The translations under genes were made by a program, and so were the position numbers. Positions 1-64,000 of a DNA stretch of 64,000 nt are shown here, one piece after another. Under the pieces are notes generated by a model, which was not told where the DNA came from, made no database searches, and saw only the letters and a program-made list of their open reading frames with translations. The DNA lies in the sequence record PZ386976.1. The stretch is one strand, 5' to 3'. This DNA comes from a phage. Within the stretch, counting starts at the first letter, position 1; every line of letters starts with the position of its first letter.

Positions 1-1602
1 ATGGACTTAAATGCTGTTAAGCAGAAGCGAGTGGAAGATGTTAGGAAAGTCCTAGCTGGAGAGTTGGGGCTTTCTGATGAAGTAAAAGAAATTATCAAAT
101 CATTCGGTAAAGACCCCTCTAAATTCCTTCCAACTCAAATTCTGACTTTATTAAGATACACACCAGACCAAGTTCGCCTTATCTTTAAATTGATGACTGA
201 TAAGAACTATGTAGCCCCTCAGCCGGGTTCTCAAGAGGTCTTTTTAAACACTAATGCTGACTTGGTTCTCTATGGTGGTGCTGCTGGTGCTGGTAAGACT
301 GCTGCATTGTTAATGGACTCTTTAAGATTTATTGAAGACCCCAACTATAATGCTGTGTATTTCCGTCGAAACACAACACAGTTACAAGGTGGTTTATGGC
401 CTGCTGCAAAGAAACTATTTGGTAAGTTTGGTGGGATTCCTCACGAGCAGAAAATGACTATCACATTCCCTTCTGGGGCGACTATCAAGTTTACCTACCT
501 AGAACTTGAAAAGCACGCTGAAGGTCATCAGGGTATTGAATACTCAGCTATTTACTTTGACGAAGGTACACACTTCTCTGCTTCACAGATTTCATACCTA
601 CAAACCCGTCTACGTTCTGGCGCTGAAGGTGATTCATACATGAAGATTTCCATGAACCCAGACAGAGACCACTTTATTTATGACTGGGTAGAACCATTCT
701 TAGATGAAGAAGGTTATCCAGACCCTGAAAAGTGTGGTCGTATTCGTTGGTATGTAATGAATGATGGTGTGATGGTTTCTGATTGGGAGAGAGACAAGAT
801 TCTTGAAATGTTCCCTCTGGAGATTCCTCAAACATACACCTTCATCTCTGGTACGATTGATGATAACCCAATTCTTGACTTCTTAGAACCTAAGTACCGT
901 GGTAAGTTGGAAAACAACACTCCTGTAAACGTTGCAAGACTTCGTTTCGGTAACTGGAAGGCTCGTGCAGAAGGTTCAAACTACTGGCAAAGACAATGGT
1001 GTGAGATTGTTGATTCACTCCCAGAAGATGTGTTTGATGTTAGAGCATGGGACTTAGCAGCAACTTTACCATCTGAGGTTAACCCTAATCCAGACTGGAC
1101 AGCAGGTGTTAAGATGGGTAAATCTAAAAAAGACGGTTGCTATTATATCATTGATGTAGTAAGATTTAGAGATAGACCCTCTGGAGTCGAAACACAAATT
1201 AATTTGACTGCTGAAAGTGACGGTAAGCGAACTGGTATTTTTATCCCTCAAGACCCAGGCGCTGCTGGTAAATCCTACGCAACATCCCTCATCAGGAAAC
1301 TTGCCGAGAAAGGCTATCGTGCAAGAGCTAAACCAACAAATAAAGATAAAGTTACCCGATTTGCGGGGTTTTCTGCTGCTTCTGAAGCTGGACTTGTAAA
1401 AGTCTTGAGAGGTAGTTGGAATGAAGCTTACTTTCAAGAGCTTGAAGGCTTTTGTGGTGACGGCAAAACTAAAGATGACCAAGTGGATGCTACCAGTGAT
1501 GCTTTCAACAGTCTGAACGAAGTTAAATTATTCAAGCCACCATCAATGGGTGCTCACACAGACTTAGTGAGAGGAAACCCATATGAGGGGCTTAGACGTT
1601 GA
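1..1602 (+). CDS. terminase large subunit (N-terminus may be cut by window edge)
   Basis: Walker A-like LYGGAAGAGKT near N-terminus; 533 aa; directly upstream of portal-sized ORF. Confidence 0.65.
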   Translation: MDLNAVKQKRVEDVRKVLAGELGLSDEVKEIIKSFGKDPSKFLPTQILTLLRYTPDQVRLIFKLMTDKNYVAPQPGSQEVFLNTNADLVLYGGAAGAGKTAALLMDSLRFIEDPNYNAVYFRRNTTQLQGGLWPAAKKLFGKFGGIPHEQKMTITFPSGATIKFTYLELEKHAEGHQGIEYSAIYFDEGTHFSASQISYLQTRLRSGAEGDSYMKISMNPDRDHFIYDWVEPFLDEEGYPDPEKCGRIRWYVMNDGVMVSDWERDKILEMFPLEIPQTYTFISGTIDDNPILDFLEPKYRGKLENNTPVNVARLRFGNWKARAEGSNYWQRQWCEIVDSLPEDVFDVRAWDLAATLPSEVNPNPDWTAGVKMGKSKKDGCYYIIDVVRFRDRPSGVETQINLTAESDGKRTGIFIPQDPGAAGKSYATSLIRKLAEKGYRARAKPTNKDKVTRFAGFSAASEAGLVKVLRGSWNEAYFQELEGFCGDGKTKDDQVDATSDAFNSLNEVKLFKPPSMGAHTDLVRGNPYEGLRR

Positions 1603-1609
1603 TAGCTAG

Positions 1610-3085
1610 GTGAGAAGAATGGCAGATATTACAGAAACACAAGAAAGCTTACCACCATTTAGAATGGGTGAAGTAGGTTCTTTGGGTCTGAAGGTTAAGA
1701 ATGGAAGAATCTATGAAGAACCTCGTCAGGCACTAAGGTTCCCTGAAAGTATTAAAACTTTCCAATTAATGATGCGTGACCCTGCTGTAGCAGCATCTGT
1801 AAATATTATTAAGATGTTTGTCAGAAAAGTCAACTGGAGATTTGTACCTCCAAAGGGAAAAGAGCAAGACCCTAAAATGCTTGAAAGAGCAGACTTCTTT
1901 AATTCTTTAATGGATGACATGGAGCATGATTGGGCAGATTTTATTAATTCTGTAATGTCATTCTGCACTTATGGGTTCTGTGTTAATGAGAAAGTTTATA
2001 AGAAGCGACAGGGTAAAAAAGGAAAGTACCAGTCAAAATTTGATGATGGTCTAATTGGATGGGCTAAATTACCAATCAGAAACCAATCAACACTTGATAA
2101 GTGGTATTTTGACGAAGACTTTAGAAAAGTTACTGGTGTTAGACAGAATCTGAGAAATGTTTCACATATTGCTGGAGCAATTAATCTTGGAGAAAGACCA
2201 CTAACAAGAAAACTTCCACGAGCTAAATTCATGCTGTTTAAGTATGACGATGAATATGGAAACCCAGAAGGTCGTTCACCATTACTTAATGCCTATGTAC
2301 CGTGGAAGTATAAAGTTCAGATTGAAGAGTACGAAGCTGTTGGTGTTTCAAGAGACTTGGTAGGTATGCCAAAAATTGGTTTACCACCAGATTATCTGGA
2401 TGAAAATGCAGAACCTGAAAAGAAAGCTTTCGTACAATACTGCAAAACTGTTGTTAACGATATGATTGCTAATGATAGAGCAGGTTTAATCTGGCCTAGA
2501 TATATCGACCCAGATACTAAAGAGGATATTTTCGAGTTCTCATTAGTTTCTAGACAGGGTGCTAAAGCATACGATACAGGTTCTATTATTGACAGATATT
2601 CCAAGCAGATTATGATGGCATTTATGTCAGATGTTCTTGCTATGGGTCAGTCAAAATACGGTTCATTCTCTCTTGCAGATTCTAAGACAAGCTTATTAGC
2701 GATGTCAGTAGATATTCTGCTGAAGCAAATTAAGAACGTAATTAACCGTGACTTAGTTGCACAGACTTATGCTCTTAATATGTGGGACGATGAAGAACAT
2801 GTACAAATTACATATGATGATATCGAAACTCCAGACCTTGAAGCAATTGGTTCTTATATCCAGAAGACTGTTGCAGTAGGTGCTTTGGAAGTTGACAAAG
2901 AGCTATCTAACAAGCTTAGAGAGCATATTGGTCTTCCTCCTGCTGATGAGTCTCAGCCAGTATCTGAAAAGCTTTCTCCAAATAGCCAAAGCCGTTCAGG
3001 AGATGGTTATAAGACCGCTGGAGAAGGTACTGCAAAGACACCTTCAGCGAAAGACCCAAGCACAGCAAATAAGGCAAATAAATAA
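1610..3085 (+). CDS. portal protein (putative)
   Basis: 491 aa ORF immediately after terminase, before protease/scaffold and capsid genes; position-based. Confidence 0.5.
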   Translation: MRRMADITETQESLPPFRMGEVGSLGLKVKNGRIYEEPRQALRFPESIKTFQLMMRDPAVAASVNIIKMFVRKVNWRFVPPKGKEQDPKMLERADFFNSLMDDMEHDWADFINSVMSFCTYGFCVNEKVYKKRQGKKGKYQSKFDDGLIGWAKLPIRNQSTLDKWYFDEDFRKVTGVRQNLRNVSHIAGAINLGERPLTRKLPRAKFMLFKYDDEYGNPEGRSPLLNAYVPWKYKVQIEEYEAVGVSRDLVGMPKIGLPPDYLDENAEPEKKAFVQYCKTVVNDMIANDRAGLIWPRYIDPDTKEDIFEFSLVSRQGAKAYDTGSIIDRYSKQIMMAFMSDVLAMGQSKYGSFSLADSKTSLLAMSVDILLKQIKNVINRDLVAQTYALNMWDDEEHVQITYDDIETPDLEAIGSYIQKTVAVGALEVDKELSNKLREHIGLPPADESQPVSEKLSPNSQSRSGDGYKTAGEGTAKTPSAKDPSTANKANK

Positions 3086-3585
3086 TGGCTGAAGTTATCT
3101 CTATTTCAAATGCTACACGAGTGCATTCGTATAGAGGTGTTCTTATTATCACTGACAAATTATCTGTAGAGGCTGGCTCAAGGGTCAGCCTTTCAGGTTA
3201 TGTAAGTGATGGTGAAACCTCTGACGTTTTCACTATTTGCAGGTTACTTGATGCACCAATGAGTGGAAAACCGTTTATTTCAGGAAATTGTAGTGAAATT
3301 GTTAAAATTCCATTTGACAGTTCATGCCTTTTGGGTGTAAAGTTATATAACTGCGAGAATAAACGTGTCAATGTTAATAGCATTGAAGCCGCTTTCATTA
3401 CCCTCGATACTGCATTTCAATCCCCAATGACAGTTAACAAAGAAACAAACAGACTTGAATACATTTTTTCACAAAATGATTACAAAGTACTTGTCAAAGG
3501 TAAAGTATATGATATGATTGTAAATGTGGTAGATGAATCTGGTAACCATTCAACAGTCCTTAAACAAAAAGTAAGGTTTAATTAA
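3085..3585 (+). CDS. hypothetical protein (head module)
   Basis: 166 aa ORF start-overlapping portal stop; no motif recognised. Confidence 0.3.
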   Translation: MAEVISISNATRVHSYRGVLIITDKLSVEAGSRVSLSGYVSDGETSDVFTICRLLDAPMSGKPFISGNCSEIVKIPFDSSCLLGVKLYNCENKRVNVNSIEAAFITLDTAFQSPMTVNKETNRLEYIFSQNDYKVLVKGKVYDMIVNVVDESGNHSTVLKQKVRFN

Positions 3586-3917
3586 TGGGAACATTAACTA
3601 TTGATGGTAAGAATAAAATCCTCGCCACGCTAACCCCAACGACTATTATTTTACACAATGTAGACCCAACGGCAGACCCTACAGCAAATAAGGTTACTCA
3701 GCCAGTGGCTATTTATTTTTCTGAACCGGATAATGGCTTAATTGCCTCAGAAGACACAGTTAATATTACTGTTCCAGCTTCTGCAACGGTCTCACACTAT
3801 AGCTTGTGGGATGCTAACGATAAATGCGTGGCAACTGGTGCTCTTAGCAAACCTCAATTCTTTGCTGAAGAAGGTATCTATGTTATCTCTTCAGTCTCTG
3901 TAGATTTAAACAAATAG
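3585..3917 (+). CDS. hypothetical protein (head module)
   Basis: 110 aa ORF, translationally coupled (ATG overlaps upstream stop). Confidence 0.3.
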   Translation: MGTLTIDGKNKILATLTPTTIILHNVDPTADPTANKVTQPVAIYFSEPDNGLIASEDTVNITVPASATVSHYSLWDANDKCVATGALSKPQFFAEEGIYVISSVSVDLNK

Positions 3918-3928
3918 GGTGAGTAAAA

Positions 3929-5275
3929 ATGAGTTCGAATATCTTCAGACTTGCTGATAGATTATTCAACCAACCTTTACTAGCCACTGAATCATTAGCT
4001 CACTCAGCAGCAACTTATGTGAATAACAGATTGCTGGGTGATGTCCAAGCAGCAGTAAACTTTGATAAACCCAAAGGTGAAGCAAGAAGTCTTTTAAAAG
4101 TAAAAGATGATATTGCTATTATTCCTATTATGGGTGGCTTAACCCATCGTATGACATTCATTGATGCAATGTGTACAGGTGGTTTAAGCTCTTATGAAGG
4201 TTTACGCAGAGGCTTTGACGAAGCTTTAGCAGATGAGTCAATTAAGACTATTGTTCTGCACATCGATTCTGGTGGTGGTGAAGCTTCAGGTTGCTTTGAA
4301 TTAGCACGTCACATTATGGCTTCAAGAGGCCAAAAGAAAATTATTGCTTATGTAGATGAGTTCGCTTGTTCCGCTGCATACGCTCTTGCATCTTCTGCTG
4401 AAGAAATTATTGCATCACCAGATGCAGATGTTGGTTCTATTGGTGTAATTATGGTTCATCAGGAATTAACTAAGGCATTTGAAAAGAATGGCGTAACAAT
4501 TAACGTCATTAAAGCTGGTGAATTTAAAGGGATGGGTTCACCATTCCAAGCACTCTCAGAAGAAAGCAAAGAAAGACTTCAAAAGAGAATTAATGATACC
4601 TACGCAACCTTTACAGGTTTTGTAGCAGAATCTCGTAATCTCTCTGAAGAAGCTGTAAAGAATACTGAGGCGAATGTTTATTCTGCTCAGGAAGCTCTTG
4701 AACTTGGTTTAATTAACTCAATCATGTCTCAAGATGATTTCTTAAATTACTTACAAGGTTCTGAAGAGGCTCCTGTAAGTTTAAACGTTAACAATTCAGG
4801 TGAAGAAATGACTGAACAAGAAAAGCAAGAACTAGAAGCTTTGCGTCTTCAGGTTGCTCAAATGAAAGCTAAAGAACAGGAAGCTGCTTTGTCAGATTTG
4901 ACTAATAAGATTTCTGCTTCTGCTGAAGCTTTTGGGTTTGATGCAAAAGAAGCTGCAACGACTATTTTAGGTGCTGGTCTTGATAACCCTCTGAGCGTTC
5001 TGTTTATGAATGCTATGGAAGGTGCTAACCAGAAACTTAATGAAACTATCGCGTCCCATGCTTCTGCAATGGAAGAAAAAGAATCAGAAATTACCAAGCT
5101 GAAAGAAACTGCTGGTGTTGTTCTTGAACATTCTAATGCTATGGAAGAAGTGGGTAATGACGGCGAAGCTGATTTGGTTGAAGAAGAAAAAGAACCAGCT
5201 AAAAATGCTTCCGAAGACACCGCTGAACAACGCAAACTGGCTCTCCAGAATGCTCTAAAATCTCTTATCAAATAA
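3929..5275 (+). CDS. prohead protease (S49/ClpP-like) with acidic coiled-coil scaffold-like C-terminus
   Basis: N-terminal region resembles S49 peptidase (GGGEASGCFELARHI...YVDEFACSAAYALASSA); C-terminal ~170 aa E/K/A-rich coiled-coil-like; sits between portal and capsid. Confidence 0.55.
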   Translation: MSSNIFRLADRLFNQPLLATESLAHSAATYVNNRLLGDVQAAVNFDKPKGEARSLLKVKDDIAIIPIMGGLTHRMTFIDAMCTGGLSSYEGLRRGFDEALADESIKTIVLHIDSGGGEASGCFELARHIMASRGQKKIIAYVDEFACSAAYALASSAEEIIASPDADVGSIGVIMVHQELTKAFEKNGVTINVIKAGEFKGMGSPFQALSEESKERLQKRINDTYATFTGFVAESRNLSEEAVKNTEANVYSAQEALELGLINSIMSQDDFLNYLQGSEEAPVSLNVNNSGEEMTEQEKQELEALRLQVAQMKAKEQEAALSDLTNKISASAEAFGFDAKEAATTILGAGLDNPLSVLFMNAMEGANQKLNETIASHASAMEEKESEITKLKETAGVVLEHSNAMEEVGNDGEADLVEEEKEPAKNASEDTAEQRKLALQNALKSLIK

Positions 5276-5286
5276 GGAACACAATA

Positions 5287-5664
5287 ATGGCATATCAAGG
5301 TTTTACTAAGTTAGGTAACAGAGAACCTCTGAATGATATCATTCTTTGGGAACAGATTACCCCAACAGGCCACTCTCGTAAAGAGTACACTCCGGTTGAT
5401 TCAACAGAATACCGTGTAGGTGAAGTTCTGAAAGCAGACGGTACTAAGGTTACAGCAGGGCAAGAAGCTCAGGCTGATTCGGTATGTATCGTTAATTTCT
5501 ACGCAGACCTGCAACTGTCTTACCACGGTCAGTTGAAAGTTGTTGGTATCCACCGTGATGCAGAACTAAAAGACCTGCTAATTCTTGAATCAAGCGTTGA
5601 TGCTGATGAAGTCAAGGAAGCTCTGGCTGCTAAAGGTATTGATTTCGTACCAACTGGCCTGTAA
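5287..5664 (+). CDS. hypothetical head protein (decoration/accessory?)
   Basis: 125 aa ORF between protease/scaffold and capsid gene. Confidence 0.3.
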   Translation: MAYQGFTKLGNREPLNDIILWEQITPTGHSRKEYTPVDSTEYRVGEVLKADGTKVTAGQEAQADSVCIVNFYADLQLSYHGQLKVVGIHRDAELKDLLILESSVDADEVKEALAAKGIDFVPTGL

Positions 5665-5697
5665 TAACAATAATAAGACATTCTGGAGAATTTTACA

Positions 5698-6804
5698 ATG
5701 TTGACTAATTCTGAAAAAAGCAGATTTTTCCTTGCTGACCTGACTGGTGAAGTCCAGTCTATCCCAAATACTTATGGGTATATTTCCAACTTAGGTCTGT
5801 TCCGTTCAGCACCAATCACCCAAACCACTTTCCTTATGGACTTGACTGATTGGGATGTTAGCTTGCTTGATGCGGTAGACCGTGATAGCCGTAAAGCAGA
5901 GACTAGCGCACCTGAGCGTGTTCGTCAAATCAGCTTCCCAATGATGTACTTCAAAGAAGTTGAAAGCATTACTCCTGATGAGATTCAGGGTGTACGTCAG
6001 CCAGGCACTGCAAATGAACTGACTACTGAAGCTGTAGTACGTGCTAAGAAGCTGATGAAGATTCGTACCAAGTTCGATATTACTCGTGAGTTCCTGTTTA
6101 TGCAAGCTCTGAAGGGTAAAGTTGTTGATGCTCGTGGTACTCTGTACGCTGACCTGTACAAGCAGTTCGACGTTGAGAAGAAGACTGTTTACTTCGACCT
6201 TGACAATCCTAATGCTGACATCGACGCTTCTATTGAAGAACTGCGCATGCACATGGAAGACGAAGCTAAGACTGGCACTGTAATCAACGGTGAAGAAATT
6301 CACGTAGTTGTTGACCGTGTATTCTTCAGCAAACTGGTTAAGCATCCTAAGATTCGTGACGCTTATCTTGCACAGCAGACTCCACTGGCTTGGCAACAGA
6401 TTACTGGTTCTCTGAGAACTGGTGGTACTGACGGCGTTCAGGCTCATATGAACACCTTCTACTACGGTGGTGTTAAGTTTGTCCAGTACAACGGTAAGTT
6501 CAAAGACAAGCGTGGTAAGGTTCACACTCTGGTGAGCATTGATAGTGTAGCAGCAACTGTTGGTGTTGGTCATGCCTTCCCTAACGTATCTATGCTGGGC
6601 GAAGCTAACAACATCTTCGAAGTGGCATATGGCCCATGTCCTAAGATGGGTTATGCAAATACACTTGGTCAGGAACTGTACGTATTCGAATACGAAAAAG
6701 ACCGTGACGAAGGTATTGACTTCGAAGCTCACTCTTACATGCTGCCATACTGCACTCGTCCTCAGTTGCTGGTAGATATTCGCGCTGACGCTAAAGCTGA
6801 CTAA
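5698..6804 (+). CDS. major capsid protein (putative)
   Basis: 368 aa ORF following protease/scaffold; strong RBS-like context; position and size. Confidence 0.5.
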   Translation: MLTNSEKSRFFLADLTGEVQSIPNTYGYISNLGLFRSAPITQTTFLMDLTDWDVSLLDAVDRDSRKAETSAPERVRQISFPMMYFKEVESITPDEIQGVRQPGTANELTTEAVVRAKKLMKIRTKFDITREFLFMQALKGKVVDARGTLYADLYKQFDVEKKTVYFDLDNPNADIDASIEELRMHMEDEAKTGTVINGEEIHVVVDRVFFSKLVKHPKIRDAYLAQQTPLAWQQITGSLRTGGTDGVQAHMNTFYYGGVKFVQYNGKFKDKRGKVHTLVSIDSVAATVGVGHAFPNVSMLGEANNIFEVAYGPCPKMGYANTLGQELYVFEYEKDRDEGIDFEAHSYMLPYCTRPQLLVDIRADAKAD

Positions 6805-6825
6805 TATTCTTAAGGAGGGTTATGA

Positions 6826-7275
6826 ATGTGTTATACAGGCGACCCAGCCAATAACCCTCTTGATAGAGTAAGAATCCTCTGCACAGACACCAATAATGAT
6901 GAAATTCTTATTGAACAGTCTGTGCTAGAGTGGTTCTATCTAGAATCTGGAAAGGATGAAAAGAAAGCAGCCATCAAAGCTCTTAAATATTTACTCTTTC
7001 AAGTAGCCAAGATGGGAGATGAGAAGGTTGGTGGTGTTTATTTACGTAACTCTTCCAGATTCAAGTCTCTGAAAGCTGTTTATGATGACCTTGTTAAAAG
7101 CTCTGTTTCAGGACTACCCTATGCAGGTGGTATTAATCAGTGCGATATTGACATGCGTCGTCAGAATCCTTGCTCTGTCAAGAAATACACAGAATATGGT
7201 GATGCTGCCAGATACGAAGGCAGAGATTACTGCAACCGTGTTAATGGCGTATTTATTATCGAGCGAGATGAATAA
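6826..7275 (+). CDS. putative head-tail connector/neck protein
   Basis: 149 aa; position between capsid and tail genes. Confidence 0.3.
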   Translation: MCYTGDPANNPLDRVRILCTDTNNDEILIEQSVLEWFYLESGKDEKKAAIKALKYLLFQVAKMGDEKVGGVYLRNSSRFKSLKAVYDDLVKSSVSGLPYAGGINQCDIDMRRQNPCSVKKYTEYGDAARYEGRDYCNRVNGVFIIERDE

Positions 7276-7757
7276 TGGTTAAAAGGGTTATTCACCCCGC
7301 TAGAGCAAAATTAGTCGGGGCTATGAAGAACTTGCAAACGGCTAATGCTCAAGTTGGGTATTTTCAAGAACAAGGTCAACATAGCTCTGGTTTTTCTTAT
7401 CCTGCTTTAATGTATTTACAAGAAGTTATTGGGGTTCCTTCAGCTTCTGGTAAAGTATATCGTAGGTTGTTTGAAATCACTATGATGCTAAACAAACAGA
7501 CCTTGTTAGAGCAGACTAAGAAGAATCTATATAAGCAACTTAGCAGTCTCGACGTAGACCCTTCAAATACCTTAGAAGCATTTGCAAAGAATGCTCAGAA
7601 GGCAATTAAAAGAGGTTTTGGTAATTCTGCTATCCTCCCTCCTAACGCACCTTCCACAGTCAAGAAAAAAGGCTTTAATGCACCTCTTGTTGAGACAGGT
7701 GACTTAAGGGATAACCTTGCTTATAAAATTTCTACTAAGAAGGGTATTAAAAAATGA
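7275..7757 (+). CDS. putative head completion/neck protein
   Basis: 160 aa; overlapping start/stop with neighbours. Confidence 0.3.
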   Translation: MVKRVIHPARAKLVGAMKNLQTANAQVGYFQEQGQHSSGFSYPALMYLQEVIGVPSASGKVYRRLFEITMMLNKQTLLEQTKKNLYKQLSSLDVDPSNTLEAFAKNAQKAIKRGFGNSAILPPNAPSTVKKKGFNAPLVETGDLRDNLAYKISTKKGIKK

Positions 7758-8155
7758 GACTCTTAAACAGGCACAGCTTTGTAGTAAAGCGTAAAGTCTC
7801 TGAAGACGGTTATTATAATGATGATGGTGATTGGGTAGCTTCGCAAGATATTGTTGAGGTTAACTGCAAAGGTAATATCCAGCCATATATCAAAGGTTCT
7901 GTAAAGAATGGTACACAGATTGCTTTACCGGAAGGTATTAGACTCACCGATACAAGAATCCTGTATACTACATATAAACTTAGAACTTCAGATGATGTGG
8001 AGTGGAATGAGTCTGACATTGTTATGATTGATGGTCATGAGTATGAAGTATTTATGACTATGGCTTGGTCACAACAATTAACCCATACGTCCCATTACGA
8101 ATATATCATTATTAGAAGGGATAAAATGAATGCAGTTAGAAACAGCAGAACTTGA
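7754..8155 (+). CDS. putative neck/tail completion protein
   Basis: 133 aa; position. Confidence 0.3.
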   Translation: MRLLNRHSFVVKRKVSEDGYYNDDGDWVASQDIVEVNCKGNIQPYIKGSVKNGTQIALPEGIRLTDTRILYTTYKLRTSDDVEWNESDIVMIDGHEYEVFMTMAWSQQLTHTSHYEYIIIRRDKMNAVRNSRT

Positions 8156-8729
8156 AAAAGGTCTAGTTAGAACCTTAGTGGATGTTATTGGTCACAGACT
8201 AGCTCGTGATAAAAATAATAGGCCAAACGTAATTAGAGCTTACCCTTCTGATAACTCAAATGACAAAGGTTTAAAACCTGACCAACCATTTATCACCGTA
8301 TACTGTCAAGATGCTGCAACACCTTATGGTTGGGTTCTTGATAAGTTTGTTGAGGATGATGTAGTTTGTTACAGAATTGCTTTTCAGATTCCTGTATTAA
8401 TTACGGTAAATGGTAAAGGTGCTCATAGTATTATGCTTGAGCTTAAACAACGATTAGAGATGAGTTCAGTAAGAGATTTAATCCTTGAAGAAACAGGAGC
8501 TACAGTACTAGACACTGGAGCAATCCCAAACGATTACACTTATCTCAATACAGATTTCGAAAATTCTGCACCTCTTGTTGTAACACTTGTAAAAAACTCA
8601 GTCCTGAAAGATGAACGTGGAAGTATTATTGAGCGCGTCATTACCGATGGTGAGTTGGTTTATGAAGAAGGACAAGAGCCACCAGAATATACTATCCATC
8701 TAGATGTAGACTCCAAAGGGGTAAAATAA
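8130..8729 (+). CDS. putative tail completion/terminator protein
   Basis: 199 aa; immediately upstream of sheath-sized ORF. Confidence 0.3.
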   Translation: MQLETAELEKGLVRTLVDVIGHRLARDKNNRPNVIRAYPSDNSNDKGLKPDQPFITVYCQDAATPYGWVLDKFVEDDVVCYRIAFQIPVLITVNGKGAHSIMLELKQRLEMSSVRDLILEETGATVLDTGAIPNDYTYLNTDFENSAPLVVTLVKNSVLKDERGSIIERVITDGELVYEEGQEPPEYTIHLDVDSKGVK

Positions 8730-10082
8730 ATGTGGAATCCAATTGTTAATGTAGATATTACATTGAACACCGCAGGAACTACAAGAGAAGGTTTTGGCTT
8801 ACCACTATTCTTAGCTTCAACAGATAATTTCGAAGAAAGAGTTCGTGGTTACACTTCCTTAACTGAAGTTGCTGAAGATTTCGATGAGAATACTGCTGCA
8901 TATAAGGCTGCTAAACAACTTTGGAGTCAGACTCCTAAAGTAACTCAGCTTTATATTGGTAGACGCGCTATGCAGTACACTGTATCAATTCCTGATGCCG
9001 TTACCGAAAGTACAGACTACTCAATTACTGTAGCTGCTGGCGGTGGAATTTCTCAACCATTCCAGTATACAGCACAAAGCTCAGATACTGCTGAGGTAGT
9101 TTTGCAACAGTTTAAAACACAGATTGAAGCTGACCCAACAATCAAAGATAAGGTTTCTGTGAATGTAACTGGTAGCAATGGCTCTGCCACAATGATTATT
9201 ACCAAAGCTGGTGATAATGACTTTGTGAAAGTAACAACCACAGCACAGACTGTATATATTGCAAGTACAACTGCCGATACAGCAGCAACTGCTCTGGCAG
9301 CTATCGAAGCTTACTCTACTGACTGGTATTTCATTGCAGCAGAAGACAGAACTCAACAGTTTGTCTTAGCAATGGCTTCTGAGATTCAGGCTCGCAAGAA
9401 AATCTTCTTTACAGCTAACTCCGATGTAACAGCCCTGCAAGGTACAGAATTAGCCAGTGCAAATGATGTTCCAGCACAGCTTGCTAAGAATATGTACACT
9501 CGTACAGTTTGCTTGTGGCATCACGCAGCAGAAGAAGATTACCCAGAGATGGCATACATTGCTTATGGTGCTCCATATGATGCAGGTTCAATTGCTTGGG
9601 GTAATGCTCAGCTAACTGGTGTAGCAGCTTCTCTACAACCATCTAATCAGAGACCTCTGACAAGTATTCAGAAGTCTGCTTTAGATGCACGTCACTGTAA
9701 CTTTATTGACCTTGATGGTGGTGTTCCAGTGGTTCGTAGAGGGGTTACTTCTGGTGGGGAATGGATTGATATCGTCCGTGGTGTTGACTGGTTAGAATCA
9801 GACCTGAAAACTTCTCTGAGAGACTTGCTAATTAATCAGAAGGGTGGTAAGATTACTTATGATGATACTGGTATTACCCGTATTCGTCAAGTCATTGAAA
9901 CCTCTCTGCAAAGAGCAGTCAACAGAAACTTCCTGTCATCTTACACAGTTAATGTTCCTAAAGCCTCTCAAGTTGCTTTGGCAGACAAGAAAGCACGTAT
10001 CCTGAAAGACGTTACCTTCGCAGGTATCTTAGCAGGGGCTATCTTGGATGTTGACTTGAAAGGTACAGTGGCTTACGAATAA
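8730..10082 (+). CDS. tail sheath protein (putative)
   Basis: 450 aa ORF followed by 148 aa tube-sized ORF, chaperone pair and tape measure: myovirus sheath-tube-chaperone-TMP order. Confidence 0.4.
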   Translation: MWNPIVNVDITLNTAGTTREGFGLPLFLASTDNFEERVRGYTSLTEVAEDFDENTAAYKAAKQLWSQTPKVTQLYIGRRAMQYTVSIPDAVTESTDYSITVAAGGGISQPFQYTAQSSDTAEVVLQQFKTQIEADPTIKDKVSVNVTGSNGSATMIITKAGDNDFVKVTTTAQTVYIASTTADTAATALAAIEAYSTDWYFIAAEDRTQQFVLAMASEIQARKKIFFTANSDVTALQGTELASANDVPAQLAKNMYTRTVCLWHHAAEEDYPEMAYIAYGAPYDAGSIAWGNAQLTGVAASLQPSNQRPLTSIQKSALDARHCNFIDLDGGVPVVRRGVTSGGEWIDIVRGVDWLESDLKTSLRDLLINQKGGKITYDDTGITRIRQVIETSLQRAVNRNFLSSYTVNVPKASQVALADKKARILKDVTFAGILAGAILDVDLKGTVAYE

Positions 10083-10097
10083 TAGAGGTAAATTGGA

Positions 10098-10544
10098 ATG
10101 GCTATGTATCAGCAATATTCCCCTAAAGACGTTGTATGTAGCTGGAATGGTATTGCCATTGAAGGCTTTGCCCCAGACTCATTCTTGCGTCTACAGAGAA
10201 CATCACCACTTGTGACACCAGTTGTTGGTGCAGGTGGTCAGGTTGCTCTGACAAGAAATGCAGACAAGACAGGTACTATTGAGATTGAGTTAATGCAGAC
10301 TTCTCTCTCTAATCAGATGCTTTCTGCAATTCAAGCTAAACAAGACAATATGGAACTTGAAGAAGATATCTCTTCTAACTTCGTAATCTACGACCCATCA
10401 GGCTCTGTTCTGGCAACTGGTATTAATGCTTGGTTGCAGGAATTACCGCAGATTGAACTTGGTCGTGACCAGAACTCTAAAACTTGGATTTTTGGTTGTG
10501 AGAAGCTAGACTACACTTCTACAATTCCAGCGTCAAGTGTTTAA
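10098..10544 (+). CDS. tail tube protein (putative)
   Basis: 148 aa ORF after sheath candidate, followed by terminator hairpin. Confidence 0.4.
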   Translation: MAMYQQYSPKDVVCSWNGIAIEGFAPDSFLRLQRTSPLVTPVVGAGGQVALTRNADKTGTIEIELMQTSLSNQMLSAIQAKQDNMELEEDISSNFVIYDPSGSVLATGINAWLQELPQIELGRDQNSKTWIFGCEKLDYTSTIPASSV

Positions 10545-10555
10545 TAAATCCTATA

Positions 10556-10589
10556 AGGGGGAGACTTTAAAAGGTCTTCCCCTTTTTTG
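10556..10589 (+). terminator. rho-independent terminator after tube gene
   Basis: gggggagac / gtcttcccc stem (one mismatch) with loop tttaaaag followed by T-run. Confidence 0.5.
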
Positions 10590-10617
10590 TTTCTTTTAAA
10601 AGTATTAAGGAATCACA

Positions 10618-11016
10618 ATGAAAACAGAATCTAGAGTAATTAATGGTAAGAAAGTAAATATCGTTCTGCTTGGGGCAAGAGATGGTATTAAGATGTCTAT
10701 GAAGTTGGGTAAAATTGTTGTTCCAACCTTTGCACAGATGCTATCAAGTCTGACTGACAAGGGTAAGAAGGAAGCTCCAATGGTTCCATTTAAAGAGCTT
10801 GTTGAAGCTTGTTTTGACAGAATTGAAGAAATTAACCTTGAAGAGATGGCTACCTTATTATTTCAAGGGGCAACTGTTGACGACTTCCCACTTAATATTG
10901 ATACGTACTTCCAAGCAAACTATGGTGAGTTCATTGATTACTTAGCATTTGCGCTGGAGGCAAACTTCGGAAGTTTTTTCGAAGCAAGCATTTTCAAAAG
11001 CCTAACTTCTCAGTAA
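10618..11016 (+). CDS. tail assembly chaperone (upstream ORF of frameshift pair)
   Basis: 132 aa ORF directly upstream of tape measure region; slippery heptamer near its 3' end. Confidence 0.45.
   Translation: MKTESRVINGKKVNIVLLGARDGIKMSMKLGKIVVPTFAQMLSSLTDKGKKEAPMVPFKELVEACFDRIEEINLEEMATLLFQGATVDDFPLNIDTYFQANYGEFIDYLAFALEANFGSFFEASIFKSLTSQ
10974..10980 (+). other. candidate -1 programmed frameshift site (T TTT TTC)
   Basis: X XXY YYZ heptamer in zero frame of 10618..11016; -1 frame from here is stop-free and runs into 11019..11258. Confidence 0.45.
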
Positions 11017-11018
11017 AC

Positions 11019-11257
11019 ATGGGTAATACTCTACAGACACCACTGACTGATGCTGCTGTAGAGGCAACCTATGAAGAAGCAGACGAGATGAAATTTGTGC
11101 TTGCTATTTATGGTATGGAAGGGTGTAAAGAAACACTTGACCAACTCTTTGCTATGACATTCTCTGATTTATTATCATTGAGACAATTTCTTGAGATTCA
11201 GAGGTCGTATAAAGAGGAAATTGCTTACAACGAACTTAGAAGAGCAGGAAAAATGTA

Positions 11258-11258
<1 letters not shown>
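11019..11258 (+). CDS. tail assembly chaperone, downstream (-1 frame) segment
   Basis: 79 aa ORF in -1 frame relative to upstream chaperone, immediately before tape measure. Confidence 0.45.
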
Positions 11259-19274
<8,016 letters not shown>

Positions 19275-19276
19275 TA

Positions 19277-20443
19277 ATGGCAGTAGGTGAAATTCAAATT
19301 AGTGCCTTGCCTCAAGCAGCCTTACCAATTGACCTTAGTGATATCTTCCATCTTAAGCAGGGTATTGAGGATAAGAGATGTACTCTTGAGCAATTACTTG
19401 CTCCACACTCAAGCCTAAGAAATAACCCCCACGGTGTTACTAAAACACAAATTGGTTTAGATAACGTTATCAATGCTCTTCAGTTAGTTGCTGCAAATAA
19501 TTTATCAGACATTACTAATGTTGATGAGGCAAGAGCAAATCTACAGATTATGTCTTCAGAAGAGGTTAATAGCCTTGTCCAACAGCATATTAATGATAAG
19601 AGTAATCCACACAATACAACTAAAGCACAGGTTGGTTTAAGTAATGTTCAGAACTGGACAACATCCAACCTTTATAATGAAGATGCAGATAAGTACGCTA
19701 CAGCAAGAGCAGTAAATAACTTGTACAAGGCTGTTCAGGCTTCTTATCCAGTAGGTACTATCCATCTCTCTATGAATCCTGCAAACCCTTCTACATATTT
19801 AATTTGTGGGGGTACTTGGGAGTTAGTTTCAAGAGGAAGAGCACTTGTAGGTTATGATAGTGCTTCTAGGCCAGTTGGTAGTAACTTTGGCTCAAGTAGT
19901 GTTAGCTTATCTAGTAACAATCTACCGTCACATAGCCATTCAATCTACCTAACTGGTGGTGGACATACTCATGGTGCTGCTATTACTATCGATGGATTTG
20001 ATTACGGTAATAAGAGCACAAACAGCTTCGATTATGGAACAAAGACCACTAATAGTACTGGTGCTCACACCCACTCAGTGAGTGGTTCAACAAATACCAC
20101 AGGTAATCACACACACACTGTAGGTGGTCGTTACGGAGGTGACTCTATTGGTGGTAAACAACGTGTTCAGGTCTCAGGGACTGCTCAGGTTTCCAGTGTA
20201 GCTGGTGACCACTCACACACTATTAGCGGTTCAACAAATACCACAGGTAATCACCAACACACTGTTGCAATTGGTGCTCACACGCATACTGTTGCAATTG
20301 GTGCTCATACCCATAAAGGCACAGTAACTTTGCAGTCATCTGAGCATACTCACTCAGGTACTACAGGCACTACAGGTGCTGGTCAAGCATTTAGCGTTGA
20401 ACAACCATCCTTTGTGGTTTATGTATGGCAAAGAACCGCTTAA
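19277..20443 (+). CDS. tail fibre protein with His-box C-terminal domain
   Basis: 388 aa; C-terminus with repeated HxH boxes (SHSHS, HTHG, AHTHSV, NHTHTV, DHSHT, AHTHTV) nearly identical to C-terminus of next ORF. Confidence 0.6.
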   Translation: MAVGEIQISALPQAALPIDLSDIFHLKQGIEDKRCTLEQLLAPHSSLRNNPHGVTKTQIGLDNVINALQLVAANNLSDITNVDEARANLQIMSSEEVNSLVQQHINDKSNPHNTTKAQVGLSNVQNWTTSNLYNEDADKYATARAVNNLYKAVQASYPVGTIHLSMNPANPSTYLICGGTWELVSRGRALVGYDSASRPVGSNFGSSSVSLSSNNLPSHSHSIYLTGGGHTHGAAITIDGFDYGNKSTNSFDYGTKTTNSTGAHTHSVSGSTNTTGNHTHTVGGRYGGDSIGGKQRVQVSGTAQVSSVAGDHSHTISGSTNTTGNHQHTVAIGAHTHTVAIGAHTHKGTVTLQSSEHTHSGTTGTTGAGQAFSVEQPSFVVYVWQRTA

Positions 20444-20493
20444 AAATTCTTTTACAGGGGGCTGTACAGCCCTCTTTCTAGAGGACAAAAATA

Positions 20494-22836
20494 ATGGCAG
20501 ATTACAAGTTGAGTGAATTAAACTCAATCGATACAATCCGTTCAGATGACCTTCTTCATGTCAGGGTTAAAAAGAGACCTGAAATGCTGGGTGATGAAGA
20601 CCGTCGAATGACCTATCAAGATTTCTTAGCATCTTTTAAACTTGAAAGATTTGTTCAGATTGCTGGTAGCACTATGACGGGTGACTTAGGGATTGTTAAG
20701 TTACTTTATGGTGGTAAGGCAGTATTTGACCCAACAGGTTCTTCTGAAATTACTATTGGGGATGTTTTAAAGACTTTTAAACTTAATGCAAATGGTCTTA
20801 AACTAACTATTGCAGATGCTTCAAGGTCAGCAACTGTTTACCATACTCTGAATAAACCAAGTCCTAATGAACTTGGGATGAGAACTAATGAAGAAAATGA
20901 TGCAAGGTATGCAAGACTTGCTTTCACAAATAACTTCAGCATTAGACAAGCAATCATCACTGATGGTGAGCAGTTAACTCTTAAGAAAGCAACAAATGAA
21001 GGCGCTTCATTTATTCAAGGTAGGGATGCTAATAACCAGCAAACTTGGTATGTTGGGCAGGGAAATGCAAACAATAATAGTGTTTATCTGTACAATCATG
21101 CCACTGGTTCAATGTTAACCATTGATGCAACAGCATCATTTAACAAGACACTAAGAATCACTGGACAAGTTCAACCTTCAGATTTCTCTAACTTAGATGC
21201 CAGATACTTCACTCAGACAGTTGCTAATCAGAAATTTGCACAGTTAGCTGGGGATAACACTTTTACAGGTGCTAATACTTTCACTAACCTTGTTGTTAAG
21301 AAGAACGCTAATGCTATTACTTTGCAGAATACTGATGCAAGTACACCACTTTACATTCTCGGTAAGAAGTCTGATGGAACAAATAAATGGTATGTTGGTA
21401 CAGATTCTGAAGATACACGTCTAAACATTTATAACTACCTTACAGGTTCACAGGTTTCACTAGGTACAACTATTGGTATCAATAAAACCGTGCAAGTCAC
21501 TGGACAAGTTCAACCATCTGATTGGTCTAACATTGACTCTAGGTATATTCCGGCAGCAACATTAAGTACAATTGCAAGAACTAATGTTATCAATACATTT
21601 TCTGTACGACAAGTTATCAACTCTGATGGTGAAGCTCTTGCGTTAAAAGCAAAAACTGCAACGACATTGTTCATTAGAGGGTTAGCTGCTGATGGGACAG
21701 CTAAGTGGTATGTTGGTAATGGTGATGATGATAACAATAACAACTTAAGGCTGTTTAACTACAAAACAGGTAAAGGGCTTACCATCGGTTCAGCATTTGA
21801 AATGAATGCAACTTTAGCAATCACTGGACAGGTTCAACCTTCAGATTTCTCTAACTTAGATTCCAGATATTATACGCAATCTGCCGCAAACTCTAGGTAT
21901 ATGCTTTCTTCCTCTTCTGGTACTGGTACAGAGGTAGGTGATAGTGATGGTGTTGCTTGGAATGCTAAAACTGGTCTGTATAATGTTACAGGGAAATCTG
22001 GTGGTTCAACGCAACTGGTCTACCATATGTATCAGGGTAGTAGCTCTACACCATCTGCTCAATTAAAATTTAACTATAGAAATGGTGGTTTTTGGTATAG
22101 GTCAGCAAGAGATGGGTATGGATTTGAGAATACTTGGGCTAAAATCTATACAGACCAAGATAAGCCAACCCCTTCAGATATTGGTGCATACACTAAAGCA
22201 GAAACTGACCGGAAGATTGCGCAGGCAATTAGTGACTCTACAGACCTGAATAAAATCTATCCAGTGGGTATTGTAACGTGGTTTAACAGTAATGTTGACC
22301 CTAATACTGCACTTCCTGGATTAACTTGGACGTACCTGAACAATGGTGTTGGTAGAACTATCAGAATTGCAGCAGCAAACGGTTCAGATGTTGCTACAAC
22401 TGGCGGTTCAGATTCTGTAACGTTATCTGTTGGTGACTTACCTTCACATACCCACAGCTTCTCAGCTACAACGTCAAGCTTTGACTATGGTACGAAGACA
22501 TCTAACAGTACTGGTGCTCATACACACTCGGTTAGTGGTTCTACTAACAACACTGGTGCTCATACACACACTGTAGGTGGTCGTTACGGTGGTGACTCCA
22601 TCGGTGATAAACAGCGTGTTCAGGTATCAGGAACAAACCAAGTGTCAAGCTCTGCTGGCGCTCACGCTCACACTGTATCAGGTACTGCTGCATCCGCTGG
22701 CGCTCACTCTCACACAGTAGGTATCGGTGCTCATACCCACACAGTATCTGGTAACACTGGTGGTACAGGTTCTGGTTCAGCATTTAGTGTTACTAACCAG
22801 TTCTACAAGTTAATGGCTTGGGTGAGAACTGCTTAA
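20494..22836 (+). CDS. long tail fibre protein with three internal repeats and His-box C-terminal domain
   Basis: 780 aa; three ~100 aa repeats each ending ITGQVQPSD(F/W)SN(L/I)D(A/S)RY; C-terminal HxH boxes shared with 19277..20443. Confidence 0.65.
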   Translation: MADYKLSELNSIDTIRSDDLLHVRVKKRPEMLGDEDRRMTYQDFLASFKLERFVQIAGSTMTGDLGIVKLLYGGKAVFDPTGSSEITIGDVLKTFKLNANGLKLTIADASRSATVYHTLNKPSPNELGMRTNEENDARYARLAFTNNFSIRQAIITDGEQLTLKKATNEGASFIQGRDANNQQTWYVGQGNANNNSVYLYNHATGSMLTIDATASFNKTLRITGQVQPSDFSNLDARYFTQTVANQKFAQLAGDNTFTGANTFTNLVVKKNANAITLQNTDASTPLYILGKKSDGTNKWYVGTDSEDTRLNIYNYLTGSQVSLGTTIGINKTVQVTGQVQPSDWSNIDSRYIPAATLSTIARTNVINTFSVRQVINSDGEALALKAKTATTLFIRGLAADGTAKWYVGNGDDDNNNNLRLFNYKTGKGLTIGSAFEMNATLAITGQVQPSDFSNLDSRYYTQSAANSRYMLSSSSGTGTEVGDSDGVAWNAKTGLYNVTGKSGGSTQLVYHMYQGSSSTPSAQLKFNYRNGGFWYRSARDGYGFENTWAKIYTDQDKPTPSDIGAYTKAETDRKIAQAISDSTDLNKIYPVGIVTWFNSNVDPNTALPGLTWTYLNNGVGRTIRIAAANGSDVATTGGSDSVTLSVGDLPSHTHSFSATTSSFDYGTKTSNSTGAHTHSVSGSTNNTGAHTHTVGGRYGGDSIGDKQRVQVSGTNQVSSSAGAHAHTVSGTAASAGAHSHTVGIGAHTHTVSGNTGGTGSGSAFSVTNQFYKLMAWVRTA

Positions 22837-22843
22837 TCCATTG

Positions 22844-22872
22844 TTGACTGATTGTTAAGATGGTGTTAATAT
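22844..22872 (+). promoter_or_regulatory. sigma70-like promoter (TTGACT-17-TAATAT)
   Basis: TTGACT at 22844-22849, 17 nt spacer, TAATAT at 22867-22872; inverted repeat agatggtg/caccatct flanks -10 and 5'UTR. Confidence 0.4.
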
Positions 22873-22915
22873 TCTTTATGGGTATTCTCACCATCTTGGC
22901 TGATGAGGTGATTAA

Positions 22916-23113
22916 ATGCCTACAATCCTAGCAATTCTTCTAAAAAATCTAGGTAGCTTCTTCTGGAAACTCATTTTATCCCTTCTAAGTGAATACATGA
23001 TTGAGAAAGTGTTCTTTAGGCTTGCAAGATACCTTGCGAGTAAAACAGACACACCTATTGATGATGAGTTCGTAGATAACTTAGAAAAAGCTTTTAAGGG
23101 GGAGAATAAATGA
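22916..23113 (+). CDS. small hypothetical protein, hydrophobic N-terminus
   Basis: 65 aa; hydrophobic N-terminal stretch. Confidence 0.3.
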   Translation: MPTILAILLKNLGSFFWKLILSLLSEYMIEKVFFRLARYLASKTDTPIDDEFVDNLEKAFKGENK

Positions 23114-23481
23114 AGTGGCTAGAGGAAGCTTTTAAAAATAATATTGGTGCAATTGTAGTTGGTATTTTTAGTGTTATTGGGATGTATACCACCATGCAAG
23201 TCTCGGATGGTAAGCAAGAAGTGTCTATCACAACAAAGTTACAGCAGTTAGATAATTATTCCAAAAGTAATTATTCAGCTATTCGTGATTTACAGTCTGA
23301 TATGAGGCTGCTTCAGCTAGGGATGGAGAACCAGAAAGTCCAGTTAGAGAATGTTAAGGGAGAGAACGCAAAACTTACTAAGACTCTTGATAAATTCTCT
23401 GATAGTGTGAACAATCTGGCTCAATCAGTATCAGCCCTCCAAGCTATTACTGAAAAGAACACAAAGAATACTGAAAAGTAA
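23110..23481 (+). CDS. hypothetical membrane-anchored coiled-coil protein
   Basis: 123 aa; N-terminal TM-like IGAIVVGIFSVIGMY then Q/L/N-rich helical region. Confidence 0.3.
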   Translation: MKWLEEAFKNNIGAIVVGIFSVIGMYTTMQVSDGKQEVSITTKLQQLDNYSKSNYSAIRDLQSDMRLLQLGMENQKVQLENVKGENAKLTKTLDKFSDSVNNLAQSVSALQAITEKNTKNTEK

Positions 23482-23486
23482 GATTT

Positions 23487-23516
23487 AAGGCTCCTTTTTA
23501 CGGGAGCCTTTTTTGT
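23487..23516 (+). terminator. rho-independent terminator at convergent gene junction
   Basis: aaggctcc ...loop... gggagcctt followed by TTTTTTG; lies between plus-strand block and minus-strand td. Confidence 0.6.
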
Positions 23517-23517
23517 T

Positions 23518-24417
23518 TTATTTACCTACTGACAAAGGTGCTTCAATCTTTCCTGCATGTTGATAGTTGCTAATACCACCAATAAAGTCACTTGCAGTAA
23601 GATGTTTCAGGTCACTTAAAGTATTTAGTTGTAGACCAATCTCAAAAGTTGGTGCATGAAACTCTTCATTGTTCATCAGTTCGTAAACCTGCTTCATGTG
23701 GTTCTGATAAATCTGAGTATCTCCAAAGACACCTATCAAATATCGTGGAGTGTATCCAGTCATCTTACAAAGAACTTCCAGAATAAAACCATAAGATGCA
23801 ATATTAAACGGAAGTCCTAAAAAGGTGTCTACTGAACGCTGATACCATTGTAAGTCAACTTCACCCTCATTAGTGATATAAATCTGAAACAGAACATGAC
23901 AAGGTGCTAAAGCCATTGAGTTTGCTGCAATATCTGCTGCATTCCAAGCATTAACAAGCATGTAACGGTCTGTGATATCACCCTTCATCTTCGTTACTAA
24001 GGTCTCTAACTGGTCTACAACACAACCATTATGACCTTCAAAGTTTCTCCACTGAACCCCATAGATTCTCCCACCTGCATCATCTAACCAATCTTGTTCA
24101 GAAGAGTAATTAGAGCTTAACCAGCGTTTAAAATCATCTGACCAGATAGTCCATCGTTCCCCATCATTTTCACCCCAAGTGCGATAACGGAGTTCACCTA
24201 GCTTATTCTCACCGTTCAGGAACCACAGAGCTTCCCCAATAACTTGCCGTGTAAACACCTGTTTAGATGTTAAGAGTGGGAAACCAGTTCGCATATCAAA
24301 ACGAAACTGAGGTGGAGCAAATGCAGAGATAACATCTCCAGTTCGTGTAGTACGCAGTTCACCAACTGATAAAACATGGTTCAGGATATTTTTGTAACTT
24401 GAATCTGCTTGTGACAT
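23518..24417 (-). CDS. td: thymidylate synthase
   Basis: ThyA motifs: LWFLNGEN, ALAPCHVLFQ, YQRSVDTFLGLPFNIASYG. Confidence 0.9.
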   Translation of the reverse strand: MSQADSSYKNILNHVLSVGELRTTRTGDVISAFAPPQFRFDMRTGFPLLTSKQVFTRQVIGEALWFLNGENKLGELRYRTWGENDGERWTIWSDDFKRWLSSNYSSEQDWLDDAGGRIYGVQWRNFEGHNGCVVDQLETLVTKMKGDITDRYMLVNAWNAADIAANSMALAPCHVLFQIYITNEGEVDLQWYQRSVDTFLGLPFNIASYGFILEVLCKMTGYTPRYLIGVFGDTQIYQNHMKQVYELMNNEEFHAPTFEIGLQLNTLSDLKHLTASDFIGGISNYQHAGKIEAPLSVGK

Positions 24418-24418
24418 A

Positions 24419-24964
24419 TCAAAAGTGCCCTTTTACTTGTGGAACATAAATTTCAAAAGTTGCTTTACCATCCTCTGATGGTTTTGACTGTACCTTTGTA
24501 AATACACGGTTATCATACAGCTTCTCGAAGAAGTTTTCAAAAGGTAAATGCACAGTGGCCTCTTCAGTAACTTTATGGAAAACTGTATGGAACACTACAT
24601 CAGCATACGGTAAAGCATTGACAAGGACACCTGCACCACCAATTACAAAGACATCTTCATCAATAGAGCTATCAAGATACTTCAAAAATGCTCCAAATGA
24701 CTCTTTGCTGGCTTTAGCATACATTACCTCATCTTTGCCAAAGTCTATGCCTAAGTATGGTACAGAGTTTGTTAAGATTAGGTTTGCACGTTCTGGTAAA
24801 GGTTTACTACCCAGAGTCTTAAAAGTCTCGTTACCCATTACTACTAAGTTGTTTTTAGTGAGCCTCTTAAACTCTTGCATGTCCTGTTTATGTCGAGGCC
24901 ACGGCATACCAGTTGGAGTACCAAACTCCCCATTTTCACCACTTGCAAAGATTAGTTTAATCAT
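24419..24964 (-). CDS. frd: dihydrofolate reductase
   Basis: DHFR N-terminus (IFASGENGEFGTPTGMPW...) and length 181 aa; directly upstream of td on same strand. Confidence 0.8.
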   Translation of the reverse strand: MIKLIFASGENGEFGTPTGMPWPRHKQDMQEFKRLTKNNLVVMGNETFKTLGSKPLPERANLILTNSVPYLGIDFGKDEVMYAKASKESFGAFLKYLDSSIDEDVFVIGGAGVLVNALPYADVVFHTVFHKVTEEATVHLPFENFFEKLYDNRVFTKVQSKPSEDGKATFEIYVPQVKGHF

Positions 24965-25221
24965 TTTGTAAATCCTTTCTTAATGAACCAGTTGATAACA
25001 TTCTTCACAGCTTTATTGCTATGGTAGATTAAGTGTGGTGTAGGTTGGTATGAACCATAAGCCCAGAATGATAGATGCTCACCACAACCAACACATGTAG
25101 TGCTTTCTTCAGCTATATGACCATTAACAATCTCATGAACTTCACCTTGCAAGTCTGTACACCCACAATGGGGACAACGAATAGGTGTTCCATCAGGCTC
25201 ATAGCAGTGTTCAATTTTCAT
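24961..25221 (-). CDS. small zinc-ribbon protein
   Basis: 86 aa; CPHCGC ... CVGCGEH cysteine pairs. Confidence 0.35.
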   Translation of the reverse strand: MKIEHCYEPDGTPIRCPHCGCTDLQGEVHEIVNGHIAEESTTCVGCGEHLSFWAYGSYQPTPHLIYHSNKAVKNVINWFIKKGFTK

Positions 25222-25743
25222 TTATTTAACCTCAAAAACTGGCTCAAGAACCAATATAAAGTCTACACAGTCATCTTCTTCATCGAGAATACCATCAAAG
25301 TTCTTAGGAACGAAGTCGAAGAGGCTCATAGAGTAGCGGTCAGAAGTAATCCTGATAGTTCCTCCGATATTCTCTACAGTTAATATTGTACGGCTTTCTG
25401 TTACCTCACTAAGAAGATTACTTACAAAGTCATCTAAGAAGTGCTTCATCAGTGATTTAAAGCCTTTAGGGTAATCTGTACCAGAGTATGTTTCAATCTG
25501 AGGTACAAGCTTAACATTGATACCAGTCTTTGTTAAGAATGTGCTAGAGAACATGCTATCAGGTAGCTTGCAAACAATCTTTCCAGTACCTTCATGTTCA
25601 ATCTCAACAAAACCAGCTTCATCGCCACATGTGACTATTTTAAAAGATGCTTCATTCTCATACTGTGAAGCCATAAACTTTTTAAGCATCTCTTTAAGGA
25701 AATCTGCATGAGCATCTTGTAAGTAAATATCAATCATAATCAA
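25222..25743 (-). CDS. hypothetical protein
   Basis: 173 aa ORF; no motif recognised. Confidence 0.3.
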   Translation of the reverse strand: MIMIDIYLQDAHADFLKEMLKKFMASQYENEASFKIVTCGDEAGFVEIEHEGTGKIVCKLPDSMFSSTFLTKTGINVKLVPQIETYSGTDYPKGFKSLMKHFLDDFVSNLLSEVTESRTILTVENIGGTIRITSDRYSMSLFDFVPKNFDGILDEEDDCVDFILVLEPVFEVK

Positions 25744-25750
25744 TCACCTA

Positions 25751-26110
25751 TTATGGGAACAGACACTTGATGTCATCATTTTTGAAAACAAAGCTTGTGT
25801 AGTTGTGACCATCAACATCCAGCCAAACCGCCTGAACATCCACACCATCAAGATTGTGGTAAAGCTCTTTGATGAAGTGGTCTTTCACAACCTGACTACT
25901 AGTTGTTTCCAGCTTAATGTTTGAGATTGCTGAACCTACAGCCATATAACCCATGACACGTTTCTTCTCAGTATGCTTAATCTTACCATCTTTGTAAGCC
26001 ATAATGAGATTGGAAAGAATCTTCACACCATAATACTTTTCAAGGTGAGTAGGTACACCATAAAAACCTAATGCAAAGTTTTCAGAGTGGATAATGTTTT
26101 CACGTTTCAT
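25751..26110 (-). CDS. hypothetical protein
   Basis: 119 aa ORF. Confidence 0.3.
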   Translation of the reverse strand: MKRENIIHSENFALGFYGVPTHLEKYYGVKILSNLIMAYKDGKIKHTEKKRVMGYMAVGSAISNIKLETTSSQVVKDHFIKELYHNLDGVDVQAVWLDVDGHNYTSFVFKNDDIKCLFP

Positions 26111-26111
26111 A

Positions 26112-26441
26112 TTAATCTGCCAGCCTTAAATTAAAATTAACACCAAATTTTTCGCATACCTCCAACATATACTCAAGGGATACATTACCAGTGAGGTGGA
26201 TTATGTTGGATACACGAGCCTGAGAGATACCACAAATTTTAGCAACTTGCTCTTGAGAAAGACCTCTGGATTTAATCTCTCTCTTAAAACGATGTGCAAC
26301 GAAATCTCTCATTTCGTCTACATCCATTGGACAAATATAACTCTCCATTTCAGCCTCTCTGTCAGCCTCCCAATCATCTTGTGGAGCATAAGGGTCAAAA
26401 ATCTCATTCATCTTTCTTCTTCCGTTTGCGTGAAGTGTCAA
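26112..26441 (-). CDS. putative HTH (XRE-like) DNA-binding protein
   Basis: C-terminal LSQEQVAKICGISQARVSNI resembles XRE-family helix-turn-helix. Confidence 0.4.
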   Translation of the reverse strand: MTLHANGRRKMNEIFDPYAPQDDWEADREAEMESYICPMDVDEMRDFVAHRFKREIKSRGLSQEQVAKICGISQARVSNIIHLTGNVSLEYMLEVCEKFGVNFNLRLAD

Positions 26442-26616
26442 TCAATGAATCTATGTTTGTAGCCCGAACCTTTTCACGTTCATCGTTAAGGTAATCATCA
26501 AGAGCCTTTTCAATCTGTGAATCGTCTTGACAGATAACTGTAAAGACTGTAAAGCCGTCTGTATCGTCAATTATCTTACCATAACCGCTTCTGGGATGTA
26601 ACTTTTTAAGAGCCAT
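26404..26616 (-). CDS. small hypothetical protein
   Basis: 70 aa ORF overlapping start of HTH gene. Confidence 0.25.
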   Translation of the reverse strand: MALKKLHPRSGYGKIIDDTDGFTVFTVICQDDSQIEKALDDYLNDEREKVRATNIDSLIDTSRKRKKKDE

Positions 26617-26617
26617 A

Positions 26618-27001
26618 TCAAATACCTGTGCAGCTTCTGTTTTCTAAGAAATATTCAACACCGTACATAGCTTTTTGCATCAAATCTTCTTTAAACTGGA
26701 TACGATGGTTGAGCATAGCCTGTACATCAATATCATCATGGTGCTTCTCTTTAATATTTGCAGATTGCAGGAAATACTCTGCAAGAACACGATATTGATA
26801 GTCAGTTACCTTATCAGTCATCTCTGTCAAAGACTCTTCAGAGATTGGTTTAAGTAACTCACCATTAGTTAGAGCAACACCTTTTACAATCTGGCAAGTG
26901 TCTTCTGGAACACCTGATAAGTCCACATTTGGAAGTTCTGTTGCATTGACTGGTAAATTTATTGCCATGACCATTGCAGCAGCTAATAAAATCTTTTTCA
27001 T
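26618..27001 (-). CDS. secreted/periplasmic small protein
   Basis: N-terminal signal peptide MKKILLAAAMVMAINLPVNA; 127 aa. Confidence 0.4.
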   Translation of the reverse strand: MKKILLAAAMVMAINLPVNATELPNVDLSGVPEDTCQIVKGVALTNGELLKPISEESLTEMTDKVTDYQYRVLAEYFLQSANIKEKHHDDIDVQAMLNHRIQFKEDLMQKAMYGVEYFLENRSCTGI

Positions 27002-27099
27002 AATGACCTCAAAGTTATATTAAATTTTGTATTACATTGAGTATAAAAATAAGCTATAACACCTGACTTGTCAACAGATTTTATAGCTTATTTGGCAGA

Positions 27100-27521
27100 T
27101 TTTTTATAAGGCTACTGCCATCCTTCCATACCAAACCCTACCGAACAGAACCATGCTTTGCCATACTGGACAACACCTGACCAGACATCACTTAAAAACC
27201 CTTTTCAAAGACTCTTAAGTGATGTAATCGAATTTTAATGTAGCTCCGATTAACTACCCATACCTTGCATTACTTCACCAAACCGTACATTACTTCACCA
27301 AACCATACATTACCAGACCATGCCACACCTGTCCAAACTCAACCTCATTAAAAGACCCTCTTTAAAGACCTTTTAATAAGGTAAGTCTCATTTTTATGTA
27401 GTTGAGACTAACTACCCATACTTTACCTTACCATACCAGACCTCACCCCGCCTTACCGCACCAGACAGCACAATGCAGTACAGTACCTTATTAAAAGACC
27501 CTGTTTAAAGACCTTTTAAAA
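27100..27521. repeat. repeat array A: C-rich/G-poor tracts plus three hairpin families
   Basis: H1 palindrome acatcacttaa-19 nt-ttaagtgatgt at 27185-27225; H2 agtctca...tgagact+aactacccatac at 27381-27421 with variant at 27226-27264; box ttaaaagaccctNtttaaagacc at 27348-27380 and 27489-27524. Confidence 0.6.
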
Positions 27522-27545
27522 AGGAGCCTCCGAAGAGGCTACCTA
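27522..27545 (-). terminator. rho-independent terminator (minus strand) after 27552..27992
   Basis: minus-strand agcctc-ttcg-gaggct hairpin followed by TTTTT. Confidence 0.5.
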
Positions 27546-27551
27546 GTCAAC

Positions 27552-27992
27552 TTAGAAAGGTTTTCTACGTTGCTTGTTAATGTTAGCTTTCATAGCAGCT
27601 AAGTGGTTTTGCTGTTCAATCAGTCGTGAGCGTTCTTGATGGCTAAGTGCCATAGTGTTCACATTCTCAATAGCTTGAGTGGCTTGCTTTAAAGCTCGAC
27701 CAATCTTACCAGACATTTTACGTTTTGCAATAGTTGCTTGATGTTTAGGTTCAACCACACGATAACCAACACCCATTGAAGCAACCAGATAAATCTTCTC
27801 TTCTTTAAGAAGCTTCTCAATAAACTTCTCAAGTCGGTTTAGACGTGTAAGCGCATAAGCCTTCATTTCATCTTCGTACTTAACAATGTCACCTTGATAA
27901 GTTGGCTTCACAATACCTAAGAAGGTATCCATCTCAGAATGTGATACAGTGTCACCGTAACTAAACTTTGCTGCTAATGCTTTTGTATTCAT
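27552..27992 (-). CDS. hypothetical protein (cassette gene 2)
   Basis: 146 aa; basic C-terminus; no motif recognised. Confidence 0.35.
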   Translation of the reverse strand: MNTKALAAKFSYGDTVSHSEMDTFLGIVKPTYQGDIVKYEDEMKAYALTRLNRLEKFIEKLLKEEKIYLVASMGVGYRVVEPKHQATIAKRKMSGKIGRALKQATQAIENVNTMALSHQERSRLIEQQNHLAAMKANINKQRRKPF

Positions 27993-27994
27993 AA

Positions 27995-28600
<606 letters not shown>

Positions 28601-28659
28601 TTAGTTGATTGTTAAGTTGTTTGTAAAGAACCCTCAACAGAAGACTCTTTAGAAACTTG

Positions 28660-28985
28660 GTAGATTTTTAACGTGGCTACTACCATCCACCCATACCTCA
28701 CATCACCATACCATACCATACCTGACCGGACCTAACCAAACTCCACAGCACCATACATCACATCACACAGCCTTATTAAAAGACCCTGTTTAAAGACCCT
28801 TTAAAAAGGTAAGTCTCATTTTAATGTAGCTGAGACTAACTACCCATACCAAACAGCACCGCACTATGCCTTACCCCACCTCACCGAGCCTCGCCCCACA
28901 TCACTTAAAAACCCTTTTCAAAGACTCTTAAGTGATGTTGGTGAGTACCCGTTGGTTTATGCTGCTCAGTATACTCACCAAATTT
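28660..28985. repeat. repeat array B: same element families as array A in different order
   Basis: box at 28774-28809; H2 at 28809-28850; H1 at 28898-28938 (identical to 27185-27225); extra hairpin ggtgagta...tactcacc at 28939-28980. Confidence 0.6.
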
Positions 28986-29001
28986 TCTATGTCAACAACT
29001 T

Positions 29002-30141
29002 TTACTCATAATCCCTAATAACTAGGCCAACAGGGAACTGTAAAGACCCCTTACGAGTCATCTTCTGGAACTGAACCGTTAAAGGCTTCCCGATAAACTC
29101 TTCAGGATGCTCAGCCAGATACTGCTTTTTCTCATGAGTGGTTTTCCATGAGACATCTACAAAGACGTTAGGAAGGGTCTCTACAACGAACTTGCCATGA
29201 CCACGTTTATCAGTCTTTACACCAGTCACTTTAAACTCTTCAGTGTGCATCTTCTTATGCTTAATCAAGAAGTATGAACGGTGACCGCACTCATAGAAAG
29301 ATTCTTCAGAGATTGAACGGTACATTGCACCTTCAAACTTAGCCTCAACCCACTTATCATGAGCTTCATCAAACTCTTCCCAAGAATTTACACGGCGAGA
29401 CTTAATAGGAACAACTTTACAGCCGTCTCTAAAGTCATTTAATGGTGAAGTCTCAATAATATCTCTACGCTCAGGCCACGTTTTAGTACTGTCACAGATA
29501 TCATACCAGTAGAACTTAAGTAAGTGTCTGTCAGGATTGTCTTCATTTTTAATCATGGAGACAATATCTTCTAAGTCCCACCCATGAGCATAAATCTCTC
29601 CATCAAATTCATCAACATCTTTGTGGAGCCTTAACATTGCCATAATGTCAGGTATTAGTTCAGTAGGGATTTTGTAAACAGTATTCTCACGAGAATATGC
29701 TGTAAATACACTGCCAATACTTAAGTGCCTTGAAATCCTACAACGTACACCATCAAGCTTCGGTTGAGCATCAGCAGGGAACTTCAGATACTTTGCATGA
29801 CTAACCTTTGCAGCATCATGAGCAAGCTGTACACCTACCTTTTCAGTATTCTGTGCAGACTCTTTTGTGTAAGCATAACCTTTACGGTCAACTTGCTTTT
29901 TATACTTAGCAGCAACTTCAAAGAGAGCTTGCTGTTCAGCGTTACGCTCATTCTTTTTACCGATGTTTTTAGGTTCTGCTGTATACTCTTCAAACATCAT
30001 CTTGCCATTTTCTTTACCGTAGGTTGTAATAACTTTGTCACCTACAGCAACACATGACCAAACGTTGAAGGAACCATCTTTATTTTGTTTGTATAGAATT
30101 GTCATTTTATTCCTCTGAGTGATACCAAGTATTGCAAGCAT
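29002..30141 (-). CDS. ATP-dependent DNA ligase
   Basis: ligase motif I KxDG (PKLDGVRCR); 379 aa. Confidence 0.8.
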   Translation of the reverse strand: MLAILGITQRNKMTILYKQNKDGSFNVWSCVAVGDKVITTYGKENGKMMFEEYTAEPKNIGKKNERNAEQQALFEVAAKYKKQVDRKGYAYTKESAQNTEKVGVQLAHDAAKVSHAKYLKFPADAQPKLDGVRCRISRHLSIGSVFTAYSRENTVYKIPTELIPDIMAMLRLHKDVDEFDGEIYAHGWDLEDIVSMIKNEDNPDRHLLKFYWYDICDSTKTWPERRDIIETSPLNDFRDGCKVVPIKSRRVNSWEEFDEAHDKWVEAKFEGAMYRSISEESFYECGHRSYFLIKHKKMHTEEFKVTGVKTDKRGHGKFVVETLPNVFVDVSWKTTHEKKQYLAEHPEEFIGKPLTVQFQKMTRKGSLQFPVGLVIRDYE

Positions 30142-30298
30142 TACATGCGTAAAGCTCTAAGTCATTTTTATCAGGTTTATGAAAGCAGTTTGCTCCGCAG
30201 TGGCAACGAAACGGCTTTCCACCAACTGTCAGGGTGAAGGATTGAACCTTTCCATCAGGAGTTCGTACAGCATTTTTATGCTTATCTTCTTTGTTCAT
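30107..30298 (-). CDS. small zinc-ribbon protein
   Basis: 63 aa; CHCGANC...CNAC cysteine pairs. Confidence 0.3.
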   Translation of the reverse strand: MNKEDKHKNAVRTPDGKVQSFTLTVGGKPFRCHCGANCFHKPDKNDLELYACNACNTWYHSEE

Positions 30299-30600
30299 TT
30301 TCTCTTACCACCAATCTCTACGTCAATCACTTGAACATCACCAGCAACATCAAACTTATGAATGATGCTTTCCACAGTGTAAGTCCAACTATCAATGCGA
30401 ACTAACTCACCTTCTCGTGGGACGATTGGATTACGTTGAGCTACAGTTGTAGTGGAGTGAACAACATCATAACAATAGATATAGTTTACTAATACTTCCA
30501 TCGTGAAAACCTCACTCAATAACCGTGGTATGTGATTGACCATTTTTGCCATAGCTATAAGATGTTGTTGTTTGAGAGTTTGGACATCTGACAACAACAA
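30295..30600 (-). CDS. hypothetical protein
   Basis: 101 aa; true start may be an internal Met to avoid overlap. Confidence 0.3.
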   Translation of the reverse strand: MLLSDVQTLKQQHLIAMAKMVNHIPRLLSEVFTMEVLVNYIYCYDVVHSTTTVAQRNPIVPREGELVRIDSWTYTVESIIHKFDVAGDVQVIDVEIGGKRK

Positions 30601-30769
30601 TATCCCTGCTTATAGCGTCACCATTGAGTTTGTAGATTTTGCAGTCTTGCATCTCTGGAGGTAGGCTGTAAGAAGCATCTTTGTTTTCATAAGAAGGGTT
30701 GCAGCCAGCCAGAAAAATTACTCCAAGTGCAACCATTACTTTCACACAACTCTTAATCTTATTGTTCAC
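30512..30769 (-). CDS. small lipoprotein (putative)
   Basis: signal peptide with lipobox LAGC (VMVALGVIFLAGCNP); 85 aa. Confidence 0.4.
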   Translation of the reverse strand: MNNKIKSCVKVMVALGVIFLAGCNPSYENKDASYSLPPEMQDCKIYKLNGDAISRDIVVVRCPNSQTTTSYSYGKNGQSHTTVIE

Positions 30770-30901
30770 GATAGTCTACCTCTCTGTATGTTTTTAAATA
30801 GTGGGTGATGAGTTCTGGTAATTCACTACGTTTAACGTTTGAACGAAGAAGTGTCCAGTCAAAACCTTTACCAACCCTTCCCCAGAGACTGTACATTTTC
30901 T

Positions 30902-31135
30902 TCATAGCAACTCCAGAATATCAATACGTTCACCCTTAAGAACACCTGTACGGTCTCTTGCAATCTTACCATCAACGATAAGGATATGCGCGACCTTTAA
31001 AGCCTCACCATTAAAACCTTTTACGAACTTGCTAGGCATCACTACAATGGACATCTCCTGAATCAACTCTGGAGTATAGCAATTGTCGTGAAGTTGCTGA
31101 ATAACGTCTGCAAGTGTCATTTTTGATGTCTCCAA
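30902..31135 (-). CDS. hypothetical protein
   Basis: 77 aa ORF. Confidence 0.3.
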   Translation of the reverse strand: METSKMTLADVIQQLHDNCYTPELIQEMSIVVMPSKFVKGFNGEALKVAHILIVDGKIARDRTGVLKGERIDILELL

Positions 31136-31326
31136 TACTCAATGTCAATAAGTTCTTGTGCAATGCTTTTCAGATTACCTTTCAAGAAAACCTTCTCAGA
31201 ACCTGAAAGAGATGAATTGTCAATTAACCTGTTCATTCTCTCAAACAACTTCTGCTTACGGTTCTTGATAGTTTCCTTTGAAGCACCTTTCATCATCGCT
31301 GCATGGGTTCTTCCACGGTGGCTCAT
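31117..31326 (-). CDS. hypothetical basic protein
   Basis: 69 aa, Lys/Arg-rich. Confidence 0.3.
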   Translation of the reverse strand: MSHRGRTHAAMMKGASKETIKNRKQKLFERMNRLIDNSSLSGSEKVFLKGNLKSIAQELIDIEYWRHQK

Positions 31327-31387
31327 AAGCCCTCCTATACAAGATATAGTATAAGGTACTCTTCCATGAGCACCTTGTCAATACTAG

Positions 31388-31944
31388 TCAGTGTACTTCA
31401 AGCCAATTCTTACCAACTTTACCAGTACCAGTTACAAGCGTTTCCTCCTTAAGCCCTAAGTTTCTTGATGCCTGACCATACATCCAGTCAATCACTGCTT
31501 TAACATCCTGTGTCATCTCTTCTGGGCACTCCCAACTATTCTCATCGTGGTATGCTAAAAGCAATCTAGCACCAATAGCTGGTTTTCGACCATTCAGCTT
31601 TGTAAGACCCTCTTCACAAGTCCTTCTACAAGCAAGGTTGATGGCTTCATTCTGAACCTGACTTTCCGAACCCATGAGCAAGTAATTTAAAAGTTTGTGC
31701 GGAGATTTACACCACAACCATGCACCTGCTACCTTTACAAAACCACCCTTAGATATTGCAGCAGTCTTACCAAACACCTCTTCAAGAGCCTTCTTAGTGG
31801 CTTTGAAGTCTGCTTCTAAATTATCTATCAACTTCTTAATTTTAGGGAGGCGTACAAAGTATGTTTGCTTAGTTAAAGCACCTTCCTCAGTTGTAGATGC
31901 TTTAATCGTCTTAGCAAATTTCTCATCGCCAGCCCCGAACAATA
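31388..31944 (-). CDS. DNA polymerase (family A) exon 2, C-terminal part
   Basis: starts with end of motif B (FGAGDEKFAK), contains motif C (LLLAYHDENSWE) and Pol I-like C-terminus (GKNWLEVH); boundary inferred, +/-10 nt. Confidence 0.7.
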
Positions 31945-32749
31945 CATCTGGTCAATACACTCGCAAGGTGTACCAGTTCTCTTATGAACTTCTCCGCATT
32001 TCTACGGAGTGTCGGACTATATCACGTAGTAGTAGTAATACTACCGTTGCACTTGGGAATGGTCATTAGCTTACCACCCTACTCTACTCAGTTCATACGT
32101 TAAGTATGCTTTTCGATAGTCTCTGAACGTTTCTCTGTTAGGAATCTCTATAGTTATGTTATTTGCTTAGGTAGTCAATTGCCCTTTGCATATTATCAAT
32201 GCTATCTGCAAGTAACCCCAAAGCTCTATTGCAATTGTGGCACAACATGCCTCTTACTTTTCCGGTTTTGTGGTCATGGTCAACGACAAGTTTAGCCTTA
32301 TGCCGTGAACTATTCATGATAAAACCTTCACCGCCACAAATTTGACATTTGTAATCACAGTTACGAAGTAGGGTCTCAACCTCTTCTCTTTCTAAACCAT
32401 ATGTTCTCAGGTAGTAATTCTTAACTCTACCTTTCTCTCCACAATGCGAAGAACAATAAACTTGCCTTGCTGTTCTAGGCATGAACACCTTCTCACAGCT
32501 AGGACATTTCTTAGTAAGAACCCTATATTCTGCTCTTCTGTCAAATTTTAATACGCAACTTCTGCACCGTTTTTGATTGTATTGGTACGGTTTAAACTCC
32601 GTGCCACACTCAGTGCATAATCTCTCTTCGTAACCTGCCATTGTCTCTCTCCTTTGTTTTAGGAGTCCTAACAGAGACTTCGCTGCTGATTACCATATCT
32701 TTACAGACTTAGGCTTCCAGCAATTCACAACGTTTTACATGCGCCACTG
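31945..32749 (-). mobile_element. group I intron in DNA polymerase gene, carrying endonuclease VII-like ORF
   Basis: interrupts pol motif B; minus strand has R-like GTTCAGAGACTA (plus 32115-32128) and S-like GATATAGTCC (plus ~32014-32024); proposed exon 1 ends in U and intron ends in G. Confidence 0.6.
32159..32641 (-). CDS. endonuclease VII-like (His-Me finger) homing endonuclease, intron-encoded
   Basis: C-terminal VVDHDHKTGKVRGMLCHNCN matches T4 endo VII core; N-terminal Cys4 zinc ribbons; inside pol intervening sequence. Confidence 0.7.
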   Translation of the reverse strand: MAGYEERLCTECGTEFKPYQYNQKRCRSCVLKFDRRAEYRVLTKKCPSCEKVFMPRTARQVYCSSHCGEKGRVKNYYLRTYGLEREEVETLLRNCDYKCQICGGEGFIMNSSRHKAKLVVDHDHKTGKVRGMLCHNCNRALGLLADSIDNMQRAIDYLSK

Positions 32750-34922
32750 ACGCATAAATGCCATTTTTGGCTTTCTTACGGCCTTTACTAATTTCCTGAA
32801 GAAGATTTGTATCCTGAGTGGCTCGACAGGTCAAGATATCTTCCTCTTTATTAAGGCTGAAGTAGATGCTATTTAAAGTATGCGCATCAGTTCCTGAGTA
32901 CACCACGTACAAGTCATTTTCCGAATCATAATGCAAATACTTGTCAATCTCTGGGTTTAGATACTGGTCAAAATGTTTGCAATAGTATCTGCCATCCTCT
33001 TGTTTGACAAACTCAACCTCTTCTTTACCCTCTGTCACTGCTTTAGTGAACTCCTTATCACCCATAAAGTTGCACAGCAGCACAAGTTGGGCACTATTCA
33101 TATCTGCTGAAACAATATTAGTTCCTTCCTCACAAGTCCACACCTCCCTCATAGGCGCTCCATAGACAGCAGCACCAGACGGTACGTTTACAATACCATA
33201 TTGTGTCATACGTCCAGTTGAAGTACCAAACACCATTGCACCAGCACTAAGGCGACCATCAGGACGAATCTGGTTAAGCCAACCTTTTTCATCATCCTTT
33301 GAGTTCTCAATAGTTCTGCGTCGGTGCATCAAAGTGTAGTATTTCGCAATCTTCTGTCCAAGCTCACCTTCAATCGTATCATAAGATGATTCAGTAAGTT
33401 TTGGTGAAGTACGGATTAAGCAAGGTTCAAGCAAATCTGTGTATTTCTTCACAGACCAGTTATGCTCAATGTACTGTACACCTTCATGTTCAACATAACT
33501 CAAACCACACCGCTCAACCATTTCCTGCCACTTAGGATGTTTTGTAATCATCTTTTTATTGTCTTTGAAACGACAAACTTTGACAGGGCGACCATCTGAG
33601 TCTTTCTTGTAGTTCCAGTCATCTGGAATCCAACCAACTGATTTCAAGTAGTCTTTAACAACTGCTACCTGAGTCATACGAGAAACTTCAAACTCAATTG
33701 GTGTATATGGTGCATCAATCAAACCTGTGTAGCGACTTGACTCAAGTTCAAAGTGGTTAACAACGTGGCTGTTATAGTACTTCACAGTTTTGACTGTTTT
33801 TACTGGCTTCCAGTCTTTGCACTTCTTACCAATCTTTGCATTCAACTCATTGCAAATTGCACGAGCATCCTTCATTGCTACAAAACCTTCCTTGTACTCT
33901 TCACCAGTTACAGTGTTGGTTGGTGTATAGCAATTCCTTTTTTCAATGTTAAAAATCTTTGTAGTTGGCTTACCAAATGGTTTGATTTCATATGTTTGCA
34001 TCTCACCGTTACGCACCTGCTGACGATACTTTGTCTTAGGGTACTTGGTAATTCTCTTCAGTCCATCTGCATGACCAAATGTTTCAACATACTCATTCCA
34101 AGCTTTTGCAAACTCTTCTCCAGTGACTTTACCTTTGGTCTTAATAGTTGGAGGTAGATGCGGTTCAACCTCTGAAGCAAGCTCATTAGTCAATTTGTCA
34201 AGTTCCTTCACATGGAACTCCATAAGCTCTTTATCAGCTTTCCAGCCATTAATAGCTTGTTGACTCATCCAGAAAGATGTCTCTTTAGCTCGCATGTAAG
34301 TCTCATAAGTGTCTATACCACACTTCTTAAGCTTGAGATACTCGTTATCAAGTGCCCGTTTAGTTTTGGCGTTAATACGGATATCTTCTACAACACGAGT
34401 GAAGATTTCTGCATTCCACACACCCCAATGTTCAATCTCTGGTTTACGGACACCAACACGAGCACCCCATGCAGCCAAACCATGAGCACCTTTATAACCC
34501 TTTGGAGTTGGTCTATCCATCCACTGAACACGAGACTGGATAAGAGAATCCTGAAAGAAATTACTCCACGGCTTACATTTTGGATTATCAAAGTTCCATA
34601 AATCCGGTGCAATGTGATTGAAGACCCACCAGTCATAACCGAGGCCGTTATGGATACAAAGTCGTTTTGCCTTTAACGCAAACTCAACACCTTCACGTAA
34701 ACCACCCTTGATGTACTTAGTGTACTTGTGACCGAGGATAGGCTCATCTGTAAAGACCCATACAGGTGGCTCTTCATCGTCAGATTTATAGTCTGCAAAA
34801 GCCATTACGTGAACTTTAGTGAACTCAAGGAGTAAACCATCAGTCTCTGTATCACCAACTAAATGTAAGTTTTTAAAATCTACGTTTTCCATTTTTACTC
34901 CCTCTAAAATCATTAACCTCAT
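32750..34922 (-). CDS. DNA polymerase (family A) exon 1 (3'-5' exo + polymerase domain through first half of motif B)
   Basis: exo motif GDTETDGL; motif A-like IVSADMNSAQLVLL; motif B start RKKAKNGIYA; track ORF 32709..34922 reads on into intron to a stop. Confidence 0.75.
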
Positions 34923-35149
34923 ACATTACTGCAAAAAATTATAAAAAGCAAGTTGACAATGCACTTGACAAGGTGTTAATCTTTGCGAAGTGGGTTTTTA
35001 CTTAAAAGGTTACTTAACAGTTTAACTATACAGATACTTTAAAACTCTTAAAAGATTATTTAATAGCTTTTAAAAAGCTTTAAAGTATAACGTATAGAAT
35101 ACGTTAAGATAAAAGATTAAAACTTAATAGCTACTTAAAAGAGGCTTAC

Positions 35150-35572
35150 ATGCAGAAAATGTTTGTTCACCCAGACATAGCTGACTTTGTTAGAGCTTTG
35201 CAGAAGTTGGAAGAACTTGACATTGCTGCTCAACGGGAATATGCTCACCATCACAGGAGAATGGTTGATATACAACATGAAATAGAGTTGTCTGAAGACT
35301 ATGAAGATGACTTAAAATGCTCTGTATTTGAGCATATGAAAGATGTTGCTACAGCGAGACGTAAAGCTAAAGACACAGTTGCTTTACTAGATTCTCTTAA
35401 AAAGAGGTTGCAAAGTGGTACAGACCTGTGTAATCTAGCATCACTGATTAACGATGTTGAAACTTCTTGGGATAGGCACTATTATCCACGTTCTGAAAAG
35501 ACACTTGACTTTTCTTCATCCGAAAACTTAAAATGTTCTAGAAAGAAACTTAACCAACTGAGAGAGAAATAA
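35150..35572 (+). CDS. hypothetical protein
   Basis: 140 aa; first gene after strand switch. Confidence 0.3.
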   Translation: MQKMFVHPDIADFVRALQKLEELDIAAQREYAHHHRRMVDIQHEIELSEDYEDDLKCSVFEHMKDVATARRKAKDTVALLDSLKKRLQSGTDLCNLASLINDVETSWDRHYYPRSEKTLDFSSSENLKCSRKKLNQLREK

Positions 35573-35573
35573 T

Positions 35574-36374
35574 ATGAATATCGATGTAGAAAAGATGCTT
35601 GAAGAGAAAGGTGTTGATGAAGCATTCTTAATCAACGCCGTAGAAAGCATGGCTATGATTCTTCGTGGTAATAACTACACAGAACAGTTTATGCCTGCAA
35701 GCTATAACTTGCCTGAAGACAAGTCTGATAACGGTGCTTTTGCAGAACAGGTTAATATGATGTTGTGTGATAAAACACTTGCTTTAGCATCTATCGTTGT
35801 AGGTGTTGATGCTCTTGCAGAGTTCATTTTTTATGAGATGCAGAAAAATGACTATATCTCCCTTAACTCTGAAGAAAAGGACTTGTTACCCTCATTAGGT
35901 GATAATGAGTTAGTTTCCATGTTAATTTCATCAACAAGTTCTGTTATGGCTGCTCTTGAGAAGCGAATGGAAGAGAAGCTGTCACGATATGAAAAACTTG
36001 ATTGGGGTGTAGAAGAGTTAAATCCACGAATCCAAGAGATTATCCAGCAAACTAAAGACTCTTTAGAAGAAGCTGTGAAAGATGATTCCGTAGCTGATGT
36101 AGAACCACTACAGGTGAAGGTTGCTCTGATGATTCCAGCTATTTCTACAATGATGAATATCGTTGCACTAATCCAACTTTCTCAGATGTTGGGAGCAAGC
36201 ATTGAGTTCATTGAGGAGATGACTGGTGGTGTCAGTATGCAAGCAATCAATGATGTTTTGGTAAACATTGGTGCTTCAATCATTGAAGAGAAACTACGCA
36301 TTAACTTCGGTGATGATTTTGTGAAGCAAATCTCAGCTATGGCTGAAAAAGAGTCTGCTGAGCAACTGCACTAA
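35574..36374 (+). CDS. hypothetical protein
   Basis: 266 aa, acidic. Confidence 0.3.
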   Translation: MNIDVEKMLEEKGVDEAFLINAVESMAMILRGNNYTEQFMPASYNLPEDKSDNGAFAEQVNMMLCDKTLALASIVVGVDALAEFIFYEMQKNDYISLNSEEKDLLPSLGDNELVSMLISSTSSVMAALEKRMEEKLSRYEKLDWGVEELNPRIQEIIQQTKDSLEEAVKDDSVADVEPLQVKVALMIPAISTMMNIVALIQLSQMLGASIEFIEEMTGGVSMQAINDVLVNIGASIIEEKLRINFGDDFVKQISAMAEKESAEQLH

Positions 36375-36392
36375 GCCTTTATAAATCTTACA

Positions 36393-36416
36393 AGCCTCCT
36401 TAGTTGGGGGCTTTTT
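36393..36416 (+). terminator. putative rho-independent terminator
   Basis: agcctcc ...loop... gggggct (one wobble) then TTTT. Confidence 0.4.
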
Positions 36417-36435
36417 AGTAATTAAGGGAGGAAGA

Positions 36436-37179
36436 ATGAGTAGTATTATAGCATTTACTGGAAAGGCACGTTCTGGAAAAGACACCTCATGTTCTATTGT
36501 GAAGAACATCTTAGAGGATGAGTATGGCTACAGTGTTGAAGTAATGGCCTTTGCAGACAACCTTAAACTATCTGCATCAAAGATATTTGACTTGACTTGG
36601 AATGACCTGTACGGTGAAACTAAAGAGACTCCACAGGTTTTTGACTTATCATATCCTGAACTGATGTTTAAAGTTACGGAAGCTATGGAGTTTACCTTCA
36701 GAGATGAACGTTACCATATGGACTTCAAGCTTATGTCAGAGCTAACCGGACGATTAATCATGGAGCTTAAGAAGGTTGCTAAACCAACTCTATTGACACG
36801 TCTGGGGTTTAGCAAAAAGTATAAATTCTCATCAAGACAAATTCAACAGATTTGGGGTACTGAAGTTGTCCGTAAAGTAATGGGCGACAAGTTCTGGTCT
36901 AAAGACCTTGAAAAAAGAATGGTTAGATTCTATGAAATGTGCTCACTTAGAAATCAATATGGTTTTGTCTTAATCAGTGATTTAAGATTTGACTCTGAAG
37001 CTGAATGGCTGAGTAGATTTGCACACCAAACTATTGAAGTAAAAAGAGACAATGTGGACAAAGTTTCATCACATGTTTCAGAAAATGGGATTTCTACAAA
37101 ATATGAGCGTGACATTATTCATAATAATGGTACTCTTGCAGACCTTGAGAACAAGCTAAGAGCCATCATTAAAGTTTAA
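36436..37179 (+). CDS. deoxynucleoside monophosphate kinase-like (P-loop)
   Basis: N-terminal IIAFTGKARSGKDT resembles T4 gp1 dNMP kinase P-loop (GVKRSGKDT). Confidence 0.55.
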   Translation: MSSIIAFTGKARSGKDTSCSIVKNILEDEYGYSVEVMAFADNLKLSASKIFDLTWNDLYGETKETPQVFDLSYPELMFKVTEAMEFTFRDERYHMDFKLMSELTGRLIMELKKVAKPTLLTRLGFSKKYKFSSRQIQQIWGTEVVRKVMGDKFWSKDLEKRMVRFYEMCSLRNQYGFVLISDLRFDSEAEWLSRFAHQTIEVKRDNVDKVSSHVSENGISTKYERDIIHNNGTLADLENKLRAIIKV

Positions 37180-37187
37180 AAGAGAGA

Positions 37188-37388
37188 ATGAAGATGAGAG
37201 TAAAAGACAATTTTAAAGTTATTGACCACCGTTTAGTGGAACTCTCATCTCTTTCCAATGAGGTAATGATTGAACGCCTTAAGAGAGTTGAATCACGAAG
37301 GAAAGAGATTGCAGATGAAATTCATGAACTGGACAAGATTGAAAATGGATTGAAGGCAGAACTACAACGAAGAGGTGCTAATGTCTAA
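37188..37388 (+). CDS. small hypothetical coiled-coil protein
   Basis: 66 aa. Confidence 0.25.
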   Translation: MKMRVKDNFKVIDHRLVELSSLSNEVMIERLKRVESRRKEIADEIHELDKIENGLKAELQRRGANV

Positions 37389-39366
37389 AGGTCGTAAATT
37401 GAAAGAGGCTGGTCAGTTTATTGGTCATTGTGCATGTCCACGTTGTGGTTCATCAGATGCTGGTTCAATCTATCATCATGACGATGATTCTTATTCGATG
37501 ACTTGCTTTAGCTGTAACAAAGGTTTCCCAGAGTGGGATTTTGATAAAGGACAAATCGTGAGCACTTATTCTACTGGTTCAGATAACAAAAACCGTACTT
37601 TCCGTGGAATGGATTTAGACGATGTAAAAGAAAACCTAGAAGCAATGGACTTGAAAGACAGGAAGATTCCTGCAAAAGTCCTTGAACGCTTAGGTATCAA
37701 GGTTGACATTGATAGTGATGGTGAAATTGATGCACATTTCTATCCAACTTACAAACGTAATGAGGATGGCAAGCTAGAACATGTTGGCTACCGTGTTCGT
37801 CACCGTTACCCAGAAGACCACCCAAAAGAACATCTACGTGGAAAGTTAAAAGACTTTTCAGGTGGTGTTGGAGACATTAAAGGTGAACTGGCAATGTTCG
37901 GTTCATGGATTGCTCCAGAAGGTGGTAACCGTCTATTCATCTGGGAAGGTGAGATGGAATGTGCGACAGCAATCTATATGACTTCTCTTGCGATTAAGGA
38001 CAAGTCTCGTCGTAAGAATTACTGTCACGTATCTGTTCCATCAGGTGCAAACATCAAGTCTATCAAAGACAACTATCAGTACATTACATCATTTGATGAG
38101 ATTTACTTGTGCTTTGATAATGATGAAGCAGGTGCTAAAGCTACCAAAGAGGCTGCTGGTATCCTACCTATTGAGAAGGTTCGTTTATTCCAGTATCCAG
38201 AAGGTGTAAAAGACCTTAACGAGTGGTGGACAAAGTTCTATAAAGAGAAAGACACAGTTCTGGAAGGATTTAAGCAGCGTATCTACAATGCACCTCGTTA
38301 CTGCCCTGCTGGTATCAAGAACTTCGCAGATGGTTTTGAGGCAATGAAGAACCGTGGTCAGATTCCATTGATTCCTTTCCCAGAATCTTTCGGAGATTTG
38401 AACAGGTTGACTTATGGTGGTTATGGTTTAGGTGAGATTACAACTATTGCAGCACCATCTTCAGTAGGTAAGTCAGCTTACACTCGTGAGATGATTTATT
38501 CAGCTTGGAAAGAAACTGATTATAATATCGGTGTAATTCCTGTAGAAGATACCTATGAAGAGTTGATGGAGATGCTCTGTGCAATCCACCTGAGCAAACA
38601 GATTTCTGAGATTCCTTATGATGAACGAGATTGGGATGAATTAAAAGGAGCACACGCAGAACTATCTAAAGGTCGTCGTATCCATATCGTTGACCATCAA
38701 GGGGCAATTGACCAAGATAACCTGCTGGAATTTGTTGACTATCTTGTTAATAGTTTAGACTGTAAGATTATCATTCTTGACCCTATTACGTTGGCTCTGT
38801 CACGTTCAGATACGGATGAAGAGGAAGTTTTGTCTGAGCTATTGCGTCGTTGCAAACGCTACCAGTATGCACAGGTGAACGTCTGTCACGTTCGTAAGAG
38901 TGCAGGTGGTCAGAAGGCTAATTCTGAAGGTGGGGATATCTCTGAAGAGGATATTAAAGGTTCTGGTGCGTATTTCCAGATTTCTATGAACAACATCCTG
39001 TTAATGCGTAACAAGGTTGACCCAGACCCTGTTAAGAAAAACTTGACAAAAATCAAGCTAACTAAGTGTCGTCGTCATGGTAAGTCAACAGGTATTGCTG
39101 GTCATACTTGGTACAATCCAGACACAGGACGTCTTATCAAAGCTTCTGGATGTGGTGTTGACATTGATGGTGCAGCAGAAAATATCCGTCAACAGTTTGG
39201 TATTGGTGAAGCTGAAGACCATTATGACGACTCTTTACCTCATTATGAAGATGAAGTGTTTGACCGTGAGACTGGTGAAGTCTATACTGAAGAACAGCGT
39301 CAAAGCTCAACGATTCCACCTGTATTAAGTGAGGATGCAGATGACTGCCCGTTTGAAACTGAGTGA
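37375..39366 (+). CDS. DNA primase-helicase (T7 gp4-like fusion)
   Basis: N-terminal Cys4 zinc finger (CPRCGSSD...CFSCNKG), central primase-like region, C-terminal helicase Walker A (APSSVGKSAYT) and Walker B (KIIILDPITL). Confidence 0.7.
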   Translation: MLMSKGRKLKEAGQFIGHCACPRCGSSDAGSIYHHDDDSYSMTCFSCNKGFPEWDFDKGQIVSTYSTGSDNKNRTFRGMDLDDVKENLEAMDLKDRKIPAKVLERLGIKVDIDSDGEIDAHFYPTYKRNEDGKLEHVGYRVRHRYPEDHPKEHLRGKLKDFSGGVGDIKGELAMFGSWIAPEGGNRLFIWEGEMECATAIYMTSLAIKDKSRRKNYCHVSVPSGANIKSIKDNYQYITSFDEIYLCFDNDEAGAKATKEAAGILPIEKVRLFQYPEGVKDLNEWWTKFYKEKDTVLEGFKQRIYNAPRYCPAGIKNFADGFEAMKNRGQIPLIPFPESFGDLNRLTYGGYGLGEITTIAAPSSVGKSAYTREMIYSAWKETDYNIGVIPVEDTYEELMEMLCAIHLSKQISEIPYDERDWDELKGAHAELSKGRRIHIVDHQGAIDQDNLLEFVDYLVNSLDCKIIILDPITLALSRSDTDEEEVLSELLRRCKRYQYAQVNVCHVRKSAGGQKANSEGGDISEEDIKGSGAYFQISMNNILLMRNKVDPDPVKKNLTKIKLTKCRRHGKSTGIAGHTWYNPDTGRLIKASGCGVDIDGAAENIRQQFGIGEAEDHYDDSLPHYEDEVFDRETGEVYTEEQRQSSTIPPVLSEDADDCPFETE

Positions 39367-39775
39367 TAGCTATAAAAGAGAGGGGTTCATACCCTTCTTT
39401 GAAGAAAAAAGTTTAAATGAATTTCAGGAAGAGTGTTTGACAAAGGTTGATAGGTTCTATAGAATGCTCTACATGAAATGTGATGGAGGCGTTGAGGTAG
39501 AAGAAAAGTTCCATCACAGTATGATAACAGTCACTATTACTATACCTCGACATAATATTGGTTGGCTGTTTATAATTAAAGAAAATGTGTTTGAATATCA
39601 AGTATATCGGAGAATATCATGAAACACTCTAAAGCATTTGAACAAGTTTTTGGGGATTCCTTAAAAGCCACTGCTGGTAAACCAGCAAAATACTATGAAG
39701 AGAAGCGTGTAAGAACTGGAAAAACTGCACGTAAAGCAGCTTCTAAAGATAAGCACAACTTCCAGTAATTAATGT

Positions 39776-39804
39776 TTGACAATAGAGTATCAACAAATTA
39801 GAAT
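39776..39804 (+). promoter_or_regulatory. sigma70-like promoter (TTGACA-17-TAGAAT)
   Basis: TTGACA 39776-39781, 17 nt spacer, TAGAAT 39799-39804; ~37 nt upstream of 39841 start. Confidence 0.5.
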
Positions 39805-39840
39805 TGGTACTCTTCATAAATTGAGATAGAGGTTTAAATA

Positions 39841-40698
39841 ATGTCTAAAGTTGTTAAAATGAAAGCTCCGGTAGAGAAGTACAATGGTACTGAACGTCAA
39901 ACTCTGCGTTACCTTCTGAAAGATGTCTGGTTTTATTACCTGAACACTTCACCACGTCCGGGAAAAGGCAAGTCCATTGATAAGAAATTCCCAGGCAAAG
40001 ACTGTAACTACAGCGTTTCAATTCTGGCAGAAGATGGTAACAAGCTGTTTAAAGAGTTTACTAAGTCTAAGAAAAATCCAGAAGGTTGGGATAAAGTTAC
40101 TACTGAAGCAGTTGATGCAGATGACTTCGAAGAGAAGTTTGGTTGCAAACCACCATTTGAAGCAGATACTTACTACATCTTGAAAGTAAGTCGTGCAGCA
40201 GCTTATAAAGATGGTGCTGTGTGGACAGCTAAACAGTCATTCCCTGTTATGCTTATTGAAGAAGTAAATGGTAAGCGTGTAGCTGTTAAACAGCCGATGA
40301 AGAAAATCAAAGCTCAAGCATCTGATAAACATGAAGATGACAAGAACTATGATGTAATTCATCCAGATATTGCAGTTGGTAACGGTTCTTTTGGTAGTGT
40401 GATTCTTTCTACTCACTTCTACACTTTTGAGAACAATGTTCTGACAAAACCTATTCAGGAACAGTTTATCATTGATACTCTTGTACCTTACACTGGTGGT
40501 AATGGTGCTAATGGCGAACCTGAACTGGATGAAGACGAACTGGCTATGCTTGGTCTTGATGGTGTTGAAGATAACGGTGAAATCACTGAAGAAGACGCAA
40601 CAGACCACAAACCTTCGAATCACTCTGATGATGGCGATGATGAAGACTTGCCAGACCCAGATGACGAAGAAGATGAAGACTTCGATACAGAAGACTAA
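39841..40698 (+). CDS. putative single-stranded DNA-binding protein
   Basis: 285 aa with strongly acidic C-terminal tail (DDEDLPDPDDEEDEDFDTED); own promoter; in replication block. Confidence 0.4.
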   Translation: MSKVVKMKAPVEKYNGTERQTLRYLLKDVWFYYLNTSPRPGKGKSIDKKFPGKDCNYSVSILAEDGNKLFKEFTKSKKNPEGWDKVTTEAVDADDFEEKFGCKPPFEADTYYILKVSRAAAYKDGAVWTAKQSFPVMLIEEVNGKRVAVKQPMKKIKAQASDKHEDDKNYDVIHPDIAVGNGSFGSVILSTHFYTFENNVLTKPIQEQFIIDTLVPYTGGNGANGEPELDEDELAMLGLDGVEDNGEITEEDATDHKPSNHSDDGDDEDLPDPDDEEDEDFDTED

Positions 40699-40715
40699 TC
40701 TCTAAAAGTTACTTT

Positions 40716-40745
40716 AAAGCCCTGTACTTAGTATGGGGCTTTTTC
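40716..40745 (+). terminator. putative rho-independent terminator
   Basis: aaagccc ...loop... gggcttt then TTTTC; large loop, weaker call. Confidence 0.35.
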
Positions 40746-40760
40746 ATATGGAGAGTCACA

Positions 40761-41807
40761 ATGGAGAAGTATACGCTAACAAAACTTCCCGATTCAGTTA
40801 CACATGTCTTTATTGACTCTGACAGTATTGCCTATAAAGGTGCTTGTGTAGTTGAGAAAGCAAAATATAAATACGTCAATAAACTCACAGCAGAAGAATC
40901 TGAATCATTTGATAATGCAAAAGATGCTGCAAGATGGTTAACAGACCAGAGAATCTTTGTGGAAGAGCTTGGCCTAACATTTGATGAAGATGAATGGGAA
41001 AGACAGACTTGGAAAGAAGCTAAGAGTGAAAAAGAAGCTATCATGGCTACTCAGCAGGTTCTTCAGGAATGGCTTAAGGTTGTTGGTAAAGAAAGAACTT
41101 GGGTAGGTTACTTAACAGAGAAGGGTGTACATAAACATAAAGACATTAAAGGTCTTGAGCACCAATATCAAGGTAACCGTAAAGAGGCTATCACACCAAC
41201 ACACTTAGTCGCTTGTCGTGAATACCTTCTGTCAAGACCAGAGTTCAAATTGATTCTTGATGGATTTGAAGCTGACTCTATCGTGATTGCTAAAGCTGAA
41301 AAGATGGGTAAAAAGGCTGCCTTAATGAGCATTGATAAAGACCTTCGCCAAGCTGAAGGCACTTACTGCATTGATATGACCTATGAAAAATCACCTTTAA
41401 TCTTCATTGCTGATAACAACGTTGGTGAAATTTGGGATTGTCCAATAAAATCGACACCAAAAGCTAAGAAGACAGTTGGGGTAGGTTTTAAATTTCTTTG
41501 CTATCAAGCTGTGGCTGGCGACAATGCGGATAATTATTTTGGTTTAAAGGGTGTTGGTAAAGCTACTGTGATGAAGGCTCTTGAAGGGAAAACAACTTAC
41601 AAAGAGTGTCTTGATGCTATCTATGAACTTTATGCTAAGAAAGAGTCCTACACTTATGTCTCGTGGGATGGTCAAACAGTTACCAGAACACCTTTAGAAC
41701 TAATGCAGCAACACTTCTTCTTAGCTTATCAGGAAAGAAATAAGAAAGATGATTTTACTTTTGATAAGTATGGGTGGACACCAAATGTTAACTCAACAAA
41801 CTCTTAA
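40761..41807 (+). CDS. 5'-3' exonuclease / RNase H (FEN family)
   Basis: acidic N-terminal metal-site residues (FIDSDSIAYKG) and H3TH-like GLKGVGKATVMKAL. Confidence 0.55.
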   Translation: MEKYTLTKLPDSVTHVFIDSDSIAYKGACVVEKAKYKYVNKLTAEESESFDNAKDAARWLTDQRIFVEELGLTFDEDEWERQTWKEAKSEKEAIMATQQVLQEWLKVVGKERTWVGYLTEKGVHKHKDIKGLEHQYQGNRKEAITPTHLVACREYLLSRPEFKLILDGFEADSIVIAKAEKMGKKAALMSIDKDLRQAEGTYCIDMTYEKSPLIFIADNNVGEIWDCPIKSTPKAKKTVGVGFKFLCYQAVAGDNADNYFGLKGVGKATVMKALEGKTTYKECLDAIYELYAKKESYTYVSWDGQTVTRTPLELMQQHFFLAYQERNKKDDFTFDKYGWTPNVNSTNS

Positions 41808-42276
41808 AGAGTACCTACATTATGACCCCGAAACAGGGGTCTTTACTTGGATTAAGAAATCTGCTAGACACACAAAAATTGGCTCTGTTGCAGGTACAAA
41901 CTTAAGAGGGTACACCAGAATTTATTTGTTTGGTAAGGGTTATTATGCACATACCCTAGCCGTTCTGTATATGGATGGATACCTACCTGAGTGTGTTGAC
42001 CATAAAAATCATGTAACACTAGACAATCGCTGGGTAAATCTTAGGGCATGTACGTTATCAGAGAACCAATGTAATAGGTTGCTCAATAAGAACAATAAAT
42101 CAGGTGTTAAAGGTGTGTACTACAAAAAACAGTATGGTAAGTGGTCTACACAGATAACTTTTAAGAAGAGGGTCTACTTCTTCGGCAACTATGACACTAT
42201 TGATGAAGCAGCAGAGGTTGTAAATAGGGAACGTCAACGTTTACACAAAGAGTTTGCTAATAAAGGTGATGAATGA
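41749..42276 (+). CDS. HNH homing endonuclease with AP2-like DNA-binding domain
   Basis: HNH_3-like core (GYTRIYLFGKGYYAHTLAV...VDHKNHVTLDNRWVNL) and AP2-like SGVKGVYYKKQYGKWSTQI; real start likely internal Met. Confidence 0.65.
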   Translation: MILLLISMGGHQMLTQQTLKEYLHYDPETGVFTWIKKSARHTKIGSVAGTNLRGYTRIYLFGKGYYAHTLAVLYMDGYLPECVDHKNHVTLDNRWVNLRACTLSENQCNRLLNKNNKSGVKGVYYKKQYGKWSTQITFKKRVYFFGNYDTIDEAAEVVNRERQRLHKEFANKGDE

Positions 42277-42773
42277 GAAAAATAAAAGGTTTTGGCAATT
42301 GCCCTGAATATGGACATTGGGTTTCACTATGTGGTGAAGTTGACCCAGCAAAGCACTTTGGCTTTGTCTACCTAGTGTACTGCAAAAAGACTGGACAGTA
42401 CTATTTGGGTAAGAAACAGCTTAATAGTGTGACCAAAAGGAAAGTTGCTGGGAAGACTCGGAAGAAGGTAGTCACTAAGGAAAGTGATTGGATGACTTAT
42501 GAAACTTCTTCTGAGTATATTAAAAAAGATATCGAGAGCTTTGGAAAAGAATTTTTTGACTTTTACATTATCCAAACCTACTACACAAAAGGTGGCCTAG
42601 TCTATGGTGAAGCAAACCTTCAACATAAATTCGATGTAATGACAAAAAGGATTGACTCGAAGCTCAGACTCTTCTACAATGCCAATATTGCAGCAATTAA
42701 GTTTATTACTAAAGAAACTTATGAAGATGTTGAAAAAAGAATCCATAAGGTAATGAAAGCAAATTGTGCTTGA
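42273..42773 (+). CDS. possible GIY-YIG-like endonuclease
   Basis: GFVYLVYCKKTGQYYLGKK resembles GIY...YIG motif; no further catalytic residues confirmed. Confidence 0.35.
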   Translation: MRKIKGFGNCPEYGHWVSLCGEVDPAKHFGFVYLVYCKKTGQYYLGKKQLNSVTKRKVAGKTRKKVVTKESDWMTYETSSEYIKKDIESFGKEFFDFYIIQTYYTKGGLVYGEANLQHKFDVMTKRIDSKLRLFYNANIAAIKFITKETYEDVEKRIHKVMKANCA

Positions 42774-43045
42774 TAACTATTGAGAGAGAGAATAAAATGT
42801 TTAACAAAAGCAAAGCTGTGAGCCATGTAGCAAAAGTTGATAGCAAGATTGAAGAACTTGAGCGCATTCTTGCAAATGCCAGAGAGTCAATAATCAAAGA
42901 AGTTGAAGCTGTTGAATCTCAAATGCAGCACCTAATGCTTAAACGTCAAGAGCTACGTGAGCATCTAGAATATATTGAAACACGAGAGCTAAAGGTTAAC
43001 AAATATTTTAAGGAGTCCGAATGTTTAACTCAAGAGAATCAGTAA
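42764..43045 (+). CDS. small hypothetical coiled-coil protein
   Basis: 93 aa. Confidence 0.25.
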   Translation: MCLITIERENKMFNKSKAVSHVAKVDSKIEELERILANARESIIKEVEAVESQMQHLMLKRQELREHLEYIETRELKVNKYFKESECLTQENQ

Positions 43046-43776
43046 AAAACTGGAACCTTCGTTGTGGAAACACTCAAAAGCAACCTTACAGTAATGAGTA
43101 TTGGGAATCTTTAAAATCTCAATCTCTGTGTATGCTTGAAGAAGCAAAAGAGCTTGTAAAAGCAATTGAAGAGAAAGACCCCATTGAGACACTGGATGCT
43201 CAGGCAGATTTGCAATATGTTCTTGACGGATTGATTTATCTGTCACAACATGACCATAACGGTGCTATGAAAGCTGTTTGCCATAATAATGACCTGAAGT
43301 ACACAGATGACTATGAAGAAGCTTTAAAGCGTCTTGCAGATATTGAGAAGCGTACTGGTCAAGAGTGTATTATCAGAATGTCAGTAGTTGATGGTAAAGA
43401 GTGGTATGCGATTGTTCGTGCAGCCGATGGGAAGATTATGAAGCAATCAAATCTCCCTAAAGTACAGCTTGGTGAATACATTGTAGAACTTGAAAGCCAA
43501 GAACTTTTTGTGGTAGTATCTGAGACATGCGTTATCTGCAAAGGTATTGTAGGTAGCTTAAAGGATTTGGGTGTAGATGGTTTTGTAGAAGTTAATCCAA
43601 TTACCTCTAAAGCAGATAAAGACTTCTGTAAAGAGAATGGGCTATGGATTGCAGATATTGTCTACTATGATGGTGAGCAGTTCCATGTAACCTCATACCC
43701 GAAACTGAATTATGATGCTAATAACCTGAAGTGCTGGTTAAAAGGGGTTGGTTATAATGGATTCACAGAACATTAA
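43021..43776 (+). CDS. hypothetical protein, possible MazG-like NTP pyrophosphohydrolase domain
   Basis: N-terminal EEAKELVKAIEEKDPIETLDAQADLQYVLDGL resembles all-alpha NTP-PPase pattern; weak. Confidence 0.3.
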   Translation: MFNSRESVKNWNLRCGNTQKQPYSNEYWESLKSQSLCMLEEAKELVKAIEEKDPIETLDAQADLQYVLDGLIYLSQHDHNGAMKAVCHNNDLKYTDDYEEALKRLADIEKRTGQECIIRMSVVDGKEWYAIVRAADGKIMKQSNLPKVQLGEYIVELESQELFVVVSETCVICKGIVGSLKDLGVDGFVEVNPITSKADKDFCKENGLWIADIVYYDGEQFHVTSYPKLNYDANNLKCWLKGVGYNGFTEH

Positions 43777-44080
43777 TAAAGAGGGTGTGGCTCAGAAGAG
43801 CCACTTCTCAAACTACAATATTTCTATGACGGTGTTTATGAATGACCCGTTACTTGAAAAGTATGGTGAGACTCCAGATACACTTCTGGATAATGAACAA
43901 GTTTTAAAAGCAGTCCTGTACAAATATGGGATTGATATTGAGAAAGAGTATTCCTTTGAAATCTGCCAACACAGGAACACTTTCGGTAAAGTTGTGATGG
44001 CTCCACTCTTTATGGGTGTAGAAAGGACTGACTATGGTTGGTTGTATCTAAAAAGAAACTTGGAGAAATACCGTGTCTAA
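43748..44080 (+). CDS. hypothetical protein
   Basis: 110 aa. Confidence 0.3.
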   Translation: MVIMDSQNINKEGVAQKSHFSNYNISMTVFMNDPLLEKYGETPDTLLDNEQVLKAVLYKYGIDIEKEYSFEICQHRNTFGKVVMAPLFMGVERTDYGWLYLKRNLEKYRV

Positions 44081-44408
44081 AGCAAAAAAGCTATCTTATG
44101 ATGACATTATATCAGGTGCTAAGTTAGGTGTTGACAGTATCGGACAAGACGTTAAGCACGGAGACACAGTTATGTACTGTGATGACCGAAGAGGTAGAAG
44201 TGCAATCTTGTTTGGGAGAATTGTTTGCAAGATGCGAGGTAATTACGTTGTTGCAGACATGTATGTGAACGTTACACAAAAGCTTGAAACAATTATGGAT
44301 GCTAATACACCATCATGGTTCCTGAATTGTATGCACACTTCTTCAGTCACAAAGGTAAGTGATAAGTTTTACGATATGTGGCAGAATGAGCAAATTTTCA
44401 AGATTTAA
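44073..44408 (+). CDS. hypothetical protein
   Basis: 111 aa. Confidence 0.3.
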   Translation: MSKAKKLSYDDIISGAKLGVDSIGQDVKHGDTVMYCDDRRGRSAILFGRIVCKMRGNYVVADMYVNVTQKLETIMDANTPSWFLNCMHTSSVTKVSDKFYDMWQNEQIFKI

Positions 44409-44413
44409 ACTAG

Positions 44414-44437
44414 GGAGCCTCTTCGGAGGCTCTTTTC
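44414..44437 (+). terminator. rho-independent terminator
   Basis: gagcctc-ttcg-gaggctc then TTTTC. Confidence 0.6.
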
Positions 44438-44454
44438 ATCTGTAGGATTCAAAA

Positions 44455-46689
44455 ATGATTAAGACAATTAAAAAATCAAACGGTACAGTAGTAAGCTTTG
44501 ACCCAGAAAGACCGAATAAGTGGGCATCATGGGCAGATAAGCATGGTATTATCTGGTCAGAAGTCACTATGGAAGCCTTGAAACGTGTCTATGAGGGTTG
44601 CACTACAAAAGAGATGCACCAAGCCATGATTGATGTTTGTGTTGATAAACAAACTCAAGAGCACTCAGATATGGCTGGACGGCTACTTCTAGGGATTATC
44701 TACAAAGAAGCCTTTGGAGGCTTTACTAAGGTTCCTACGCTGGTTACCTTCGTTAAAAATATGGAGAGAGCAGGACTTTGGGAGAAGATGGACTATTCTC
44801 AGGAAGAGCTTGAATACCTGCAAGGGTACATTGTGCACTCAAAAGATATCTCTTATGGTTATGCAGTCCTGAAACAGTTCAGAGACAAGTATGGTATCCG
44901 TGATATTAAAACGGGAAGACTTTTTGAGTCACCACAATTTATGTTTATGGGTATGGCTATGAAAGCCTTTGAGAAGCAACCAAAGCACCGTAGACTGCAA
45001 GATGTTATCAAGCTGTACACTTACCTATCTGACCTGAAGATTAACGCTCCTACACCTTATTTAAACGGTTTAAGAGCAACTAAATCAGGCTATGCGTCAT
45101 GCTGTTTGATTAAGGCAAATGACACTGCCGAATCTCTCGGTATTGCTGCAAAGGTTGCTTATGACATGACTACAAAGCAAGCTGGTATCGGGATGCTGAT
45201 GGAGACTCGCACTATTGGTGATGGTATCCGTCAAAACACGATTGAGCACATGGGTAAGCTGCCTTATTATAAGCTTGTACGTTCATCTGTAGAGGCAAAC
45301 AAACAGAAGAGTCGTGGTGGTTCAGCTAATAACTTCTACACTGCTCTAGACCCGCAGATTGAAGATTTACTGCGTTTGAAGCACCCTACAACGGTTCCTT
45401 CTAAACGTATTAATGAGATGGACTACTCATTCGGCACAAACGATTATTTCTGGCAGTGTGTTCAGTATGATACGGATTGGTTGCTATTCTCTTACAAAGA
45501 TGCACCAAAACTCTATGACATGTTCTACACAGCATCTGCTGATGAGTTTGCTATGGCAGTTGGTCACGCAGTACATTCAGGAGTTAAGCACAGACGAGTA
45601 AAGGCTCGTGAAATTGCCAAGCTGTTTATTCAACAGCGTTATGCTACAGGTCGTGTGTATCCATTCTTCACTAACAATGCGAACACACATACACCATTTA
45701 AAGAACCATTGAAGATGTCAAATCTTTGTATGGAAATTGTGTTGCCAGTGTATGGTTTTGAGAAAGAGACAGACCTTTACAGAGACGATGCTGTGAAAGA
45801 GGATGGTGAGGTGGCTCTTTGCTTCCTAGCTAGTTTGGTTGCAGGGAGAATTTCAGAAGATGAATACGCTGACGTTGCTTATTATGCTCTTGCAATGGTT
45901 GACTCCGTTATTGACCTTATGGATTATCCGTATCCGTCGATGCGTAACCATGTTCAGAAGCGTCGTTCTGTTGGGATTGGCCTTACAAATGTGGCTCATT
46001 ACCTTGCGAAGAACTACGTGAACTACTCTTCACGAGCAGGTAAAACGAAACTTCATGAACTGGCAGAGATGCACTCTTACTATCTGCATGAAGCCTCTCT
46101 GAGACTTGCTAAAGAGCGTGGCGTTCCAGAATACATGAAGTTCACTAAGTATCCTGAAGGCTGGGTTCCTCCAAAGACAGCTAACAAGAAGATTGATGAA
46201 AAGCATGATGCAAAACTACGATATGATTGGGATGACTTAGCACAACGTATCAAAGAAAATGGTGGAATCCGAAACTCTGTATTAGAAGCTTACATGCCTA
46301 ATGAGAGTTCTTCACTGGCAACCAATACGACAAATGGCTTGTATCCAATTCGTGACTTTATTTTAACTAAAAAGTCTGCAACTGGTAACGTACTGTTTAT
46401 TGTTCCAGATTATGAAGAGCTAAAGTATGTCTATGAAATTGCTTGGGATATTGACACCTTTGATATGATTGATTGTTATGCAATTGTTCAAAAGTTCACT
46501 GGTCAAGCTATCTCTTCAGACTTCTATGTTGACTATGCAAAGTCTAAGAAGGTATCATTGTCTCAAGCTCTGAAGTACATGATTTATGCCAACTCAGTAG
46601 GTATGAAAACCATGTACTACCTTAACAGTCGCATTGGTGTAGGTAAATCTGCACTGCAAGATGCTTATTGCGAGGGTTGTGGTGTTTAG
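44455..46689 (+). CDS. nrdA: ribonucleotide reductase class I large subunit
   Basis: 744 aa; N-terminal ATP-cone-like region; NLCMEIVLP active-site motif; C-terminal CEGCG cysteines. Confidence 0.85.
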   Translation: MIKTIKKSNGTVVSFDPERPNKWASWADKHGIIWSEVTMEALKRVYEGCTTKEMHQAMIDVCVDKQTQEHSDMAGRLLLGIIYKEAFGGFTKVPTLVTFVKNMERAGLWEKMDYSQEELEYLQGYIVHSKDISYGYAVLKQFRDKYGIRDIKTGRLFESPQFMFMGMAMKAFEKQPKHRRLQDVIKLYTYLSDLKINAPTPYLNGLRATKSGYASCCLIKANDTAESLGIAAKVAYDMTTKQAGIGMLMETRTIGDGIRQNTIEHMGKLPYYKLVRSSVEANKQKSRGGSANNFYTALDPQIEDLLRLKHPTTVPSKRINEMDYSFGTNDYFWQCVQYDTDWLLFSYKDAPKLYDMFYTASADEFAMAVGHAVHSGVKHRRVKAREIAKLFIQQRYATGRVYPFFTNNANTHTPFKEPLKMSNLCMEIVLPVYGFEKETDLYRDDAVKEDGEVALCFLASLVAGRISEDEYADVAYYALAMVDSVIDLMDYPYPSMRNHVQKRRSVGIGLTNVAHYLAKNYVNYSSRAGKTKLHELAEMHSYYLHEASLRLAKERGVPEYMKFTKYPEGWVPPKTANKKIDEKHDAKLRYDWDDLAQRIKENGGIRNSVLEAYMPNESSSLATNTTNGLYPIRDFILTKKSATGNVLFIVPDYEELKYVYEIAWDIDTFDMIDCYAIVQKFTGQAISSDFYVDYAKSKKVSLSQALKYMIYANSVGMKTMYYLNSRIGVGKSALQDAYCEGCGV

Positions 46690-47002
46690 TTTTAACAACT
46701 ATGAGGGTCGTAAAAGACCCTCTAAAAATAACTTTGGAGAGACCATGAAAGATTTAATAGAAAAACATGAGCGGCCTATATACTTGCTCCACAAGCCTCG
46801 GAAAACGATGTACTATGTGAGTAGCACAGATATGATGATAAAACAAAATGATGACTCATGGGTTGCTGGTATCTCTTACATCTCTACAGCAGATGGTAAA
46901 ATCTACGCAAGACCTTATGAGATGTTTAACAAAGAAAATTGGGAAGTTTTAGACAGAAAACAAGCCTTAGAAATGATAAAGAAAGGAGAAATCACGCTAT
47001 GA
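46661..47002 (+). CDS. small hypothetical protein between nrdA and nrdB
   Basis: 113 aa ORF; start probably at internal Met (MKDLIEK). Confidence 0.25.
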   Translation: MLIARVVVFSFNNYEGRKRPSKNNFGETMKDLIEKHERPIYLLHKPRKTMYYVSSTDMMIKQNDDSWVAGISYISTADGKIYARPYEMFNKENWEVLDRKQALEMIKKGEITL

Positions 47003-48072
47003 TTAACCAGCACCCAATCTTTTTAGGTGGTGAGAGAAAAACTTTTGACTCACTTAATAAGCACTACCCAAAAATCTTTGAACTTTATAAACAACAAAAA
47101 GCACAAGACTGGTCAGAAGATGAGTTCCCTTTTGAACAATCACGTCTTGATTTTGAGAGTGTCCCAGCATCAATGTCAGGTGTAATGCTTGAGATTCTTA
47201 AGTGGCAATGGGAAGCAGATACTCAAGTTGCTAAGAGCTTGGCATTTGCCTTTGCACCATTTATCTCTGATGACATTTATGCAACTGCAATTATGAAGCA
47301 GTCTGAGATTGAAAACCTACATGCTCTCACTTACTCAGAGATTGTAAGACAATGTATTAAAAACCCTGAAACAATCTTAGATGAGATTAACCAGAATGTT
47401 GCTGTGCAAGACCGATTAAAAACTGTGAATCGTGTTCTTGAAGAATTACTGGATGAAGGGATAAACTACCGACTGAGTTATGTCCGTGATTCACTTCTGG
47501 ACAAAGACCCTTTACACTTCCATAAAGTGATTCTGAAAGGTCTATTTGCAGTGACTGCACTGGAAGGTATATCTTTTATGGCATCCTTTGCATGTACTTT
47601 TGCACTTGATGCTCAAGATAAATTTCAGGGTATTGCTCAAGCTGTGCAGAAGATTATGCTTGATGAAATCCTTCACACTAAAATTGATATTGAAGTTTTA
47701 AAAGAAACTTTAAGGGATGATGAGTGGCAGAAAGCTTTTCAACAAATTCTTCCAGAGATTAAAGTAATCTTAGATGAAGTAGTTGAAAGTGAAGAGAAAT
47801 GGTCGTATTATATCTTCTCCGAAGGACGTGCTGTAGTTGGCTTAAATACAAAGCTTCTTCATGAGTGGGTTTATTATAATGCTGCCCCACTGTATGATAT
47901 GTTTGGCATTCCCAGAGATTTTGTAGCTCCTAAAGAACCACCTTTAAAGTACATGATTAAGAAGATGGAAATTGATAAAGAGCAGAATGCTAATCAGGAG
48001 CAACAGAACGGTGCGTACCTATTGAATACTGTTGTAGATGATTTGAATAGTGGATTTTTAGAGGTTCCTTAA
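46939..48072 (+). CDS. nrdB: ribonucleotide reductase class I small subunit
   Basis: 377 aa immediately after nrdA with helical ferritin-like pattern; position and size. Confidence 0.75.
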   Translation: MGSFRQKTSLRNDKERRNHAMINQHPIFLGGERKTFDSLNKHYPKIFELYKQQKAQDWSEDEFPFEQSRLDFESVPASMSGVMLEILKWQWEADTQVAKSLAFAFAPFISDDIYATAIMKQSEIENLHALTYSEIVRQCIKNPETILDEINQNVAVQDRLKTVNRVLEELLDEGINYRLSYVRDSLLDKDPLHFHKVILKGLFAVTALEGISFMASFACTFALDAQDKFQGIAQAVQKIMLDEILHTKIDIEVLKETLRDDEWQKAFQQILPEIKVILDEVVESEEKWSYYIFSEGRAVVGLNTKLLHEWVYYNAAPLYDMFGIPRDFVAPKEPPLKYMIKKMEIDKEQNANQEQQNGAYLLNTVVDDLNSGFLEVP

Positions 48073-48314
48073 TGACTTATGTAATTTACTCCAAAACTGG
48101 ATGCCCTCAGTGTGAGACTGCAAAGAATTTTGCAAAAGCTCGTGGTATTGACCATGTTGTGAGAATGTTAGGGCAGGACTATGAGCTATCAGACTTGATG
48201 GATATTGCACAGATGCCAGTTCGTCAGATGCCATTCATCATGAAAACCGATGGACAAAACCTAAAACCTGTTGGGACGCTACAGAATTTTATGGCAGAGG
48301 TGAATAATGCTTAA
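48072..48314 (+). CDS. glutaredoxin-like protein (NrdH-like)
   Basis: 80 aa with CPQC redox motif (YSKTGCPQCETAKNF). Confidence 0.55.
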   Translation: MTYVIYSKTGCPQCETAKNFAKARGIDHVVRMLGQDYELSDLMDIAQMPVRQMPFIMKTDGQNLKPVGTLQNFMAEVNNA

Positions 48315-48513
48315 ACGCATTTGGGAAGGTTTGGTTGTTGATGCACCAGCTATTGTGATTGGTATGCTTATTGTTAACCTATTTACTGACTTTGAACAAG
48401 GTTCATTGTTTGGAGCCATGTTACTATGGGTTATCTTCGAAATATTAGAGATACAGTTAGGTATCACTGAAAAACTAAGAGAACTCTTTGCGAAGTTTTC
48501 TAAAAAGATTTAA
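48307..48513 (+). CDS. small membrane protein
   Basis: 68 aa with two hydrophobic segments. Confidence 0.3.
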   Translation: MLKRIWEGLVVDAPAIVIGMLIVNLFTDFEQGSLFGAMLLWVIFEILEIQLGITEKLRELFAKFSKKI

Positions 48514-48520
48514 AATGAAA

Positions 48521-48542
48521 GGGTCTCTTCGGAGACCTTTTT
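48521..48542 (+). terminator. rho-independent terminator
   Basis: ggtctc-ttcg-gagacc then TTTTT. Confidence 0.6.
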
Positions 48543-48561
48543 AGCATGTAAAGGGGAAATA

Positions 48562-49758
48562 ATGAACAAAGTACAGATTATTAAAAAGAATGGCTCACTC
48601 GAAGAACCTGATATCAAAAAAGTTTTAGCAGCAGTCACAAAGTCAGCTAATAGGGTTGGGTATAAAGAACTCCCACCAGATGTTACTCAAGCTCTTGAGT
48701 CAGCATTTATGAGGATTCTGGTAAAGTCCACTAAGCAGAATAATTTGCTAATTTCTGTAAACGATATTCACAGTATTGTTGAGGGTGCTTTGGCAGAAGT
48801 CAATCACGAAATTTATGAGTCTTACTCAACATACAGAAATTACCGTAAAGAAGTTGCTCAAAATTGGGATGAACTCTACCAGAAGACCAAAGATACACTC
48901 TTCTTAGGTGACAGAGAGAATGCTAACTTTGACAGCAGTTTAATTTCTACAAAAGGCTCAATTATTCGTGGTTACCTGACTAAAGAAATCTTTAAACAGT
49001 ACCATTTAACACCAGAGGAACTTGAAGCCATTGAAAAAGGGTTTATCTATATCCATGATTTAAGAGACCTAATTTTTGGTGGTATCAACTGTTGCCTGTT
49101 TGACATTGGTAAAGTCCTGAAAGGTGGCTTTGAAATGTCTGGCATCGAATATTGTGAACCAAAGTCTGTGCTGTCGGCCTTACAGGTTATTGGTGACGTA
49201 GTTCTTTCAGCAACTGCACAGCAATTTGGTGGCTTTACTTTAGCAGAGATTGATAAGGTACTCGTACCGTATGCTAAGAAGTCTCTACGCTATCATGCTG
49301 AGAAAGCAGCATCTTATGGTATTCCTAAAGAACATTACCACAATTATATCATGGAGCAGCTACAGATTGAACTGACTCAAGGTTTCCAGTCACTTGAAAT
49401 GAAACTCAATACTGTGCCTTGTAGCCGTGGGGATTTTGCATTTACAACTTTGACATTCGGGTTACTTGATTCAGATATGTCTAATGAAGATAACCGACTG
49501 CAATACATGATTGCAAGTACTCTCCTAGATGTTCGTATGAATGGACAAGGTAAGAGCAAGAAGCCTGTTGTATTCCCTAAACTGGTTTATATTTATGACC
49601 AGAAGAGACACGATGAGAATATCTGTCAAGGACACCTGTACAGTAAAGCCATTGAGTGTTGCTCTAAAGCAATGTATCCAGATTTCTTAAGTGTATCTGG
49701 TCATGGTGCTGTAGCAGAGGCTTTTGAGCGTTCTGGTAAGGTTATTTCACCGATGGGT
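48562..49758 (+). CDS. nrdD: anaerobic ribonucleotide reductase NrdD, exon 1
   Basis: N-terminal ATP-cone-like; ends ...GKVISPMG, matching E. coli NrdD ...VISPMG|CRSFL recalled from memory; track ORF runs to stop at 49759-49761 inside intron. Confidence 0.8.
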
Positions 49759-50500
49759 TAACAAGCTCTATAGCTCATCTAAAACGTGCCTAAACAGGGA
49801 AACTCTACAGATGTAGACAATCCTGTGCTAAATGATGTACGATGTAAGAAACTATACAACATAGGAGTCTTACATGCCAAACTATCACGTCACTGAAGAT
49901 GGAAAAGTCTTTAGGGAAAATGGTGTAGAGCTTACGCAGTGGAAATCCAACACTGGGTATATGAAAGTGAGGTTTTACGGTAAGAAGAATCGTGACATGT
50001 ATGTCCACAGGTTAGTTGCTGAGAAATATGTACCTAACCCGAATAATCTTCCAATTGTAAAACATAAGGACGATAACAAACTAAATAACCACGCATCTAA
50101 CTTAGAATGGGGTACTCATTCTGAGAATGCTAAAGAAGGTTATGAGAACGGTTGCTACAAGTTCCACAAGCGTTCATATGCCGTGAAAGCCACACACAAA
50201 GTGACAAGGGAAGTTATTGTTACTAAGTCAATACGAGAGTTATCCAATATACTTGGACACAATCGCAAGACCATCTCTTCAATATTGAAGGGTGTAAAAG
50301 AGCATAATAACTTCGAATATGAGTTTGAATACATCTAAATGCCGAACGACTAACCGTGATGAATGTAGCGGTGTAGGGTCAAGCGACTCGAAATGGTACG
50401 CTACTTAGAAATAAGTAGAAGATATAGTCTGGACTTACTGGCGACAGTAAGCAGCTTGAATAAAGCGGGGTAAGCTTAGCGAACTTACCTGAACAACAAG
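49759..50500 (+). mobile_element. group I intron in nrdD carrying HNH endonuclease gene
   Basis: exon 1 last nt T (49758); intron last nt G (50500); R-like GTCAAGCGACTCGAAA (~50366-50386) and S-like AAGATATAGTC (50419-50429); joined exons read SPMG-CRAFLSPYLNENGEEFYVGR. Confidence 0.75.
49874..50338 (+). CDS. HNH homing endonuclease (intron-encoded)
   Basis: HNH motif region HKDDNKLNNHASNLEWGTHSEN; lies wholly inside nrdD intron upstream of R/S core. Confidence 0.7.
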   Translation: MPNYHVTEDGKVFRENGVELTQWKSNTGYMKVRFYGKKNRDMYVHRLVAEKYVPNPNNLPIVKHKDDNKLNNHASNLEWGTHSENAKEGYENGCYKFHKRSYAVKATHKVTREVIVTKSIRELSNILGHNRKTISSILKGVKEHNNFEYEFEYI

Positions 50501-51448
50501 TGTAGAGCATTTTTATCACCATATCTTAACGAGAATGGGGAAGAGTTCTATGTAGGTCGTGCTAACATTGGTGCTGTGTCTTTGAACTTACCAATGATTT
50601 ACCAGTATTCTAAAGAGAATGAATTAGATTTCTGGAAAGAGCTTGATAAGTACCTAGAAATGATTCGCAGCTTCCACAAGAAACGTTACGAAATGATTGC
50701 TAATATGCCAGCAAGTTCTAACCCTCTTGCGTTCACACAAGGTGGTCTGTACAAAGGGAATAAGAAACCTACTGACAGGGTTGGCTGGGATATCGTGAAG
50801 TCCTTCACAGCTTCTTTTGGGGTTACTGCGCTTGATGAGCTATCTGTTCTTGCTGAAGGTAAACGACTTCATGAAGTTGGAAGCTGTAGTTTTGCATACG
50901 ATGTTCTGGAATACATCAACATGAAAACTGAAGAGTTTAAAAATGAAGATGGCTTCTTATATGCCGTCTATGGTACTCCAGCAGAATCACTTTGTGGAAC
51001 TCAGCTAAAACAGTTCAGAGATATGTTTGGCGTTATCAAAGGTGTTTCTGATAAGGAATACTTTACAAACAGCTTCCATATGAATGTTGCAGCAGACATT
51101 ACACCATTTGAGAAGCAGGACTTAGAAGAACCCTTCTTCCATATCTGTAGAGGCGGTAGAATCCAGTATGTAAGAGTGGCTAATCCAGAAAACTTATCAG
51201 CACTTAAGAGTTGTATTACGAGAGGTATGTTGAAAGGTTTCTATCAGGGACTGAACTTTGACTTAGCAATCTGTGAACATTGCGGTAACAGACCAAAGGC
51301 TGATGTTGAAGAATGTGAGGTTTGTCATTCACATGATATCTCTGTGATTAACAGGGTGTGCGGGTATCTCGGGTGGACTAAGATTAAAGGCGAATCCCGA
51401 ATGAATGATGCAAAAATCGCTGAGATTCGTGACAGAGTTTCTATGTAA
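50501..51448 (+). CDS. nrdD: anaerobic ribonucleotide reductase NrdD, exon 2
   Basis: in-frame continuation CRAFLSPYLNENGEEFYVGRANIGAVSLNLP; C-terminal zinc site and glycyl-radical motif RVCGYLG. Confidence 0.8.
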   Translation, partial: CRAFLSPYLNENGEEFYVGRANIGAVSLNLPMIYQYSKENELDFWKELDKYLEMIRSFHKKRYEMIANMPASSNPLAFTQGGLYKGNKKPTDRVGWDIVKSFTASFGVTALDELSVLAEGKRLHEVGSCSFAYDVLEYINMKTEEFKNEDGFLYAVYGTPAESLCGTQLKQFRDMFGVIKGVSDKEYFTNSFHMNVAADITPFEKQDLEEPFFHICRGGRIQYVRVANPENLSALKSCITRGMLKGFYQGLNFDLAICEHCGNRPKADVEECEVCHSHDISVINRVCGYLGWTKIKGESRMNDAKIAEIRDRVSM

Positions 51449-51458
51449 AACTTGACAA

Positions 51459-51496
51459 GGTGATGTGAGTCTTGATAGGCTTACATCACCTTTTTT
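51459..51496 (+). terminator. rho-independent terminator after nrdD
   Basis: ggtgatgtgag ...loop... cttacatcacc then TTTTTT. Confidence 0.5.
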
Positions 51497-51602
51497 ATTG
51501 GATGTTAGATATGGCAGAGAACATCATTGGCCTATTCATAGGTTCTGTCTTACTAGGGTTCTTTTTAGGACTCTCTTATTGTGAATTAAGAGGCAAGTTA
51601 AA

Positions 51603-51803
51603 ATGTTTAAAATATCAAAAACGTTGATATACATACTACACATAGCAATCTTCTTCTTTGGTGTTAGTGTTATGGTGTGGGGTTTCTCAGACCCACAATG
51701 GAGCCTCTCATATCATGGTCAGATGGATTTATGGTCATGCTTCAAACCATTTTTAGGGTTAGCTATAGCATTCAGTGCATTGCCAACTAAGGTGAAATTA
51801 TGA
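51603..51803 (+). CDS. small membrane protein
   Basis: 66 aa with two hydrophobic segments. Confidence 0.3.
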   Translation: MFKISKTLIYILHIAIFFFGVSVMVWGFSDPQWSLSYHGQMDLWSCFKPFLGLAIAFSALPTKVKL

Positions 51804-52195
51804 TTAAGTTGAACAAAAAACAGTTAGAGTGGATTAAAGATTATGCCTCAGAGTGTGGCTCTTGCGAAAAGAATCACGTAAGATACTCAACATTCCATAC
51901 GACCTTCACACTGTATATTGGTGACAATGTTCTAAGTGATTCTGTGGAAGATGGTGTAGCATTACCTAATGAATTACTTGATAAACTAGCTGTAGTTTCT
52001 GGAACTTGGTCTGAAGAAGATGGTCACGAACTCTCTGATGATGTTGTATTCTACACCCTTGAAAACATCATGAATCCAGAGTACATTATGCTAATGACTT
52101 GCGCACAAGATTGTGTACCATTACAAAACTTCATTAAAGAGCACTGTGAAGAATTTATTACTAAACAGGTTCCTTGTCAGGTGGTGTTTGAATGA
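51800..52195 (+). CDS. hypothetical protein
   Basis: 131 aa. Confidence 0.3.
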   Translation: MIKLNKKQLEWIKDYASECGSCEKNHVRYSTFHTTFTLYIGDNVLSDSVEDGVALPNELLDKLAVVSGTWSEEDGHELSDDVVFYTLENIMNPEYIMLMTCAQDCVPLQNFIKEHCEEFITKQVPCQVVFE

Positions 52196-52491
52196 GTAAA
52201 ACAATTCGAAGAAAAGGTTTAAAGAACGTTCATGGGCTTTATGAGTGGAGAAATGAGGTACGTAACAGAGAAAACGCTTCAGATGTCTACTTCCATTCTG
52301 ATATGATGTCCAGAAAAGGTGGCTCTTATGACTTCACAAGTCAGCCTTGTAGAGAGATTAAGAAGGCTACTAAACGTCTTACAAGAACACAAATAAGGCA
52401 GCTTTCTAAGACATCTTTCTTAGATGAAGACTTTGACATTGACAGCAAGTCTCCAAAGAAAGCTGCTCAGAGCACTTATATGTATTGGTGA
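52192..52491 (+). CDS. hypothetical protein
   Basis: 99 aa. Confidence 0.3.
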   Translation: MSKTIRRKGLKNVHGLYEWRNEVRNRENASDVYFHSDMMSRKGGSYDFTSQPCREIKKATKRLTRTQIRQLSKTSFLDEDFDIDSKSPKKAAQSTYMYW

Positions 52492-52500
52492 GGTAACTAG

Positions 52501-52986
52501 ATGAATTACATGGAGATTAGACCATTTGACACAGCTAATGGTGAAGGGGTTCGTGTAAGCCTCTTCGTAGCTGGTTGTAAGCATCACTGTGAAGGCTGCT
52601 TTAACAGGGAGTCTTGGAAGTTTAATGCTGGTAAAGAGTTTACCTATGCAAACCTCTACGGCATCATTAAGTTAATGGATGATAATGCTATCAGTGGGTT
52701 GTCAATACTTGGTGGGGAGCCTCTGGATGACAGAAACATTCAAGAGGTCACCAACATATGCAAGCGTATTAAAACTGTTTATCCAGAAAAGTCTATATGG
52801 CTTTGGACAGGTTTTCAACTGCACGAAAAAATTCACCTAGATGTGATGAAATATGTTGACGTGGTGATTGATGGTAAGTATGATTCATCTAAACCAACAG
52901 TTAAACCATATCGTGGTTCTGATAACCAAAACCTCTGGAGAAAAGAGTATGGGTGGCAAGGTGATTGTCAATGGCGAGCAGAATGA
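52501..52986 (+). CDS. nrdG: anaerobic ribonucleotide reductase activating protein (radical SAM)
   Basis: N-terminal CKHHCEGC radical-SAM cysteine motif; 161 aa; near nrdD. Confidence 0.75.
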   Translation: MNYMEIRPFDTANGEGVRVSLFVAGCKHHCEGCFNRESWKFNAGKEFTYANLYGIIKLMDDNAISGLSILGGEPLDDRNIQEVTNICKRIKTVYPEKSIWLWTGFQLHEKIHLDVMKYVDVVIDGKYDSSKPTVKPYRGSDNQNLWRKEYGWQGDCQWRAE

Positions 52987-53224
52987 TTATTCTGGCAAGT
53001 GGACTTATGACATCAACAAGTTAGATGCCTGGATTATTTATACAAGAGAAAAATTTGGTGTACATTCATTATGTGCTCTTGCAACGATTGTAAAGAATGT
53101 CACCTTTGTCATAAACAAGTCAGATAAATTTGGAGATTTCTACAGGATTCAAAACATCAGAGAAGGTGTAACTCCAATAGGAATCACTGAAGAAGAACTT
53201 CATAAGTTCTGTATTAAACTTTAA
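52868..53224 (+). CDS. hypothetical protein (start probably internal Met near 52950)
   Basis: 118 aa ORF whose 5' part overlaps nrdG in another frame. Confidence 0.25.
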   Translation: MMVSMIHLNQQLNHIVVLITKTSGEKSMGGKVIVNGEQNDYSGKWTYDINKLDAWIIYTREKFGVHSLCALATIVKNVTFVINKSDKFGDFYRIQNIREGVTPIGITEEELHKFCIKL

Positions 53225-53239
53225 TGAGAGAGTCTAAAA

Positions 53240-53506
53240 ATGGGAATTTTAGGTAATATGAAGGCTGGCTTCTTGAAGGCACTGGCAAAAGCAGCAGCAA
53301 TCATTTCTATGACTGGAAAGCAGGTTGGTGTAGATGCTTCAGCAGTTGCACAAGTTCTTGCAAGCCAAATTGAACAGCAGCCTTACATCCACGTAGGACG
53401 TGGAAAAGGTGGTAAGAAACAAGCACATCGACCAACTGGTGCAGCAGCTATTAAACGAGCAGCTAAGAAAGCTCGTAACCGTAAACGCAATAAGAAGGCT
53501 AAATAA
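53240..53506 (+). CDS. small basic Lys/Ala-rich protein
   Basis: 88 aa; C-terminus AAIKRAAKKARNRKRNKKAK. Confidence 0.3.
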   Translation: MGILGNMKAGFLKALAKAAAIISMTGKQVGVDASAVAQVLASQIEQQPYIHVGRGKGGKKQAHRPTGAAAIKRAAKKARNRKRNKKAK

Positions 53507-53508
53507 TC

Positions 53509-53829
53509 ATGAGCAAAGTTTATAACACTCGCAAATTACAGATTTTCGTACTGTGCCAGTTTATGGCTAAAGAATACAACTTCTACTATTGTGGCACAGG
53601 TTTTATTAGCGACGATGATGGTTCATACCTACCATTTAAAGAAGCTGTGAAGCTCTTTAATGAAGAGAAAAACTCTAAGAAAGATATCGAAAAGGTCAAG
53701 CTAACCTATAGCAAGAAAGATAAGAAGATTATCTGCCTAGATAACTTTGTAAAAGTTACTGGAGAAGCAAAAGAGTTTATGGATGAGAGTGAGATTTCAT
53801 TCACAAGCATCTTGAAAGTAGCTCAGTAA
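53509..53829 (+). CDS. hypothetical protein
   Basis: 106 aa. Confidence 0.3.
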   Translation: MSKVYNTRKLQIFVLCQFMAKEYNFYYCGTGFISDDDGSYLPFKEAVKLFNEEKNSKKDIEKVKLTYSKKDKKIICLDNFVKVTGEAKEFMDESEISFTSILKVAQ

Positions 53830-53842
53830 ACAGATACTATAA

Positions 53843-53866
53843 GGGAACCTTTACAGTTCCCTTTTT
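53843..53866 (+). terminator. rho-independent terminator
   Basis: gggaac-ctttaca-gttccc then TTTTT. Confidence 0.55.
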
Positions 53867-53880
53867 ATTTTGGAGATAAA

Positions 53881-54396
53881 ATGTATCTGTCAAACCTGAA
53901 ACGTTCGGCTGCAATGTCAGTTCTAAGACTCAGCTTTGAGGAACGTCAAGAGTTCATTGACTCCCACCAATACGACCCTTCTAACTCGAATCACATGGTT
54001 CTTTGGAATCGTGATAACTTCCGTGAAAGAGCACTTGTCCGTTATTACCCACACTACACAATAGATAACCTGTATGAATGGTGTGTTGTGAAGAACACTA
54101 TTGCAACACTGAACAATCTTTGCAGGTATACAGGTAAGCAAGCATTTACATTAGGTCACCACAAACCTGTTACAAAGGGTGGTGAGCATCACTGTGCAAA
54201 CTGGTTTATCCAGACTAAACTTGATAACCAGAAGCAAGGAGATAGCCTTCTAAGCATCCCTAAGATGACCTATGAAGAGCAAGAGAAATATATCAAAAAT
54301 AATATGCCAGATGTGCTTGACAACAACTATACAGATTTGGCAATATCTCTCCTGTTGAAGTTCGAGACAGTTTATAGGGCAACTTACAATGGCTAA
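53881..54396 (+). CDS. hypothetical protein
   Basis: 171 aa. Confidence 0.3.
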   Translation: MYLSNLKRSAAMSVLRLSFEERQEFIDSHQYDPSNSNHMVLWNRDNFRERALVRYYPHYTIDNLYEWCVVKNTIATLNNLCRYTGKQAFTLGHHKPVTKGGEHHCANWFIQTKLDNQKQGDSLLSIPKMTYEEQEKYIKNNMPDVLDNNYTDLAISLLLKFETVYRATYNG

Positions 54397-54667
54397 AGAG
54401 AAGTGGGAGCTTTTACCATTAATCAGTGAAGGCGGTAATGGTTGTGAAATGTACATGATACGTGGTCATGTTCCAGAACCAATTGCACTTGAGATGGTAA
54501 ACAACTTTACAGATGGCTCTTACAAAGACTTAGAGGAGCCAACTATAAAGCAGCAATGGGTAAAGCCTGTACCAGATAGCACAGGTAACTGTAGTGTACT
54601 TTATCACGTTGTAGACCCTGCAAAATGCAAATCTGCAATGGCAGTAACAAACGTAACTTTTGATTGA
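54389..54667 (+). CDS. hypothetical protein
   Basis: 92 aa. Confidence 0.3.
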   Translation: MAKEKWELLPLISEGGNGCEMYMIRGHVPEPIALEMVNNFTDGSYKDLEEPTIKQQWVKPVPDSTGNCSVLYHVVDPAKCKSAMAVTNVTFD

Positions 54668-55560
54668 GAGGGAAAACTATGAAAACTGTTATTGAAGCCG
54701 TCGTCACCGCACAAGAGAAATTCTTCCACACAGAAAAATTTAATATCATTCAATTCCCATCTGGAGAAATTGGTGGAAACTTCTCTGAAGATTTTGTTAA
54801 GTTTACTGAGCGTAATGCTGGTAAGATTGATAATGTTATACTTACTGTACAGGGATATGACAAAGACACACTGTTTGCATTAGCTTTGGCTAAAGATGCC
54901 GTTGACAGTCTTGTTCCCCAGAAATCAGCGATGAAAACCGTTGTTTTCGGGTTCTTACCAAATGCTCGATATGACCGCCACATGTTCAAAGGTGATGCAG
55001 CAGCACTGAAAGTCTTTGCCAACCTCGTTAATGCAATGGGTTTTGATGCAGTATGTGCTCTTGACCCTCACAGTAATGTTGCAGAAAACTTATTTAAGTG
55101 CTTTCAGAGCATGAAGCAAAAAGATGTTGCAGCACACTTTGCAAGTGACCCACGCATTGATTTCTTGGTAGCCCCAGATGCAGGTGCAGCTAAGAAGACT
55201 GAAAATACCGCTAAAGAAGTGGATAAACCGTATATCACAATGTCTAAGGTACGTAACCTTAAGACTGGTGAAATTACTGGTATGCGAATCCTTGATGATG
55301 TTGATTTGACAGATAAAACTGTCATGATTCTGGATGATATTTGTGATGGAGGCCGAACCTTCGTAGAGGCAGCGAAACACCTACGCGAAGCAGGTGCAAA
55401 ACGTGTGGAACTATATGTAACACATGGAATTTTCTCTAAAGGTGTTGAAAACTTGCTTGACAACGGAATCGACCATATCTACACTACAAACACTTTAGGT
55501 GAAGCTAAAGACCGTGGATTAACACATTATGGTCAAGTTACTGTAGCAAACATTGATTGA
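54664..55560 (+). CDS. ribose-phosphate pyrophosphokinase (Prs) family protein; candidate Adps of NAD+ reconstitution pathway
   Basis: Prs-family motifs incl. PRPP-binding loop MILDDICDGGRT and LYVTHGIFS; 298 aa; adjacent to NAMPT-like gene. Confidence 0.75.
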   Translation: MRGKTMKTVIEAVVTAQEKFFHTEKFNIIQFPSGEIGGNFSEDFVKFTERNAGKIDNVILTVQGYDKDTLFALALAKDAVDSLVPQKSAMKTVVFGFLPNARYDRHMFKGDAAALKVFANLVNAMGFDAVCALDPHSNVAENLFKCFQSMKQKDVAAHFASDPRIDFLVAPDAGAAKKTENTAKEVDKPYITMSKVRNLKTGEITGMRILDDVDLTDKTVMILDDICDGGRTFVEAAKHLREAGAKRVELYVTHGIFSKGVENLLDNGIDHIYTTNTLGEAKDRGLTHYGQVTVANID

Positions 55561-55569
55561 AACTTTATA

Positions 55570-55591
55570 GGGGGCTTCAAAGCCCCATTTT
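55570..55591 (+). terminator. putative rho-independent terminator/attenuator between Prs-like and NAMPT-like genes
   Basis: ggggct-tcaa-agcccc then ATTTT. Confidence 0.5.
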
Positions 55592-55606
55592 GAGAGAGAT
55601 TAAAAG

Positions 55607-57388
55607 ATGACTAAATCACTTTATGCAGTACCAGCAGGTTTAAATGCGGACGCTTACAAGTCTGGCCATATATACCAGTACCCCAGTGCAACAGAGTACT
55701 TGATGTTCAACCTGACACCACGTAGCGACAAATGGTTTAACAGCCCTTTGGCAATTGACGGTGTAGTGGCTTTTGGTATTCAACGTTTTGTTAAAGATTA
55801 CTTGATAGACCACTGGAATGCCACTTTCTTTGAACGTGATAAAAAAGAAGCAATTGACGAAATCTTAGAAGTCATGAATGGTGTTCTGGGTAAAGATGCT
55901 ATCGGTCGGGAGCATTGGGAAGCACTTCACGACTTAGGTTATCTACCAGTTGGAGTATACGCTGTAGAAGAAGGCACAGTTGTCCCTATGCGTGTTCCGA
56001 TGATTGTTTTCCAGAACACTGTTTCAGGTTTCCATTGGGTAGCAGGTTATCTAGAAGATGCTTTCTCTGCTGAGATTTGGAAGGCTTGTACCATTGCAAC
56101 TATTGCATTGCACTACAAACGTATCTGTAAGAAGTGGGCTGACCTTACTTGTGATAACGACTTACATTTACCTTATCAGTGCCATGACTTTGCTATGCGT
56201 GGTATGTCCGGCTTTACTGATGACGCATTTAACGCTGTAGGCCACTTAACCAGCTTTAAAGGGACTGATAGCTTCCCTGCTGTATATACAGCTAAACGCA
56301 TCTACGGACAGTCTTACCCAGTCTCTGATATTGGTGGTTCTGTACCAGCCACTGAACACTCTGTAATGTGTGCAAACATTGCTTGGGAAGGTGGTAATGA
56401 ATTGATTGAAGAAGAAAGACGCTTTAAAGGTGAATTACAAACCTTCCGTCGCTTCTTAACAGAAACTTATCCAACTGGTATTGCAAGTGTTGTTTCAGAT
56501 ACTTATAACTTCTGGAGAACTGTGTCAGAAATCTTACCAGCACTCCGTAAAGAAATTATGGAACGTGATGGTAAACTGGTGATTCGTCCTGACTCTGGAG
56601 ACCCTGTACATATTGTCACAGGCTATAAAGCAATCCACTTAGAGTGTGCTAAGAAGGCTTATTACGAGCACCTGAGCAAGCTGGAAGCTAGTGACACAAT
56701 GCTGAATGCTGTTCTGAACATGAAGCTTGAAAACATCAACTATGGTATTGCTGGATGGCTACTGTCAGAAGGCTACGAAATGGTTGTTGACAGAGAAGAC
56801 TTTGAAGTTGCGGATACAGTATTGCTAAAGAACGCTTATATGGTTGGTTCTGCAAACGTTGTAACACGCCCTGTAGCAGAGATTGATGGAGCTATTAAGA
56901 CACTGTACAACATCTTTGGAGGGACTATCAACTCTAAAGGGTTTAAGGTACTGGATGAGCACATCGGCCTTATCTATGGTGACTCTATCACACTGGAACG
57001 TGCAAACGAAATCCTGAAGCGCCTGTATGAAATGGGTTTTGCAAGCTCTAACGTAGTGTTTGGCGTAGGCTCTTACACTTACCAGTACATGACTCGTGAC
57101 ACCTTTGCATTTGCTGTCAAAGCAACTCTTGCAAGCATTGGTGGTAAAGAGGTTATGCTTGCAAAAGACCCTAAAACAGATAGTGGTGTTAAGAAGTCTG
57201 CTTTTGGTGGTGTAGCACCTATGTGGGATGGTGATAAGTTGAAAGCTGTAGATGGCTATGGATTCCAGAGCTTTGCAGATGCACTTGAACATCCAGCTTG
57301 TGCTTTACGTTTAGTCTTTAGTGACTCTGAGCAGTACGGTTACACATCTCTTGGTGATATTCGAAATAATATTGACAAGCAGCTTTAA
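55607..57388 (+). CDS. nicotinamide phosphoribosyltransferase (NAMPT) family protein; candidate Namat
   Basis: N-terminal DAYKSGHIYQYP resembles NAMPT DSYKVTHYKQYP; 593 aa; adjacent to Prs-like gene. Confidence 0.75.
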   Translation: MTKSLYAVPAGLNADAYKSGHIYQYPSATEYLMFNLTPRSDKWFNSPLAIDGVVAFGIQRFVKDYLIDHWNATFFERDKKEAIDEILEVMNGVLGKDAIGREHWEALHDLGYLPVGVYAVEEGTVVPMRVPMIVFQNTVSGFHWVAGYLEDAFSAEIWKACTIATIALHYKRICKKWADLTCDNDLHLPYQCHDFAMRGMSGFTDDAFNAVGHLTSFKGTDSFPAVYTAKRIYGQSYPVSDIGGSVPATEHSVMCANIAWEGGNELIEEERRFKGELQTFRRFLTETYPTGIASVVSDTYNFWRTVSEILPALRKEIMERDGKLVIRPDSGDPVHIVTGYKAIHLECAKKAYYEHLSKLEASDTMLNAVLNMKLENINYGIAGWLLSEGYEMVVDREDFEVADTVLLKNAYMVGSANVVTRPVAEIDGAIKTLYNIFGGTINSKGFKVLDEHIGLIYGDSITLERANEILKRLYEMGFASSNVVFGVGSYTYQYMTRDTFAFAVKATLASIGGKEVMLAKDPKTDSGVKKSAFGGVAPMWDGDKLKAVDGYGFQSFADALEHPACALRLVFSDSEQYGYTSLGDIRNNIDKQL

Positions 57389-57402
57389 AAGTATATGATA
57401 AG

Positions 57403-57425
57403 AGGCTCCTACGGGAGCCTTTTTA
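57403..57425 (+). terminator. rho-independent terminator
   Basis: aggctcc-tacg-ggagcct then TTTT. Confidence 0.6.
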
Positions 57426-57441
57426 ATTTCTGGAGAAAACT

Positions 57442-57777
57442 ATGAAAATCAAAGAGATGAACATCAACGTTGTCTTAGAAGAACGTTGGGAGAACATTAA
57501 GAAGCCTGAAGATGGTAAAAAGTTCCTTAACAAAATTTTAGTAGCAGCTAAAGAAGAACTGACTGGGAAGATTGCAGCAGCAATCACAATAAAGGTTTGT
57601 GTAAAAGGTCTTCCACAACATCACCAGTTTGCTCTTGACGAGTTTAAAGAAAGCTTCTACAATCCAAATAAACAGATGCTTGAAAGTAACTTTGCAGTAT
57701 CTACAAGTATCGTTCATGACAGAAGCTTTATCCTTTACAAAAACATGAGAGGTGAGTCATGCAAGCATATTGGATAG
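57442..57777 (+). CDS. hypothetical protein
   Basis: 111 aa. Confidence 0.3.
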   Translation: MKIKEMNINVVLEERWENIKKPEDGKKFLNKILVAAKEELTGKIAAAITIKVCVKGLPQHHQFALDEFKESFYNPNKQMLESNFAVSTSIVHDRSFILYKNMRGESCKHIG

Positions 57778-57935
57778 AAATTTTACTGTCACTTGGTAGT
57801 GTAGCAGTATTTGTTTACCTTCTTTGCAAGTACTATGCAGAGCACAAGAAGTGTGATTACTGCAACGGGGAAGGGTATACAAGAGCAGGCTGTTGCCCTA
57901 TTTGTGGCGGTTCTGGTAAAATGTTTAATAAGTAA
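57759..57935 (+). CDS. small membrane-anchored zinc-finger peptide (ORF below track cutoff)
   Basis: ATG at 57759; hydrophobic N-terminus then CDYCNGEG...CCPICGGSG (CxxCxGxG x2); read by eye, about 58 aa. Confidence 0.3.
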   Translation: MQAYWIEILLSLGSVAVFVYLLCKYYAEHKKCDYCNGEGYTRAGCCPICGGSGKMFNK

Positions 57936-57963
57936 TTTAACAGTAAACTAAGAGGAAAGTATT

Positions 57964-60330
57964 ATGCGCATGGTAAACGACCACGCAGAAGTGATTAAGA
58001 GTTCAACTTCTTTGGAGACATCTCAAGCACAGATTACAATGACACCTGAAATGTTCAGCCTTTTAAGTTCAGGTGTATACACATTTAAAGAAAGGGCAGT
58101 GATTCGTGAACTGTCATGTAACGCAGTAGATGCTCAAAAAGAAGCTGGAAAAGAGAACATCCCATTCCATGTGCATTTACCTACTCGATTTGAGCCTTAC
58201 TTTGAAGTCCGTGACTTTGGAACTGGTTTAACCCATGACAAAGTAATGAGTTTGTATCTGAACTATGGGGCTTCTACGAAGAATGACTCCAATGATTACA
58301 TTGGTGCAATGGGTATCGGCTCAAAATCCCCATTTGCAATTGCTCAGTCATTCACAGTATCTAGCTATGTTGATGGTGTTGTTAATAAGTACTCTGTTTA
58401 CCTTGAGAATGGTATCCCTCAAGTAACTAAGCTTACTACCAACCCAACAAATGAACCCAATGGTTTAGCTGTACGTGTAGCAGTTGCTGACCATCGTATT
58501 TCAAAGTTCTTTGAAGAGGCTGGTCACGTATACTCATACTTTGCTGTAAAACCAGAAAGTAACGTTGTATATGATGATGTATTAGCAGATATGAATGTCA
58601 TTGCCCGTGAAGAGGGTGTTTATGATGCTATGATTCATAAGCAAAGCTGGCGTTCTAGTGGCAACAGGACAGAGTTTAATGTGGTGATGGGTAATATTGC
58701 CTACCCAGTGAACATGGAAGCATTACTTGGTGATGATTTCTTCAAAGTCTTGCCAGAGTTTTTCCGTAGGAGCGTAGACCTTGTAAACATCTACATGCCT
58801 ATTGGTTCAGTGGCTATTGCAGCTTCTCGTGAAGCATTGCAGATGAATGACACGACAAAAAATGTTATCATTGAGGCTACTAAAAAGATAACTGAAGCCA
58901 TTACAAAGGATGTTATCAAGAAAGTTAACAGCCAACCTACACTCATGGATGCTGCACAGGCTTATGCTGAGTTACGTTTGAACTCACGAGAGATGTTTAA
59001 TGCTGTGTGTCCAAAGCTAGAGTGGGGAGGCGTTAAGCTTGATTCTCTGGAAGAAGAATTACTAAACATTCGTCGTGGGATTATCTACGCAGAAGACGGC
59101 TCAGTCATTTATGAACGTGACGGTAAAGGTAATATCAAGGTTGATAGGAACGGGAACAATATCCCTAAAGTGGATTATCTTTATAATCCAGTTGCTTATG
59201 TCAAGTTCAACTCTTTAGAGAGTAAGATTCGTGCAACAGCACTTTCCTACACTCAAGAGGCAAGTATGTTCAATATCTTTGGTGCAATGCGTAAAAGCCA
59301 AATTGAACAGTTTTTGTTCGTGATTAATGACCGTCGTAATAAAAATGGCACTGAGAAGACTGTAGGCCGCAATCAGATTCTGCGTGGTGCATGTCGAGAC
59401 TACGCTAACGAGTCAAGCCTGTTCCACAGATACAATGGTATTGTGTTTGTATTCTCGACTGAAAAAGAGTTAGATGATTTAATCAATCTGCATAAACTTG
59501 ATAAAAGTTTGTTAAAGATTGTGAAGATGTCTGATAAGGAACACCATTATCAGCGTAAAGAAGCTGTGAGGGGTGTTGTAAAACTCTGGAAAGCTGTTCC
59601 ATCAGAAACTAAAGCTTCATACACAGAGGTGTCAGAAGACCTAGATACAATTGAAGAACCCCAGCTTTATATCAAGGCAGTAGGCGACACAGTTGATGGT
59701 GAATGTTTTTGCTCATCCCCAGAAGATGTAGCTAAAACAATTGCTAATGTTATAGGAAAAACAGTCTATGTTTTCCGAAAAGCAAATTGGAAAAAGATAC
59801 CAGAAGACTGGATTGAAGTAGATGAGAAGCTATTGAATGACAGCTTAACTGATGTTCACTGGATTAATCATAACAGGTATATGACACGTATCTATATGAA
59901 TGGTGTCCTTGACCTTACAAGTAGTTGGATTATTGCCAGAAACTTTACGTTTAATAACAAGAAGATTTCTCGCGGGTATTGCTATTCACGAGATACAAAC
60001 AAAACCATCTTCTTAGAAGGTAATGAGAATGCTGTTGAGGCAATGTTTGGTAAGATTCAGTATGTGGCTGCACCGTTTGCATACACTTACACTATCAGTG
60101 TTCTTCAGGATTTGAAGTCATGCCTTGACAATGATACAAAACTGTACAAAAAGATTAAGAAAGCGGGTGACCGCATGGTTATCAAACTGACAAACTACCT
60201 TTCAAAAAGAAAACAAGAAAACTTCTTGCTTTCCCATTTAGATTGGAATAAAGTGTCACCCATCGAAGTGAGTAAGTTCTTAGGCTTTGATGTGAAGTGT
60301 GTTCCAGAAGGGACTACAATTTACGATTAA
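57964..60330 (+). CDS. rIIA: rIIA-like protein (GHKL ATPase domain)
   Basis: N-terminal GHKL-type boxes (ELSCNAVDA, VRDFGTGL, GAMGIGSKS); 788 aa; followed by rIIB-sized gene. Confidence 0.5.
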   Translation: MRMVNDHAEVIKSSTSLETSQAQITMTPEMFSLLSSGVYTFKERAVIRELSCNAVDAQKEAGKENIPFHVHLPTRFEPYFEVRDFGTGLTHDKVMSLYLNYGASTKNDSNDYIGAMGIGSKSPFAIAQSFTVSSYVDGVVNKYSVYLENGIPQVTKLTTNPTNEPNGLAVRVAVADHRISKFFEEAGHVYSYFAVKPESNVVYDDVLADMNVIAREEGVYDAMIHKQSWRSSGNRTEFNVVMGNIAYPVNMEALLGDDFFKVLPEFFRRSVDLVNIYMPIGSVAIAASREALQMNDTTKNVIIEATKKITEAITKDVIKKVNSQPTLMDAAQAYAELRLNSREMFNAVCPKLEWGGVKLDSLEEELLNIRRGIIYAEDGSVIYERDGKGNIKVDRNGNNIPKVDYLYNPVAYVKFNSLESKIRATALSYTQEASMFNIFGAMRKSQIEQFLFVINDRRNKNGTEKTVGRNQILRGACRDYANESSLFHRYNGIVFVFSTEKELDDLINLHKLDKSLLKIVKMSDKEHHYQRKEAVRGVVKLWKAVPSETKASYTEVSEDLDTIEEPQLYIKAVGDTVDGECFCSSPEDVAKTIANVIGKTVYVFRKANWKKIPEDWIEVDEKLLNDSLTDVHWINHNRYMTRIYMNGVLDLTSSWIIARNFTFNNKKISRGYCYSRDTNKTIFLEGNENAVEAMFGKIQYVAAPFAYTYTISVLQDLKSCLDNDTKLYKKIKKAGDRMVIKLTNYLSKRKQENFLLSHLDWNKVSPIEVSKFLGFDVKCVPEGTTIYD

Positions 60331-60335
60331 AGTGT

Positions 60336-60365
60336 TTGACAAGGGGCTTTGAAGCCCCTTAGAAT
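60336..60365 (+). promoter_or_regulatory. sigma70-like promoter (TTGACA-18-TAGAAT) with palindrome in spacer
   Basis: TTGACA 60336-60341; spacer aggggctttgaagcccct is a perfect 8-bp inverted repeat; TAGAAT 60360-60365. Confidence 0.45.
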
Positions 60366-60409
60366 AGCCTTACAAAATGATTTATTAACTAACAAGAGAG
60401 AGTAATAAG

Positions 60410-61519
60410 ATGACTATTAAAACTAAAGCACAGATTGACGCAGAAATTTACAAACTGGTTAAAGAGGGTAAGCTGACTAAAACAGCTATTGCACAGAAAT
60501 TTAACACCTCAACCCGTTCAGTCGGTCGTGCTGTAGAGCGTCATGAAGCAACCTTAAAAGGTAAGAAAAAGGTAGCTTCTAAACCAGCTACGAAGACTTT
60601 GAAGCAAGTTGCTAAATCAGTTAAAAAGAAAGCTGGAAAACCAGTTGAAAATGTTGTTAAAGAGACTGTACAAAAGGCTCCGGTAAATAAACTACACGAA
60701 GCTATGCAGAATGGTAACCAGATTGAGTATATGATTACTGGCGATTCTGTTATCATGACTTTCGGTGCAGATTCTGAAATCGTTGAATCTACCCATCCGA
60801 ACTACAAAGAAATCGTAATGGCTGTTGTATCCGGTGAGTATAAGAAAGCTTTCGAACTGATGAACATTCGTAAATCTATCGAAAACTTCACTCAGGGTGC
60901 TATCACCATCAAAGGTGACAAGTTATTCTACGGTGCTGTTGAGATGCGTTCTACTCTGGTTGACCGTATTCTTCACATGATGAAGACTGGAGATAAAGGT
61001 TTTGAACGCCTTGTGATGTTCTTCGAAAAACTGATGGAAAACCCATCTAAAGACTCTGTAGAACAACTTTGGGGCTTTGTATCTCACCTTGATGTTGAAA
61101 TTGATGAAGAAGGCTACATCATTGGTTGGAAGAAAGTCTCTACTCGTGAAGGCAAGCTGGTTGACTCCCACACCTACAAAGTACCTAATGATTTGGGTAA
61201 CATTGTAGAAATGCCACGTTGGATGGTTGATAACAACCGTAACGTGACTTGCTCTCAAGGTCTTCATGTTGGTGCTTGGGACTATGTTCGTTGCTTCTCA
61301 GGTGATACAATCCTGAAGGTTCGTGTCCATCCACGAGATGTTGTATCTGTTCCAACTGATTACAACGATATGAAGATGCGTTCGTCTCGTTATGAAGTTG
61401 CAGCAATCGTTGATAATCAACGTAAAGTGCTGAAAGCATGGGATGGCAAGACTGAAGCTTTGCATGTCATCGTTGGCACTGCTGGAGAACTTATCTCCCA
61501 ACGTAAACGTGAAATCTAA
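60410..61519 (+). CDS. rIIB: rIIB-like protein (putative)
   Basis: 369 aa directly downstream of rIIA-like gene; adjacency-based. Confidence 0.4.
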   Translation: MTIKTKAQIDAEIYKLVKEGKLTKTAIAQKFNTSTRSVGRAVERHEATLKGKKKVASKPATKTLKQVAKSVKKKAGKPVENVVKETVQKAPVNKLHEAMQNGNQIEYMITGDSVIMTFGADSEIVESTHPNYKEIVMAVVSGEYKKAFELMNIRKSIENFTQGAITIKGDKLFYGAVEMRSTLVDRILHMMKTGDKGFERLVMFFEKLMENPSKDSVEQLWGFVSHLDVEIDEEGYIIGWKKVSTREGKLVDSHTYKVPNDLGNIVEMPRWMVDNNRNVTCSQGLHVGAWDYVRCFSGDTILKVRVHPRDVVSVPTDYNDMKMRSSRYEVAAIVDNQRKVLKAWDGKTEALHVIVGTAGELISQRKREI

Positions 61520-61536
61520 TAAGTAATTTCTTAAAA

Positions 61537-61559
61537 GGCTGCTTCGGCGGCCTTTTTTT
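61537..61559 (+). terminator. rho-independent terminator
   Basis: ggctgc-ttcg-gcggcc (one G-U) then TTTTTTT. Confidence 0.55.
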
Positions 61560-61561
61560 AT

Positions 61562-61589
61562 TTGTATTTTGTGCAGAGTGCTGTATAAT
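61562..61589 (+). promoter_or_regulatory. sigma70-like promoter (TTGTAT-16-TATAAT, TG-adjacent -10)
   Basis: TTGTAT 61562-61567, 16 nt spacer, TG then TATAAT 61584-61589; ~30 nt upstream of 61621. Confidence 0.45.
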
Positions 61590-61620
61590 TGTTGTCACGA
61601 TAAACTAAACAGGAGAACCA

Positions 61621-62169
61621 ATGAAGAAATTGATTCTAGGTTTGTGCTTAATGTTTACAGCACACTTATCTTATGCAGTTGACTGCCCAGAGCTATCAAT
61701 TAGCCAAAAAGTAAACATGTTAAAAGCTTACCAGTATGGTGAGAATAACATGGGTAAAGGTTGGGGTATCACTCTAGCTGCTATAGCCTTACAAGAGTCA
61801 GAGTTAGGCCTGAATGTAGAGAATAAAAAGACACATGATTATGGTATCTTCCAGAATCACTTGAAGACTGTTGTAAAGCGTAACAAAATCAGTCCTAATG
61901 TGGCTAAAAAGAAACTCTTAAAAGACTTTGACTATGCTGCGAAGGAAACGCACAAAGAGCTTGAGTTTTGGACAAAGGTGCATGGTCAGCCAAAGTCAAA
62001 GAAGACTTTACAAAAAGTTTTAGCATCTTATAATGCTGGGTATTCGTACAAAATCCCTAAAGCTAAGAAATATTCTCAAGATGTCTATAACAACATGAAA
62101 GCGATTGCTCAATGTGAATTTGCAACAAACATTTCTAAGGTAAATCATGAAAAAATTAAGAAAGTCTGA
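61621..62169 (+). CDS. lytic transglycosylase (SLT domain) with signal peptide; likely endolysin
   Basis: signal peptide MKKLILGLCLMFTAHLSYA; SLT-like catalytic region AIALQESELG and GIFQ. Confidence 0.6.
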   Translation: MKKLILGLCLMFTAHLSYAVDCPELSISQKVNMLKAYQYGENNMGKGWGITLAAIALQESELGLNVENKKTHDYGIFQNHLKTVVKRNKISPNVAKKKLLKDFDYAAKETHKELEFWTKVHGQPKSKKTLQKVLASYNAGYSYKIPKAKKYSQDVYNNMKAIAQCEFATNISKVNHEKIKKV

Positions 62170-62842
62170 TGAAGTATTGTGCCATGCTTATGACTTACAT
62201 CCTCATGAGTTAGGTCTTGATTCCTGTGTATGGACTCCAGAACAGTGCAGGGATTTTGAAGACACAGCAAGAGAAGTTGTATGTTCACTTGAAGAGTTCC
62301 ACACAACAGAGCCAATTGTGAATGTTGTAGATAAAGAGACTGGACAAGCTATAGGTGTAAGTCGTGACAGCTTATTCATAGTCAATAAAGACCTTGTAGA
62401 AAAAGGTAACCTCATCTTAGCAGATATTGATGGTGTTCTTACAAATTTTAATCACGAAGATTGTTCAACGGAATTGACTGATGGTTCATTTTCACAGTAC
62501 ACTAATCTTCTTGACTCTGTAAGAGCAAAACCAACGTATGTTTTCAATATCATTGATGCAATTGCTAATCATGCTGCCGTTGGACTCTTGACAGCGAGAG
62601 GCGAATCTCAGAGAATACCTACTGAGATGTTTTTAAGGCATAACACAGAGCATGATTATATGCTTTTTATGCGTGGTTTTGGAACTAACTCTATAAGTGC
62701 AGAAAGTTTGAAAGTGAGGATGATTCAGTCTTGCATTCTGCCTTACTTTAATATAGTATGTTTTATAGAAGATACAGAGAAGAATGTGCAGAAGGTGAAC
62801 AGAATCCTTCCACACATCAAAACCATGTTAGTTAAACATTGA
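62147..62842 (+). CDS. hypothetical protein, possible HAD-like phosphatase
   Basis: DIDGVLT resembles HAD motif I (DxDG[TV]L); other HAD motifs not confirmed. Confidence 0.3.
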   Translation: MKKLRKSDEVLCHAYDLHPHELGLDSCVWTPEQCRDFEDTAREVVCSLEEFHTTEPIVNVVDKETGQAIGVSRDSLFIVNKDLVEKGNLILADIDGVLTNFNHEDCSTELTDGSFSQYTNLLDSVRAKPTYVFNIIDAIANHAAVGLLTARGESQRIPTEMFLRHNTEHDYMLFMRGFGTNSISAESLKVRMIQSCILPYFNIVCFIEDTEKNVQKVNRILPHIKTMLVKH

Positions 62843-62852
62843 GAGAAAACTT

Positions 62853-63317
62853 ATGAACAATATCATTACGGTAGCACTGGACGTTACGGCAAACAAATCT
62901 GAAGTAGTTCGTAACATTATCAAGAGCAACTTTGAGGGTAAAATCTTCCGTGCTGTCAATGTAAAAGCAGACGGCAACATCCGAGAGTATCGTGCTCTTT
63001 TGAATGTTAAGAAACACGTCAAAGGTTCTGGTTCAACGACTGCACACAAAGAAAACCTGATGACTATCTATGATATGGGGATGGCCTCAGAATTAGGTGC
63101 TGAAGGTATCGTTAAAGAAGGTGCTCCGTACCGCTCTTTCAATCTGGAAACTGCTCTTATGCTTTCCTTTACAAGTGGTTCTAAAACAACTACTTATCTC
63201 TTTACTGATGCTGCAACGGTATCTGCTATCAAGGATGGCACTGTCAAAGCTGGCGTAGTTGCTGCTGCAAAAGCTTCTTCGATGGCTGCGAATATCCTTG
63301 CTAAAGTCCTCAGTTAA
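62853..63317 (+). CDS. hypothetical protein
   Basis: 154 aa. Confidence 0.3.
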   Translation: MNNIITVALDVTANKSEVVRNIIKSNFEGKIFRAVNVKADGNIREYRALLNVKKHVKGSGSTTAHKENLMTIYDMGMASELGAEGIVKEGAPYRSFNLETALMLSFTSGSKTTTYLFTDAATVSAIKDGTVKAGVVAAAKASSMAANILAKVLS

Positions 63318-63329
63318 GGTTAAGATACA

Positions 63330-63350
63330 GGCTCCTTCGGGAGCCTTTTT
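63330..63350 (+). terminator. rho-independent terminator
   Basis: ggctcc-ttcg-ggagcc then TTTTT. Confidence 0.6.
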
Positions 63351-63369
63351 CATTTCAGGAGGTTGTTAA

Positions 63370-63717
63370 ATGACATTTAAAGAGTTCTGTCAAGCTACTT
63401 TCATAATTGTTTTCTTAGTTGGGGCAGGTGTCTGGGGAGGATACTCTTACAGAGACTACCAAGTTGCTGAAACTGAGCTAAACAATCAAAAGCTCATAAG
63501 TGTTGCTAAAGATGCTTATCAGGAAGGATTAGTTACACTGAGCACCAATTACAAAAATGATTTGAAAGATGTGCTTGCTAAGAATAAGCACACAAAAGAG
63601 GTACTAACATATGAAAAAACTAAGCCAGAGTTTTATAATGTTTGTGTTACTGATAATTATGTCAGGGTGTTCAACGAACAAAGTGAACAGTACATTCAAA
63701 AACTCCCAAGTAAGTGA
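63370..63717 (+). CDS. i-spanin (Rz-like) candidate
   Basis: N-terminal TM (FIIVFLVGAGVWGGY) then helical periplasmic domain; 3' end overlapped out of frame by lipoprotein ORF. Confidence 0.45.
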   Translation: MTFKEFCQATFIIVFLVGAGVWGGYSYRDYQVAETELNNQKLISVAKDAYQEGLVTLSTNYKNDLKDVLAKNKHTKEVLTYEKTKPEFYNVCVTDNYVRVFNEQSEQYIQKLPSK

Positions 63718-63880
63718 GAGTGATAAGTACACTCAAGAAGAATCACGGTATATCATCAAAGGCAACACAGGCAGTGATGTAGCAGCAGCACTTGAGTTCT
63801 ACCGTGACGGCTTTTACCAGTGTACAATTAAAGCTAATAACCTTATTGACATGATTTTATTAGGGAATAAGCAGCAATGA
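63611..63880 (+). CDS. o-spanin (Rz1-like) lipoprotein candidate
   Basis: signal peptide with lipobox-like IIMSGC; 89 aa; starts inside the 3' end of 63370..63717 in another frame. Confidence 0.5.
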   Translation: MKKLSQSFIMFVLLIIMSGCSTNKVNSTFKNSQVSESDKYTQEESRYIIKGNTGSDVAAALEFYRDGFYQCTIKANNLIDMILLGNKQQ

Positions 63881-63999
63881 CAGAGAATCAAGACACTTTC
63901 TATGTAGAAGGTTACTTACTGTTGCCACGACCAAAAGAAACTTATATGCGAATTGATTTCTTACCAACCATTATGGATAATGTGATGTACCATATCTTT
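63877..63999 (+). CDS. hypothetical protein (3'-partial at window end)
   Basis: ATG overlapping o-spanin stop (ATGA); open to window end. Confidence 0.3.
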   Translation, partial: MTENQDTFYVEGYLLLPRPKETYMRIDFLPTIMDNVMYHIF

Positions 64000-64000
64000 A

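What the first reader, a model, noticed from the sequence alone, without database searches (positions are those of the whole stretch)
10618..11258. Programmed -1 frameshift candidate in the tail assembly chaperone pair
The 132 aa ORF ends with a zero-frame slippery heptamer T TTT TTC (10974-10980). The -1 frame from that point is free of stops and runs directly into the 79 aa ORF at 11019, immediately upstream of the tape measure gene. This is the conserved G/GT-type arrangement for tail chaperones.
Basis: partly seen in the sequence, partly recalled or inferred. Interest (0 to 1): 0.5.

Follow-up and report, generated by a model that had tools for sequence, protein, structure and literature searches.

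The report
Known tail-chaperone frameshift in Felix-O1-like phage
This is the ordinary, already annotated programmed -1 ribosomal frameshift by which a Felix-O1-like phage makes a short and a long version of its tail assembly chaperone just upstream of the tape measure gene.

Summary
The window is a Felixounavirus genome, 99% identical to phages XTG1 and KhF1. ORF 10618-11016 is a Pfam Phage_TAC_15 tail assembly chaperone. It carries an in-frame T_TTT_TTC at 10974-10980, 36 nt before its stop. The -1 frame is open from 10938 to 11258 and ends on the tape measure start codon.

Comparison with relatives supports a real frameshift:
- The heptamer is conserved at the same codon position in four Ounavirinae genera and Yersinia phage P778, down to 41% protein identity. 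It is T_TTT_TTT in metagenomic relatives at 24-31% identity.
- Homology between fused proteins runs through the junction.
- The ATG of the 79-aa ORF has no Shine-Dalgarno sequence and is not conserved. Kolesnikvirus has no start codon there at all.
- The 27 nt after the heptamer are the most conserved stretch of the locus.
- No downstream RNA structure was found. A GGAGG lies 13 nt upstream, within the range reported for -1 stimulators.

The feature is not new. GenBank records of Salmonella phage Meda (97% identical) and Citrobacter phage Michonne annotate the joined frameshift product at this heptamer, and two genome announcements mention it. I found no experimental proof for this lineage. 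Interest is low.

The parts
8730..10082 (+). Tail sheath gene (context)
   Evidence: phrog_205 tail sheath, E 2.7e-123; Pfam DUF3383
10098..10544 (+). Probable tail tube gene, rV5 Orf52-like (context). The libraries and GenBank only call it a virion structural protein; 'tube' is my inference from its position after the sheath gene.
   Evidence: Pfam KPP10_Orf10, phrog_280; annotated as virion structural protein in relatives
10555..10592 (+). Intrinsic terminator hairpin plus T run between the tube and chaperone genes (context)
   Evidence: Scan hit with 13 pairs; annotated as terminator in XTG1, Meda and Michonne
10618..11016 (+). Zero-frame tail assembly chaperone, the 'G-like' product (132 aa)
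   Evidence: Pfam Phage_TAC_15, 71 bits against a cut-off of 22; phrog_1613, E 2.9e-48
10956..10960 (+). Shine-Dalgarno-like GGAGG, 13 nt 5' of the heptamer; candidate 5' stimulator (inferred)
   Evidence: Anti-SD duplex -9.3 kcal/mol; only 0.8% of sampled coding positions have one this strong. It recurs in some distant lineages but not all. A 9-14 nt spacing is reported for -1 shifts (PMC5009743).
10974..10980 (+). Slippery heptamer T_TTT_TTC in the zero frame
   Evidence: Conserved in four Ounavirinae genera and Yersinia phage P778; T_TTT_TTT in distant relatives. The H_HH.U_UU.Y class is among the most efficient in E. coli (PMC4066793). Michonne's annotated slippage position maps inside the homologous heptamer.
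10981..11007 (+). Dual-coding block read in both frames; the most conserved nucleotides of the locus
   Evidence: Column entropy 0.07-0.16 here against 0.3-0.8 elsewhere in 37 unique sequences; alignment
10980..11258 (+). The -1 frame 'T-like' extension (92 aa plus stop). The fusion is join(10618..10980,10980..11258), 213 aa.
   Evidence: phrog_4963 tail assembly chaperone, E 2.8e-55, for its last 79 aa
11019..11258 (+). The 79-aa ORF as called mechanically. Its ATG has no SD and is not conserved.
   Evidence: Anti-SD energy +0.7 kcal/mol, weaker than 98% of gene starts in the window; the start is absent or shifted in other genera
11258..13486 (+). Tape measure protein gene; its ATG overlaps the stop of the -1 ORF (TAATG)
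   Evidence: Pfam TMP_3; phrog_4036, E 0

Best explanation
A programmed -1 ribosomal frameshift operates in the tail assembly chaperone gene of a Felixounavirus.

Most ribosomes translate 10618-11016 and release the 132-aa chaperone. A minority slip while two tRNA-Phe molecules occupy UUU (P site, 10975-10977) and UUC (A site, 10978-10980). Both tRNAs re-pair one base back on UUU UUU. Reading then continues at CGA (10980) in the -1 frame to the stop at 11256-11258.

The result is a 213-aa fusion with junction ...ANFGSFF|RSKHFQKP.... It shares its first 121 residues with the short product and carries a 92-residue 'T-like' C-terminal part.

By analogy with lambda gpG/gpGT and P2 gpE/gpE+E', the shared part would coat the tape measure protein. 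The extension would recruit tube subunits, and the fixed low ratio of the two products would matter for tail assembly.

What is shown here: the sequence anatomy, the family membership, the conservation of the site and of the -1 peptide, and the absence of an independent start signal.

What is inferred: that slippage actually occurs, its efficiency (probably a few percent), the role of the upstream GGAGG as a dnaX-like stimulator, and the assembly function.
For: - Anatomy is confirmed.
- ORF1 is Pfam Phage_TAC_15 and both ORFs match PHROG 'tail assembly chaperone' families. They sit between the tube and tape measure genes.
- T_TTT_TTC is in frame at the homologous codons in Felixounavirus, Mooglevirus, Suspvirus, Kolesnikvirus and Yersinia phage P778, whose ORF1 proteins are 41-83% identical to the window.
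- It is T_TTT_TTT at the same motif position in five metagenomic relatives at 24-31% identity, each followed by a 96-115 codon -1 ORF.
- BLASTP of fused products aligns straight through the junction for three of the five. One example is window residues 4-192 against L042 residues 13-197, with junctions at 121 and 130.
- The -1 peptide just after the site (R-x-K-x-F-Q-K-P) is invariant across the five aligned Ounavirinae-type sequences, upstream of any start codon.
- Kolesnikvirus has no ATG, GTG or TTG in the -1 frame until halfway through the T part. Yersinia phage P778 has only a TTG. The ATG position differs in Mooglevirus.
- The window's ATG at 11019 has no SD (+0.7 kcal/mol, weaker than 98% of gene starts).
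- Nucleotide conservation peaks exactly at 10963-11007.
- The heptamer class is among the most shift-prone in E. coli (PMC4066793).
- A GGAGG lies 13 nt upstream, inside the reported 9-14 nt range.
- GenBank annotates joined frameshift products in Meda and Michonne. Michonne's slippage coordinate 47149 falls within the homologous heptamer. Genome announcements state the frameshift (PMC4591319, PMC4319497).
Against: - I found no experimental detection of the fusion for any Felix-O1-like phage.
- There is no stimulatory RNA structure downstream. The 50 nt after the heptamer fold at -3.2 kcal/mol, worse than shuffles (z +0.95), and there is no conserved or covarying structure across genera.
- The upstream GGAGG is missing in Kolesnikvirus and weak in Yersinia phage P778 and L045.
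- In Felixounavirus itself an ATG sits 2 nt after the ORF1 stop, so some independent re-initiation cannot be excluded.
- Most GenBank records of this genus annotate two separate genes.
Confidence: 0.86

Rival explanations
1. There is no recoding. The 79-aa ORF is made on its own by termination-reinitiation: the ORF1 stop TAA at 11014-11016 is followed 2 nt later by ATG 11019. The heptamer is incidental.
For: The stop and the ATG are 2 nt apart. Most database records annotate two separate CDSs. The chance of an in-frame heptamer in the overlap is about 0.09.
Against: The ATG has no SD. The start is not conserved: it lies 8 nt further on in Mooglevirus, only a TTG is available in Yersinia phage P778, and there is no start codon at all in Kolesnikvirus or in the distant relatives. 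The heptamer, the open -1 frame back to it and the -1 peptide RxKxFQKP are all conserved nonetheless. Homology runs through the junction. Re-initiation could still coexist with frameshifting in Felixounavirus.
Confidence: 0.08
2. The same fusion arises by transcriptional slippage. RNA polymerase would add one extra U on the T6 run (T7 in distant relatives), and the edited mRNA would then be translated normally.
For: The site is a homopolymer run in every relative. One added U gives exactly the same protein sequence (S-F-F-R...), so the sequence data cannot tell the two mechanisms apart.
Against: The bacterial slippage cases described in the review cited here involve runs of about 9 A or T (PMC5009743). 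Six T is short. The run is kept in the exact X_XXY_YYZ register with the zero frame in all relatives, which transcriptional slippage would not require. An SD-like element at -1 stimulator spacing fits a ribosomal mechanism.
Confidence: 0.04
3. The shift occurs in the same overlap but at the single-tRNA tetramer U_UUC (10992-10995, ATT|TTC) rather than at the heptamer.
For: T_TTC is in register at 10992-10995 and is conserved in the Ounavirinae. It lies inside the open -1 window.
Against: The second U_UUC is not present at the matching place in the distant relatives, which keep only the T7 site. In the zero frame the first two bases of the preceding P-site codon ATT would not re-pair after a -1 shift (GCA).
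Confidence: 0.02

Closest known systems
Annotated tape measure chaperone frameshift of Felix-O1-like phages (Salmonella phage Meda MH586731; Citrobacter phages Michonne NC_028247 and Moogle KM236239)
   Same: Same genes, same heptamer and same junction. Meda is 97% identical over the locus and carries a two-piece CDS labelled 'Tape measure chaperone frameshift product'. Michonne's 'ribosomal slippage (47149)' maps inside the homologous T_TTT_TTC. The frameshift is stated in PMC4591319 and PMC4319497.
   Different: Nothing of substance. In all of these cases it is a prediction, not an experimental result.
Lambda gpG/gpGT, and the conserved tail assembly chaperone frameshift of long-tailed dsDNA phages (Levin et al. 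1993; Xu, Hendrix & Duda 2004, as summarised in PMC5009743)
   Same: Two overlapping ORFs directly upstream of the tape measure gene; a -1 shift near the end of the first ORF; a low-abundance fusion sharing the N-terminal chaperone domain.
   Different: The heptamer is U_UUU_UUC, not lambda's G_GGA_AAG (the latter from my own knowledge). This is a contractile-tailed phage. The protein family is Phage_TAC_15; I did not test for direct sequence similarity to gpG. The product ratio is unknown.
P2 gpE/gpE+E' (myovirus version of the same arrangement)
   Same: Myovirus gene order of sheath, tube, chaperone with -1 extension, tape measure. A T-rich slippery run (from my own knowledge). The review reports 2-3 fold higher efficiency than lambda.
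   Different: No sequence relationship was tested here. Efficiency in this phage is unknown.
E. coli dnaX -1 frameshift signal
   Same: An internal SD-like sequence within the 9-14 nt upstream of an X_XXY_YYZ heptamer.
   Different: dnaX also has a strong 3' stem-loop and reaches about 50% shifting. No 3' structure is present here, and the SD-like element is not conserved in all relatives.

Membership tests
Conserved tail assembly chaperone -1 frameshift (lambda G/GT type) | The gene pair lies between the major tail/tube gene and the tape measure gene | tested here: met
   Order is sheath, tube, TAC, -1 ORF, TMP
Conserved tail assembly chaperone -1 frameshift (lambda G/GT type) | The second ORF overlaps the end of the first in the -1 frame and is open back to the shift site | tested here: met
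   The -1 frame is open 10938-11258, a 79 nt overlap; the +1 frame is closed
Conserved tail assembly chaperone -1 frameshift (lambda G/GT type) | An in-register X_XXY_YYZ slippery heptamer lies within the overlap | tested here: met
   T_TTT_TTC at 10974-10980; its class is efficient in E. coli
Conserved tail assembly chaperone -1 frameshift (lambda G/GT type) | The shift site and the two-frame arrangement are conserved in divergent relatives | tested here: met
   Five Ounavirinae-type lineages and five distant metagenomic relatives keep it. Homology is colinear through the junction.
Conserved tail assembly chaperone -1 frameshift (lambda G/GT type) | The downstream ORF lacks its own translation start signals | tested here: met
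   No SD; the start codon is not conserved and is absent in Kolesnikvirus
Conserved tail assembly chaperone -1 frameshift (lambda G/GT type) | The fusion protein is actually produced, and a set ratio of short to long product is needed for tail assembly | not testable with these tools
   Needs proteomics, reporter assays and phage genetics. Papers found and those read gave no experimental report for Felix-O1-like phages.
Pfam Phage_TAC_15 (PF21822) | Score above Pfam's gathering threshold over most of the model | tested here: met
   71 bits against a cut-off of 22; residues 9-124 match model positions 1-124 of 127
dnaX-type stimulated -1 frameshift signal | An SD-like sequence 9-14 nt 5' of the heptamer | tested here: met
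   GGAGG at 10956-10960 with a 13-nt spacer; background 0.8%. It is not conserved in Kolesnikvirus, and its function is untested.
dnaX-type stimulated -1 frameshift signal | A stable stem-loop or pseudoknot 5-9 nt 3' of the heptamer | tested here: not met
   No stable or conserved structure; no Rfam match

The most novel reading that the evidence does not exclude
The most novel reading still open has two parts.
1. The frameshift in this chaperone family is driven without any 3' RNA structure. The stimulator would be a 5' Shine-Dalgarno-like element, which appears independently as GGAGG, AAGGAG or GGGAG 11-13 nt upstream in several deep lineages. It might act together with the invariant 27-nt block after the heptamer, through the mRNA or the nascent peptide.
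2. Felixounavirus additionally makes a free T-part by re-initiation at ATG 11019, giving three products instead of two.
Probability: 0.2. Interest if true: 0.3.

Novelty: already known. Interest (0 to 1): 0.1.

Why it matters
The main value is for annotation. Most Felixounavirus records I inspected, and the two Felix O1 proteins their notes refer to, list two separate small genes. The biologically relevant products are most likely a 132-aa chaperone and a 213-aa frameshift fusion, join(10618..10980,10980..11258).

It adds nothing new to the understanding of recoding or tail assembly. The one small exception is the recurrent upstream SD-like element with no 3' structure, which could be tested cheaply in a reporter assay.

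Tried and rejected
I folded 10981-11080, 10940-11040 and the first 50 nt after the heptamer, both in the window and in six relatives. I also ran RNAalifold on seven genus-level sequences. The result was nothing stable, conserved or covarying in the Ounavirinae. The only decent hairpin in the window starts about 37 nt downstream, which is too far. Two distant relatives (L042, L043) have small hairpins right after their T7 (z about -2). This was not pursued.
- A terminator-like hairpin at 10954-10970 followed by the T run, flagged by the scan. Pair counts over 12 diverse sequences were no better than shuffles or slid registers. Rejected as chance.
- Rfam at permissive E-value over 10500-11400: only sub-threshold noise.
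- PDB sequence search with the fusion: no meaningful hit.
- The +1 frame alternative is closed after 6 codons.
- I did not run the large protein-database searches or a structure prediction. The annotated joins in Meda and Michonne already answered the question of prior knowledge. The fusion is also not a contiguous window translation, and I assumed (without trying) that the structure tool would turn it away.

Full report
**What the window is.** A megablast of 10000-11600 finds 295 phage records, almost all Felixounavirus or other Ounavirinae. The best are Enterobacteria phages XTG1 and KhF1 at 99.3% identity. The region belongs to the tail module of a Felix-O1-like myovirus:
- tail sheath 8730-10082 (phrog_205, E 2.7e-123)
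- an rV5-Orf52-like virion structural protein, taken here as the tail tube from its position, 10098-10544
- a strong terminator hairpin 10555-10584 followed by a T run
- ORF1 10618-11016
- ORF2 11019-11258
- tape measure protein 11258-13486 (Pfam TMP_3; phrog_4036, E 0)

ORF1 matches Pfam Phage_TAC_15 at 71 bits against a gathering score of 22. Both ORFs match PHROG families labelled tail assembly chaperone.

**Checking the observation.** TTTTTTC is at 10974-10980, and 10975 is a zero-frame codon start, so the reading is AGT|TTT|TTC, i.e. T_TTT_TTC. It lies 12 codons before the ORF1 stop rather than at the very end. The -1 frame is open from 10938 to the stop at 11256-11258. After the heptamer it reads RSKHFQKPNFSVN and then the M of the 79-aa ORF. 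The +1 frame closes after six codons. A shift on the heptamer gives a 213-aa product, join(10618..10980,10980..11258).

Is this more than chance? In 65 long ORFs of the window there are 68 in-register X_XXY_YYZ heptamers in 18,051 codons. Finding at least one in the 26-codon overlap therefore has a probability of about 0.09. This is, however, the only in-register TTTTTTC, and the only heptamer followed by more than 35 open -1 codons (92 here). The sequence alone is suggestive. The comparative data decide the matter.

**Comparative evidence.** I took the homologous loci of these phages, with ORF1 identities to the window of 41-83%:
- Si3 and Meda (Felixounavirus)
- Michonne, Sf17 and HP1 (Mooglevirus)
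- CHB7 (Suspvirus)
- Roscha1 and SE5 (Kolesnikvirus)
- Yersinia phage P778

Every one has T_TTT_TTC in register at the same codons (the S-F-F of the motif NFxSFF). Each also has a -1 ORF of 96-107 codons ending at or just before the tape measure start.

A scan of viral contigs with the ORF1 alignment gave 36 loci. Thirty of them (L012-L041) are close Ounavirinae-type relatives and all carry in-register TTTTTTC. Five of the remaining six (L042-L046, 24-31% identical by BLASTP) have T_TTT_TTT at the homologous motif position, followed by a 96-115 codon -1 ORF. The sixth, L047, is GC-rich, has only a CCCTTTC heptamer 165 nt before its stop, and was not pursued.

I built fusions at those sites and compared them with the window fusion by BLASTP. 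For three of the five (L042, L045, L046) the alignment runs straight through the junction. One example is window residues 4-192 against L042 residues 13-197, with junctions at 121 and 130.

The first residues of the -1 peptide (R-x-K-x-F-Q-K-P) are invariant across the five aligned Ounavirinae-type sequences, and they lie upstream of any possible start codon. The start codon itself is not conserved:
- ATG 2 nt after the stop in Felixounavirus and Suspvirus
- ATG 8 nt after the stop in Mooglevirus
- only a TTG in Yersinia phage P778
- no ATG, GTG or TTG until halfway through the domain in Kolesnikvirus and in the distant relatives

In the window the ATG at 11019 has no Shine-Dalgarno complementarity. 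Its anti-SD energy is +0.7 kcal/mol, weaker than 98% of the window's gene starts and weaker than the median random ATG.

Column entropy over 37 unique sequences has its minimum at 10963-11007 (0.07-0.16 against 0.3-0.8 elsewhere). That stretch is the heptamer plus the part translated in both frames. In a -1 overlap every base is a non-wobble position in one frame or the other, so dual coding is enough to explain this.

**Mechanism.** The heptamer U_UU.U_UU.C belongs to the H_HH.U_UU.Y class, which Sharma et al. list among the most efficient -1 motifs in E. coli (PMC4066793). Both the P-site and A-site tRNAs are tRNA-Phe and can re-pair on UUU UUU.

The 50 nt after the heptamer fold at -3.2 kcal/mol, worse than shuffles. 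Longer windows give z-scores of -1.7 and +0.1, with the only real hairpin starting about 37 nt downstream. RNAalifold over seven genus-level sequences finds nothing conserved or covarying. Rfam has no match.

There is a GGAGG at 10956-10960, 13 nt 5' of the heptamer. Only 0.8% of sampled coding positions in the structural module have an anti-SD match this strong (-9.3 kcal/mol) in the same relative window. The review by Atkins et al. gives 9-14 nt as the spacing at which internal SD-like sequences stimulate -1 shifts, as in dnaX (PMC5009743).

The element is present in Felixounavirus, Mooglevirus and Suspvirus. It recurs as AAGGAG or GGGAG in distant L042, L043, L044 and L046. It is absent in Kolesnikvirus and weak in Yersinia phage P778 and L045. 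It is therefore at most an accessory stimulator, and its role is inference.

The assembly function rests on analogy with lambda gpG/gpGT and P2 gpE/E+E'. In that model the shared domain binds the tape measure, the extension recruits tube protein, and the product ratio matters. None of this was tested here.

**Rivals.**
- *Independent translation of ORF2 by termination-reinitiation.* This is conceivable in Felixounavirus (TAAacATG). It cannot explain the conservation of the heptamer, of the open frame and of the -1 peptide in lineages that have no start codon. It may coexist with the frameshift.
- *Transcriptional slippage on the T6 run.* This would give an identical protein. But six T is short compared with the runs of about nine described for bacteria, and the strict register with the zero frame argues for a ribosomal event.
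- *A shift at the tetramer U_UUC (10992-10995).* This is possible in principle, but that site is not kept in the distant relatives.
- *A terminator-like hairpin at 10954-10970.* The scan flagged it, but it has no covariation support.

**What is already known.** Salmonella phage Meda is 97.2% identical over the locus and carries a two-piece CDS annotated 'Tape measure chaperone frameshift product'. The genome announcements of Michonne and Moogle state that the tape measure chaperone of these Felix-O1-like phages uses a -1 translational frameshift, citing Xu, Hendrix & Duda 2004 (PMC4591319, PMC4319497).

Most other records of the genus still list two separate genes. The notes in the XTG1 record cite two separate Felix O1 proteins, NP_944899 and NP_944900, one of them described as hypothetical. 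I found no experimental demonstration for this lineage.

**Verdict.** The feature is an already known, already annotated instance of the conserved tail chaperone frameshift. Interest is low. The only mildly new details are the lack of a 3' structure and the recurrent 5' SD-like element.

Noticed in passing
window 10956-10960: An SD-like GGAGG lies 13 nt upstream of the slippery heptamer. Such a strong anti-SD match occurs at only 0.8% of sampled coding positions. Similar elements (AAGGAG, GGGAG) sit 11-13 nt upstream of the T7 site in distant relatives L042, L043, L044 and L046, but not in Kolesnikvirus. It is a possible dnaX-like 5' stimulator.
   Followed up: partly
window 10981-11007: This 27-nt block directly after the heptamer is almost invariant, even in genera whose chaperone is only 41-50% identical. 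It is the most conserved stretch of the locus. Dual coding explains it, but an additional mRNA-level or nascent-peptide role is not excluded.
   Followed up: partly
window 10992-10995: A second in-register single-tRNA shift tetramer, T_TTC (ATT|TTC), lies inside the overlap and is conserved in the Ounavirinae. In Yersinia phage P778 the corresponding sequence is C_TTT_TTC.
   Followed up: no
window 10555-10592: A strong intrinsic terminator hairpin (13 pairs plus a T run) lies between the tube gene and the chaperone gene. It is annotated as a terminator in XTG1, Meda and Michonne. It probably lowers transcription of the chaperone and tape measure genes relative to the sheath and tube genes.
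   Followed up: partly
window 11253-11260: The stop of the -1 ORF overlaps the tape measure start (ATGTAATG), which suggests translational coupling of the tape measure to the preceding reading frame.
   Followed up: no
L042:1855-1880 and L043:1861-1890: Two distant relatives have small hairpins starting 1-4 nt after their T_TTT_TTT site (-12.4 and -10.2 kcal/mol, z about -2). The Ounavirinae have none. The stimulators may differ between branches of the family.
   Followed up: no
L007:1270-1505 (Erwinia phage Roscha1) and L010:1389-1502 (Salmonella phage SE5): In Kolesnikvirus records the T-part is either not annotated at all (Roscha1 has a 236-nt 'gap') or is called as a 37-aa fragment (SE5). 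It has no start codon and can only be read through the frameshift, so these records are mis-annotated.
   Followed up: partly

Follow-up and report, generated by a model that had tools for sequence, protein, structure and literature searches.

Two tail fibre genes with a common gp37-like tip and tandem repeat domains in a probable Felix O1-like phage

The fibre locus

The stretch of phage DNA analysed here, referred to as the window, is 64,000 nucleotides long (sequence record PZ386976.1). Its two fibre genes are listed with their domains in Table 1. The best explanation of the whole, which is very probably correct, is that they come from a Salmonella myophage of the Felix O1-like group (Felixounavirus) and encode its tail fibres, one short (STF) and one long (LTF). 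STF is the orthologue of Felix O1 gp76, with 97.9% amino acid identity, and of Bas63 gp26; LTF is the orthologue of Felix O1 gp77 and Bas63 gp27. Full-length matches are found to PHROG 2097 'tail fiber' for STF (E=7.6e-139) and to PHROG 4277 for LTF (1386 bits), and amino acid identities of this orthologous Felixounavirus pair to named relatives are 93-98%. The locus matches 235 phage records, every one of them Felix O1-like, with 119 named for Escherichia and 82 for Salmonella as the host. Over its first 25 kb the window shows approximately 96% identity to two Salmonella phages, Si3 and PMBT20.

The gene order is that of Felix O1 ORF73-80, the fibre pair following baseplate genes and preceding holin-like and thyA genes. 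This order and the two equivalent proteins are shared with Felix O1 (gp76/gp77; PMC3185647) and with Bas63 (gp26/gp27; PMC12609058). However, LTF is a different mosaic from Felix O1 gp77, having only 74% amino acid identity to it and 96% to the LTF of Salmonella phage Seyj1-1. A two-fibre architecture with gp37-like tips is already published for the genus, from the cryo-EM of Bas63 (PMC12609058) and the Felix O1 genome (PMC3185647). The 27-residue head inside the near-identical stretch, the status of the two tips as old paralogues under purifying selection, and the reassortment of cassettes go beyond the published description.

Table 1. Features of the fibre locus, in positions of the window
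Feature	Position	Strand	Remarks
STF gene	19277..20443	+	388 aa; ORF exactly as first given
STF N-terminal part, baseplate-binding region	19277..19696	+	conserved genus-wide; median 90-98% nucleotide identity, 23 relatives
NPHxxTKxQxGLxNV motif, two copies in STF N-terminal part	19424-19468, 19604-19648	+	
STF collar	19745..19960	+	T4 gp10/gp12/gp37 D10-like; begins YPVG; Pfam Gp10_C E=4e-17, aa 154-270
STF ascending needle	19931..20116	+	4 HxH motifs (aa 219, 230, 264, 278); FDYG(N/T)K repeats
STF head (tip subdomain)	20117..20197	+	TVGGRYGGDSIGGKQRVQVSGTAQVSS; type A; equivalent to T4 gp37 residues 932-959 in the 2XGF alignment
STF descending needle	20198..20440	+	5 HxH motifs (aa 312, 326, 335, 344, 357), then C-terminal strand ...AFSVEQPSFVVYVWQRTA
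STF-LTF spacer	20444..20493	+	conserved GC-rich hairpin; outer stem covers GAGGA ribosome-binding site of LTF
LTF gene	20494..22836	+	780 aa; ORF exactly as first given
LTF N-terminal part (baseplate-binding region and first domain)	20494..20898	+	median identity 88-98% across relatives
LTF repeat domain 1	20899..21222	+	aa 136-243; linker ITGQVQPSDFSNLDARY at end; HMM iE=6e-45
LTF repeat domain 2	21226..21561	+	aa 245-356; linker VTGQVQPSDWSNIDSRY at end; HMM iE=3e-43
LTF repeat domain 3	21568..21885	+	aa 359-464; linker ITGQVQPSDFSNLDSRY at end; HMM iE=6e-41
LTF fifth domain	21913..22242	+	Pfam gp37_C, PF12604, E=6.8e-28; resembles phage Mu tail fibre S
LTF collar	22258..22455	+	begins YPVG at aa 589; genus-conserved, 89-93% median identity
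LTF ascending needle	22447..22569	+	3 HxH motifs (aa 652, 676, 690)
LTF head	22570..22650	+	TVGGRYGGDSIGDKQRVQVSGTNQVSS; type A, as in STF
LTF descending needle	22651..22833	+	3 HxH motifs (aa 724, 738, 747), then C-terminal strand ...AFSVTNQFYKLMAWVRTA

A baseplate-binding role of the N-terminal region of STF is predicted from Bas63 (PMC12609058). The STF collar scores 63.9 bits against Pfam Gp10_C (cut-off 27) and matches the T4 gp10 structures 5HX2 and 2FKK (E ~4e-7) as well as 2XGF. The LTF collar, which aligns with that of STF, matches Gp10_C weakly and under the cut-off (E=0.0079, 17.6 bits). There are nine HxH motifs in the STF needle (4+5) and six in that of LTF (3+3), compared to seven and six in Bas63. 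The fifth domain of LTF has a homologous counterpart in the phage Mu tail fibre S/S', with LTF aa 475-576 matching residues 328-427 of PDB 8JU3 (E=1.9e-25). In LTF, however, this domain is internal and followed by the gp37-type tip, and no Mu-type chaperone gene is found directly downstream of the fibre genes.

Homology of the tips and of the repeats

The earlier note on this DNA proposed that the two fibre proteins share a C-terminal module. Indeed, 185 aa of STF and LTF align with 54% identity (composition-adjusted BLASTP, E=8e-49), and an 86-aa cassette within them is identical at 69 of 86 positions, including 54 of the first 60. At the DNA level, 20024-20221 and 22477-22674 are 79% identical over 198 nt. 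The ends were described as near-identical, and this holds for the ascending needle and head, but the descending needle (five versus three HxH motifs) and the last ~20 residues differ. Self-comparison of the fibre genes, the check on which the note had made its claims depend, finds significant repeats and places the C-terminal similarity far above the background expected from composition.

A resemblance of Gly/Ser/Thr/His-rich, low-complexity sequence without homology is an extremely improbable source of the likeness between the tips. The region is compositionally biased, and when a 69-aa query was used the low-complexity filter of BLAST hid some of it, so that just residues 24-69 were aligned. 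The E-value of 8e-49 was, however, obtained under composition-adjusted statistics, and scores exceed those of shuffles with unchanged composition by z=34-38; in Smith-Waterman alignment, tip against tip scores 500 versus 74 +/- 11 in 1000 composition-preserving shuffles (z=38). In addition, other Felixounavirus heads with the same HxH flanks cannot be aligned with the type-A head, which means that composition alone does not yield the match.

In sequence, the two tips are homologous to the crystallised T4 gp37 tip (PDB 2XGF), STF over aa 146-359 (E=8e-26) and LTF over aa 645-759 (E=7.6e-15). For each of the seven HxH motifs that bind iron in T4 there is an aligned HxH in STF, and for six of them there is one in LTF. 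Pfam PF03335 Phage_fiber, the HxH repeat, gives 37.7 bits for LTF and 20.6 bits for STF at a cut-off of 20. The reminiscence of metal-coordinating His boxes thus reflects homology, and it is on this homology that an interdigitated homotrimer fold and metal binding by the HxH motifs are predicted for both fibres. An AlphaFold2 (AF2) monomer of the STF tip, made with a two-sequence alignment of the tips in the window, had a pLDDT of 33 and a pTM of 0.13, too low for use; a monomer is unable to form the interdigitated needle, and homology is settled by the sequence match to 2XGF.

For T4 gp37, the limits of the domains, the positions of seven iron ions and the residues within 932-959 that contact the receptor have been described (PMC6957217), and cryo-EM of Bas63, from the same genus, has revealed the collar-needle-head tip on both fibres (PMC12609058). 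Each fibre protein of the window would accordingly be arranged as a homotrimer with its N-terminus on the baseplate and a T4-gp37-type receptor-binding tip at its C-terminus. From the collar the tip would extend through a long six-stranded needle to a distal head of 27 residues, where the chain reverses direction. The HxH motifs of the three chains are predicted to face the axis of the needle, where in T4 a column of iron ions is coordinated.

T4 and the two fibres agree in the order of the parts, from collar and HxH needle to head and return strand, and have FDYGTK motifs in common. The differences are in the head sequence (TVGGRYGGDSIGGK... versus YIEAWNGTGVGGNK...) and the C-terminal end (...WQRTA or ...WVRTA versus ...NYIVRLA), and whereas in T4 the tip ends a four-protein fibre, here it sits on two single-protein fibres. 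The tips of lambda Stf and of P2-like phages (Peduoviridae) belong to the same HxH needle family (Pfam Phage_fiber). However, their scaffolds end in NTVKNIAFNYIVRLA, with a gene for tail-fibre assembly (Tfa) coming next, and neither is found at the fibre genes of the window.

The two tip copies in the window are old paralogues maintained by purifying selection. Over 60 codons shared by STF and LTF, pS is 0.62 and pN is 0.068, giving dS ~1.3 and omega ~0.05, and the longest exact DNA match between the genes in the window is 26 nt. Purifying selection has kept both heads near-identical in protein while the DNA diverged. The other possibility, that the tips are near-identical through recent conversion between the fibre genes rather than long-term selection, has clear precedent in relatives. 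STF and LTF match exactly there over tracts of 141 nt in Seyj1-1 and 113 nt in UAB_Phi87 (shared derived R>H, V>A), and over 51-69 nt in Felix O1 (51 nt), OPT-SAL01, SapYZU01, FGS030 and BPS15Q2. A permutation of within- versus between-genome comparisons gives p=0.005 for conversion, in a test that ignores the relatedness of the genomes. For the window itself, though, synonymous sites are near saturation, no long identical tract joins the two tip regions, and the core identity, 77%, is lower than in the other genomes of a set of 13; recent conversion is rejected as the cause here and is considered very unlikely.

The three repeats noticed in the 780 aa protein are present as DNA copies at 21156-21215, 21495-21554 and 21819-21878, a few bases from the positions first given. 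These copies are 70-90% identical and spaced by 339 and 324 nt. BLASTP of LTF against itself returned the trivial full-length match only, and the repeats were scored by Smith-Waterman alignment of the cut-out units and shuffles, with pairwise protein scores of 174-251 versus ~32 +/- 6 (z=22-38). An HMM made from the repeat unit identified exactly three copies of 106-112 aa in LTF, and with filters off it found no further diverged copies in the LTF N-terminus, the fifth domain or STF. LTF matches Pfam PF20744 gp37_trimer in three stretches (198.8 bits, cut-off 21.7). The three repeats are paralogous gp37_trimer domains. Duplicated in tandem, they lengthen the long fibre, with the Mu-S-like domain following.

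The repeat unit weakly matches the structure of T7 gp17 (4A0T, E=6.6e-4), and the repeat domains of the Bas63 LTF have been compared by its authors to the T4 gp34 rod (PMC12609058). LTF differs from T7 gp17 and the T4 gp34 rod in having three tandem copies with a conserved GQVQPSDxSNxDxRY linker between them, each copy being an exchangeable allele. The Bas63 LTF has five beta-helix domains by the authors' count, whereas just three recognisable copies of one unit are found here by sequence.

Reassortment of domains among relatives

The comparison set consisted of 24 IMG/VR loci and 10 GenBank phages. Comparison with the fibre genes of related phages had been suggested, and it revealed that the repeat domains, the fifth domain and the heads exist in discrete alternative forms that reassort between conserved linkers. 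The best-matching relative changes from segment to segment: for the LTF repeats these are L015 and L012 (domain 1), L014 and L022 (domain 2) and L023 (domain 3). All three repeats and the fifth domain occur as alternative alleles, and in some relatives (Mushroom, BPS15Q2) the fifth domain is swapped for an unrelated domain of ~170 aa. Six head types are found on STF and eight on LTF, in reassorted combinations. The LTF head of L006 is identical to T4 gp37 at 72 of 77 residues, and the same T4-like head type is present in L003. Flanked by conserved linkers, the heads, the repeat domains and the fifth domain of LTF are reassorted as cassettes, with heads passing from one phage family to another as well.

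The conserved DNA of the inter-domain linkers and of the HxH/FDYGTK stretches may act as recombination homology, which would account for the exchange of heads, repeats and the fifth domain as cassettes. Exchange probably takes place among related phages, through gene conversion between STF and LTF within a genome, and with phages of the P2-like and T4-like kinds. In this way host range would be re-targeted.

The 27-residue type-A head, TVGGRYGGDSIGGKQRVQVSGTxQVSS, is carried by both fibres of the window and is found almost only in Salmonella phages: it is present in 86 phage records, 80 of them named for Salmonella and one for Escherichia. A strict one-to-one link with Salmonella is rejected, since two prophage-like contigs (Escherichia coli, E. 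albertii) carry type A. Only in some relatives, mostly Salmonella phages, do STF and LTF bear heads of one type, and in some Salmonella Felixounaviruses, e.g. L018 and the records that give a single match per genome, type A is on one fibre only. The P2-like phages STYP1 and SEN4 (Peduoviridae) and the Tequatrovirus GRNsp7 also carry type A, within their own scaffolds. The LTF head of the window differs from the STYP1 head by one residue, and Felixounavirus SP2 carries an LTF tip that does not differ at all from the STYP1 tip. Coupled with the paralogous repeats and the reassorting forms, the near confinement of type A to Salmonella phages agrees with the proposal that domain duplication and exchange are relevant to host range.

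Putative ligand and roles of the two fibres

Phage host choice is set by the tips of the tail fibres, and Felix O1 is known to need the LPS core. Because the two heads have been kept almost identical in protein despite the divergence of their DNA, both fibres most likely bind the same ligand, presumably LPS core. The BASEL paper gives the Felix O1 receptor only as LPS and describes the role of the short fibre as unexplored.

It is possible, if somewhat doubtful, that the fibres do different jobs despite their common head. The long fibre would then make the first reversible contact, the short fibre would be T4 gp12-like, irreversible and baseplate-triggering, and a lateral second site would lie in the LTF repeats or the Mu-S-like domain. 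The fibres are on different baseplate wedge proteins and are 430 (short) and 630 (long) angstroms in length (PMC12609058), the repeat and fifth domains of LTF vary as much as the heads, and the homology of the fifth domain to a Mu fibre domain also speaks for this division. Furthermore, the authors of the Sf14 study suggest receptor contacts closer to the base of the fibre than to the tip. However, the variability of the repeats can be otherwise explained, by relaxed constraint or by escape from defence systems, as the Bas63 authors note (PMC12609058).

Returning to a common ligand, it is tentatively proposed that the type-A head is a portable adhesin for one specific LPS-core structure, typical of Salmonella and some Escherichia strains. 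It would be kept on both fibres of Salmonella-infecting Felixounaviruses by purifying selection with occasional gene conversion, and would move between Ounavirinae, Peduoviridae and Straboviridae through recombination in the HxH flanks. If this is true, a swap of 27 residues would re-target phages of three families, and carrying one head on STF and LTF alike would amount to a mode of adsorption unlike the two-receptor scheme of T4.

Felix O1-like phages have uses in Salmonella diagnostics and biocontrol. The map of cassettes with coordinates, comprising the head, the three repeats, the fifth domain and the conserved junctions, shows candidate sites for re-engineering the fibres of the genus. 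The head, being common to both fibres and to P2-like and T4-like phages, is the obvious first candidate for host-range swapping.

No gp38/Tfa-type chaperone gene is found directly downstream of the fibre genes, where ORFs 22916-23113 and 23110-23481 were examined, so folding of the fibres may differ from that in T4. These ORFs encode small proteins in PHROG families of unknown function, the second of which is called holin in relatives. A scan of 18800-23700 for promoters and terminators gave counts not above those of shuffles. The hairpin in the spacer between the fibre genes has an RNA fold of -17.3 kcal/mol (z=-3.8), and in 23 relatives its stem is conserved and its loop variable, with a T-run after it in most.

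The fibre locus and its relatives

The two ORFs that an earlier note on this DNA had described as tail fibre genes are present at exactly the positions it gave, between baseplate genes and a pair of small membrane-protein ORFs. A total of 235 phage records match the 3.56-kb fibre region, all Felix O1-like, with 119 named for Escherichia and 82 for Salmonella. The top match is Salmonella phage Seyj1-1 (93.7%), and over its first 25 kb the window shares about 96% identity with Salmonella phages Si3, PMBT20, and GEC_vB_B1. The gene order matches Felix O1 ORF73-80. The short tail fibre (STF) shares 97.9% of its residues with Felix O1 gp76; the long tail fibre (LTF) shares 96% with the Seyj1-1 fibre but only 74% with Felix O1 gp77. 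Because of these region matches, gene order, and protein identities, the two ORFs are, on sequence grounds, the STF and LTF genes of a Felixounavirus.

Features of the fibre locus, in window coordinates
Feature	Coordinates	Strand	Remarks
Baseplate_J gene	16643-18112		upstream of fibre genes
DUF2612-like baseplate gene	18115-18972		upstream of fibre genes
100-aa ORF			upstream of fibre genes
STF ORF	19277-20443	+	388 aa
Head, STF copy	20117-20197		
STF/LTF spacer with hairpin	20444-20493		50 nt
LTF ORF	20494-22836	+	780 aa; adjacent to STF ORF
Variable cassette, repeat 1	20897-21136		
Variable cassette, repeat 2	21257-21496		
Variable cassette, repeat 3	21557-21856		
Variable cassette, fifth domain	21857-22216		
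Mu-S-like domain	21913-22242		
Variable cassette, head	22457-22756		
Head, LTF copy	22570-22650		
Two small membrane-protein ORFs	22916-23481		downstream of fibre genes; second annotated as holin in several relatives
Strong terminator-like hairpin	23487-23510		where + and - strand transcription converge
Thymidylate synthase and DHFR genes		opposite	beyond small membrane-protein ORFs

Felix O1 has been reported to have 22 tRNAs (PMC3185647); ARAGORN identified no tRNA genes in the full 64-kb window (1-64000), and the cluster presumably lies outside it. One record with an 89% match to this Felix O1-type fibre locus, GU169904.1, is named 'Staphylococcus phage SA1' and probably contains enterobacterial phage sequence.

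A shared T4-like tip and a repeat-containing shaft

The C-termini of the two fibres are 54% identical over 185 aa (BLASTP, E=8e-49), and their tips have a Smith-Waterman score of 500, against 74 +/- 11 in 1000 composition-preserving shuffles (z=38). The shared C-terminal module reported in the earlier note is thus far above chance. In its 86-aa core 69 residues are identical, including 54 of the first 60, and at the DNA level 20024-20221 and 22477-22674 share 79% identity.

The tips are homologous to that of T4 gp37. Pfam domains are Gp10_C (4e-17) and Phage_fiber in STF, and three gp37_trimer (1.2e-59), gp37_C, Phage_fiber, and a weak Gp10_C in LTF. The T4 gp37 tip structure 2XGF is matched by STF aa 146-359 (E=8e-26) and LTF aa 645-759 (7.6e-15); STF also matches T4 gp10 at about 4e-7. 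In T4 gp37 the collar is formed by residues 811-881 and 1010-1026, the stem, with seven HxH-bound iron ions, by 882-931 and 960-1009, and the receptor-contacting tip subdomain by 932-959 (PMC6957217). All seven T4 HxH motifs fall on HxH motifs of STF, which has nine, and six fall on the six of LTF, bearing out the proposed likeness to the His boxes of long tail fibre tips. The head segment TVGGRYGGDSIGGKQRVQVSGTxQVSS aligns with the T4 tip subdomain. From this alignment and the placement of the segment, the near-identical stretch therefore comprises the ascending needle and the head. The earlier note saw near-identical segments at the ends, which is correct for these two parts but not for the descending needle, with five HxH motifs in STF and three in LTF, or for the last ~20 residues. 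An AF2 monomer model of the STF tip was unusable (pLDDT 33).

Unlike the tips of T4, lambda, and P2-type phages, which end in ...NYIVRLA, the window fibres end in ...WQRTA and ...WVRTA. No gp38/Tfa-like chaperone gene is present among the ORFs after the fibre genes. Because of both features, folding may differ from that in T4.

The LTF shaft contains three paralogous tandem repeats, as had been noticed. DNA copies occur at 21156, 21495, and 21819, the protein units score z=22-38 against shuffles, and an HMM search with the unit recovers exactly three (LTF aa 136-243, 245-356, and 359-464) and no more elsewhere in LTF or STF. Since the shared module and the repeats both exceed shuffles, the repeats are significant and the C-terminal similarity is not at background level. 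LTF aa 158-225 weakly match the T7 gp17 structure 4A0T (6.6e-4), and aa 475-576 match the Mu fibre 8JU3 (1.9e-25).

Exchange of cassettes and heads

Comparison with relatives (24 IMG/VR loci and 10 GenBank records) reveals LTF as a mosaic of conserved segments alternating with variable cassettes, the closest relative switching from cassette to cassette. In a five-way alignment each repeat domain has at least two alleles. In Mushroom and BPS15Q2, whose LTFs are 839-840 aa, an unrelated domain of ~170 aa replaces the Mu-S-like domain; the domain swaps are always bounded by the conserved linkers GQVQPSDxSNxDxRY and KPTPSDIGAYTKAETD...YPVGI. The FGS030 fibre gene, outside the five-way alignment, has the same length as these two (2520 nt). 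In L012, an 86,231 bp comparison locus, and in Si3 (84,419 bp; L014), the LTF gene is split into two ORFs, through either a frameshift or sequencing error.

The collar and HxH needle are conserved, and the heads fall into discrete types, six in STF and eight in LTF. These reassort between the fibres (B+G, B+T4-like, C+I, C+G, and A+K). Of the 24 genomes that have both fibre genes (23 IMG/VR loci and the window), only five, including the window, have the same head, type A, on the two fibres, as does Felix O1. The duplication and exchange of domains suggested by the earlier note are thus supported by the three paralogous repeats and by the heads, repeats, and fifth domain exchanged as cassettes among relatives.

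Type A heads are present in 86 phage records, 80 named for Salmonella and one for Escherichia, about two thirds having them on both fibres. While the whole fibre locus is as common in Escherichia phages, the type A head is mostly found in those of Salmonella. An absolute link is ruled out by two prophage-like contigs, from E. coli SCPM-O-B-8794 (L038) and E. albertii NBRC 107761 (L039), that have a P2/STYP1-type tip with head A; this head thus also occurs outside Salmonella hosts. In the representative genome of Salmonella enterica the heads are of other types.

The head of Peduovirus STYP1 is one residue different from the window LTF head, and the STYP1 tip is matched exactly by that of the LTF in Felixounavirus SP2. 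Variants of type A are within the own scaffolds of SEN4 (Peduoviridae) and the T4-like GRNsp7. In the IMG/VR Felixounavirus contig L006, the LTF needle-and-head cassette is identical to T4 gp37 at 72 of 77 residues, and a second such contig, L003, has the same T4-like head type, which points to exchange between the Felix O1-like and T-even groups. Some 15 assemblies from unrelated bacteria (among them L054, L055, L058, L060-L063, L065, and L066) share one match to the fibre tip, each at 52% identity, on 48.4-kb or tiny low-coverage contigs; genera include Pseudomonas, Shewanella, Neobacillus, Kitasatospora, Bradyrhizobium, and Pseudoxanthomonas. These look like lambda control-DNA contamination; the L054 tip, the only one translated, resembles the C-terminus of phage lambda Stf.

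Selection, conversion, and a proposed mechanism

Over the 60 shared STF/LTF codons of the window, pS is 0.62 and pN 0.068 (dS about 1.3, omega about 0.05). Exact matches run to 26 nt at most, and of 13 genomes compared the window has the lowest core identity. The two copies in the window are old, and because of these near-saturated synonymous sites, low omega, short match, and low core identity, their protein identity is maintained by purifying selection. Obvious conversion tracts between STF and LTF occur in several relatives, of 141 nt in Seyj1-1, 113 nt in UAB_Phi87 (where derived substitutions are shared), and 51 nt in Felix O1; a permutation test for conversion, which ignores kinship of the genomes, gives p=0.005.

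By analogy with T4 and Bas63, each fibre would be a homotrimer whose HxH motifs bind metal ions in a column, rigidifying a six-stranded needle, with the head as the receptor contact. LPS is required by Felix O1 (PMC8594841). Since selection keeps the two heads nearly identical, the simplest reading is that both fibres may recognise one LPS-core feature, unlike T4, whose long and short fibres differ in their binding domains. The DNA encoding the conserved linkers and the HxH/FDYGTK segments could provide the homology for cassette exchange. This is reportedly the 'His box' recombination model of Tetart, Desplats and Krisch (1998) for T-even fibres; no paper in the collection searched uses the term.

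A C-terminal resemblance of both gp76 and gp77 to T4 gp37 was noted in the 2010 paper on the Felix O1 genome (PMC3185647). Cryo-EM of Bas63, of the same genus, resolved a 430-angstrom STF and a 630-angstrom LTF, both with a gp37-like tip of collar, HxH needle, and head, the LTF with five beta-helix repeat domains; tips and repeat domains are highly variable across the genus (PMC12609058). Sf14, of a sister genus, has the same two-fibre layout, with T7-gp17-like and Mu-like domains and chaperone genes absent (PMC11821841). As these papers describe the architecture, the interpretation in the earlier note is right but not new, and concerns a well-studied genus. The same head on both fibres under selection, the sporadic STF/LTF gene conversion, the heads common to several phage families, and the cassette map add helpful detail without amounting to a new type of system.

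The spacer between the two genes forms a predicted stable hairpin (-17.3 kcal/mol, z=-3.8), the outer stem of which pairs with the GAGGA ribosome-binding site of the LTF gene. The GC stem is conserved across 23 relatives while the loop is variable, and in most a T-run follows, which makes the hairpin appear like an intrinsic terminator or attenuator.

Follow-up and report, generated by a model that had tools for sequence, protein, structure and literature searches.

Within the genome of a Felixounavirus (Felix O1-like myophage), a family A DNA polymerase is encoded by two open reading frames (ORFs) with an endonuclease gene between them, which raises the question of whether the enzyme is made as two polypeptides or from one gene whose halves are rejoined in the RNA. 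We addressed this question by analysing a 64,000-nucleotide stretch of record PZ386976.1 (hereafter, the window). We conclude that the locus is very probably a single polymerase gene in which a group I ribozyme would carry out the splicing, while the loop of its P6a helix would encode a homing endonuclease of the DHHRN family. What the sequences show is the anatomy of the locus, the ribozyme family as established via near-identical ORF-less alleles, covariation, an exactly restored reading frame, polymorphism for the presence of the intron, and purifying selection acting on the endonuclease. Splicing itself, the activity of the endonuclease and its target site are predicted here from sequence.

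The interrupted polymerase gene and its junction

The last 13 residues of the larger minus-strand ORF (34922..32709, 737 aa) are encoded by the intron and come between GRKKAKNGIYA and the stop codon, while the second ORF (31942..31388) opens at a TTG with FGAGDEKFAK. Read as exons (Table 1), the two meet inside a codon halfway through motif B. Exon 1 supplies residues 1–724 and the first base of the codon for L725, its last base being U at 32750. The motifs it encodes are Exo I (DTETDGL), motif A (SADMNSAQLVLL) and, in RKKAKNGIYA, the opening half of motif B. Exon 2 supplies the last two bases of that codon and then LFGAGDEK, the second half of motif B, followed by motif C (YHDE), the C-terminus and the stop codon. 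Some GenBank relatives annotate the polymerase start 10 codons further in.

Table 1. Features of the interrupted polymerase locus (window coordinates).
Feature	Coordinates	Strand	Evidence
Exon 1, family A DNA polymerase gene	34922..32750	minus	ORF list; alignment to intronless UAB_Phi87
P1 region	32739..32755	minus	standard pairs in 5/5 aligned alleles
Group I intron, 805 nt	32749..31945	minus	gap versus intronless alleles; Rfam partial matches
Ribozyme core, 5' half (P3 5' strand, P4, P5/P5a, P6, P6a 5' strand)	32667..32738	minus	Rfam alignments; structure model; pair counts
Endonuclease ORF, 160 aa, in P6a loop	32159..32641	minus	Pfam PF02945; structure matches; pN/pS
Ribozyme, 3' half	31945..32142	minus	Rfam alignments; pair counts; covariation
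Exon 2, polymerase gene	31944..31388	minus	ORF list; intronless alignment; joined protein; T7 alignment

In an alignment of the window to the intronless phage UAB_Phi87, the intron corresponds to the exact gap, and its ends coincide with those of the original prediction, which had exon 1 ending in U at 32750 and the intron ending in G at 31945. Removing the intron in silico generated an in-frame 2730-nt coding sequence for a protein of 909 aa (predicted mass about 100 kDa), of which 870 of 909 residues are identical to the UAB_Phi87 polymerase, with zero gaps. An alternative splice one codon shorter, also put forward originally, is ruled out because the joined protein aligns gap-free to intronless orthologues of equal length. 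Joining restored motif B (KNGIYA-L-LFGAGDEK), and the joined protein matched the Pfam DNA_pol_A profile (PF00476) at 59.1 bits against a cut-off of 34.3, whereas the separate halves, at 18.7 and 27.3 bits, both fell below it. Comparison of the joined protein with family A polymerases, suggested at the outset as a check, was gapless for UAB_Phi87 and, for T7 polymerase, continued through the junction (motif B, RKKAKNGIYALLFGAGDEK versus RDNAKTFIYGFLYGAGDEK) and covered motif C (HDE). The joined protein has its motifs in the order A, B, C, and the profile match and the T7 alignment bear out the claim of a family A polymerase split inside motif B. The predicted ligated RNA would read UAUGCGU followed directly by UAUUGUUC or, over a wider stretch, AUUUAUGCGU followed by UAUUGUUCGGGG, and the predicted joined polymerase would contain the junction-spanning peptide IYALLFGAGDEK. 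Intronless alleles such as those of UAB_Phi87 or Felix O1 carry TATGCACTGCTGTTCGG at the insertion site.

The ribozyme between the exons

The whole window returned zero Rfam matches at the gathering threshold (50 bits for Intron_gpI, RF00028), while a permissive scan returned two partial Intron_gpI matches of 24.6 and 17.9 bits (E = 8e-4 and 0.08). The 483-nt ORF interrupts the match to the model, which is why the window falls below the gathering score and has partial matches only. Alleles of this intron without the ORF are 96.5–99% identical to the window's ribozyme and gave full Intron_gpI matches at 62.2–62.9 bits, above the threshold; the group I assignment therefore holds for the element. 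Folding against a group I covariance model, as originally proposed, gave full matches for the ORF-less alleles and partial, sub-threshold ones for the window itself. Our own model (R1) scored 248.9 and 108.9 bits in the window on the two sides of the ORF.

In 5 alleles, every proposed helix is completely (100%) paired, and P8 and P6a show compensatory changes. For 10 related introns from phages, 95.4% of cells held a pair, compared with 33–42% in slid controls, and both-sided changes were found in 58 pairs; 0 of 500 shuffles reached these values. The model itself fitted this broad alignment to the structure, which somewhat inflates the pair counts. Together with the Rfam scores of the ORF-less alleles, this covariation substantiates the claim that the intervening sequence is a group I intron.

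The intron begins with CAGUGGCGCAU and ends with CCAGAUG, its terminal G lying at 31945. In P1, the internal guide GCGCAU (32744..32739) is paired to AUGCGU at the end of exon 1 (32755..32750), placing a U·G pair at the 5' splice site (U32750), and the 5-nt P1 loop, CAGUG (32749..32745), pairs with UAUUG of exon 2 (31944..31940) to form P10. P5a is capped by a GUAA tetraloop, and the strands of P6a, which flank the ORF, lie at 32677..32667 and 32142..32132. After the P6a 3' strand, the 3' half of the ribozyme comprises P7, P7.1, P7.2, the P3 3' strand, P8, P9 (loop GAAA), P9.1, P9.2 and the terminal G. Both core elements that had been predicted between the polymerase halves are present, the R-like element GTTCAGAGACTA at 32128..32117 and the S-like element GATATAGTCC at 32023..32014; the P7 5' strand lies inside the former (GUUCAGAGACUA) and the P7 3' strand inside the latter (GAUAUAGUCC). 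P3 and P7 form a pseudoknot, and the core helices P3–P8 are all drawn with standard pairs only.

Subgroup IA2 is marked by two additional helices, P7.1 and P7.2, that separate P7 from the P3 3' strand, and P2 is usually present. In the window, two hairpins at the expected place are fully paired within the genus; they are conserved less well in distant relatives, where 87–88% of their cells are paired, with many gaps; P2 is missing from the structure model. We describe the modelled layout as IA2-like, with P7.1/P7.2 present and P2 absent, a subgroup assignment that is not strict.

That the insert is instead an intein or a group II intron is suggested only by the interruption of a conserved gene, and we regard this as vanishingly improbable. 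Thirteen codons into the insert, a stop codon closes the exon 1 frame, which makes in-frame protein splicing impossible, and an intein was rejected. The sole RNA-family matches in the region at E ≤ 0.1 are to Intron_gpI, the others being weak, chance-level and to unrelated families; both the R and S sequences of the core and the pseudoknot formed by P3 and P7 are those of group I introns.

A second alternative is a true two-subunit split polymerase, with the ORFs translated separately around an inserted free-standing endonuclease gene and no splicing. GenBank records of relatives do annotate two polymerase coding sequences plus an endonuclease, and the second ORF could formally start at its TTG codon; however, reading the sequence by eye revealed no Shine–Dalgarno sequence ahead of this TTG. 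The break within a codon of motif B and the completeness of the intervening group I ribozyme also argue against separate subunits, as do ORF-less alleles, in which a ribozyme of 268–311 nt is all that lies between the polymerase halves. Moreover, the exon bases flanking the junction do not vary and match the guide sequence of the intron: TATGCGT before and TATTG after the insertion point are kept in 8/8 intron-bearing alleles, while intronless alleles (n = 4) vary synonymously there. A split enzyme thus appears very improbable.

Under the single-gene reading, the polymerase gene would be transcribed as one pre-mRNA, in which the 805-nt intervening RNA would adopt the group I fold. Free guanosine would first attack just behind U32750, the U of the U·G pair in P1; docking of the terminal G (31945), alignment of the exons by P10 and ligation would come next, so that the spliced mRNA would encode the 909-aa polymerase with motif B intact.

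The endonuclease in the P6a loop

The original prediction that the intron encodes a T4 endonuclease VII-like protein is confirmed by Pfam: the product of the ORF, which contains VVDHDHKTGKVRGMLCHNCN, matched Endonuclease_7 (PF02945) at 71.8 bits (cut-off 23.6, E = 4.5e-20, residues 79–159). Two CxxC...CxxC modules make up its N-terminal part, while the C-terminal part is an Endo VII/DHHRN nuclease domain (D121, H122, H124, R130 and N138) with Cys 99/102/134/137 as zinc ligands, leaving the catalytic and zinc-binding residues complete. Fang et al. 2018 (Mob DNA 9:27, PMC6083498) define the motif by T4 D40, H41, H43, R54 and N62 and C23/26/58/61, and assign proteins in which it is C-terminal to an endonuclease clade; the C-terminal motif of the window's protein matches this clade, unlike the resolvase clade. 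Structure matches were to Hpy99I and T4 Endo VII, the latter spanning T4 residues 7–73 only, without the C-terminal dimerisation part.

An AGGAG lies 9 nt upstream of the endonuclease ATG. In a search for a dedicated promoter, promoter-like sites were no commoner than in shuffles, with none just upstream of the ORF. In T4 introns, a hairpin hides the ribosome-binding site of the endonuclease. Here, a CUCCU could pair with the AGGAG, but the local fold was no better than in shuffles (z = -1.16), which lends such a hairpin no support.

The ORF in the window is intact and under purifying selection, with pN/pS values of 0.05–0.16 even when the lineages compared are saturated at synonymous sites. 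In a mixed infection, the encoded homing endonuclease would nick or cut polymerase alleles that lack the intron, close to the region encoding motif B, and repair from intron-bearing genomes would then transfer the intron, with neighbouring exon bases, to the cleaved allele. Indirect support for such homing comes from the presence or absence of the intron among relatives, the invariant exon bases beside it and the purifying selection on the ORF.

It is also conceivable, although unlikely, that the ribozyme splices while the endonuclease is a decaying passenger or has been recruited to another role (maturase or repair nuclease). Loss of the endonuclease is tolerated, as VpaE1 has a frameshift in the ORF and Tf and EC106 have a deletion of it, and a Felixounavirus comparison took the protein of FSL SP-107 for a repair Endo VII of the T4 type (PMC8300805). 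Against this alternative stand the retention of every DHHRN catalytic and zinc residue in the window, the low pN/pS, the C-terminal position of the motif and the missing dimerisation part. An active homing enzyme remains our preferred reading.

Related introns and allele states

The element type is already well known, and the endonucleases of this intron in relatives have already been called intron-encoded. In phage T4, the group I introns of td, nrdB and nrdD likewise interrupt nucleotide-metabolism genes of an enterobacterial myovirus. In the td and nrdB introns, a peripheral loop contains the endonuclease ORF, whereas the T4 host genes and endonuclease families (GIY-YIG for I-TevI and I-TevII) differ from those of the window.

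JH2, EC6 and FSL SP-010 harbour the orthologous intron, with the same insertion site, ribozyme and endonuclease family and 88.9–94.4% DNA identity across the locus. The window is a different isolate, and the database sequence that matches it best is 96.7% identical. The Endo VII-motif proteins of these three phages are those called intron-encoded by Fang et al. (PMC6083498), where, in the portion drawn on here, these myoviruses receive one sentence, in which the host gene is unnamed, the ribozyme undescribed and no splicing test reported. A literature search for the structure or splicing of this intron in Felix O1-like phages found no paper describing it.

Two more distant phages interrupt motif B in a comparable manner. 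In the T7-like Yersinia phage Berlin, a family A polymerase is interrupted in motif B by a group I intron with an endonuclease VII ORF, apparently in the P6 region (by-eye reading); the endonuclease of a Berlin-like Yersinia phage is 50% identical to the window's, and the P9.1 hairpin of Berlin (GUUCAUAAGAGAAC) is identical. The Berlin intron lies 11 nt upstream, after base 2 of the T7 F524 codon rather than after base 1 of the F528-equivalent codon, and its ribozyme has diverged, scoring 26.9 bits with our own model, although the Berlin ORF also splits this match. RefSeq annotates the Berlin polymerase intron as a joined CDS. Pseudomonas phage vB_Ps_ZCPS13 (Pakpunavirus) shares the insertion point of the window (after TAT GGG T versus TAT GCG T), the P1 design (AUGGGU/GCCCAU) and a similar 5' core (GUAAAAC..GUG AAUU), and its endonuclease is related (41% identity). 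It differs in phage genus and host, and is annotated only as two polymerase ORFs.

Group I introns in phage family A polymerase genes are likewise found in the T7-like ΦI and W31, SPO1/SP82/Bastille, Pf-WMP3, phiL7 and LUZ24, all carrying a ββα-Me type endonuclease gene; these are mostly classical HNH, with LUZ24 as the exception, versus the Endo VII/DHHRN motif in the window. The ORF has been placed in P6a for ΦI, W31 and Pf-WMP3, the polymerase introns compared were assigned to IA2, the Pf-WMP3 intron is reported to splice and those of ΦI and W31 are described as self-splicing (PMC3428280). The same paper, from which the ΦI/W31 site is taken second-hand, gives insertion sites at E. coli Pol I positions 674, 676 and 881, compared with about 764 for the window, and the motif B site thus extends its set.

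While the intron reveals no new mechanism, its recognition matters mainly for annotation. More than 90 public Felix O1-like genomes list this essential enzyme as two fragments plus an "endonuclease VII", one comparative paper takes the endonuclease for a repair enzyme (PMC8300805), and recognizing the intron yields the correct 909-aa polymerase. The mobile element also distorts polymerase-based phylogenies and pangenome counts in these phages, which are popular candidates for therapy and biocontrol. The locus also provides a well-sampled natural allele series for studying gain and loss of introns and endonucleases.

Of roughly 262 records of related phages, about 97 have the intron and about 42 the ORF, with intronless, ORF-less, ORF-deleted, ORF-frameshifted and ORF-bearing alleles all represented; according to its genome paper, Felix O1 itself is without introns. 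Between the window and phage Barry, the ribozyme is 96–100% identical, while the endonuclease ORFs are 73.5% identical, with saturated synonymous sites. The allele series, this mosaic divergence and the related endonuclease inserted 11 nt away suggest movement of the endonuclease gene between motif B introns. Tentatively, the locus may represent a snapshot of a whole homing cycle, with endonuclease turnover independent of the ribozyme and the gene moving among motif B introns, although we consider this rather less likely than not. Movement of an endonuclease between clustered introns resembles what the Bonocora–Shub model reportedly proposes for the origin of mobile introns.

Some relatives have a free-standing HNH gene beside the polymerase gene, and collaborative homing with it was rejected, as this gene showed no association with allele type: it co-occurs with an intronless allele in CECAV_041, an ORF-less one in Tf and an ORF-bearing one in Si3, and the window is without it. 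Among the ORF-less introns, the minimal form is 268 nt, and the 311-nt form retains the last codons of the deleted ORF.

Interruption of the DNA polymerase gene and its predicted splice junction

The split polymerase ORFs of the original prediction, with the exo motif, half of motif B in each and motif C, are all present in the minus-strand ORF list (see table). Taken separately, both halves fall below the Pfam DNA_pol_A cut-off (18.7 and 27.3 versus 34.3 bits). Aligning the window with UAB_Phi87, in which the polymerase is uninterrupted (annotated as 910 aa in the UAB_Phi87 genome paper, with a single CDS of 909 codons), produced a single clean gap, the junction reading ...TAT GCA C|TG CTG TTC GGT... 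in UAB_Phi87 and ...TAT GCG T|[805 nt]|TA TTG TTC GGG... in the window. The gap agrees exactly with the splice sites that had been proposed from the sequence alone. The joined exons form an in-frame 2730-nt sequence encoding 909 aa, which aligns to the UAB_Phi87 polymerase with 870/909 identities and zero gaps, ruling out the alternative splice one codon shorter that had also been suggested. Once joined, the protein exceeds the DNA_pol_A cut-off (59.1 bits), and its alignment to T7 DNA polymerase passes through the junction (GRKKAKNGIYALLFGAGDEKFAK versus TRDNAKTFIYGFLYGAGDEKIGQ). The interrupted codon, broken after base 1, is equivalent to T7 F528, or approximately L764 in E. coli Pol I numbering.

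Features of the interrupted polymerase locus, followed by the helices of the drawn intron structure
Feature	Position	Strand	Description
Polymerase first half, 737-aa ORF	34922..32709	minus	DTETDGL near N-terminus; ends ...ISKGRKKAKNGIYA then SVAHVKRCELLEA and stop
Exon 1 end (U)	32750	minus	Gap versus UAB_Phi87
Intron, 805 nt, terminal G	32749..31945	minus	Gap versus UAB_Phi87
Endonuclease ORF, 160 aa	32641..32159	minus	Contains VVDHDHKTGKVRGMLCHNCN; Pfam Endonuclease_7 71.8 bits, cut-off 23.6
Exon 2 start	31944	minus	Gap versus UAB_Phi87
Polymerase second half, 184-aa ORF	31942..31388	minus	TTG start, FGAGDEKFAK first; YHDE inside
P1	Splice site		AUGCGU/GCGCAU, U·G at splice site
P2			Absent
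P3, P4, P5/P5a	After P1		GUAA loop on P5/P5a
P6, then P6a			P6a of 11 bp; ORF in P6a loop
P7	Inside R and S elements		Bulged A
P7.1, P7.2, P8, P9	After P7		GAAA loop on P9
P9.1, P9.2, then terminal G	Intron 3' end		
P10			CAGUG/UAUUG

The longest polymerase ORF begins at the ATG at 34922 (MRLMILEGVKMENV...), while in several relatives the annotated start is MENVDF, 10 codons downstream (exon 1 CDS of 2184 nt), so that 34893-34922 precedes this alternative start. Downstream of the polymerase region, a 379-aa minus-strand ORF (29002-30141) shows in translation a KLDG motif (PKLDGVR) typical of ATP-dependent DNA ligases.

The insert as a group I ribozyme

At the gathering threshold, an Rfam scan of the window returned no match. 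A permissive scan of 31700..33000 gave two Intron_gpI matches: 32722..32632, covering P4-P6 (24.6 bits, E = 8e-4), and 32325..31992, a stretched match to the full model (17.9 bits). Their scores are sub-threshold because the ORF interrupts the intron. When the ORF is left out of the comparison, alleles of the same intron lacking the endonuclease gene match the window's ribozyme at 96.5-99.1% identity, and they score 62.2-62.9 bits across the whole Intron_gpI model (gathering score 50). Among these, IME338 has a 268-nt intron in which P6a is a minimal hairpin of 4 bp and no trace of an ORF is seen (locus 855-1136), while the 311-nt intron of Tf and EC106, from which the endonuclease ORF has been deleted, still ends with the last codons of the lost gene (AGC AAA TAA).

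The predicted R-like and S-like core elements, GTTCAGAGACTA and GATATAGTCC, were found on the minus strand. All 85 pairs of the drawn structure are standard in five alleles, slid controls being 29-46% paired, and compensatory U-A to C-G changes occur in P8 and P6a. The interpretation of the insert as a group I intron, including its splice sites, is correct. In the P8 hairpin (32031-32043), the window has one more copy of a 3-nt repeat (UAC/UAU) than every relative examined; this looks like a slippage insertion that would enlarge the loop or add a bulge.

We built a covariance model from the five Felixounavirus alleles and searched for related introns. The model matches the window's intron on either side of the ORF (248.9 and 108.9 bits) and identified related ORF-less introns in the primase/helicase gene of Pseudoalteromonas phage RIO-1 (annotated there as a group I intron), the DNA polymerase gene of an Avunavirus, ribonucleotide reductase genes of Shewanella and Bacillus phages, and the RNA polymerase beta gene of a Seoulvirus. 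In the broad alignment, which was fitted to the model's structure, 95.4% of cells were paired (33-42% in slid controls), and both partners had changed in 58/80 pairs, compared with 10-21 in slid controls; 0/500 shuffles reached the observed values. Acinetobacter phage P577 has two group I intron matches within 900 bases (locus 320-578 and 710-885), adjoining an HNH endonuclease gene, in a region unannotated in its record.

The junction reads TATGCGT|TATTG in 8/8 extracted intron-bearing alleles. Four intronless junctions differ (TATGCAC|TGCTG, TACGCCT|TGTTG, TATGCAC|TACTG and TACGCCC|TGTTA), all encoding Y-A-L-L. The invariant exon bases are those paired in P1 and P10, as would be expected from co-conversion together with selection for splicing. 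The ribozyme is predicted to excise itself from the polymerase pre-mRNA, a strong inference because records show no other polymerase copy and the interrupted gene occurs in almost a hundred viable isolates.

The endonuclease and its divergence from the ribozyme

As predicted, the insert encodes an endonuclease VII-like protein. Two matches were obtained for its C-terminal domain: Hpy99I, a restriction enzyme (E = 1.8e-5), and T4 Endo VII, over the N-terminal catalytic domain (E = 3e-3). This C-terminal domain contains the complete residue set (D121, H122, H124, R130 and N138, with zinc ligands C99/102/134/137) of the DHHRN family, whose catalytic residues were defined by Fang et al. 2018 (PMC6083498). 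The N-terminal part has two CxxC...CxxC modules (Cys 9/12/26/29 and 46/49/63/67), which presumably bind DNA. Family membership and the pattern of polymorphism suggest that, in mixed infections, the enzyme would cut polymerase alleles that lack the intron, close to the sequence encoding motif B, after which repair would copy the element in.

Against three other alleles, endonuclease pN/pS is 0.05-0.16, indicating that the gene is kept by selection; in VpaE1 a frameshift cuts it short at 101 aa (locus 1034-1494). Between the window and phage Barry, the ribozyme segments (31945-32142 and 32667-32749) are 96-100% identical, whereas the ORF (32159-32641 versus Barry locus 1056-1538) shares only 73.5% DNA and 79% protein identity, with synonymous sites saturated. 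Ribozyme and endonuclease passenger therefore have separate histories. Across the collection, ORF identities fall into roughly three classes (95-99%, 80-90% and 60-80%). The element is a mosaic, which might reflect either repeated homogenization of the ribozyme and its flanks or exchange of the endonuclease gene. This fits published ideas on independent movement of endonucleases and introns and is not a new mechanism.

Distribution, annotation and known relatives

Megablast with 31300..35000 matched 262 phage records, almost all Felix O1-like myophages of Felixounavirus and related genera infecting Escherichia, Salmonella, Shigella and Citrobacter, with a top identity of 96.7% (Salmonella phages SBA-1781 and Si3). 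The intron is present in approximately 97 of these records and the endonuclease ORF in approximately 42 (counted at at least 60% identity), while about 165 genomes have an uninterrupted polymerase gene. Intronless, 268-nt ORF-less, 311-nt ORF-deleted, frameshifted-ORF and intact-ORF alleles all occur in Felixounavirus and together make up a complete series of gain and decay inside a single genus. Related records label the region 'DNA polymerase (x2)' plus 'endonuclease VII', 'endonuclease' or 'hypothetical protein', and none of the Felix O1-like records examined has an intron feature or joined CDS.

Phage family A polymerase genes are well known to harbour group I introns carrying ββα-Me endonuclease genes, for example at sites 674 (SPO1/SP82/Bastille and Pf-WMP3), 676 (phiL7) and 881 (ΦI/W31) (PMC3428280). 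Endo VII-motif enzymes are found in LUZ24, Berlin and YpP-G, and those of three other phages, JH2 and EC6 (Escherichia) and FSL SP-010 (Salmonella), are called 'intron-encoded' (Fang et al. 2018, PMC6083498). These last three are Felixounaviruses with the window's very intron, so the element had already been noticed, though only in a single sentence. No introns were reported in the Felix O1 genome paper, and Felix O1 has none at the motif B site; a 2021 comparison of the genus read the endonuclease of FSL SP-107 as a repair enzyme like that of T4 (PMC8300805). In RefSeq the Berlin polymerase is a joined CDS; its intron (ACG TT|T ATC TAC) is inserted 11 nt further upstream than the Felixounavirus one. 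In Pakpunavirus vB_Ps_ZCPS13, from Pseudomonas, motif B is split at the identical point by a related intron with a related endonuclease (locus 2326-3060; junction TAT GGG T|; P1 AUGGGU/GCCCAU), the record annotating just two polymerase ORFs. The element is an instance of a well-known kind, previously flagged in the literature; its remaining use lies in correcting annotation and exploiting a well-sampled allele series.

A free-standing HNH endonuclease gene lies directly downstream of, or overlaps, the polymerase 3' end in Tf (379-915), Si3 (379-732) and CECAV_041 (179-712; all locus coordinates). It is found alike beside intronless, ORF-less and ORF-bearing alleles, and is absent from the corresponding position in the window, just below 31388. 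Felixounavirus polymerase/intron sequence also occurs at 90-98% identity in records GU169904 (Staphylococcus phage SA1) and MG065664, MG065668 and MG065676 (Campylobacter phages A132, A126 and A116), which suggests mixed or mislabelled assemblies.

Follow-up and report, generated by a model that had tools for sequence, protein, structure and literature searches.

nrdD of a Felix O1-like phage is very probably interrupted, directly before the catalytic cysteine codon, by a mobile td/nrdD-family group I intron

Introduction

The gene for the class III ribonucleotide reductase (RNR) NrdD of Felix O1-like phages often appears in sequence records as two pieces with an endonuclease gene between them. 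How is one NrdD protein obtained from such a locus? The window analyzed here, i.e., the whole stretch of 64,000 nucleotides in which the locus lies, comes from a Felix O1-like myovirus (Felixounavirus). Many GenBank records of Felixounavirus list two separate NrdD CDSs around an HNH gene, one public record has nrdD as a joined CDS, and published work speaks of the locus only as a 'split gene' that a homing endonuclease interrupts (PMC4837284). A literature search returned no paper that explicitly calls the Felixounavirus insert a group I intron or that tests its splicing.

These annotations would fit a genuinely split nrdD with a free-standing homing endonuclease gene between its halves, these being translated separately and assembling into an active enzyme as reported for Aeromonas phage Aeh1 nrdA/mobE; precedent for a functional split RNR is cited in PMC3653736. 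A preliminary description of this DNA had proposed a group I intron containing an HNH homing endonuclease, with an exon junction exact to the nucleotide. As set out below, the nrdD gene very probably carries a mobile group I intron at 49759-50500, which by its sequence is of one ribozyme family with the self-splicing introns in T4 td and nrdD.

The nrdD Exons

The gene is organized as follows:

48562-51448, + strand: nrdD, split gene, with an insert at 49759-50500
48562..49758, + strand: nrdD exon 1, 399 codons; ATP-cone and N-terminal half of the NrdD barrel (from the ORF list, Pfam and intron-less alleles)
50501..51448, + strand: nrdD exon 2, 315 codons plus stop

The exon 1 ORF (48562-49761) has the C-terminus ...GKVISPMG, followed by TAA. 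The exon 2 frame from 50501 reads CRAFLSPYLNENGEEFYVGRANIGAVSLNLP..., and contains the glycyl-radical motif RVCGYLG (51353-51373) with a stop 25 codons further on. Pfam assigns the ATP-cone and NRDD positions 1-250 to exon 1, and NRDD positions 264-560 and Gly_radical to exon 2. When 49758 is joined to 50501, a NrdD of 714 amino acids results in which the ATP-cone, the NRDD fold, the finger-loop Cys and the glycyl-radical motif are all collinear. Its length is that of the uninterrupted Felix O1 NrdD, and the joined CDS of 2145 nt equals the nrdD of Felix O1 and of dune. The joined protein aligns with T4 NrdD (1H78) with E=3e-76 and crosses the junction gap-free, and likewise in the alignment with 9D3X. 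The resemblance to VISPMG|CRSFL, first noted with E. coli NrdD as the reference, holds against these solved NrdD proteins (T4 1H78 ...VSPMGCRSFLS; 9D3X ...APMGCRSFLQ), E. coli itself not being the reference.

The first codon of exon 2, UGU, encodes Cys400, which aligns with Cys290 of T4 NrdD, the numbering being taken from the alignment. The intron is inserted directly 5′ of the catalytic Cys codon, and no codon of its host gene is more strongly conserved. At the junction, exon 2 lacks a start codon. The earliest candidate is a GTG 25 codons downstream, and initiation there would lose the catalytic Cys400, which argues against separately translated halves. By inspection only, no ribosome-binding site was seen near the junction.

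The Splice Junction

The position of the insert can be determined by comparison with alleles that do not have it. The intron-less nrdD genes of Felix O1 and dune align as ...CCGATGGGT|TGYAGAGC..., with the uninterrupted site being GGGT|TGTAGAGC, so that the insert measures exactly 742 nt. Because the intron and exon 2 both start with U, these alleles alone do not separate the boundaries 49758/50500 and 49759/50501. The choice of 49758/50500 follows the group I rules, by which P1 contains a U·G pair and the intron terminates in G. Placing the boundary at 49759/50501 was rejected, as the intron would then end in U and the U·G rule would be broken; the mRNA is identical either way. Base 49758 is T; as U49758 it ends exon 1 and marks the 5′ splice site. 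The intron ends with the G at 50500. The exon ends, motifs, boundary bases and insert length given in the preliminary description all agree with the sequence.

49752..49779, + strand: P1/P10 region, complementarity checked by script

In P1, the exon strand GAUGGGU (49752-58) is paired with the guide GCUCAUC (49773-79) and closes in the wobble pair U49758·G49773. P10 consists of 8 bp and is contiguous with P1, with guide bases GCUCUAUA (49765-72) pairing with the exon 2 start UGUAGAGC (50501-08). It is also present in the unconstrained minimum free energy (MFE) fold of an ORF-less sibling. Moreover, P10 covaries: in Vibrio phage F101 exon 2 differs (UGCCGAUC) and the guide sequence changes with it (GAUUGGCA). 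The locus has the U·G in P1, the terminal G and the P10 with the 3′ exon that are found at group I splice sites, and P1 and P10 set both exon ends side by side on one guide sequence. The intron-less alleles and this shared guide bear out the claim of a junction exact to the nucleotide. Intron bases 1-3 are UAA (TAA at 49759-61), directly after codon 399, forming an in-frame stop for unspliced RNA.

Anatomy of the Ribozyme

The following elements were located:

49759..50500, + strand: group I intron of the td/nrdD family, 742 nt; IA2-type architecture, P2 absent
49785..49839, + strand: 5′ half of the catalytic core (structure, covariation, MFE fold, Rfam alignment)
49785-90, + strand: P3, 5′ strand
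49794-98/49822-26, + strand: P4
49804-08/49813-17, + strand: P5
49827-28, + strand: P6, 5′ strand
49834-39, + strand: P6a, 5′ strand
50330-35, + strand: P6a, 3′ strand
50341-42, + strand: P6, 3′ strand
50341-50353, + strand: R element, GCCGAACGACTAA, i.e., J6/7 and P7 5′ strand
50341-52, + strand: J6/7 and P7 5′ strand as the R element appears in the helix list, GCCGAACGACUA (GACUA 50348-52)
50353-57/50368-72, + strand: P7.1
50376-80/50385-89, + strand: P7.2
50395-400, + strand: P3, 3′ strand
50401-07/50412-18, + strand: P8, GAAA loop
50419-50429, + strand: S element, AAGATATAGTC, i.e., J8/7 and P7 3′ strand
50434-40/50445-51, + strand: P9, GCGA loop
50454-57/50463-66, + strand: P9.1
50469-74/50484-89, + strand: P9.2

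With standard pairs only, P1, P10, P3, P4, P5, P6, P6a, P7, P7.1, P7.2, P8, P9, P9.1 and P9.2 follow each other in the canonical order, including the core P3-P8 with its P3/P7 pseudoknot. The IA2 subgroup in the Michel-Westhof classification is the type of the T4 td, nrdB and nrdD introns. Its features are found here: two extra helices, P7.1 and P7.2, separate P7 from P3′, and the extension by P9.1/P9.2 is present. The same helix set in the same order is present in the window, in three homologs at the same insertion site and in T4 td. The S-like element proposed earlier is indeed the S element, AAGATATAGTC being placed at high posterior probability on J8/7-P7 of the Rfam group I model RF00028. 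The proposed 'R-like' element GTCAAGCGACTCGAAA (50378-50393) was misassigned: it corresponds to the P7.2 hairpin and J7.2/3, the R element lying at 50341-50353.

A scan of the whole window at the Rfam gathering threshold (50 bits for RF00028) gave no match. In a local scan by E-value, the intron of the window scored 33.1 bits (E=1.6e-6), its match to the model being interrupted by the ORF. ORF-less copies pass the gathering score, with 53.6 bits for EC6, 55.7 for D1-2 (both 316 nt) and 60.4 for RPN213 (292 nt). The score of the window copy is below 50 because the 465-nt ORF in P6a splits the model, and for the same reason the empty threshold scan is not counted against an intron.

Covariation was assessed in a MAFFT alignment of eight introns in which the P6a loops were replaced by GAAA. 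MAFFT misaligned P6a, P7.1, P7.2 and P8; these helices do not enter the count and were examined in each sequence individually. In the alignment 97.1% of the cells are paired, compared to 29-41% when the partners are slid. Compensatory changes occur in 16 of the 30 pairs, a number that none of 500 shuffles reached. The unconstrained MFE fold of an ORF-less sibling (z=-3.9) recovers every listed helix except P1 and P7; P7 is missing because it forms a pseudoknot, which cannot be represented in such a fold. Together with the scores of the ORF-less siblings and the complete P1-P10 structure, this strong covariation upholds the proposal of a group I intron in nrdD.

These results bear on two other explanations. 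A truly split gene accounts neither for a group I structure that is complete, covaries and has a guide sequence paired with the ends of both exons, nor for the ORF-less copies of 292-316 nt that hold the same boundaries, which a free-standing endonuclease gene leaves unexplained. We therefore regard a split gene as extremely unlikely. Alternatively, the insert could be a decayed, non-splicing intron, with nrdD a pseudogene and the aerobic NrdAB sufficient. Such decay would be in line with the score of the window copy under the Rfam gathering score, with the absence of the intron from about half of the related phages, and with the class I RNR subunits (NrdAB) that the same phage encodes upstream. 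The low score, however, is accounted for by the ORF. All core helices are intact, P7 and J8/7 match the proven td ribozyme base for base, and both exons keep their open frames and all NrdD motifs. Decay is highly unlikely on this evidence.

The HNH Endonuclease Gene

Besides the ribozyme, the intron contains an ORF and a local RNA structure in front of it:

49874..50338, + strand: HNH homing endonuclease ORF, 154 amino acids, I-HmuI/I-BasI type, in the P6a loop
49842..49875, + strand: stem-loop over the endonuclease ribosome-binding site, with an outer stem of 8 bp and an inner stem of 4 bp

The predicted protein matches Pfam HNH_3 (PF13392) with 41.2 bits (cutoff 24.8), and belongs to a family found in 2131 phage records. 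It aligns near full length with I-HmuI (1U3E; E=4.7e-9, residues 3-152 against 12-169), the endonuclease of the DNA-polymerase intron of Bacillus phage SPO1. The likeness covers the HNH motif and the C-terminal region, although the sequences share little identity and the two enzymes differ in host intron and target gene. I-HmuI itself nicks DNA. The final two codons of the ORF and the stop codon share bases with the 3′ strand of P6a and with the internal loop of P6. The HNH gene sits in a peripheral loop, as had been suggested. The preliminary description had also mentioned a second intron, in a polymerase gene, which is real in outline.

The stem-loop encloses AGGAG (49863-67) and the first two bases of the endonuclease AUG. 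Its folding energy is -9.8 kcal/mol (z=-2.66), and the same stem occurs in the MFE fold of the sibling. From this folding, a regulatory role may be supposed. A scan for sigma-70-like promoters gave 7 sites compared to 8.6 expected by chance, and no endonuclease promoter is claimed.

Inteins are common at catalytic sites in RNR genes (PMC3653736), and an intein or another in-frame insertion at the protein level could be considered here as well. This explanation is refuted by the sequence: the TAA comes straight after codon 399, and the HNH ORF, which lies in a frame other than that of the exons, is preceded by a ribosome-binding site of its own, with non-coding RNA structure between it and either exon.

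Related Introns and Distribution

The T4 td intron (group IA2, I-TevI) is homologous to that of the window. The whole core is 72.5% identical and the 3′ core ~74%, with identical P7, J8/7 and P7.2 sequences. Both introns have the P7.1/P7.2 and P9.1/P9.2 architecture, carry the endonuclease ORF in the P6 loop region and start with an in-frame UAA after ...GGGU. The td intron differs in its host gene, thymidylate synthase, in the presence of P2 and in its endonuclease, which is of the GIY-YIG family (I-TevI) whereas that of the window is HNH.

The T4/U5 nrdD (sunY) intron shares the host gene, and its ribozyme core is 75% identical; in a T4-like phage nrdD intron, a 38-nt stretch over P7-P7.1 is 97% identical to the window intron. 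However, its insertion site corresponds to residues 280/281 of the window NrdD (within a Tyr codon) compared to 399/400, and its endonuclease in T4, I-TevII, is annotated as GIY-YIG and lies downstream of the core, while the HNH ORF lies in P6a. Identity with the sunY/I-TevII element was rejected, as insertion site and endonuclease family both differ.

Three further groups of phages have related introns at the same site. Vequintavirus 'A141', Justusliebigvirus PD06 and Vibrio phage F101 have the identical insertion point, GGU (Gly) | UGY (Cys) of PMG|CR, and introns of the same ribozyme family (core identity 69-78%), although they are other phage lineages in which P6a, P8 and P9.x have diverged. 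In A141 and F101, P6a holds a homologous HNH ORF (40% identical in F101), while the PD06 intron is without an ORF. The nrdD of F101 contains one more intron, upstream.

The insert is no chance pattern: it recurs in dozens of independent genomes. Sister phages have alleles with the endonuclease gene, ORF-less alleles and intron-less alleles, and the ORF-less state results from at least two different deletions of the endonuclease gene. The intron is 99.7% identical to that of phage FSL SP-010, compared to 97.0% over the whole gene. At the sequence level, an intron more conserved than its gene and the three types of alleles among relatives read as a signature of mobility.

Proposed Splicing, Homing, and Origin

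Splicing, the endonuclease activity and its target are proposed here from the sequence. In the pre-mRNA, the guide GCUCUAUA-GCUCAUC would pair with the end of exon 1 to give P1, closing in the U49758·G wobble, and with the start of exon 2 to give P10. The core P3-P8, with a guanosine-binding helix P7 identical to that of td, would then catalyze the two transesterifications. The intron would be freed after G50500 and GGU (Gly399) joined to UGU (Cys400), yielding the 714-amino-acid NrdD; translation of unspliced RNA would end at the UAA that opens the intron. The endonuclease, encoded in the P6a loop and with its ribosome-binding site predicted to be partly buried in a stem, may cut or nick the intron-less nrdD of co-infecting relatives near GGGT|TGTAGAGC, by analogy to characterized phage intron endonucleases. 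Repair with the intron-bearing allele as template would then insert the intron, i.e., homing.

A further question is how related ribozymes came to occupy two sites in one gene, i.e., site A of the classical T4 nrdD intron and site B (Gly|Cys) of the introns in Felixounavirus, Vequintavirus, Justusliebigvirus and the Vibrio phage. The introns of the two sites have the guide GCUCAU(G) in common, and the 5′ segment next to it is nearly identical; specifically, GCUCAU and this segment are the same in the T4/U5 nrdD intron and in the PD06 and A141 introns. The target sites AUGGGU| and AUGAGU| can both be paired with the same guide sequence. Possibly, the ribozyme moved between the two nrdD sites by guide-directed transposition of the reverse-splicing type and subsequently gained a different endonuclease, a course of events that we consider rather doubtful. 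If true, such a move would be a natural case in which an intron changed its site independently of endonuclease homing.

Public records already contain this element, which follows the textbook pattern; it neither adds a new type nor opens up a question of long standing. For annotation, nrdD should be a single join(48562..49758, 50501..51448) rather than two fragments. For the biology of these phages, the locus offers a clean, unsurprising example of the homing-endonuclease life cycle, in which the intron of relatives is complete with its endonuclease gene, has lost that gene, or is absent, and an example of an intron at the catalytic-cysteine codon of its host gene.

The interrupted nrdD gene and its predicted splice junction

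According to the preliminary description, nrdD, the class III ribonucleotide reductase gene, is interrupted by a group I intron containing an HNH homing endonuclease gene. The parts are as follows (window positions).

48562-51448, + strand: nrdD
48562-49758: exon 1
49759-50500: intron, 742 nt
49874-50338: internal ORF, 154 aa
50501-51448: exon 2

Many Felix O1-like phages (genus Felixounavirus) share 95-97% identity with the full length of 48562-51448; Salmonella phages FSL SP-010 and SP-012 are the top matches (97.0% identity). The surrounding gene order, i.e., nrdB, glutaredoxin, small membrane protein, nrdD and nrdG, is that of the Felix O1 nrd cluster (PMC3185647). The gene is bracketed by terminator-like hairpins, one just upstream of the nrdD ribosome-binding site (48522-48537) and one just past the stop codon (51457-51492), with a 16-bp stem and a T-run behind it. 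The record of phage Meda has comparable terminator annotations.

As described earlier, the exon-1 ORF (48562-49761) ends in ...GKVISPMG followed by TAA, and translation from 50501 gives CRAFLSPYLNENGEEFYVGRANIGAVSLNLP... and, further on, ...RVCGYLG.... In Pfam, the first part matches an ATP-cone and NRDD model positions 1-250, the second NRDD positions 264-560 and Gly_radical. The joined coding sequence, at 2145 nt, is exactly as long as nrdD in Felix O1 and phage dune, where the gene is uninterrupted. Its product aligns without gaps across the junction to the solved NrdD structures 1H78 from T4 (...VSPMGCRSFLS; E=3e-76) and 9D3X (...APMGCRSFLQ), which bears out the proposed PMG/CRSFL junction. 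Gly399 and Cys400 flank the intron. In T4 NrdD, the residue aligned with Cys400 is C290, the finger-loop cysteine initiating catalysis. Mobile introns are typically inserted at the most conserved codon (PMC2988022).

In the intron-less Felix O1 and dune alleles the junction reads ...CCGATGGGT/TGYAGAGC..., and in intron-bearing relatives the insert is placed exactly between these bases. As both the intron and exon 2 start with T, allele comparison alone permits the boundary 49758/50500 or 49759/50501, which yield the same mRNA. Only with 49758/50500 (bases T and G) does the 5′ splice site form a U·G pair and the intron end in G; the boundary 49759/50501 gives neither feature and was rejected under group I rules. 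The exon and intron ends named earlier, U49758 and G50500, are thereby supported.

Predicted structure of the group I intron

At gathering thresholds, Rfam gave no match in the whole window. A local scan returned RF00028 at 33.1 bits (E=1.6e-6), below the gathering score of 50 bits and with the model interrupted at the ORF position, and an additional 15.6-bit RF00028 fragment covering P4-P6. Decisive for the predicted group I identity are the ORF-less introns of the sister phages EC6, D1-2 and RPN213, which exceed the gathering score (53.6, 55.7 and 60.4 bits, respectively). The 3′ core is approximately 74% identical to the T4 td intron, which is self-splicing.

Table. Predicted helices of the nrdD intron (window positions, 5′ strand / 3′ strand).
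P1: 49752-58 / 49773-79; GAUGGGU/GCUCAUC, with U49758·G49773
P10: 49765-72 / 50501-08; 8 bp, on the guide sequence directly adjoining P1
P3: 49785-90 / 50395-400
P4: 49794-98 / 49822-26
P5: 49804-08 / 49813-17
P6: 49827-28 / 50341-42
P6a: 49834-39 / 50330-35
P7: 50348-52 / 50425-29; GACUA/UAGUC, identical to td
P7.1: 50353-57 / 50368-72
P7.2: 50376-80 / 50385-89
P8: 50401-07 / 50412-18
P9: 50434-40 / 50445-51
P9.1: 50454-57 / 50463-66
P9.2: 50469-74 / 50484-89
Terminal G: 50500

A P2 helix is absent from this structure. Three same-site homologues and T4 td have the same helix set, with standard pairs only, P10 not being assigned in td. In an alignment of eight introns covering P3, P4, P5, P6, P7 and P9, 97.1% of the cells are paired, vs. 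29-41% with partners slid, and 16 of the 30 pairs show compensatory changes; none of 500 shuffles reached the observed values. An unconstrained minimum free energy fold of the ORF-less EC6 intron (z=-3.9) recovers P10, P3, P4, P5, P6 and P6a as well as P7.1, P7.2, P8, P9, P9.1 and P9.2. IA2-type architecture, as seen in the T4 introns, is recognized by a P7.1/P7.2 insertion, and by these predicted helices the nrdD intron is classed as IA2-type. S-like and R-like elements had been placed downstream of the ORF. The S element is indeed present (50419-29); the presumed R-like element (50378-93) forms the P7.2 hairpin, and GCCGAACGACUAA at 50341-53 corresponds to R. Apart from this one mislabelled element, the earlier finding is correct.

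The HNH endonuclease gene

The internal ORF encodes an HNH_3 protein (Pfam) and lies, as claimed, in a peripheral loop, that of P6a; its final two codons and stop run into the P6a 3′ strand and the internal loop of P6. Nearly the entire protein aligns with I-HmuI (1U3E), the intron endonuclease of SPO1 (E=4.7e-9), and its family is present in 2131 phage records, some annotated I-HmuI or I-BasI. The ribosome-binding site AGGAG precedes the AUG by 6 nt. A predicted stem-loop (49842-75; -9.8 kcal/mol, z=-2.66) encloses it along with the A and U of the start codon. The putative regulatory role of this stem-loop resembles the way in which translation of T4 intron endonucleases is known to be restrained (PMC2988022). 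A promoter scan for the endonuclease gene gave no signal above chance.

A probable second intron in the DNA polymerase gene

The family-A DNA polymerase gene is also split.

31388-34922, minus strand: polymerase gene, parts 34922-32709 and 31942-31388
approx. 31943-32708: insert, ~770-800 nt
32641-32159, minus strand: 160-aa Endonuclease_7-domain ORF

The insert has partial RF00028 matches (24.6 and 17.9 bits) and recognizable P4-P6 and GAUAUAGUCC motifs, and among relatives the insert occurs in full, without the ORF or not at all. The claim that two introns with different endonuclease families lie within 20 kb (HNH_3 in nrdD, Endonuclease_7 in the polymerase gene) is therefore supported in outline.

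Related introns at the same and other sites

The nrdD intron of T4/U5 occupies another site, corresponding to window NrdD residues 280/281, and encodes the GIY-YIG endonuclease I-TevII instead of an HNH protein; identity with the window intron is ruled out by the different position and endonuclease family. The same ribozyme family occurs at the exact Gly/Cys site in three other phage groups (L numbers denote compared sequences). The Vequintavirus record 'Campylobacter phage A141' (L012 1904-2665) has a homologous HNH ORF, which runs on through P6 into P7 before its stop. Justusliebigvirus PD06 (L015 2378-2667) has a 290-nt ORF-less intron (Rfam 70.4 bits). Vibrio phage F101 (L009 approx. 2370-3188) has an HNH ORF that is 40% identical; its exon 2 has a different sequence, with which the guide sequence covaries. 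The F101 gene (L009 32-4166) is annotated in four pieces with two HNH-containing inserts; another break, at 3785/3786, resembles a frameshift or annotation split.

The guide sequence GCUCAU(G) and its adjoining segment are common to introns at the T4/U5 site (target AUGAGU/) and the Gly/Cys site (target AUGGGU/), and over a 38-nt stretch the window intron is 97% identical to a T4-like nrdD intron. This is compatible with, but no proof of, intron movement between both sites.

In unrelated phages, the ribozyme family also occurs in the terminase large-subunit gene of Aeromonas phage 2L372X (L014 2416-2796; Rfam 85.3 bits) and twice in the DNA polymerase gene of Vibrio phage S4-7 (L013 approx. 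2384-2640 and 3037-3271; 69.0 and 58.5 bits). The records MG065664, MG065668 and MG065672 are labelled 'Campylobacter phage A132/A126/A141', the last being marked UNVERIFIED. The first two match Felixounavirus nrdD and MG065672 is a Vequintavirus per GenBank, which suggests mislabelled or mixed samples.

Prior records and intron states in Felixounavirus

Bardina et al. (2016; PMC4837284) described a homing endonuclease gene that splits nrdD in UAB_Phi87 and further Felix O1-like phages, and Moreno Switt et al. (2013; PMC3728262) reported endonuclease genes inserted in conserved genes. The Meda GenBank record gives nrdD as a two-part joined CDS around an HNH gene, and in the BASEL paper intron boundaries were annotated by comparison. 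Hence the intron is of a textbook type and is already contained in public records. Our literature search found no paper naming the Felixounavirus nrdD insert a group I intron, drawing its structure or testing its splicing. By sequence, the window element adds one more copy to the deposited examples of this td/nrdD-family group I intron, whose homing endonuclease gene is I-HmuI-like.

Table. Allele states of Felixounavirus-type nrdD (approximate counts; GenBank/RefSeq duplicates included).
All records: 220-230
Intron with endonuclease gene: ~61
Intron 3′ core at at least 90% identity, with or without ORF: ~115
ORF-less intron, by difference: ~54
Intron-less, including Felix O1 itself: remaining records

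No introns were reported for Felix O1 in these genes (PMC3185647). EC6 (L002 501-816) and D1-2 (L006 501-816) carry the same intron reduced to 316 nt by an in-frame deletion of 426 nt of the ORF, leaving a 12-codon mini-ORF. RPN213 (L003 501-792) has a different deletion, of 450 nt, which takes out the ribosome-binding site and start codon as well and leaves a 292-nt intron. P6a is kept in both deletion types. The intron is better conserved than the exons (99.7% identity to FSL SP-010 vs. 97.0% for the whole gene). Among six genomes compared, the four intron-bearing alleles share synonymous differences from the two intron-less ones at -10 (49748; A vs. C), +9 (50509; A/G vs. T/C) and +12 (50512; T vs. 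C), which may represent a co-conversion tract. Together, the allele states, the intron conservation and the shared flanking differences fit homing with co-conversion, followed by decay of the endonuclease gene.

Follow-up and report, generated by a model that had tools for sequence, protein, structure and literature searches.

A Felix O1-like phage carries what is very probably a copy of NARP1, a two-enzyme NAD+ reconstitution system

The stretch of DNA analysed here (the window) comprises 64,000 nucleotides of the phage record PZ386976.1, and the phage is a Felixounavirus (Felix O1-like). Two adjacent genes lie on its plus strand, a Prs-family gene upstream (54679–55560, 293 aa), which we refer to as adps for ADPR-pyrophosphate synthetase, and a NAMPT-family gene downstream (55607–57388, 593 aa), which we refer to as namat for nicotinamide ADPR-transferase. 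The original prediction had described such a same-strand pair about 45 bp apart, and the open reading frames (54664–55560 and 55607–57388) are indeed separated by 46 bp. A TTG at 54664 was rejected as the adps start in favour of the ATG at 54679, which has GAGAGGG before it and agrees with the annotation of phage Bas63; the TTG overlaps the stop codon of ORF 54389–54667.

The spacer between the two genes contains a small G+C-rich hairpin (55571–55586, plus strand; the GGGGGC-UUCA-AAGCCCC region) followed by AUUUU, with a centroid energy of −11.4 kcal/mol and a modest z of −1.96. It is kept in Bas63, where the changes are one in the loop and one stem-edge deletion, and judging from its sequence it may serve as an attenuator or stability element. 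An intrinsic terminator directly 3' of the namat stop codon (57400–57423, plus strand; 10-bp stem, UACG loop and U-run; −16.6 kcal/mol, z −3.3), identical in Bas63, is the 3' end of the module. A second terminator-like hairpin with a T-run, recognised by pattern and energy (53841–53863, plus strand; 8-pair stem; −12.3 kcal/mol, z −2.6), probably bounds the transcription unit that holds the module at its 5' end. The expectation of terminators on both sides of the pair thus holds for the strong one after namat, but the upstream one lies some 820 bp away from adps, and two small ORFs intervene.

The first of these ORFs (53881–54396, plus strand, 171 aa) is the orthologue of bas63_0077 (phrog_3500) with weak similarity to HNH endonucleases (phrog_2214, E 7e-6). 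It may be co-transcribed with adps and is outside core NARP1; the Bas63 deletion that abolished counter-defence took out genes 79–80 only (Osterman et al., bioRxiv 10.1101/2024.02.11.579819). The second (54389–54667, plus strand, 92 aa) is the orthologue of bas63_0078 (phrog_4726), is without a known domain, and has its stop 11 nt 5' of the adps ATG. The rIIA (57964–60330) and rIIB (60410–61519) genes, assigned with PHROGs, had been placed immediately downstream; both are nearby, but two further small ORFs (57442–57777 and 57759–57935) separate namat from rIIA. None of the four small ORFs flanking the pair gave informative matches in Pfam or PHROGs, and the idea of an anti-defence neighbourhood around the module is speculative.

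The family assignment of the first gene holds: its product has Pribosyltran and Pribosyl_synth domains and scores 139.6 bits with TIGR01251. It is 98% identical to Bas63 gp79 (bas63_0079; 288 of 293 residues, 5 substitutions). A profile comparison with housekeeping Prs, proposed as a check at the outset, puts the protein far under every NCBIfam Prs equivalog cutoff: the highest equivalog score, 114.2, compares with a cutoff of 296, and a further equivalog/subfamily comparison gives 102 against 297. It stands closer to other NARP1-linked Adps proteins (38–47% identity) than to any Prs of known structure: the Adps from the NARP1-AP operon of Vibrio phage Pontus, for example, matches at 38% identity and 128 bits, while no solved Prs exceeds 72 bits. 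By these sequence comparisons the protein appears to belong to the Adps clade and not to housekeeping Prs.

The catalytic residues of the family are kept. In HMMER alignments to 2H08 and 4TWB the flexible loop K190-V-R192 (55246–55254, plus strand) places K190 and R192 on K194 and R196 of human PRPS1, and K190 would be the equivalent of B. subtilis Prs K197 and of K162 in the Adps of SpβL1, where mutation of the corresponding lysine has been described (Osterman et al., bioRxiv 10.1101/2024.02.11.579819). The ribose-phosphate/PRPP-type binding loop noticed earlier, MILDDICDGGRT, is present at aa 216–227 (55324–55359, plus strand). Its core, DGGRT, differs from the DTCGT of human PRPS1 and does not match the canonical ribose-5-phosphate loop DT(C/A)GT, and its DGG is shared with the Pontus Adps (DDISDGGAS); the DGG core might conceivably be linked to accommodating the ADP moiety. 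We sought a residue-level signature separating Adps from Prs in the literature and found no paper on an Adps structure, so that membership here rests on clade identity and linkage.

For the second gene the evidence extends to structure. The product has the NAPRTase and NAMPT_N domains, scores 465.7 bits with PRK09198, contains the NAMPT motif DAYKSGHIYQYP at aa 15–26 as had been noted, and is 97% identical to Bas63 gp80 (bas63_0080; 578 of 593 residues, 15 substitutions). Its best sequence match in the PDB is the SpβL1 Namat (9W5W/9W5X, 427 bits), compared with 179 bits for the Xcc Nampt and about 140 for human NAMPT. The AF2 model (pLDDT 92.7) has the same entries, 9W5X and 9W5W, as its top Foldseek hits, with a TM-score of 0.95 on the target, and the structural comparison suggested in the original prediction therefore sets the protein nearer to Namat than to Nampts.

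The two elements of the Namat selectivity clamp are recognisable. The clamp helix (SCH) signature GSYTYQYMTRD (aa 488–498; 57068–57100, plus strand) agrees with the published consensus GS-X-Φ1-X-Φ2-X-Φ3-TRD with aromatic X, and the aromatic form recurs in all 120 nearest homologues, whereas the Nampt negative controls lack the aromatic signature (GGALLQKVDRD in Xcc, GGGLLQMVNRD in the NadV of Aeromonas phage 31). The clamp loop (SCL), RSDKWFNSPL (aa 39–48; 55721–55750, plus strand), is of the Bas63 type. According to the published rule, exemplified by Bas63, a Lys or Tyr is followed by the stacking residue; here Lys42 occupies the 'third' position, and Trp43 is predicted to stack on the adenine. 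Of the 20 residues that contact NAD+ in the crystallised SpβL1 Namat, 16 are identical here, among them R327 (SpβL1 R306), the catalytic H251, D221 and F195; with the likewise conserved Y17, the nicotinamide-binding Asp, Phe and Tyr are all kept. None of the 5 substitutions in Adps or the 15 in Namat relative to Bas63 falls at a mapped catalytic or ligand-contact position.

Namat also contains a lineage-specific insertion of 84 aa (aa 344–427; 56636–56887, plus strand), situated in the loop that follows the RPDSGDP motif and forming a compact alpha/beta subdomain, for which no relatives were detectable by sequence or fold. It is not present in the crystallised SpβL1 Namat, relative to which there is a further insertion of 15 aa around aa 259–273.

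It had been proposed that the window encodes no NMN adenylyltransferase (NMNAT), and our searches bear this out. Pfam scans of 90 ORFs in the window revealed no cytidylyltransferase-like (CTP_transf_like) or NUDIX domain, and the NatV-like NMNAT of Aeromonas phage 31, used as a tblastn and phmmer query, gave a best E of 0.56, compared with 5e-33 for the NadV control. Extending the search genome-wide with Bas63 as the reference, the 24 annotated CDS of at least 100 aa beyond the window include no NMNAT or NUDIX among the listed families, and a six-frame NatV search (tblastn and phmmer) of the same Bas63 DNA found nothing. Bas63 is about 95% identical to this phage at the nucleotide level, and the remainder of this phage genome probably lacks the enzyme as well.

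Taken together, the Adps-clade Prs, the Namat clamp signature with its SCL stacking residue, the catalytic residues, the adjacency of the genes on the same strand and the lack of an Nmnat, along with a short spacer and a single strong terminator 3' of namat, are the marks of NARP1, and nothing in the sequence speaks against this reading. We are therefore highly confident that the two genes form the Felixounavirus version of NARP1, a two-enzyme system that reconstitutes NAD+ against NAD+-depleting defences, in line with the earlier NARP1-like reading of the pair. NARP1 is not new; it has been published, and its discovery was made in this genus: the gp79–gp80 operon of Bas63 is where NARP1 (Adps plus Namat) was found and, by its deletion, defined (Osterman et al., bioRxiv 10.1101/2024.02.11.579819). 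In the published supplementary tables the proteins of Bas63 and of Felix O1 appear under Adps and 'Adps-associated' Namat. While orthology, signature residues, fold, gene arrangement and NMNAT absence are shown here, it is by analogy that the window proteins would act as their Bas63 and SpβL1 counterparts do, in both chemistry and counter-defence.

In the proposed mechanism a defence NADase (SIR2-HerA/Nezha, type I Thoeris, DSR1/2, SEFIR or others) would split NAD+ into ADP-ribose (ADPR) and nicotinamide. Adps would then move pyrophosphate from ATP to the 1'' position of ADPR (ADPR + ATP → ADPR-PP + AMP), and on Namat nicotinamide would displace the pyrophosphate (ADPR-PP + nicotinamide → NAD+ + PPi). 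NAD+ would thus be regenerated directly, with no need of an NMN intermediate or an NMN adenylyltransferase. In Bas63, deletion of genes 79–80 lowers plating on SIR2-HerA about 20-fold, less NAD+ is lost when the phage is wild-type, and ADPR-PP (m/z 720.010) is seen in vivo only with wild-type phage and a defence system together (Osterman et al., bioRxiv 10.1101/2024.02.11.579819). As the Adps of Bas63 'did not purify well', the purified-enzyme chemistry was done with the SpβL1 homologues (same source), which are only about 38–40% identical and for which alone such chemistry and crystal structures are known.

A canonical salvage route, in which an ordinary PRPP synthetase and an ordinary nicotinamide phosphoribosyltransferase would make NMN and the host NadR or PncC/NadD would complete NAD+, is what the Pfam, NCBIfam, PHROG and GenBank names of the two proteins ('ribose-phosphate pyrophosphokinase' and 'nicotinamide phosphoribosyltransferase') imply. 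Namat does make NMN from PRPP in published in vitro work, at about half the rate of human Nampt, so that some canonical salvage flux could still occur. However, Bas63 overcomes SIR2-HerA even in ΔpncC ΔnadR E. coli, that is, independently of these host genes, and the SpβL1 homologue of gp79 gives no product from ribose-5-phosphate and ATP but converts ADPR and ATP to ADPR-PP (Fig. 2D of the published work). These results largely refute the route for the Bas63 orthologue. In the window, the Prs scores described above and the intact clamp signature, which confers ADPR-PP preference, also argue against it, and phages with a true Nampt almost always (94%) encode Nmnat too, which was found neither in the window nor in the part of Bas63 beyond it. 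We consider canonical salvage very improbable.

The genomic setting could suggest another role, since the genes upstream of the module (NrdA/B, NrdD/G, glutaredoxin, thymidylate synthase, DHFR and dNMP kinase) are of nucleotide metabolism, the module stands at the end of this block, and it is near-universal in the genus (at least 80% of the module is present in 229 of 258 matching phage records). The pair might then serve phage DNA synthesis by enlarging the pools of PRPP and pyridine nucleotides, whether or not the host has a defence. Against this, a NARP1 phage produces no excess NAD+ in defence-free cells, with ADPR-PP appearing only when a defence system is present; cells without a defence contain little of the substrate ADPR; and the phenotype of the operon deletion is specific to the SIR2-HerA host. 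A general nucleotide-supply function is hardly credible, and NAD+ reconstitution by NARP1 remains our reading.

Known extensions of NARP1 were sought around the two genes. No Macro domain was detected in the window ORFs, nor any RyR-type domain at E ≤ 0.001 (E ≤ 1 for the immediate neighbours), and the locus has no inserted gene for an RyR/R12-domain cADPR glycosidase such as characterises RyDEP-extended NARP1. One of the 24 Bas63 CDS beyond the window is a Macro-domain gene, bas63_0095; it starts 871 bp past the end of the window and about 7.8 kb downstream of namat, and so is unlinked. It is the sole Macro gene of the reference genome, and its product is 27% identical to the Macro protein of the Pontus operon. 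The published NARP1-AP survey counted Macro genes within two genes of NARP1 only (bioRxiv 10.64898/2026.01.28.702374).

Because of this unlinked gene the functional module could exceed the two genes. The Macro-domain 'putative phosphatase', a distant homologue of Adpp, could act in trans to convert ADPR-1''-phosphate to ADPR, and, if so, would also defeat aRES-type defences. Combining this with the Namat insertion, one might suppose that Felixounaviruses run an extended NARP1 in which a Macro-domain protein acts in trans and the 84-aa subdomain is a regulatory or partner-docking module and not a neutral loop expansion; we regard this combined proposal as doubtful.

The analysis shows that NARP1 can be recognised from raw sequence alone, and that annotation can be both quick and reliable when it combines the Namat signature, missed Prs equivalog cutoffs and the lack of an NMNAT. 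In the phage collection, almost every one of the 258 Felixounavirus-type records still labels the pair 'ribose-phosphate pyrophosphokinase' and 'nicotinamide phosphoribosyltransferase', labels that hide a counter-defence function. Felix O1-like phages are in use for typing, biocontrol and therapy of Salmonella and E. coli. Carriage of NARP1 predicts that they resist NAD+-depleting defences of the SIR2, TIR and SEFIR types, although, to judge from the literature, aRES may still act against them if the unlinked Macro protein gives no help.

Among known systems the closest is the NARP1 of Bas63 (JohannRWettstein, genes 79–80), which is of the same genus and has the same gene order, spacer hairpin, terminator and protein lengths, with an identical Namat signature and K42-W43 clamp loop. 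Bas63 differs in having an extra gene of 114 aa (bas63_0081) just 3' of the namat terminator, and no sequenced record exceeds about 96% identity to the window genome, the top matches being Salmonella phages FSL SP-010/012 (96.4%). NARP1 of the Bacillus phage SpβL1 has the same two-gene architecture and the same class of SCH signature (Namat structures 9W5W/9W5X; PMC12774641), notwithstanding an identity of only about 37–38% in the Foldseek alignment, a clamp loop that uses Arg40 and is 4 residues shorter than the loop with Lys42 then Trp43 seen here, and the lack of both Namat insertions.

NARP1-AP, described in Vibrio phage Gary, comprises Adps, the Macro-domain ADPR-1''-phosphatase Adpp and Namat (bioRxiv 10.64898/2026.01.28.702374). 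In the Pontus operon of this type (Adps-Macro-Namat), Namat is 37% identical to that of the window and Adps is similarly related, but NARP1-AP has its Macro gene in the operon or within two genes of it, whereas the operon and flanks here have none. NARP2 (Nampt/NadV plus Nmnat/NatV; Vibrio phage KVP40 and T4-like Aeromonas phages) likewise uses a NAMPT-family enzyme to rebuild NAD+ against NAD+-depleting defences, but it uses PRPP and needs Nmnat, whereas the window has a Namat signature and no detected Nmnat. The NARP2-type NadV of Aeromonas phage 31 is 27% identical to the window Namat and lies near a cytidylyltransferase/NUDIX NatV; NARP1 and NARP2 have not been found together.

Finally, Prs-like and Namat-like genes are paired in the same order on bacterial chromosomes, as in Klebsiella michiganensis and in the Paenibacillus foliorum pfNARP1 (PMC12774641). 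The Klebsiella Adps-like protein is 47% identical to the window Adps and its Namat-like partner has the signature GSFTYQYNTRD, but the latter is 496 aa long, without the 84-aa insertion, and the pair is chromosomal and not phage-borne. It is divergent from a NUDIX+WHD_NrtR (NrtR-type) regulator gene, an arrangement that suggests housekeeping ADPR recycling rather than counter-defence.

An ORF listing of 52-62 kb places both genes on the + strand where the original prediction had put them, the Prs-like ORF at 54664..55560 when read from a TTG codon (298 aa) and the NAMPT-like ORF at 55607..57388 (593 aa), and both peptide motifs quoted in that prediction are found in the proteins. The true start of the Prs-family gene, referred to here as Adps, is the ATG at 54679 (giving 293 aa), a codon that GAGAGGG precedes and that the reference annotation also uses; the TTG at 54664, which overlaps the stop of the ORF before it, was rejected. 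A spacer of 46 bp separates Adps from the NAMPT-family gene, Namat. Adps matches the Pfam families Pribosyltran and Pribosyl_synth and scores 139.6 bits against the NCBIfam Prs subfamily model TIGR01251 (cutoff 113), and Namat matches NAPRTase/NAMPT_N and PRK09198 (465.7 bits) in Pfam and NCBIfam.

By megablast the locus matches 258 phage records, the great majority being Felixounavirus (Felix O1-like myoviruses) of Escherichia, Salmonella and Shigella, with 229 holding at least 80% of the locus; the top identity to any matching record is 96.4%, and a 24.5-kb query gave the same picture. These matches indicate that the window derives from a distinct Felixounavirus isolate and that the Adps-Namat module is near-universal in the genus. 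The hits also include GU169904.1, named 'Staphylococcus phage SA1', which contains the Felixounavirus locus at 95% identity, suggesting a mislabelled or chimeric database entry, and which is also present in the published Adps table.

Among the matching records is that of the BASEL phage Bas63 (Escherichia phage JohannRWettstein), in whose genes 79-80 the two-enzyme NAD+ reconstitution pathway NARP1 was discovered (Osterman et al., bioRxiv 10.1101/2024.02.11.579819). Adps is identical to bas63_0079 at 288 of 293 residues (98%) and Namat to bas63_0080 at 578 of 593 (97%), each pair being of equal length, and the Bas63 and Felix O1 proteins are entered as Adps and 'Adps-associated' Namat in the supplementary tables of that study. 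In this pathway Adps would pyrophosphorylate ADPR with ATP and Namat would exchange the pyrophosphate for nicotinamide, such that NAD+ would be rebuilt from the products of defence NADases. On SIR2-HerA the Bas63 Δ79-80 mutant plates about 20-fold worse, NAD+ depletion is milder with wild-type Bas63, and ADPR-PP (m/z 720.010) is seen only with wild-type phage together with the defence system (bioRxiv 10.1101/2024.02.11.579819). That ADPR-PP arises only when the defence system is present contradicts the alternative that the two genes act as a defence-independent nucleotide booster. Counter-defence is moreover retained in ΔpncC ΔnadR E. coli (bioRxiv 10.1101/2024.02.11.579819), which excludes the NMN route for Bas63 and, together with the sequence discriminators described below, contradicts a second alternative, that a canonical Prs and Nampt feed the NMN enzymes of the host. 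Assignment of the locus to NARP1 is in our view highly probable; for the window itself, orthology, signatures, fold and genomic logic are shown, and the NARP1-like reading originally proposed for the pair is upheld by its near-identity to the founding operon, by the Namat signature and by a search of the window and the remainder of Bas63 in which no NMNAT was found. The literature contributes phenotype and metabolites from an operon that is 97-98% identical, and the purified-enzyme chemistry is extrapolated from homologues that are ~38-40% identical, those of the Bacillus phage SpβL1, which were used because the Bas63 Adps purified poorly (bioRxiv 10.1101/2024.02.11.579819).

Namat is distinguished from Nampt by a selectivity clamp with two elements, the variable loop SCL and the helix SCH, the latter having in Namat the consensus GS-X-Φ-X-Φ-X-Φ-TRD, where X is aromatic (PMC12774641). 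Residues 488-498 of the window Namat read GSYTYQYMTRD and carry this signature, whereas true Nampts have GGALLQKVDRD (Xanthomonas) or GGGLLQMVNRD (NadV of Aeromonas phage 31) at this position, and the aromatic signature is present in all 120 of the 120 nearest database homologues. An HMMER alignment was used to transfer the 20 NAD+ contacts published for SpβL1 Namat to the window protein, which keeps 16 of them unchanged, among them R327 (=R306), D329, D221, F195, Y17 and the catalytic H251; the four differences, window versus SpβL1, are K42 for R40, A196 for S190, S460 for A362 and Y490 for F392. K42 followed by W43 is the Bas63-type clamp variant, in which the next residue does the stacking (PMC12774641). 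As to whether the NAMPT-like protein is nearer to Namat or to Nampt, its closest solved relatives by sequence are the SpβL1 Namat structures 9W5W/9W5X at 427 bits, against 179 bits for Xcc Nampt and ~140 bits for mammalian NAMPT. An AlphaFold2 model built with 44 homologues as input (pLDDT 92.7, pTM 0.91) agrees with this, Foldseek ranking 9W5X/9W5W first (TM 0.95 on target), followed by 9KE8/9KEO 'HdNadV', which we take to be Haemophilus ducreyi NadV, and then mammalian NAMPT.

Adps retains the catalytic flexible-loop Lys and Arg, K190 and R192 aligning with K194 and R196 of human PRPS1, and the equivalent Lys was mutated in SpβL1 Adps (bioRxiv 10.1101/2024.02.11.579819). It nonetheless falls far under every housekeeping-Prs equivalog cutoff in NCBIfam (for example 114 versus 296), and no solved Prs matches it with more than 72 bits, so that comparison with housekeeping Prs also favours the predicted identity. 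With the Adps encoded in a Vibrio phage Adps-Macro-Namat operon it shares 38% identity (128 bits), and with an Adps-like protein from a Klebsiella chromosome 47%. The ribose-phosphate loop is DGGRT, versus DTCGT in Prs, and 'DGG' also occurs in the Vibrio phage Adps; we infer that this loop might accommodate the ADP moiety. We found no Adps structure or residue-level signature in the published literature. Positions 33-224 of the 547-position PHROG profile phrog_12872 match Adps and positions 235-534 match Namat, and the span of this one profile across both proteins implies that fused Adps-Namat proteins may exist in some phages.

The lack of an NMNAT noted from the window holds when its 90 called ORFs are scanned in batches against Pfam: the families present are those of structural genes, Nrd enzymes, thymidylate synthase, DHFR, dNMP kinase, ligase, primase/helicase and homing endonucleases, with no cytidylyltransferase-like, NUDIX, Macro or RyR domain. 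The search was extended to the whole genome with Bas63 representing the approximately 25 kb past the window, and no NMNAT is found there in the annotation or among the families listed by a Pfam scan of the 24 annotated CDS that have 100 aa or more. Searching the window and the Bas63 remainder with the NatV-type NMNAT of Aeromonas phage 31 gives a best E of 0.56, while as a control NadV of the same phage finds Namat at 5e-33. As the scans contain no Macro or RyR domain, the add-ons Adpp (the Macro-domain phosphatase of NARP1-AP) and RyDEP (an RyR-domain glycosidase) are absent from the locus. Bas63 does encode a 261-aa 'putative phosphatase', bas63_0095 (L002:3379-4164, in the Bas63 stretch past the window end), with a Macro domain (PF01661, E 1e-7), which would start 871 bp beyond window position 64000. 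Its alignment spans the entire Macro protein that Vibrio phage Pontus encodes in an Adps-Macro-Namat operon (27% identity, E 3e-13), and it might serve NARP1 as an Adpp-like partner from an unlinked position. The family is very broad among phages (2,850 records) and includes T4-like phages, which are not known to carry NARP1.

Of the terminators predicted on both sides of the pair, the downstream one stands, a strong terminator at 57400-57423 directly after the Namat stop codon that is identical in Bas63. Upstream, the nearest terminator-like hairpin is at 53841-53863, so the transcription unit may include two small ORFs that lie between, at 53881-54396 (171 aa, phrog_3500, weak HNH similarity to phrog_2214 at E 7e-6; HHKPVTKGGEHHCANW), two genes upstream of Adps, and at 54389-54667 (phrog_4726). 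The Bas63 deletion defining the phenotype left out the orthologues of both (bioRxiv 10.1101/2024.02.11.579819). Within the Adps-Namat spacer a G+C-rich hairpin followed by AUUUU (55571-55591) is conserved in Bas63 and modestly unusual in stability (folding z -1.96); it is a candidate attenuator or stabiliser of the transcript that could control the Adps:Namat ratio. PHROG confirms rIIA (phrog_612, E 5e-189) and rIIB (phrog_609, E 3e-88), which are located downstream of Namat beyond two small ORFs and not directly next to it as described. With these ORFs intervening and a nucleotide-metabolism block upstream of the unit, nothing beyond proximity to rII speaks for the anti-defence neighbourhood that had been suggested.

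At both unit boundaries (57372-57423 and 53812-53863) a sigma-70-like promoter match directly abuts the terminator hairpin, TTGACA-16-TATGAT at 57372-57399 (11/12) and a 9/12 match at 53812-53840. Transcripts from these matches would begin inside the terminator stem, suggesting overlapping terminator/promoter junctions between gene cassettes. Bas63 has an extra gene, bas63_0081 (114 aa), which is inserted precisely after the Namat terminator/RBS and ahead of the gene that follows, and which the window lacks (57424-57445 versus 7042-7386 of the Bas63 locus L001), and the locus matches in the ekra and LinBro records also overlap an annotated HNH endonuclease; the junction may be an insertion hotspot. 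Elsewhere, at ~48562-51448, a 154-aa ORF separates two ORFs that both match NrdD, the anaerobic ribonucleotide reductase family, and nrdD is joined from two pieces in the Bas63 annotation. HNH_3 (two ORFs) and SegE GIY-YIG domains occur in the same third of the window, and the split fits an intron that harbours a homing endonuclease.

A chromosomal relative is found in Klebsiella michiganensis (L005:3211-6491), where a NUDIX+WHD_NrtR regulator gene is divergent from a Prs-like and Namat-like pair. The Prs-like protein is the 47% relative of Adps, the Namat-like protein reads GSFTYQYNTRD, and the module sits between prkB and yheS/kefB; an identical 496-aa Namat-like protein occurs on 23 further contigs, mostly with the same neighbouring genes. 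This is a chromosomal module of the NARP1 type, apparently coupled to an ADPR-sensing repressor, and in the NARP1 papers bacterial copies and regulation by ADPR are touched on in general terms only.

In the window lineage, Namat carries an insertion of 84 aa (aa 344-427, nt 56636-56887) behind the RPDSGDP motif that the crystallised SpβL1 Namat does not have; AF2 models it with confidence as a compact α/β unit, whether within the protein or by itself. The loop after this motif ranges from 17 to 99 aa across homologues, and the word 'insertion' is absent from the main text of the structural paper (PMC12774641). We regard the insertion, like the Macro gene and the Klebsiella pair, as a modest lead and not a finding. 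The system itself is already known, and the window comes from the same genus as its founding example.
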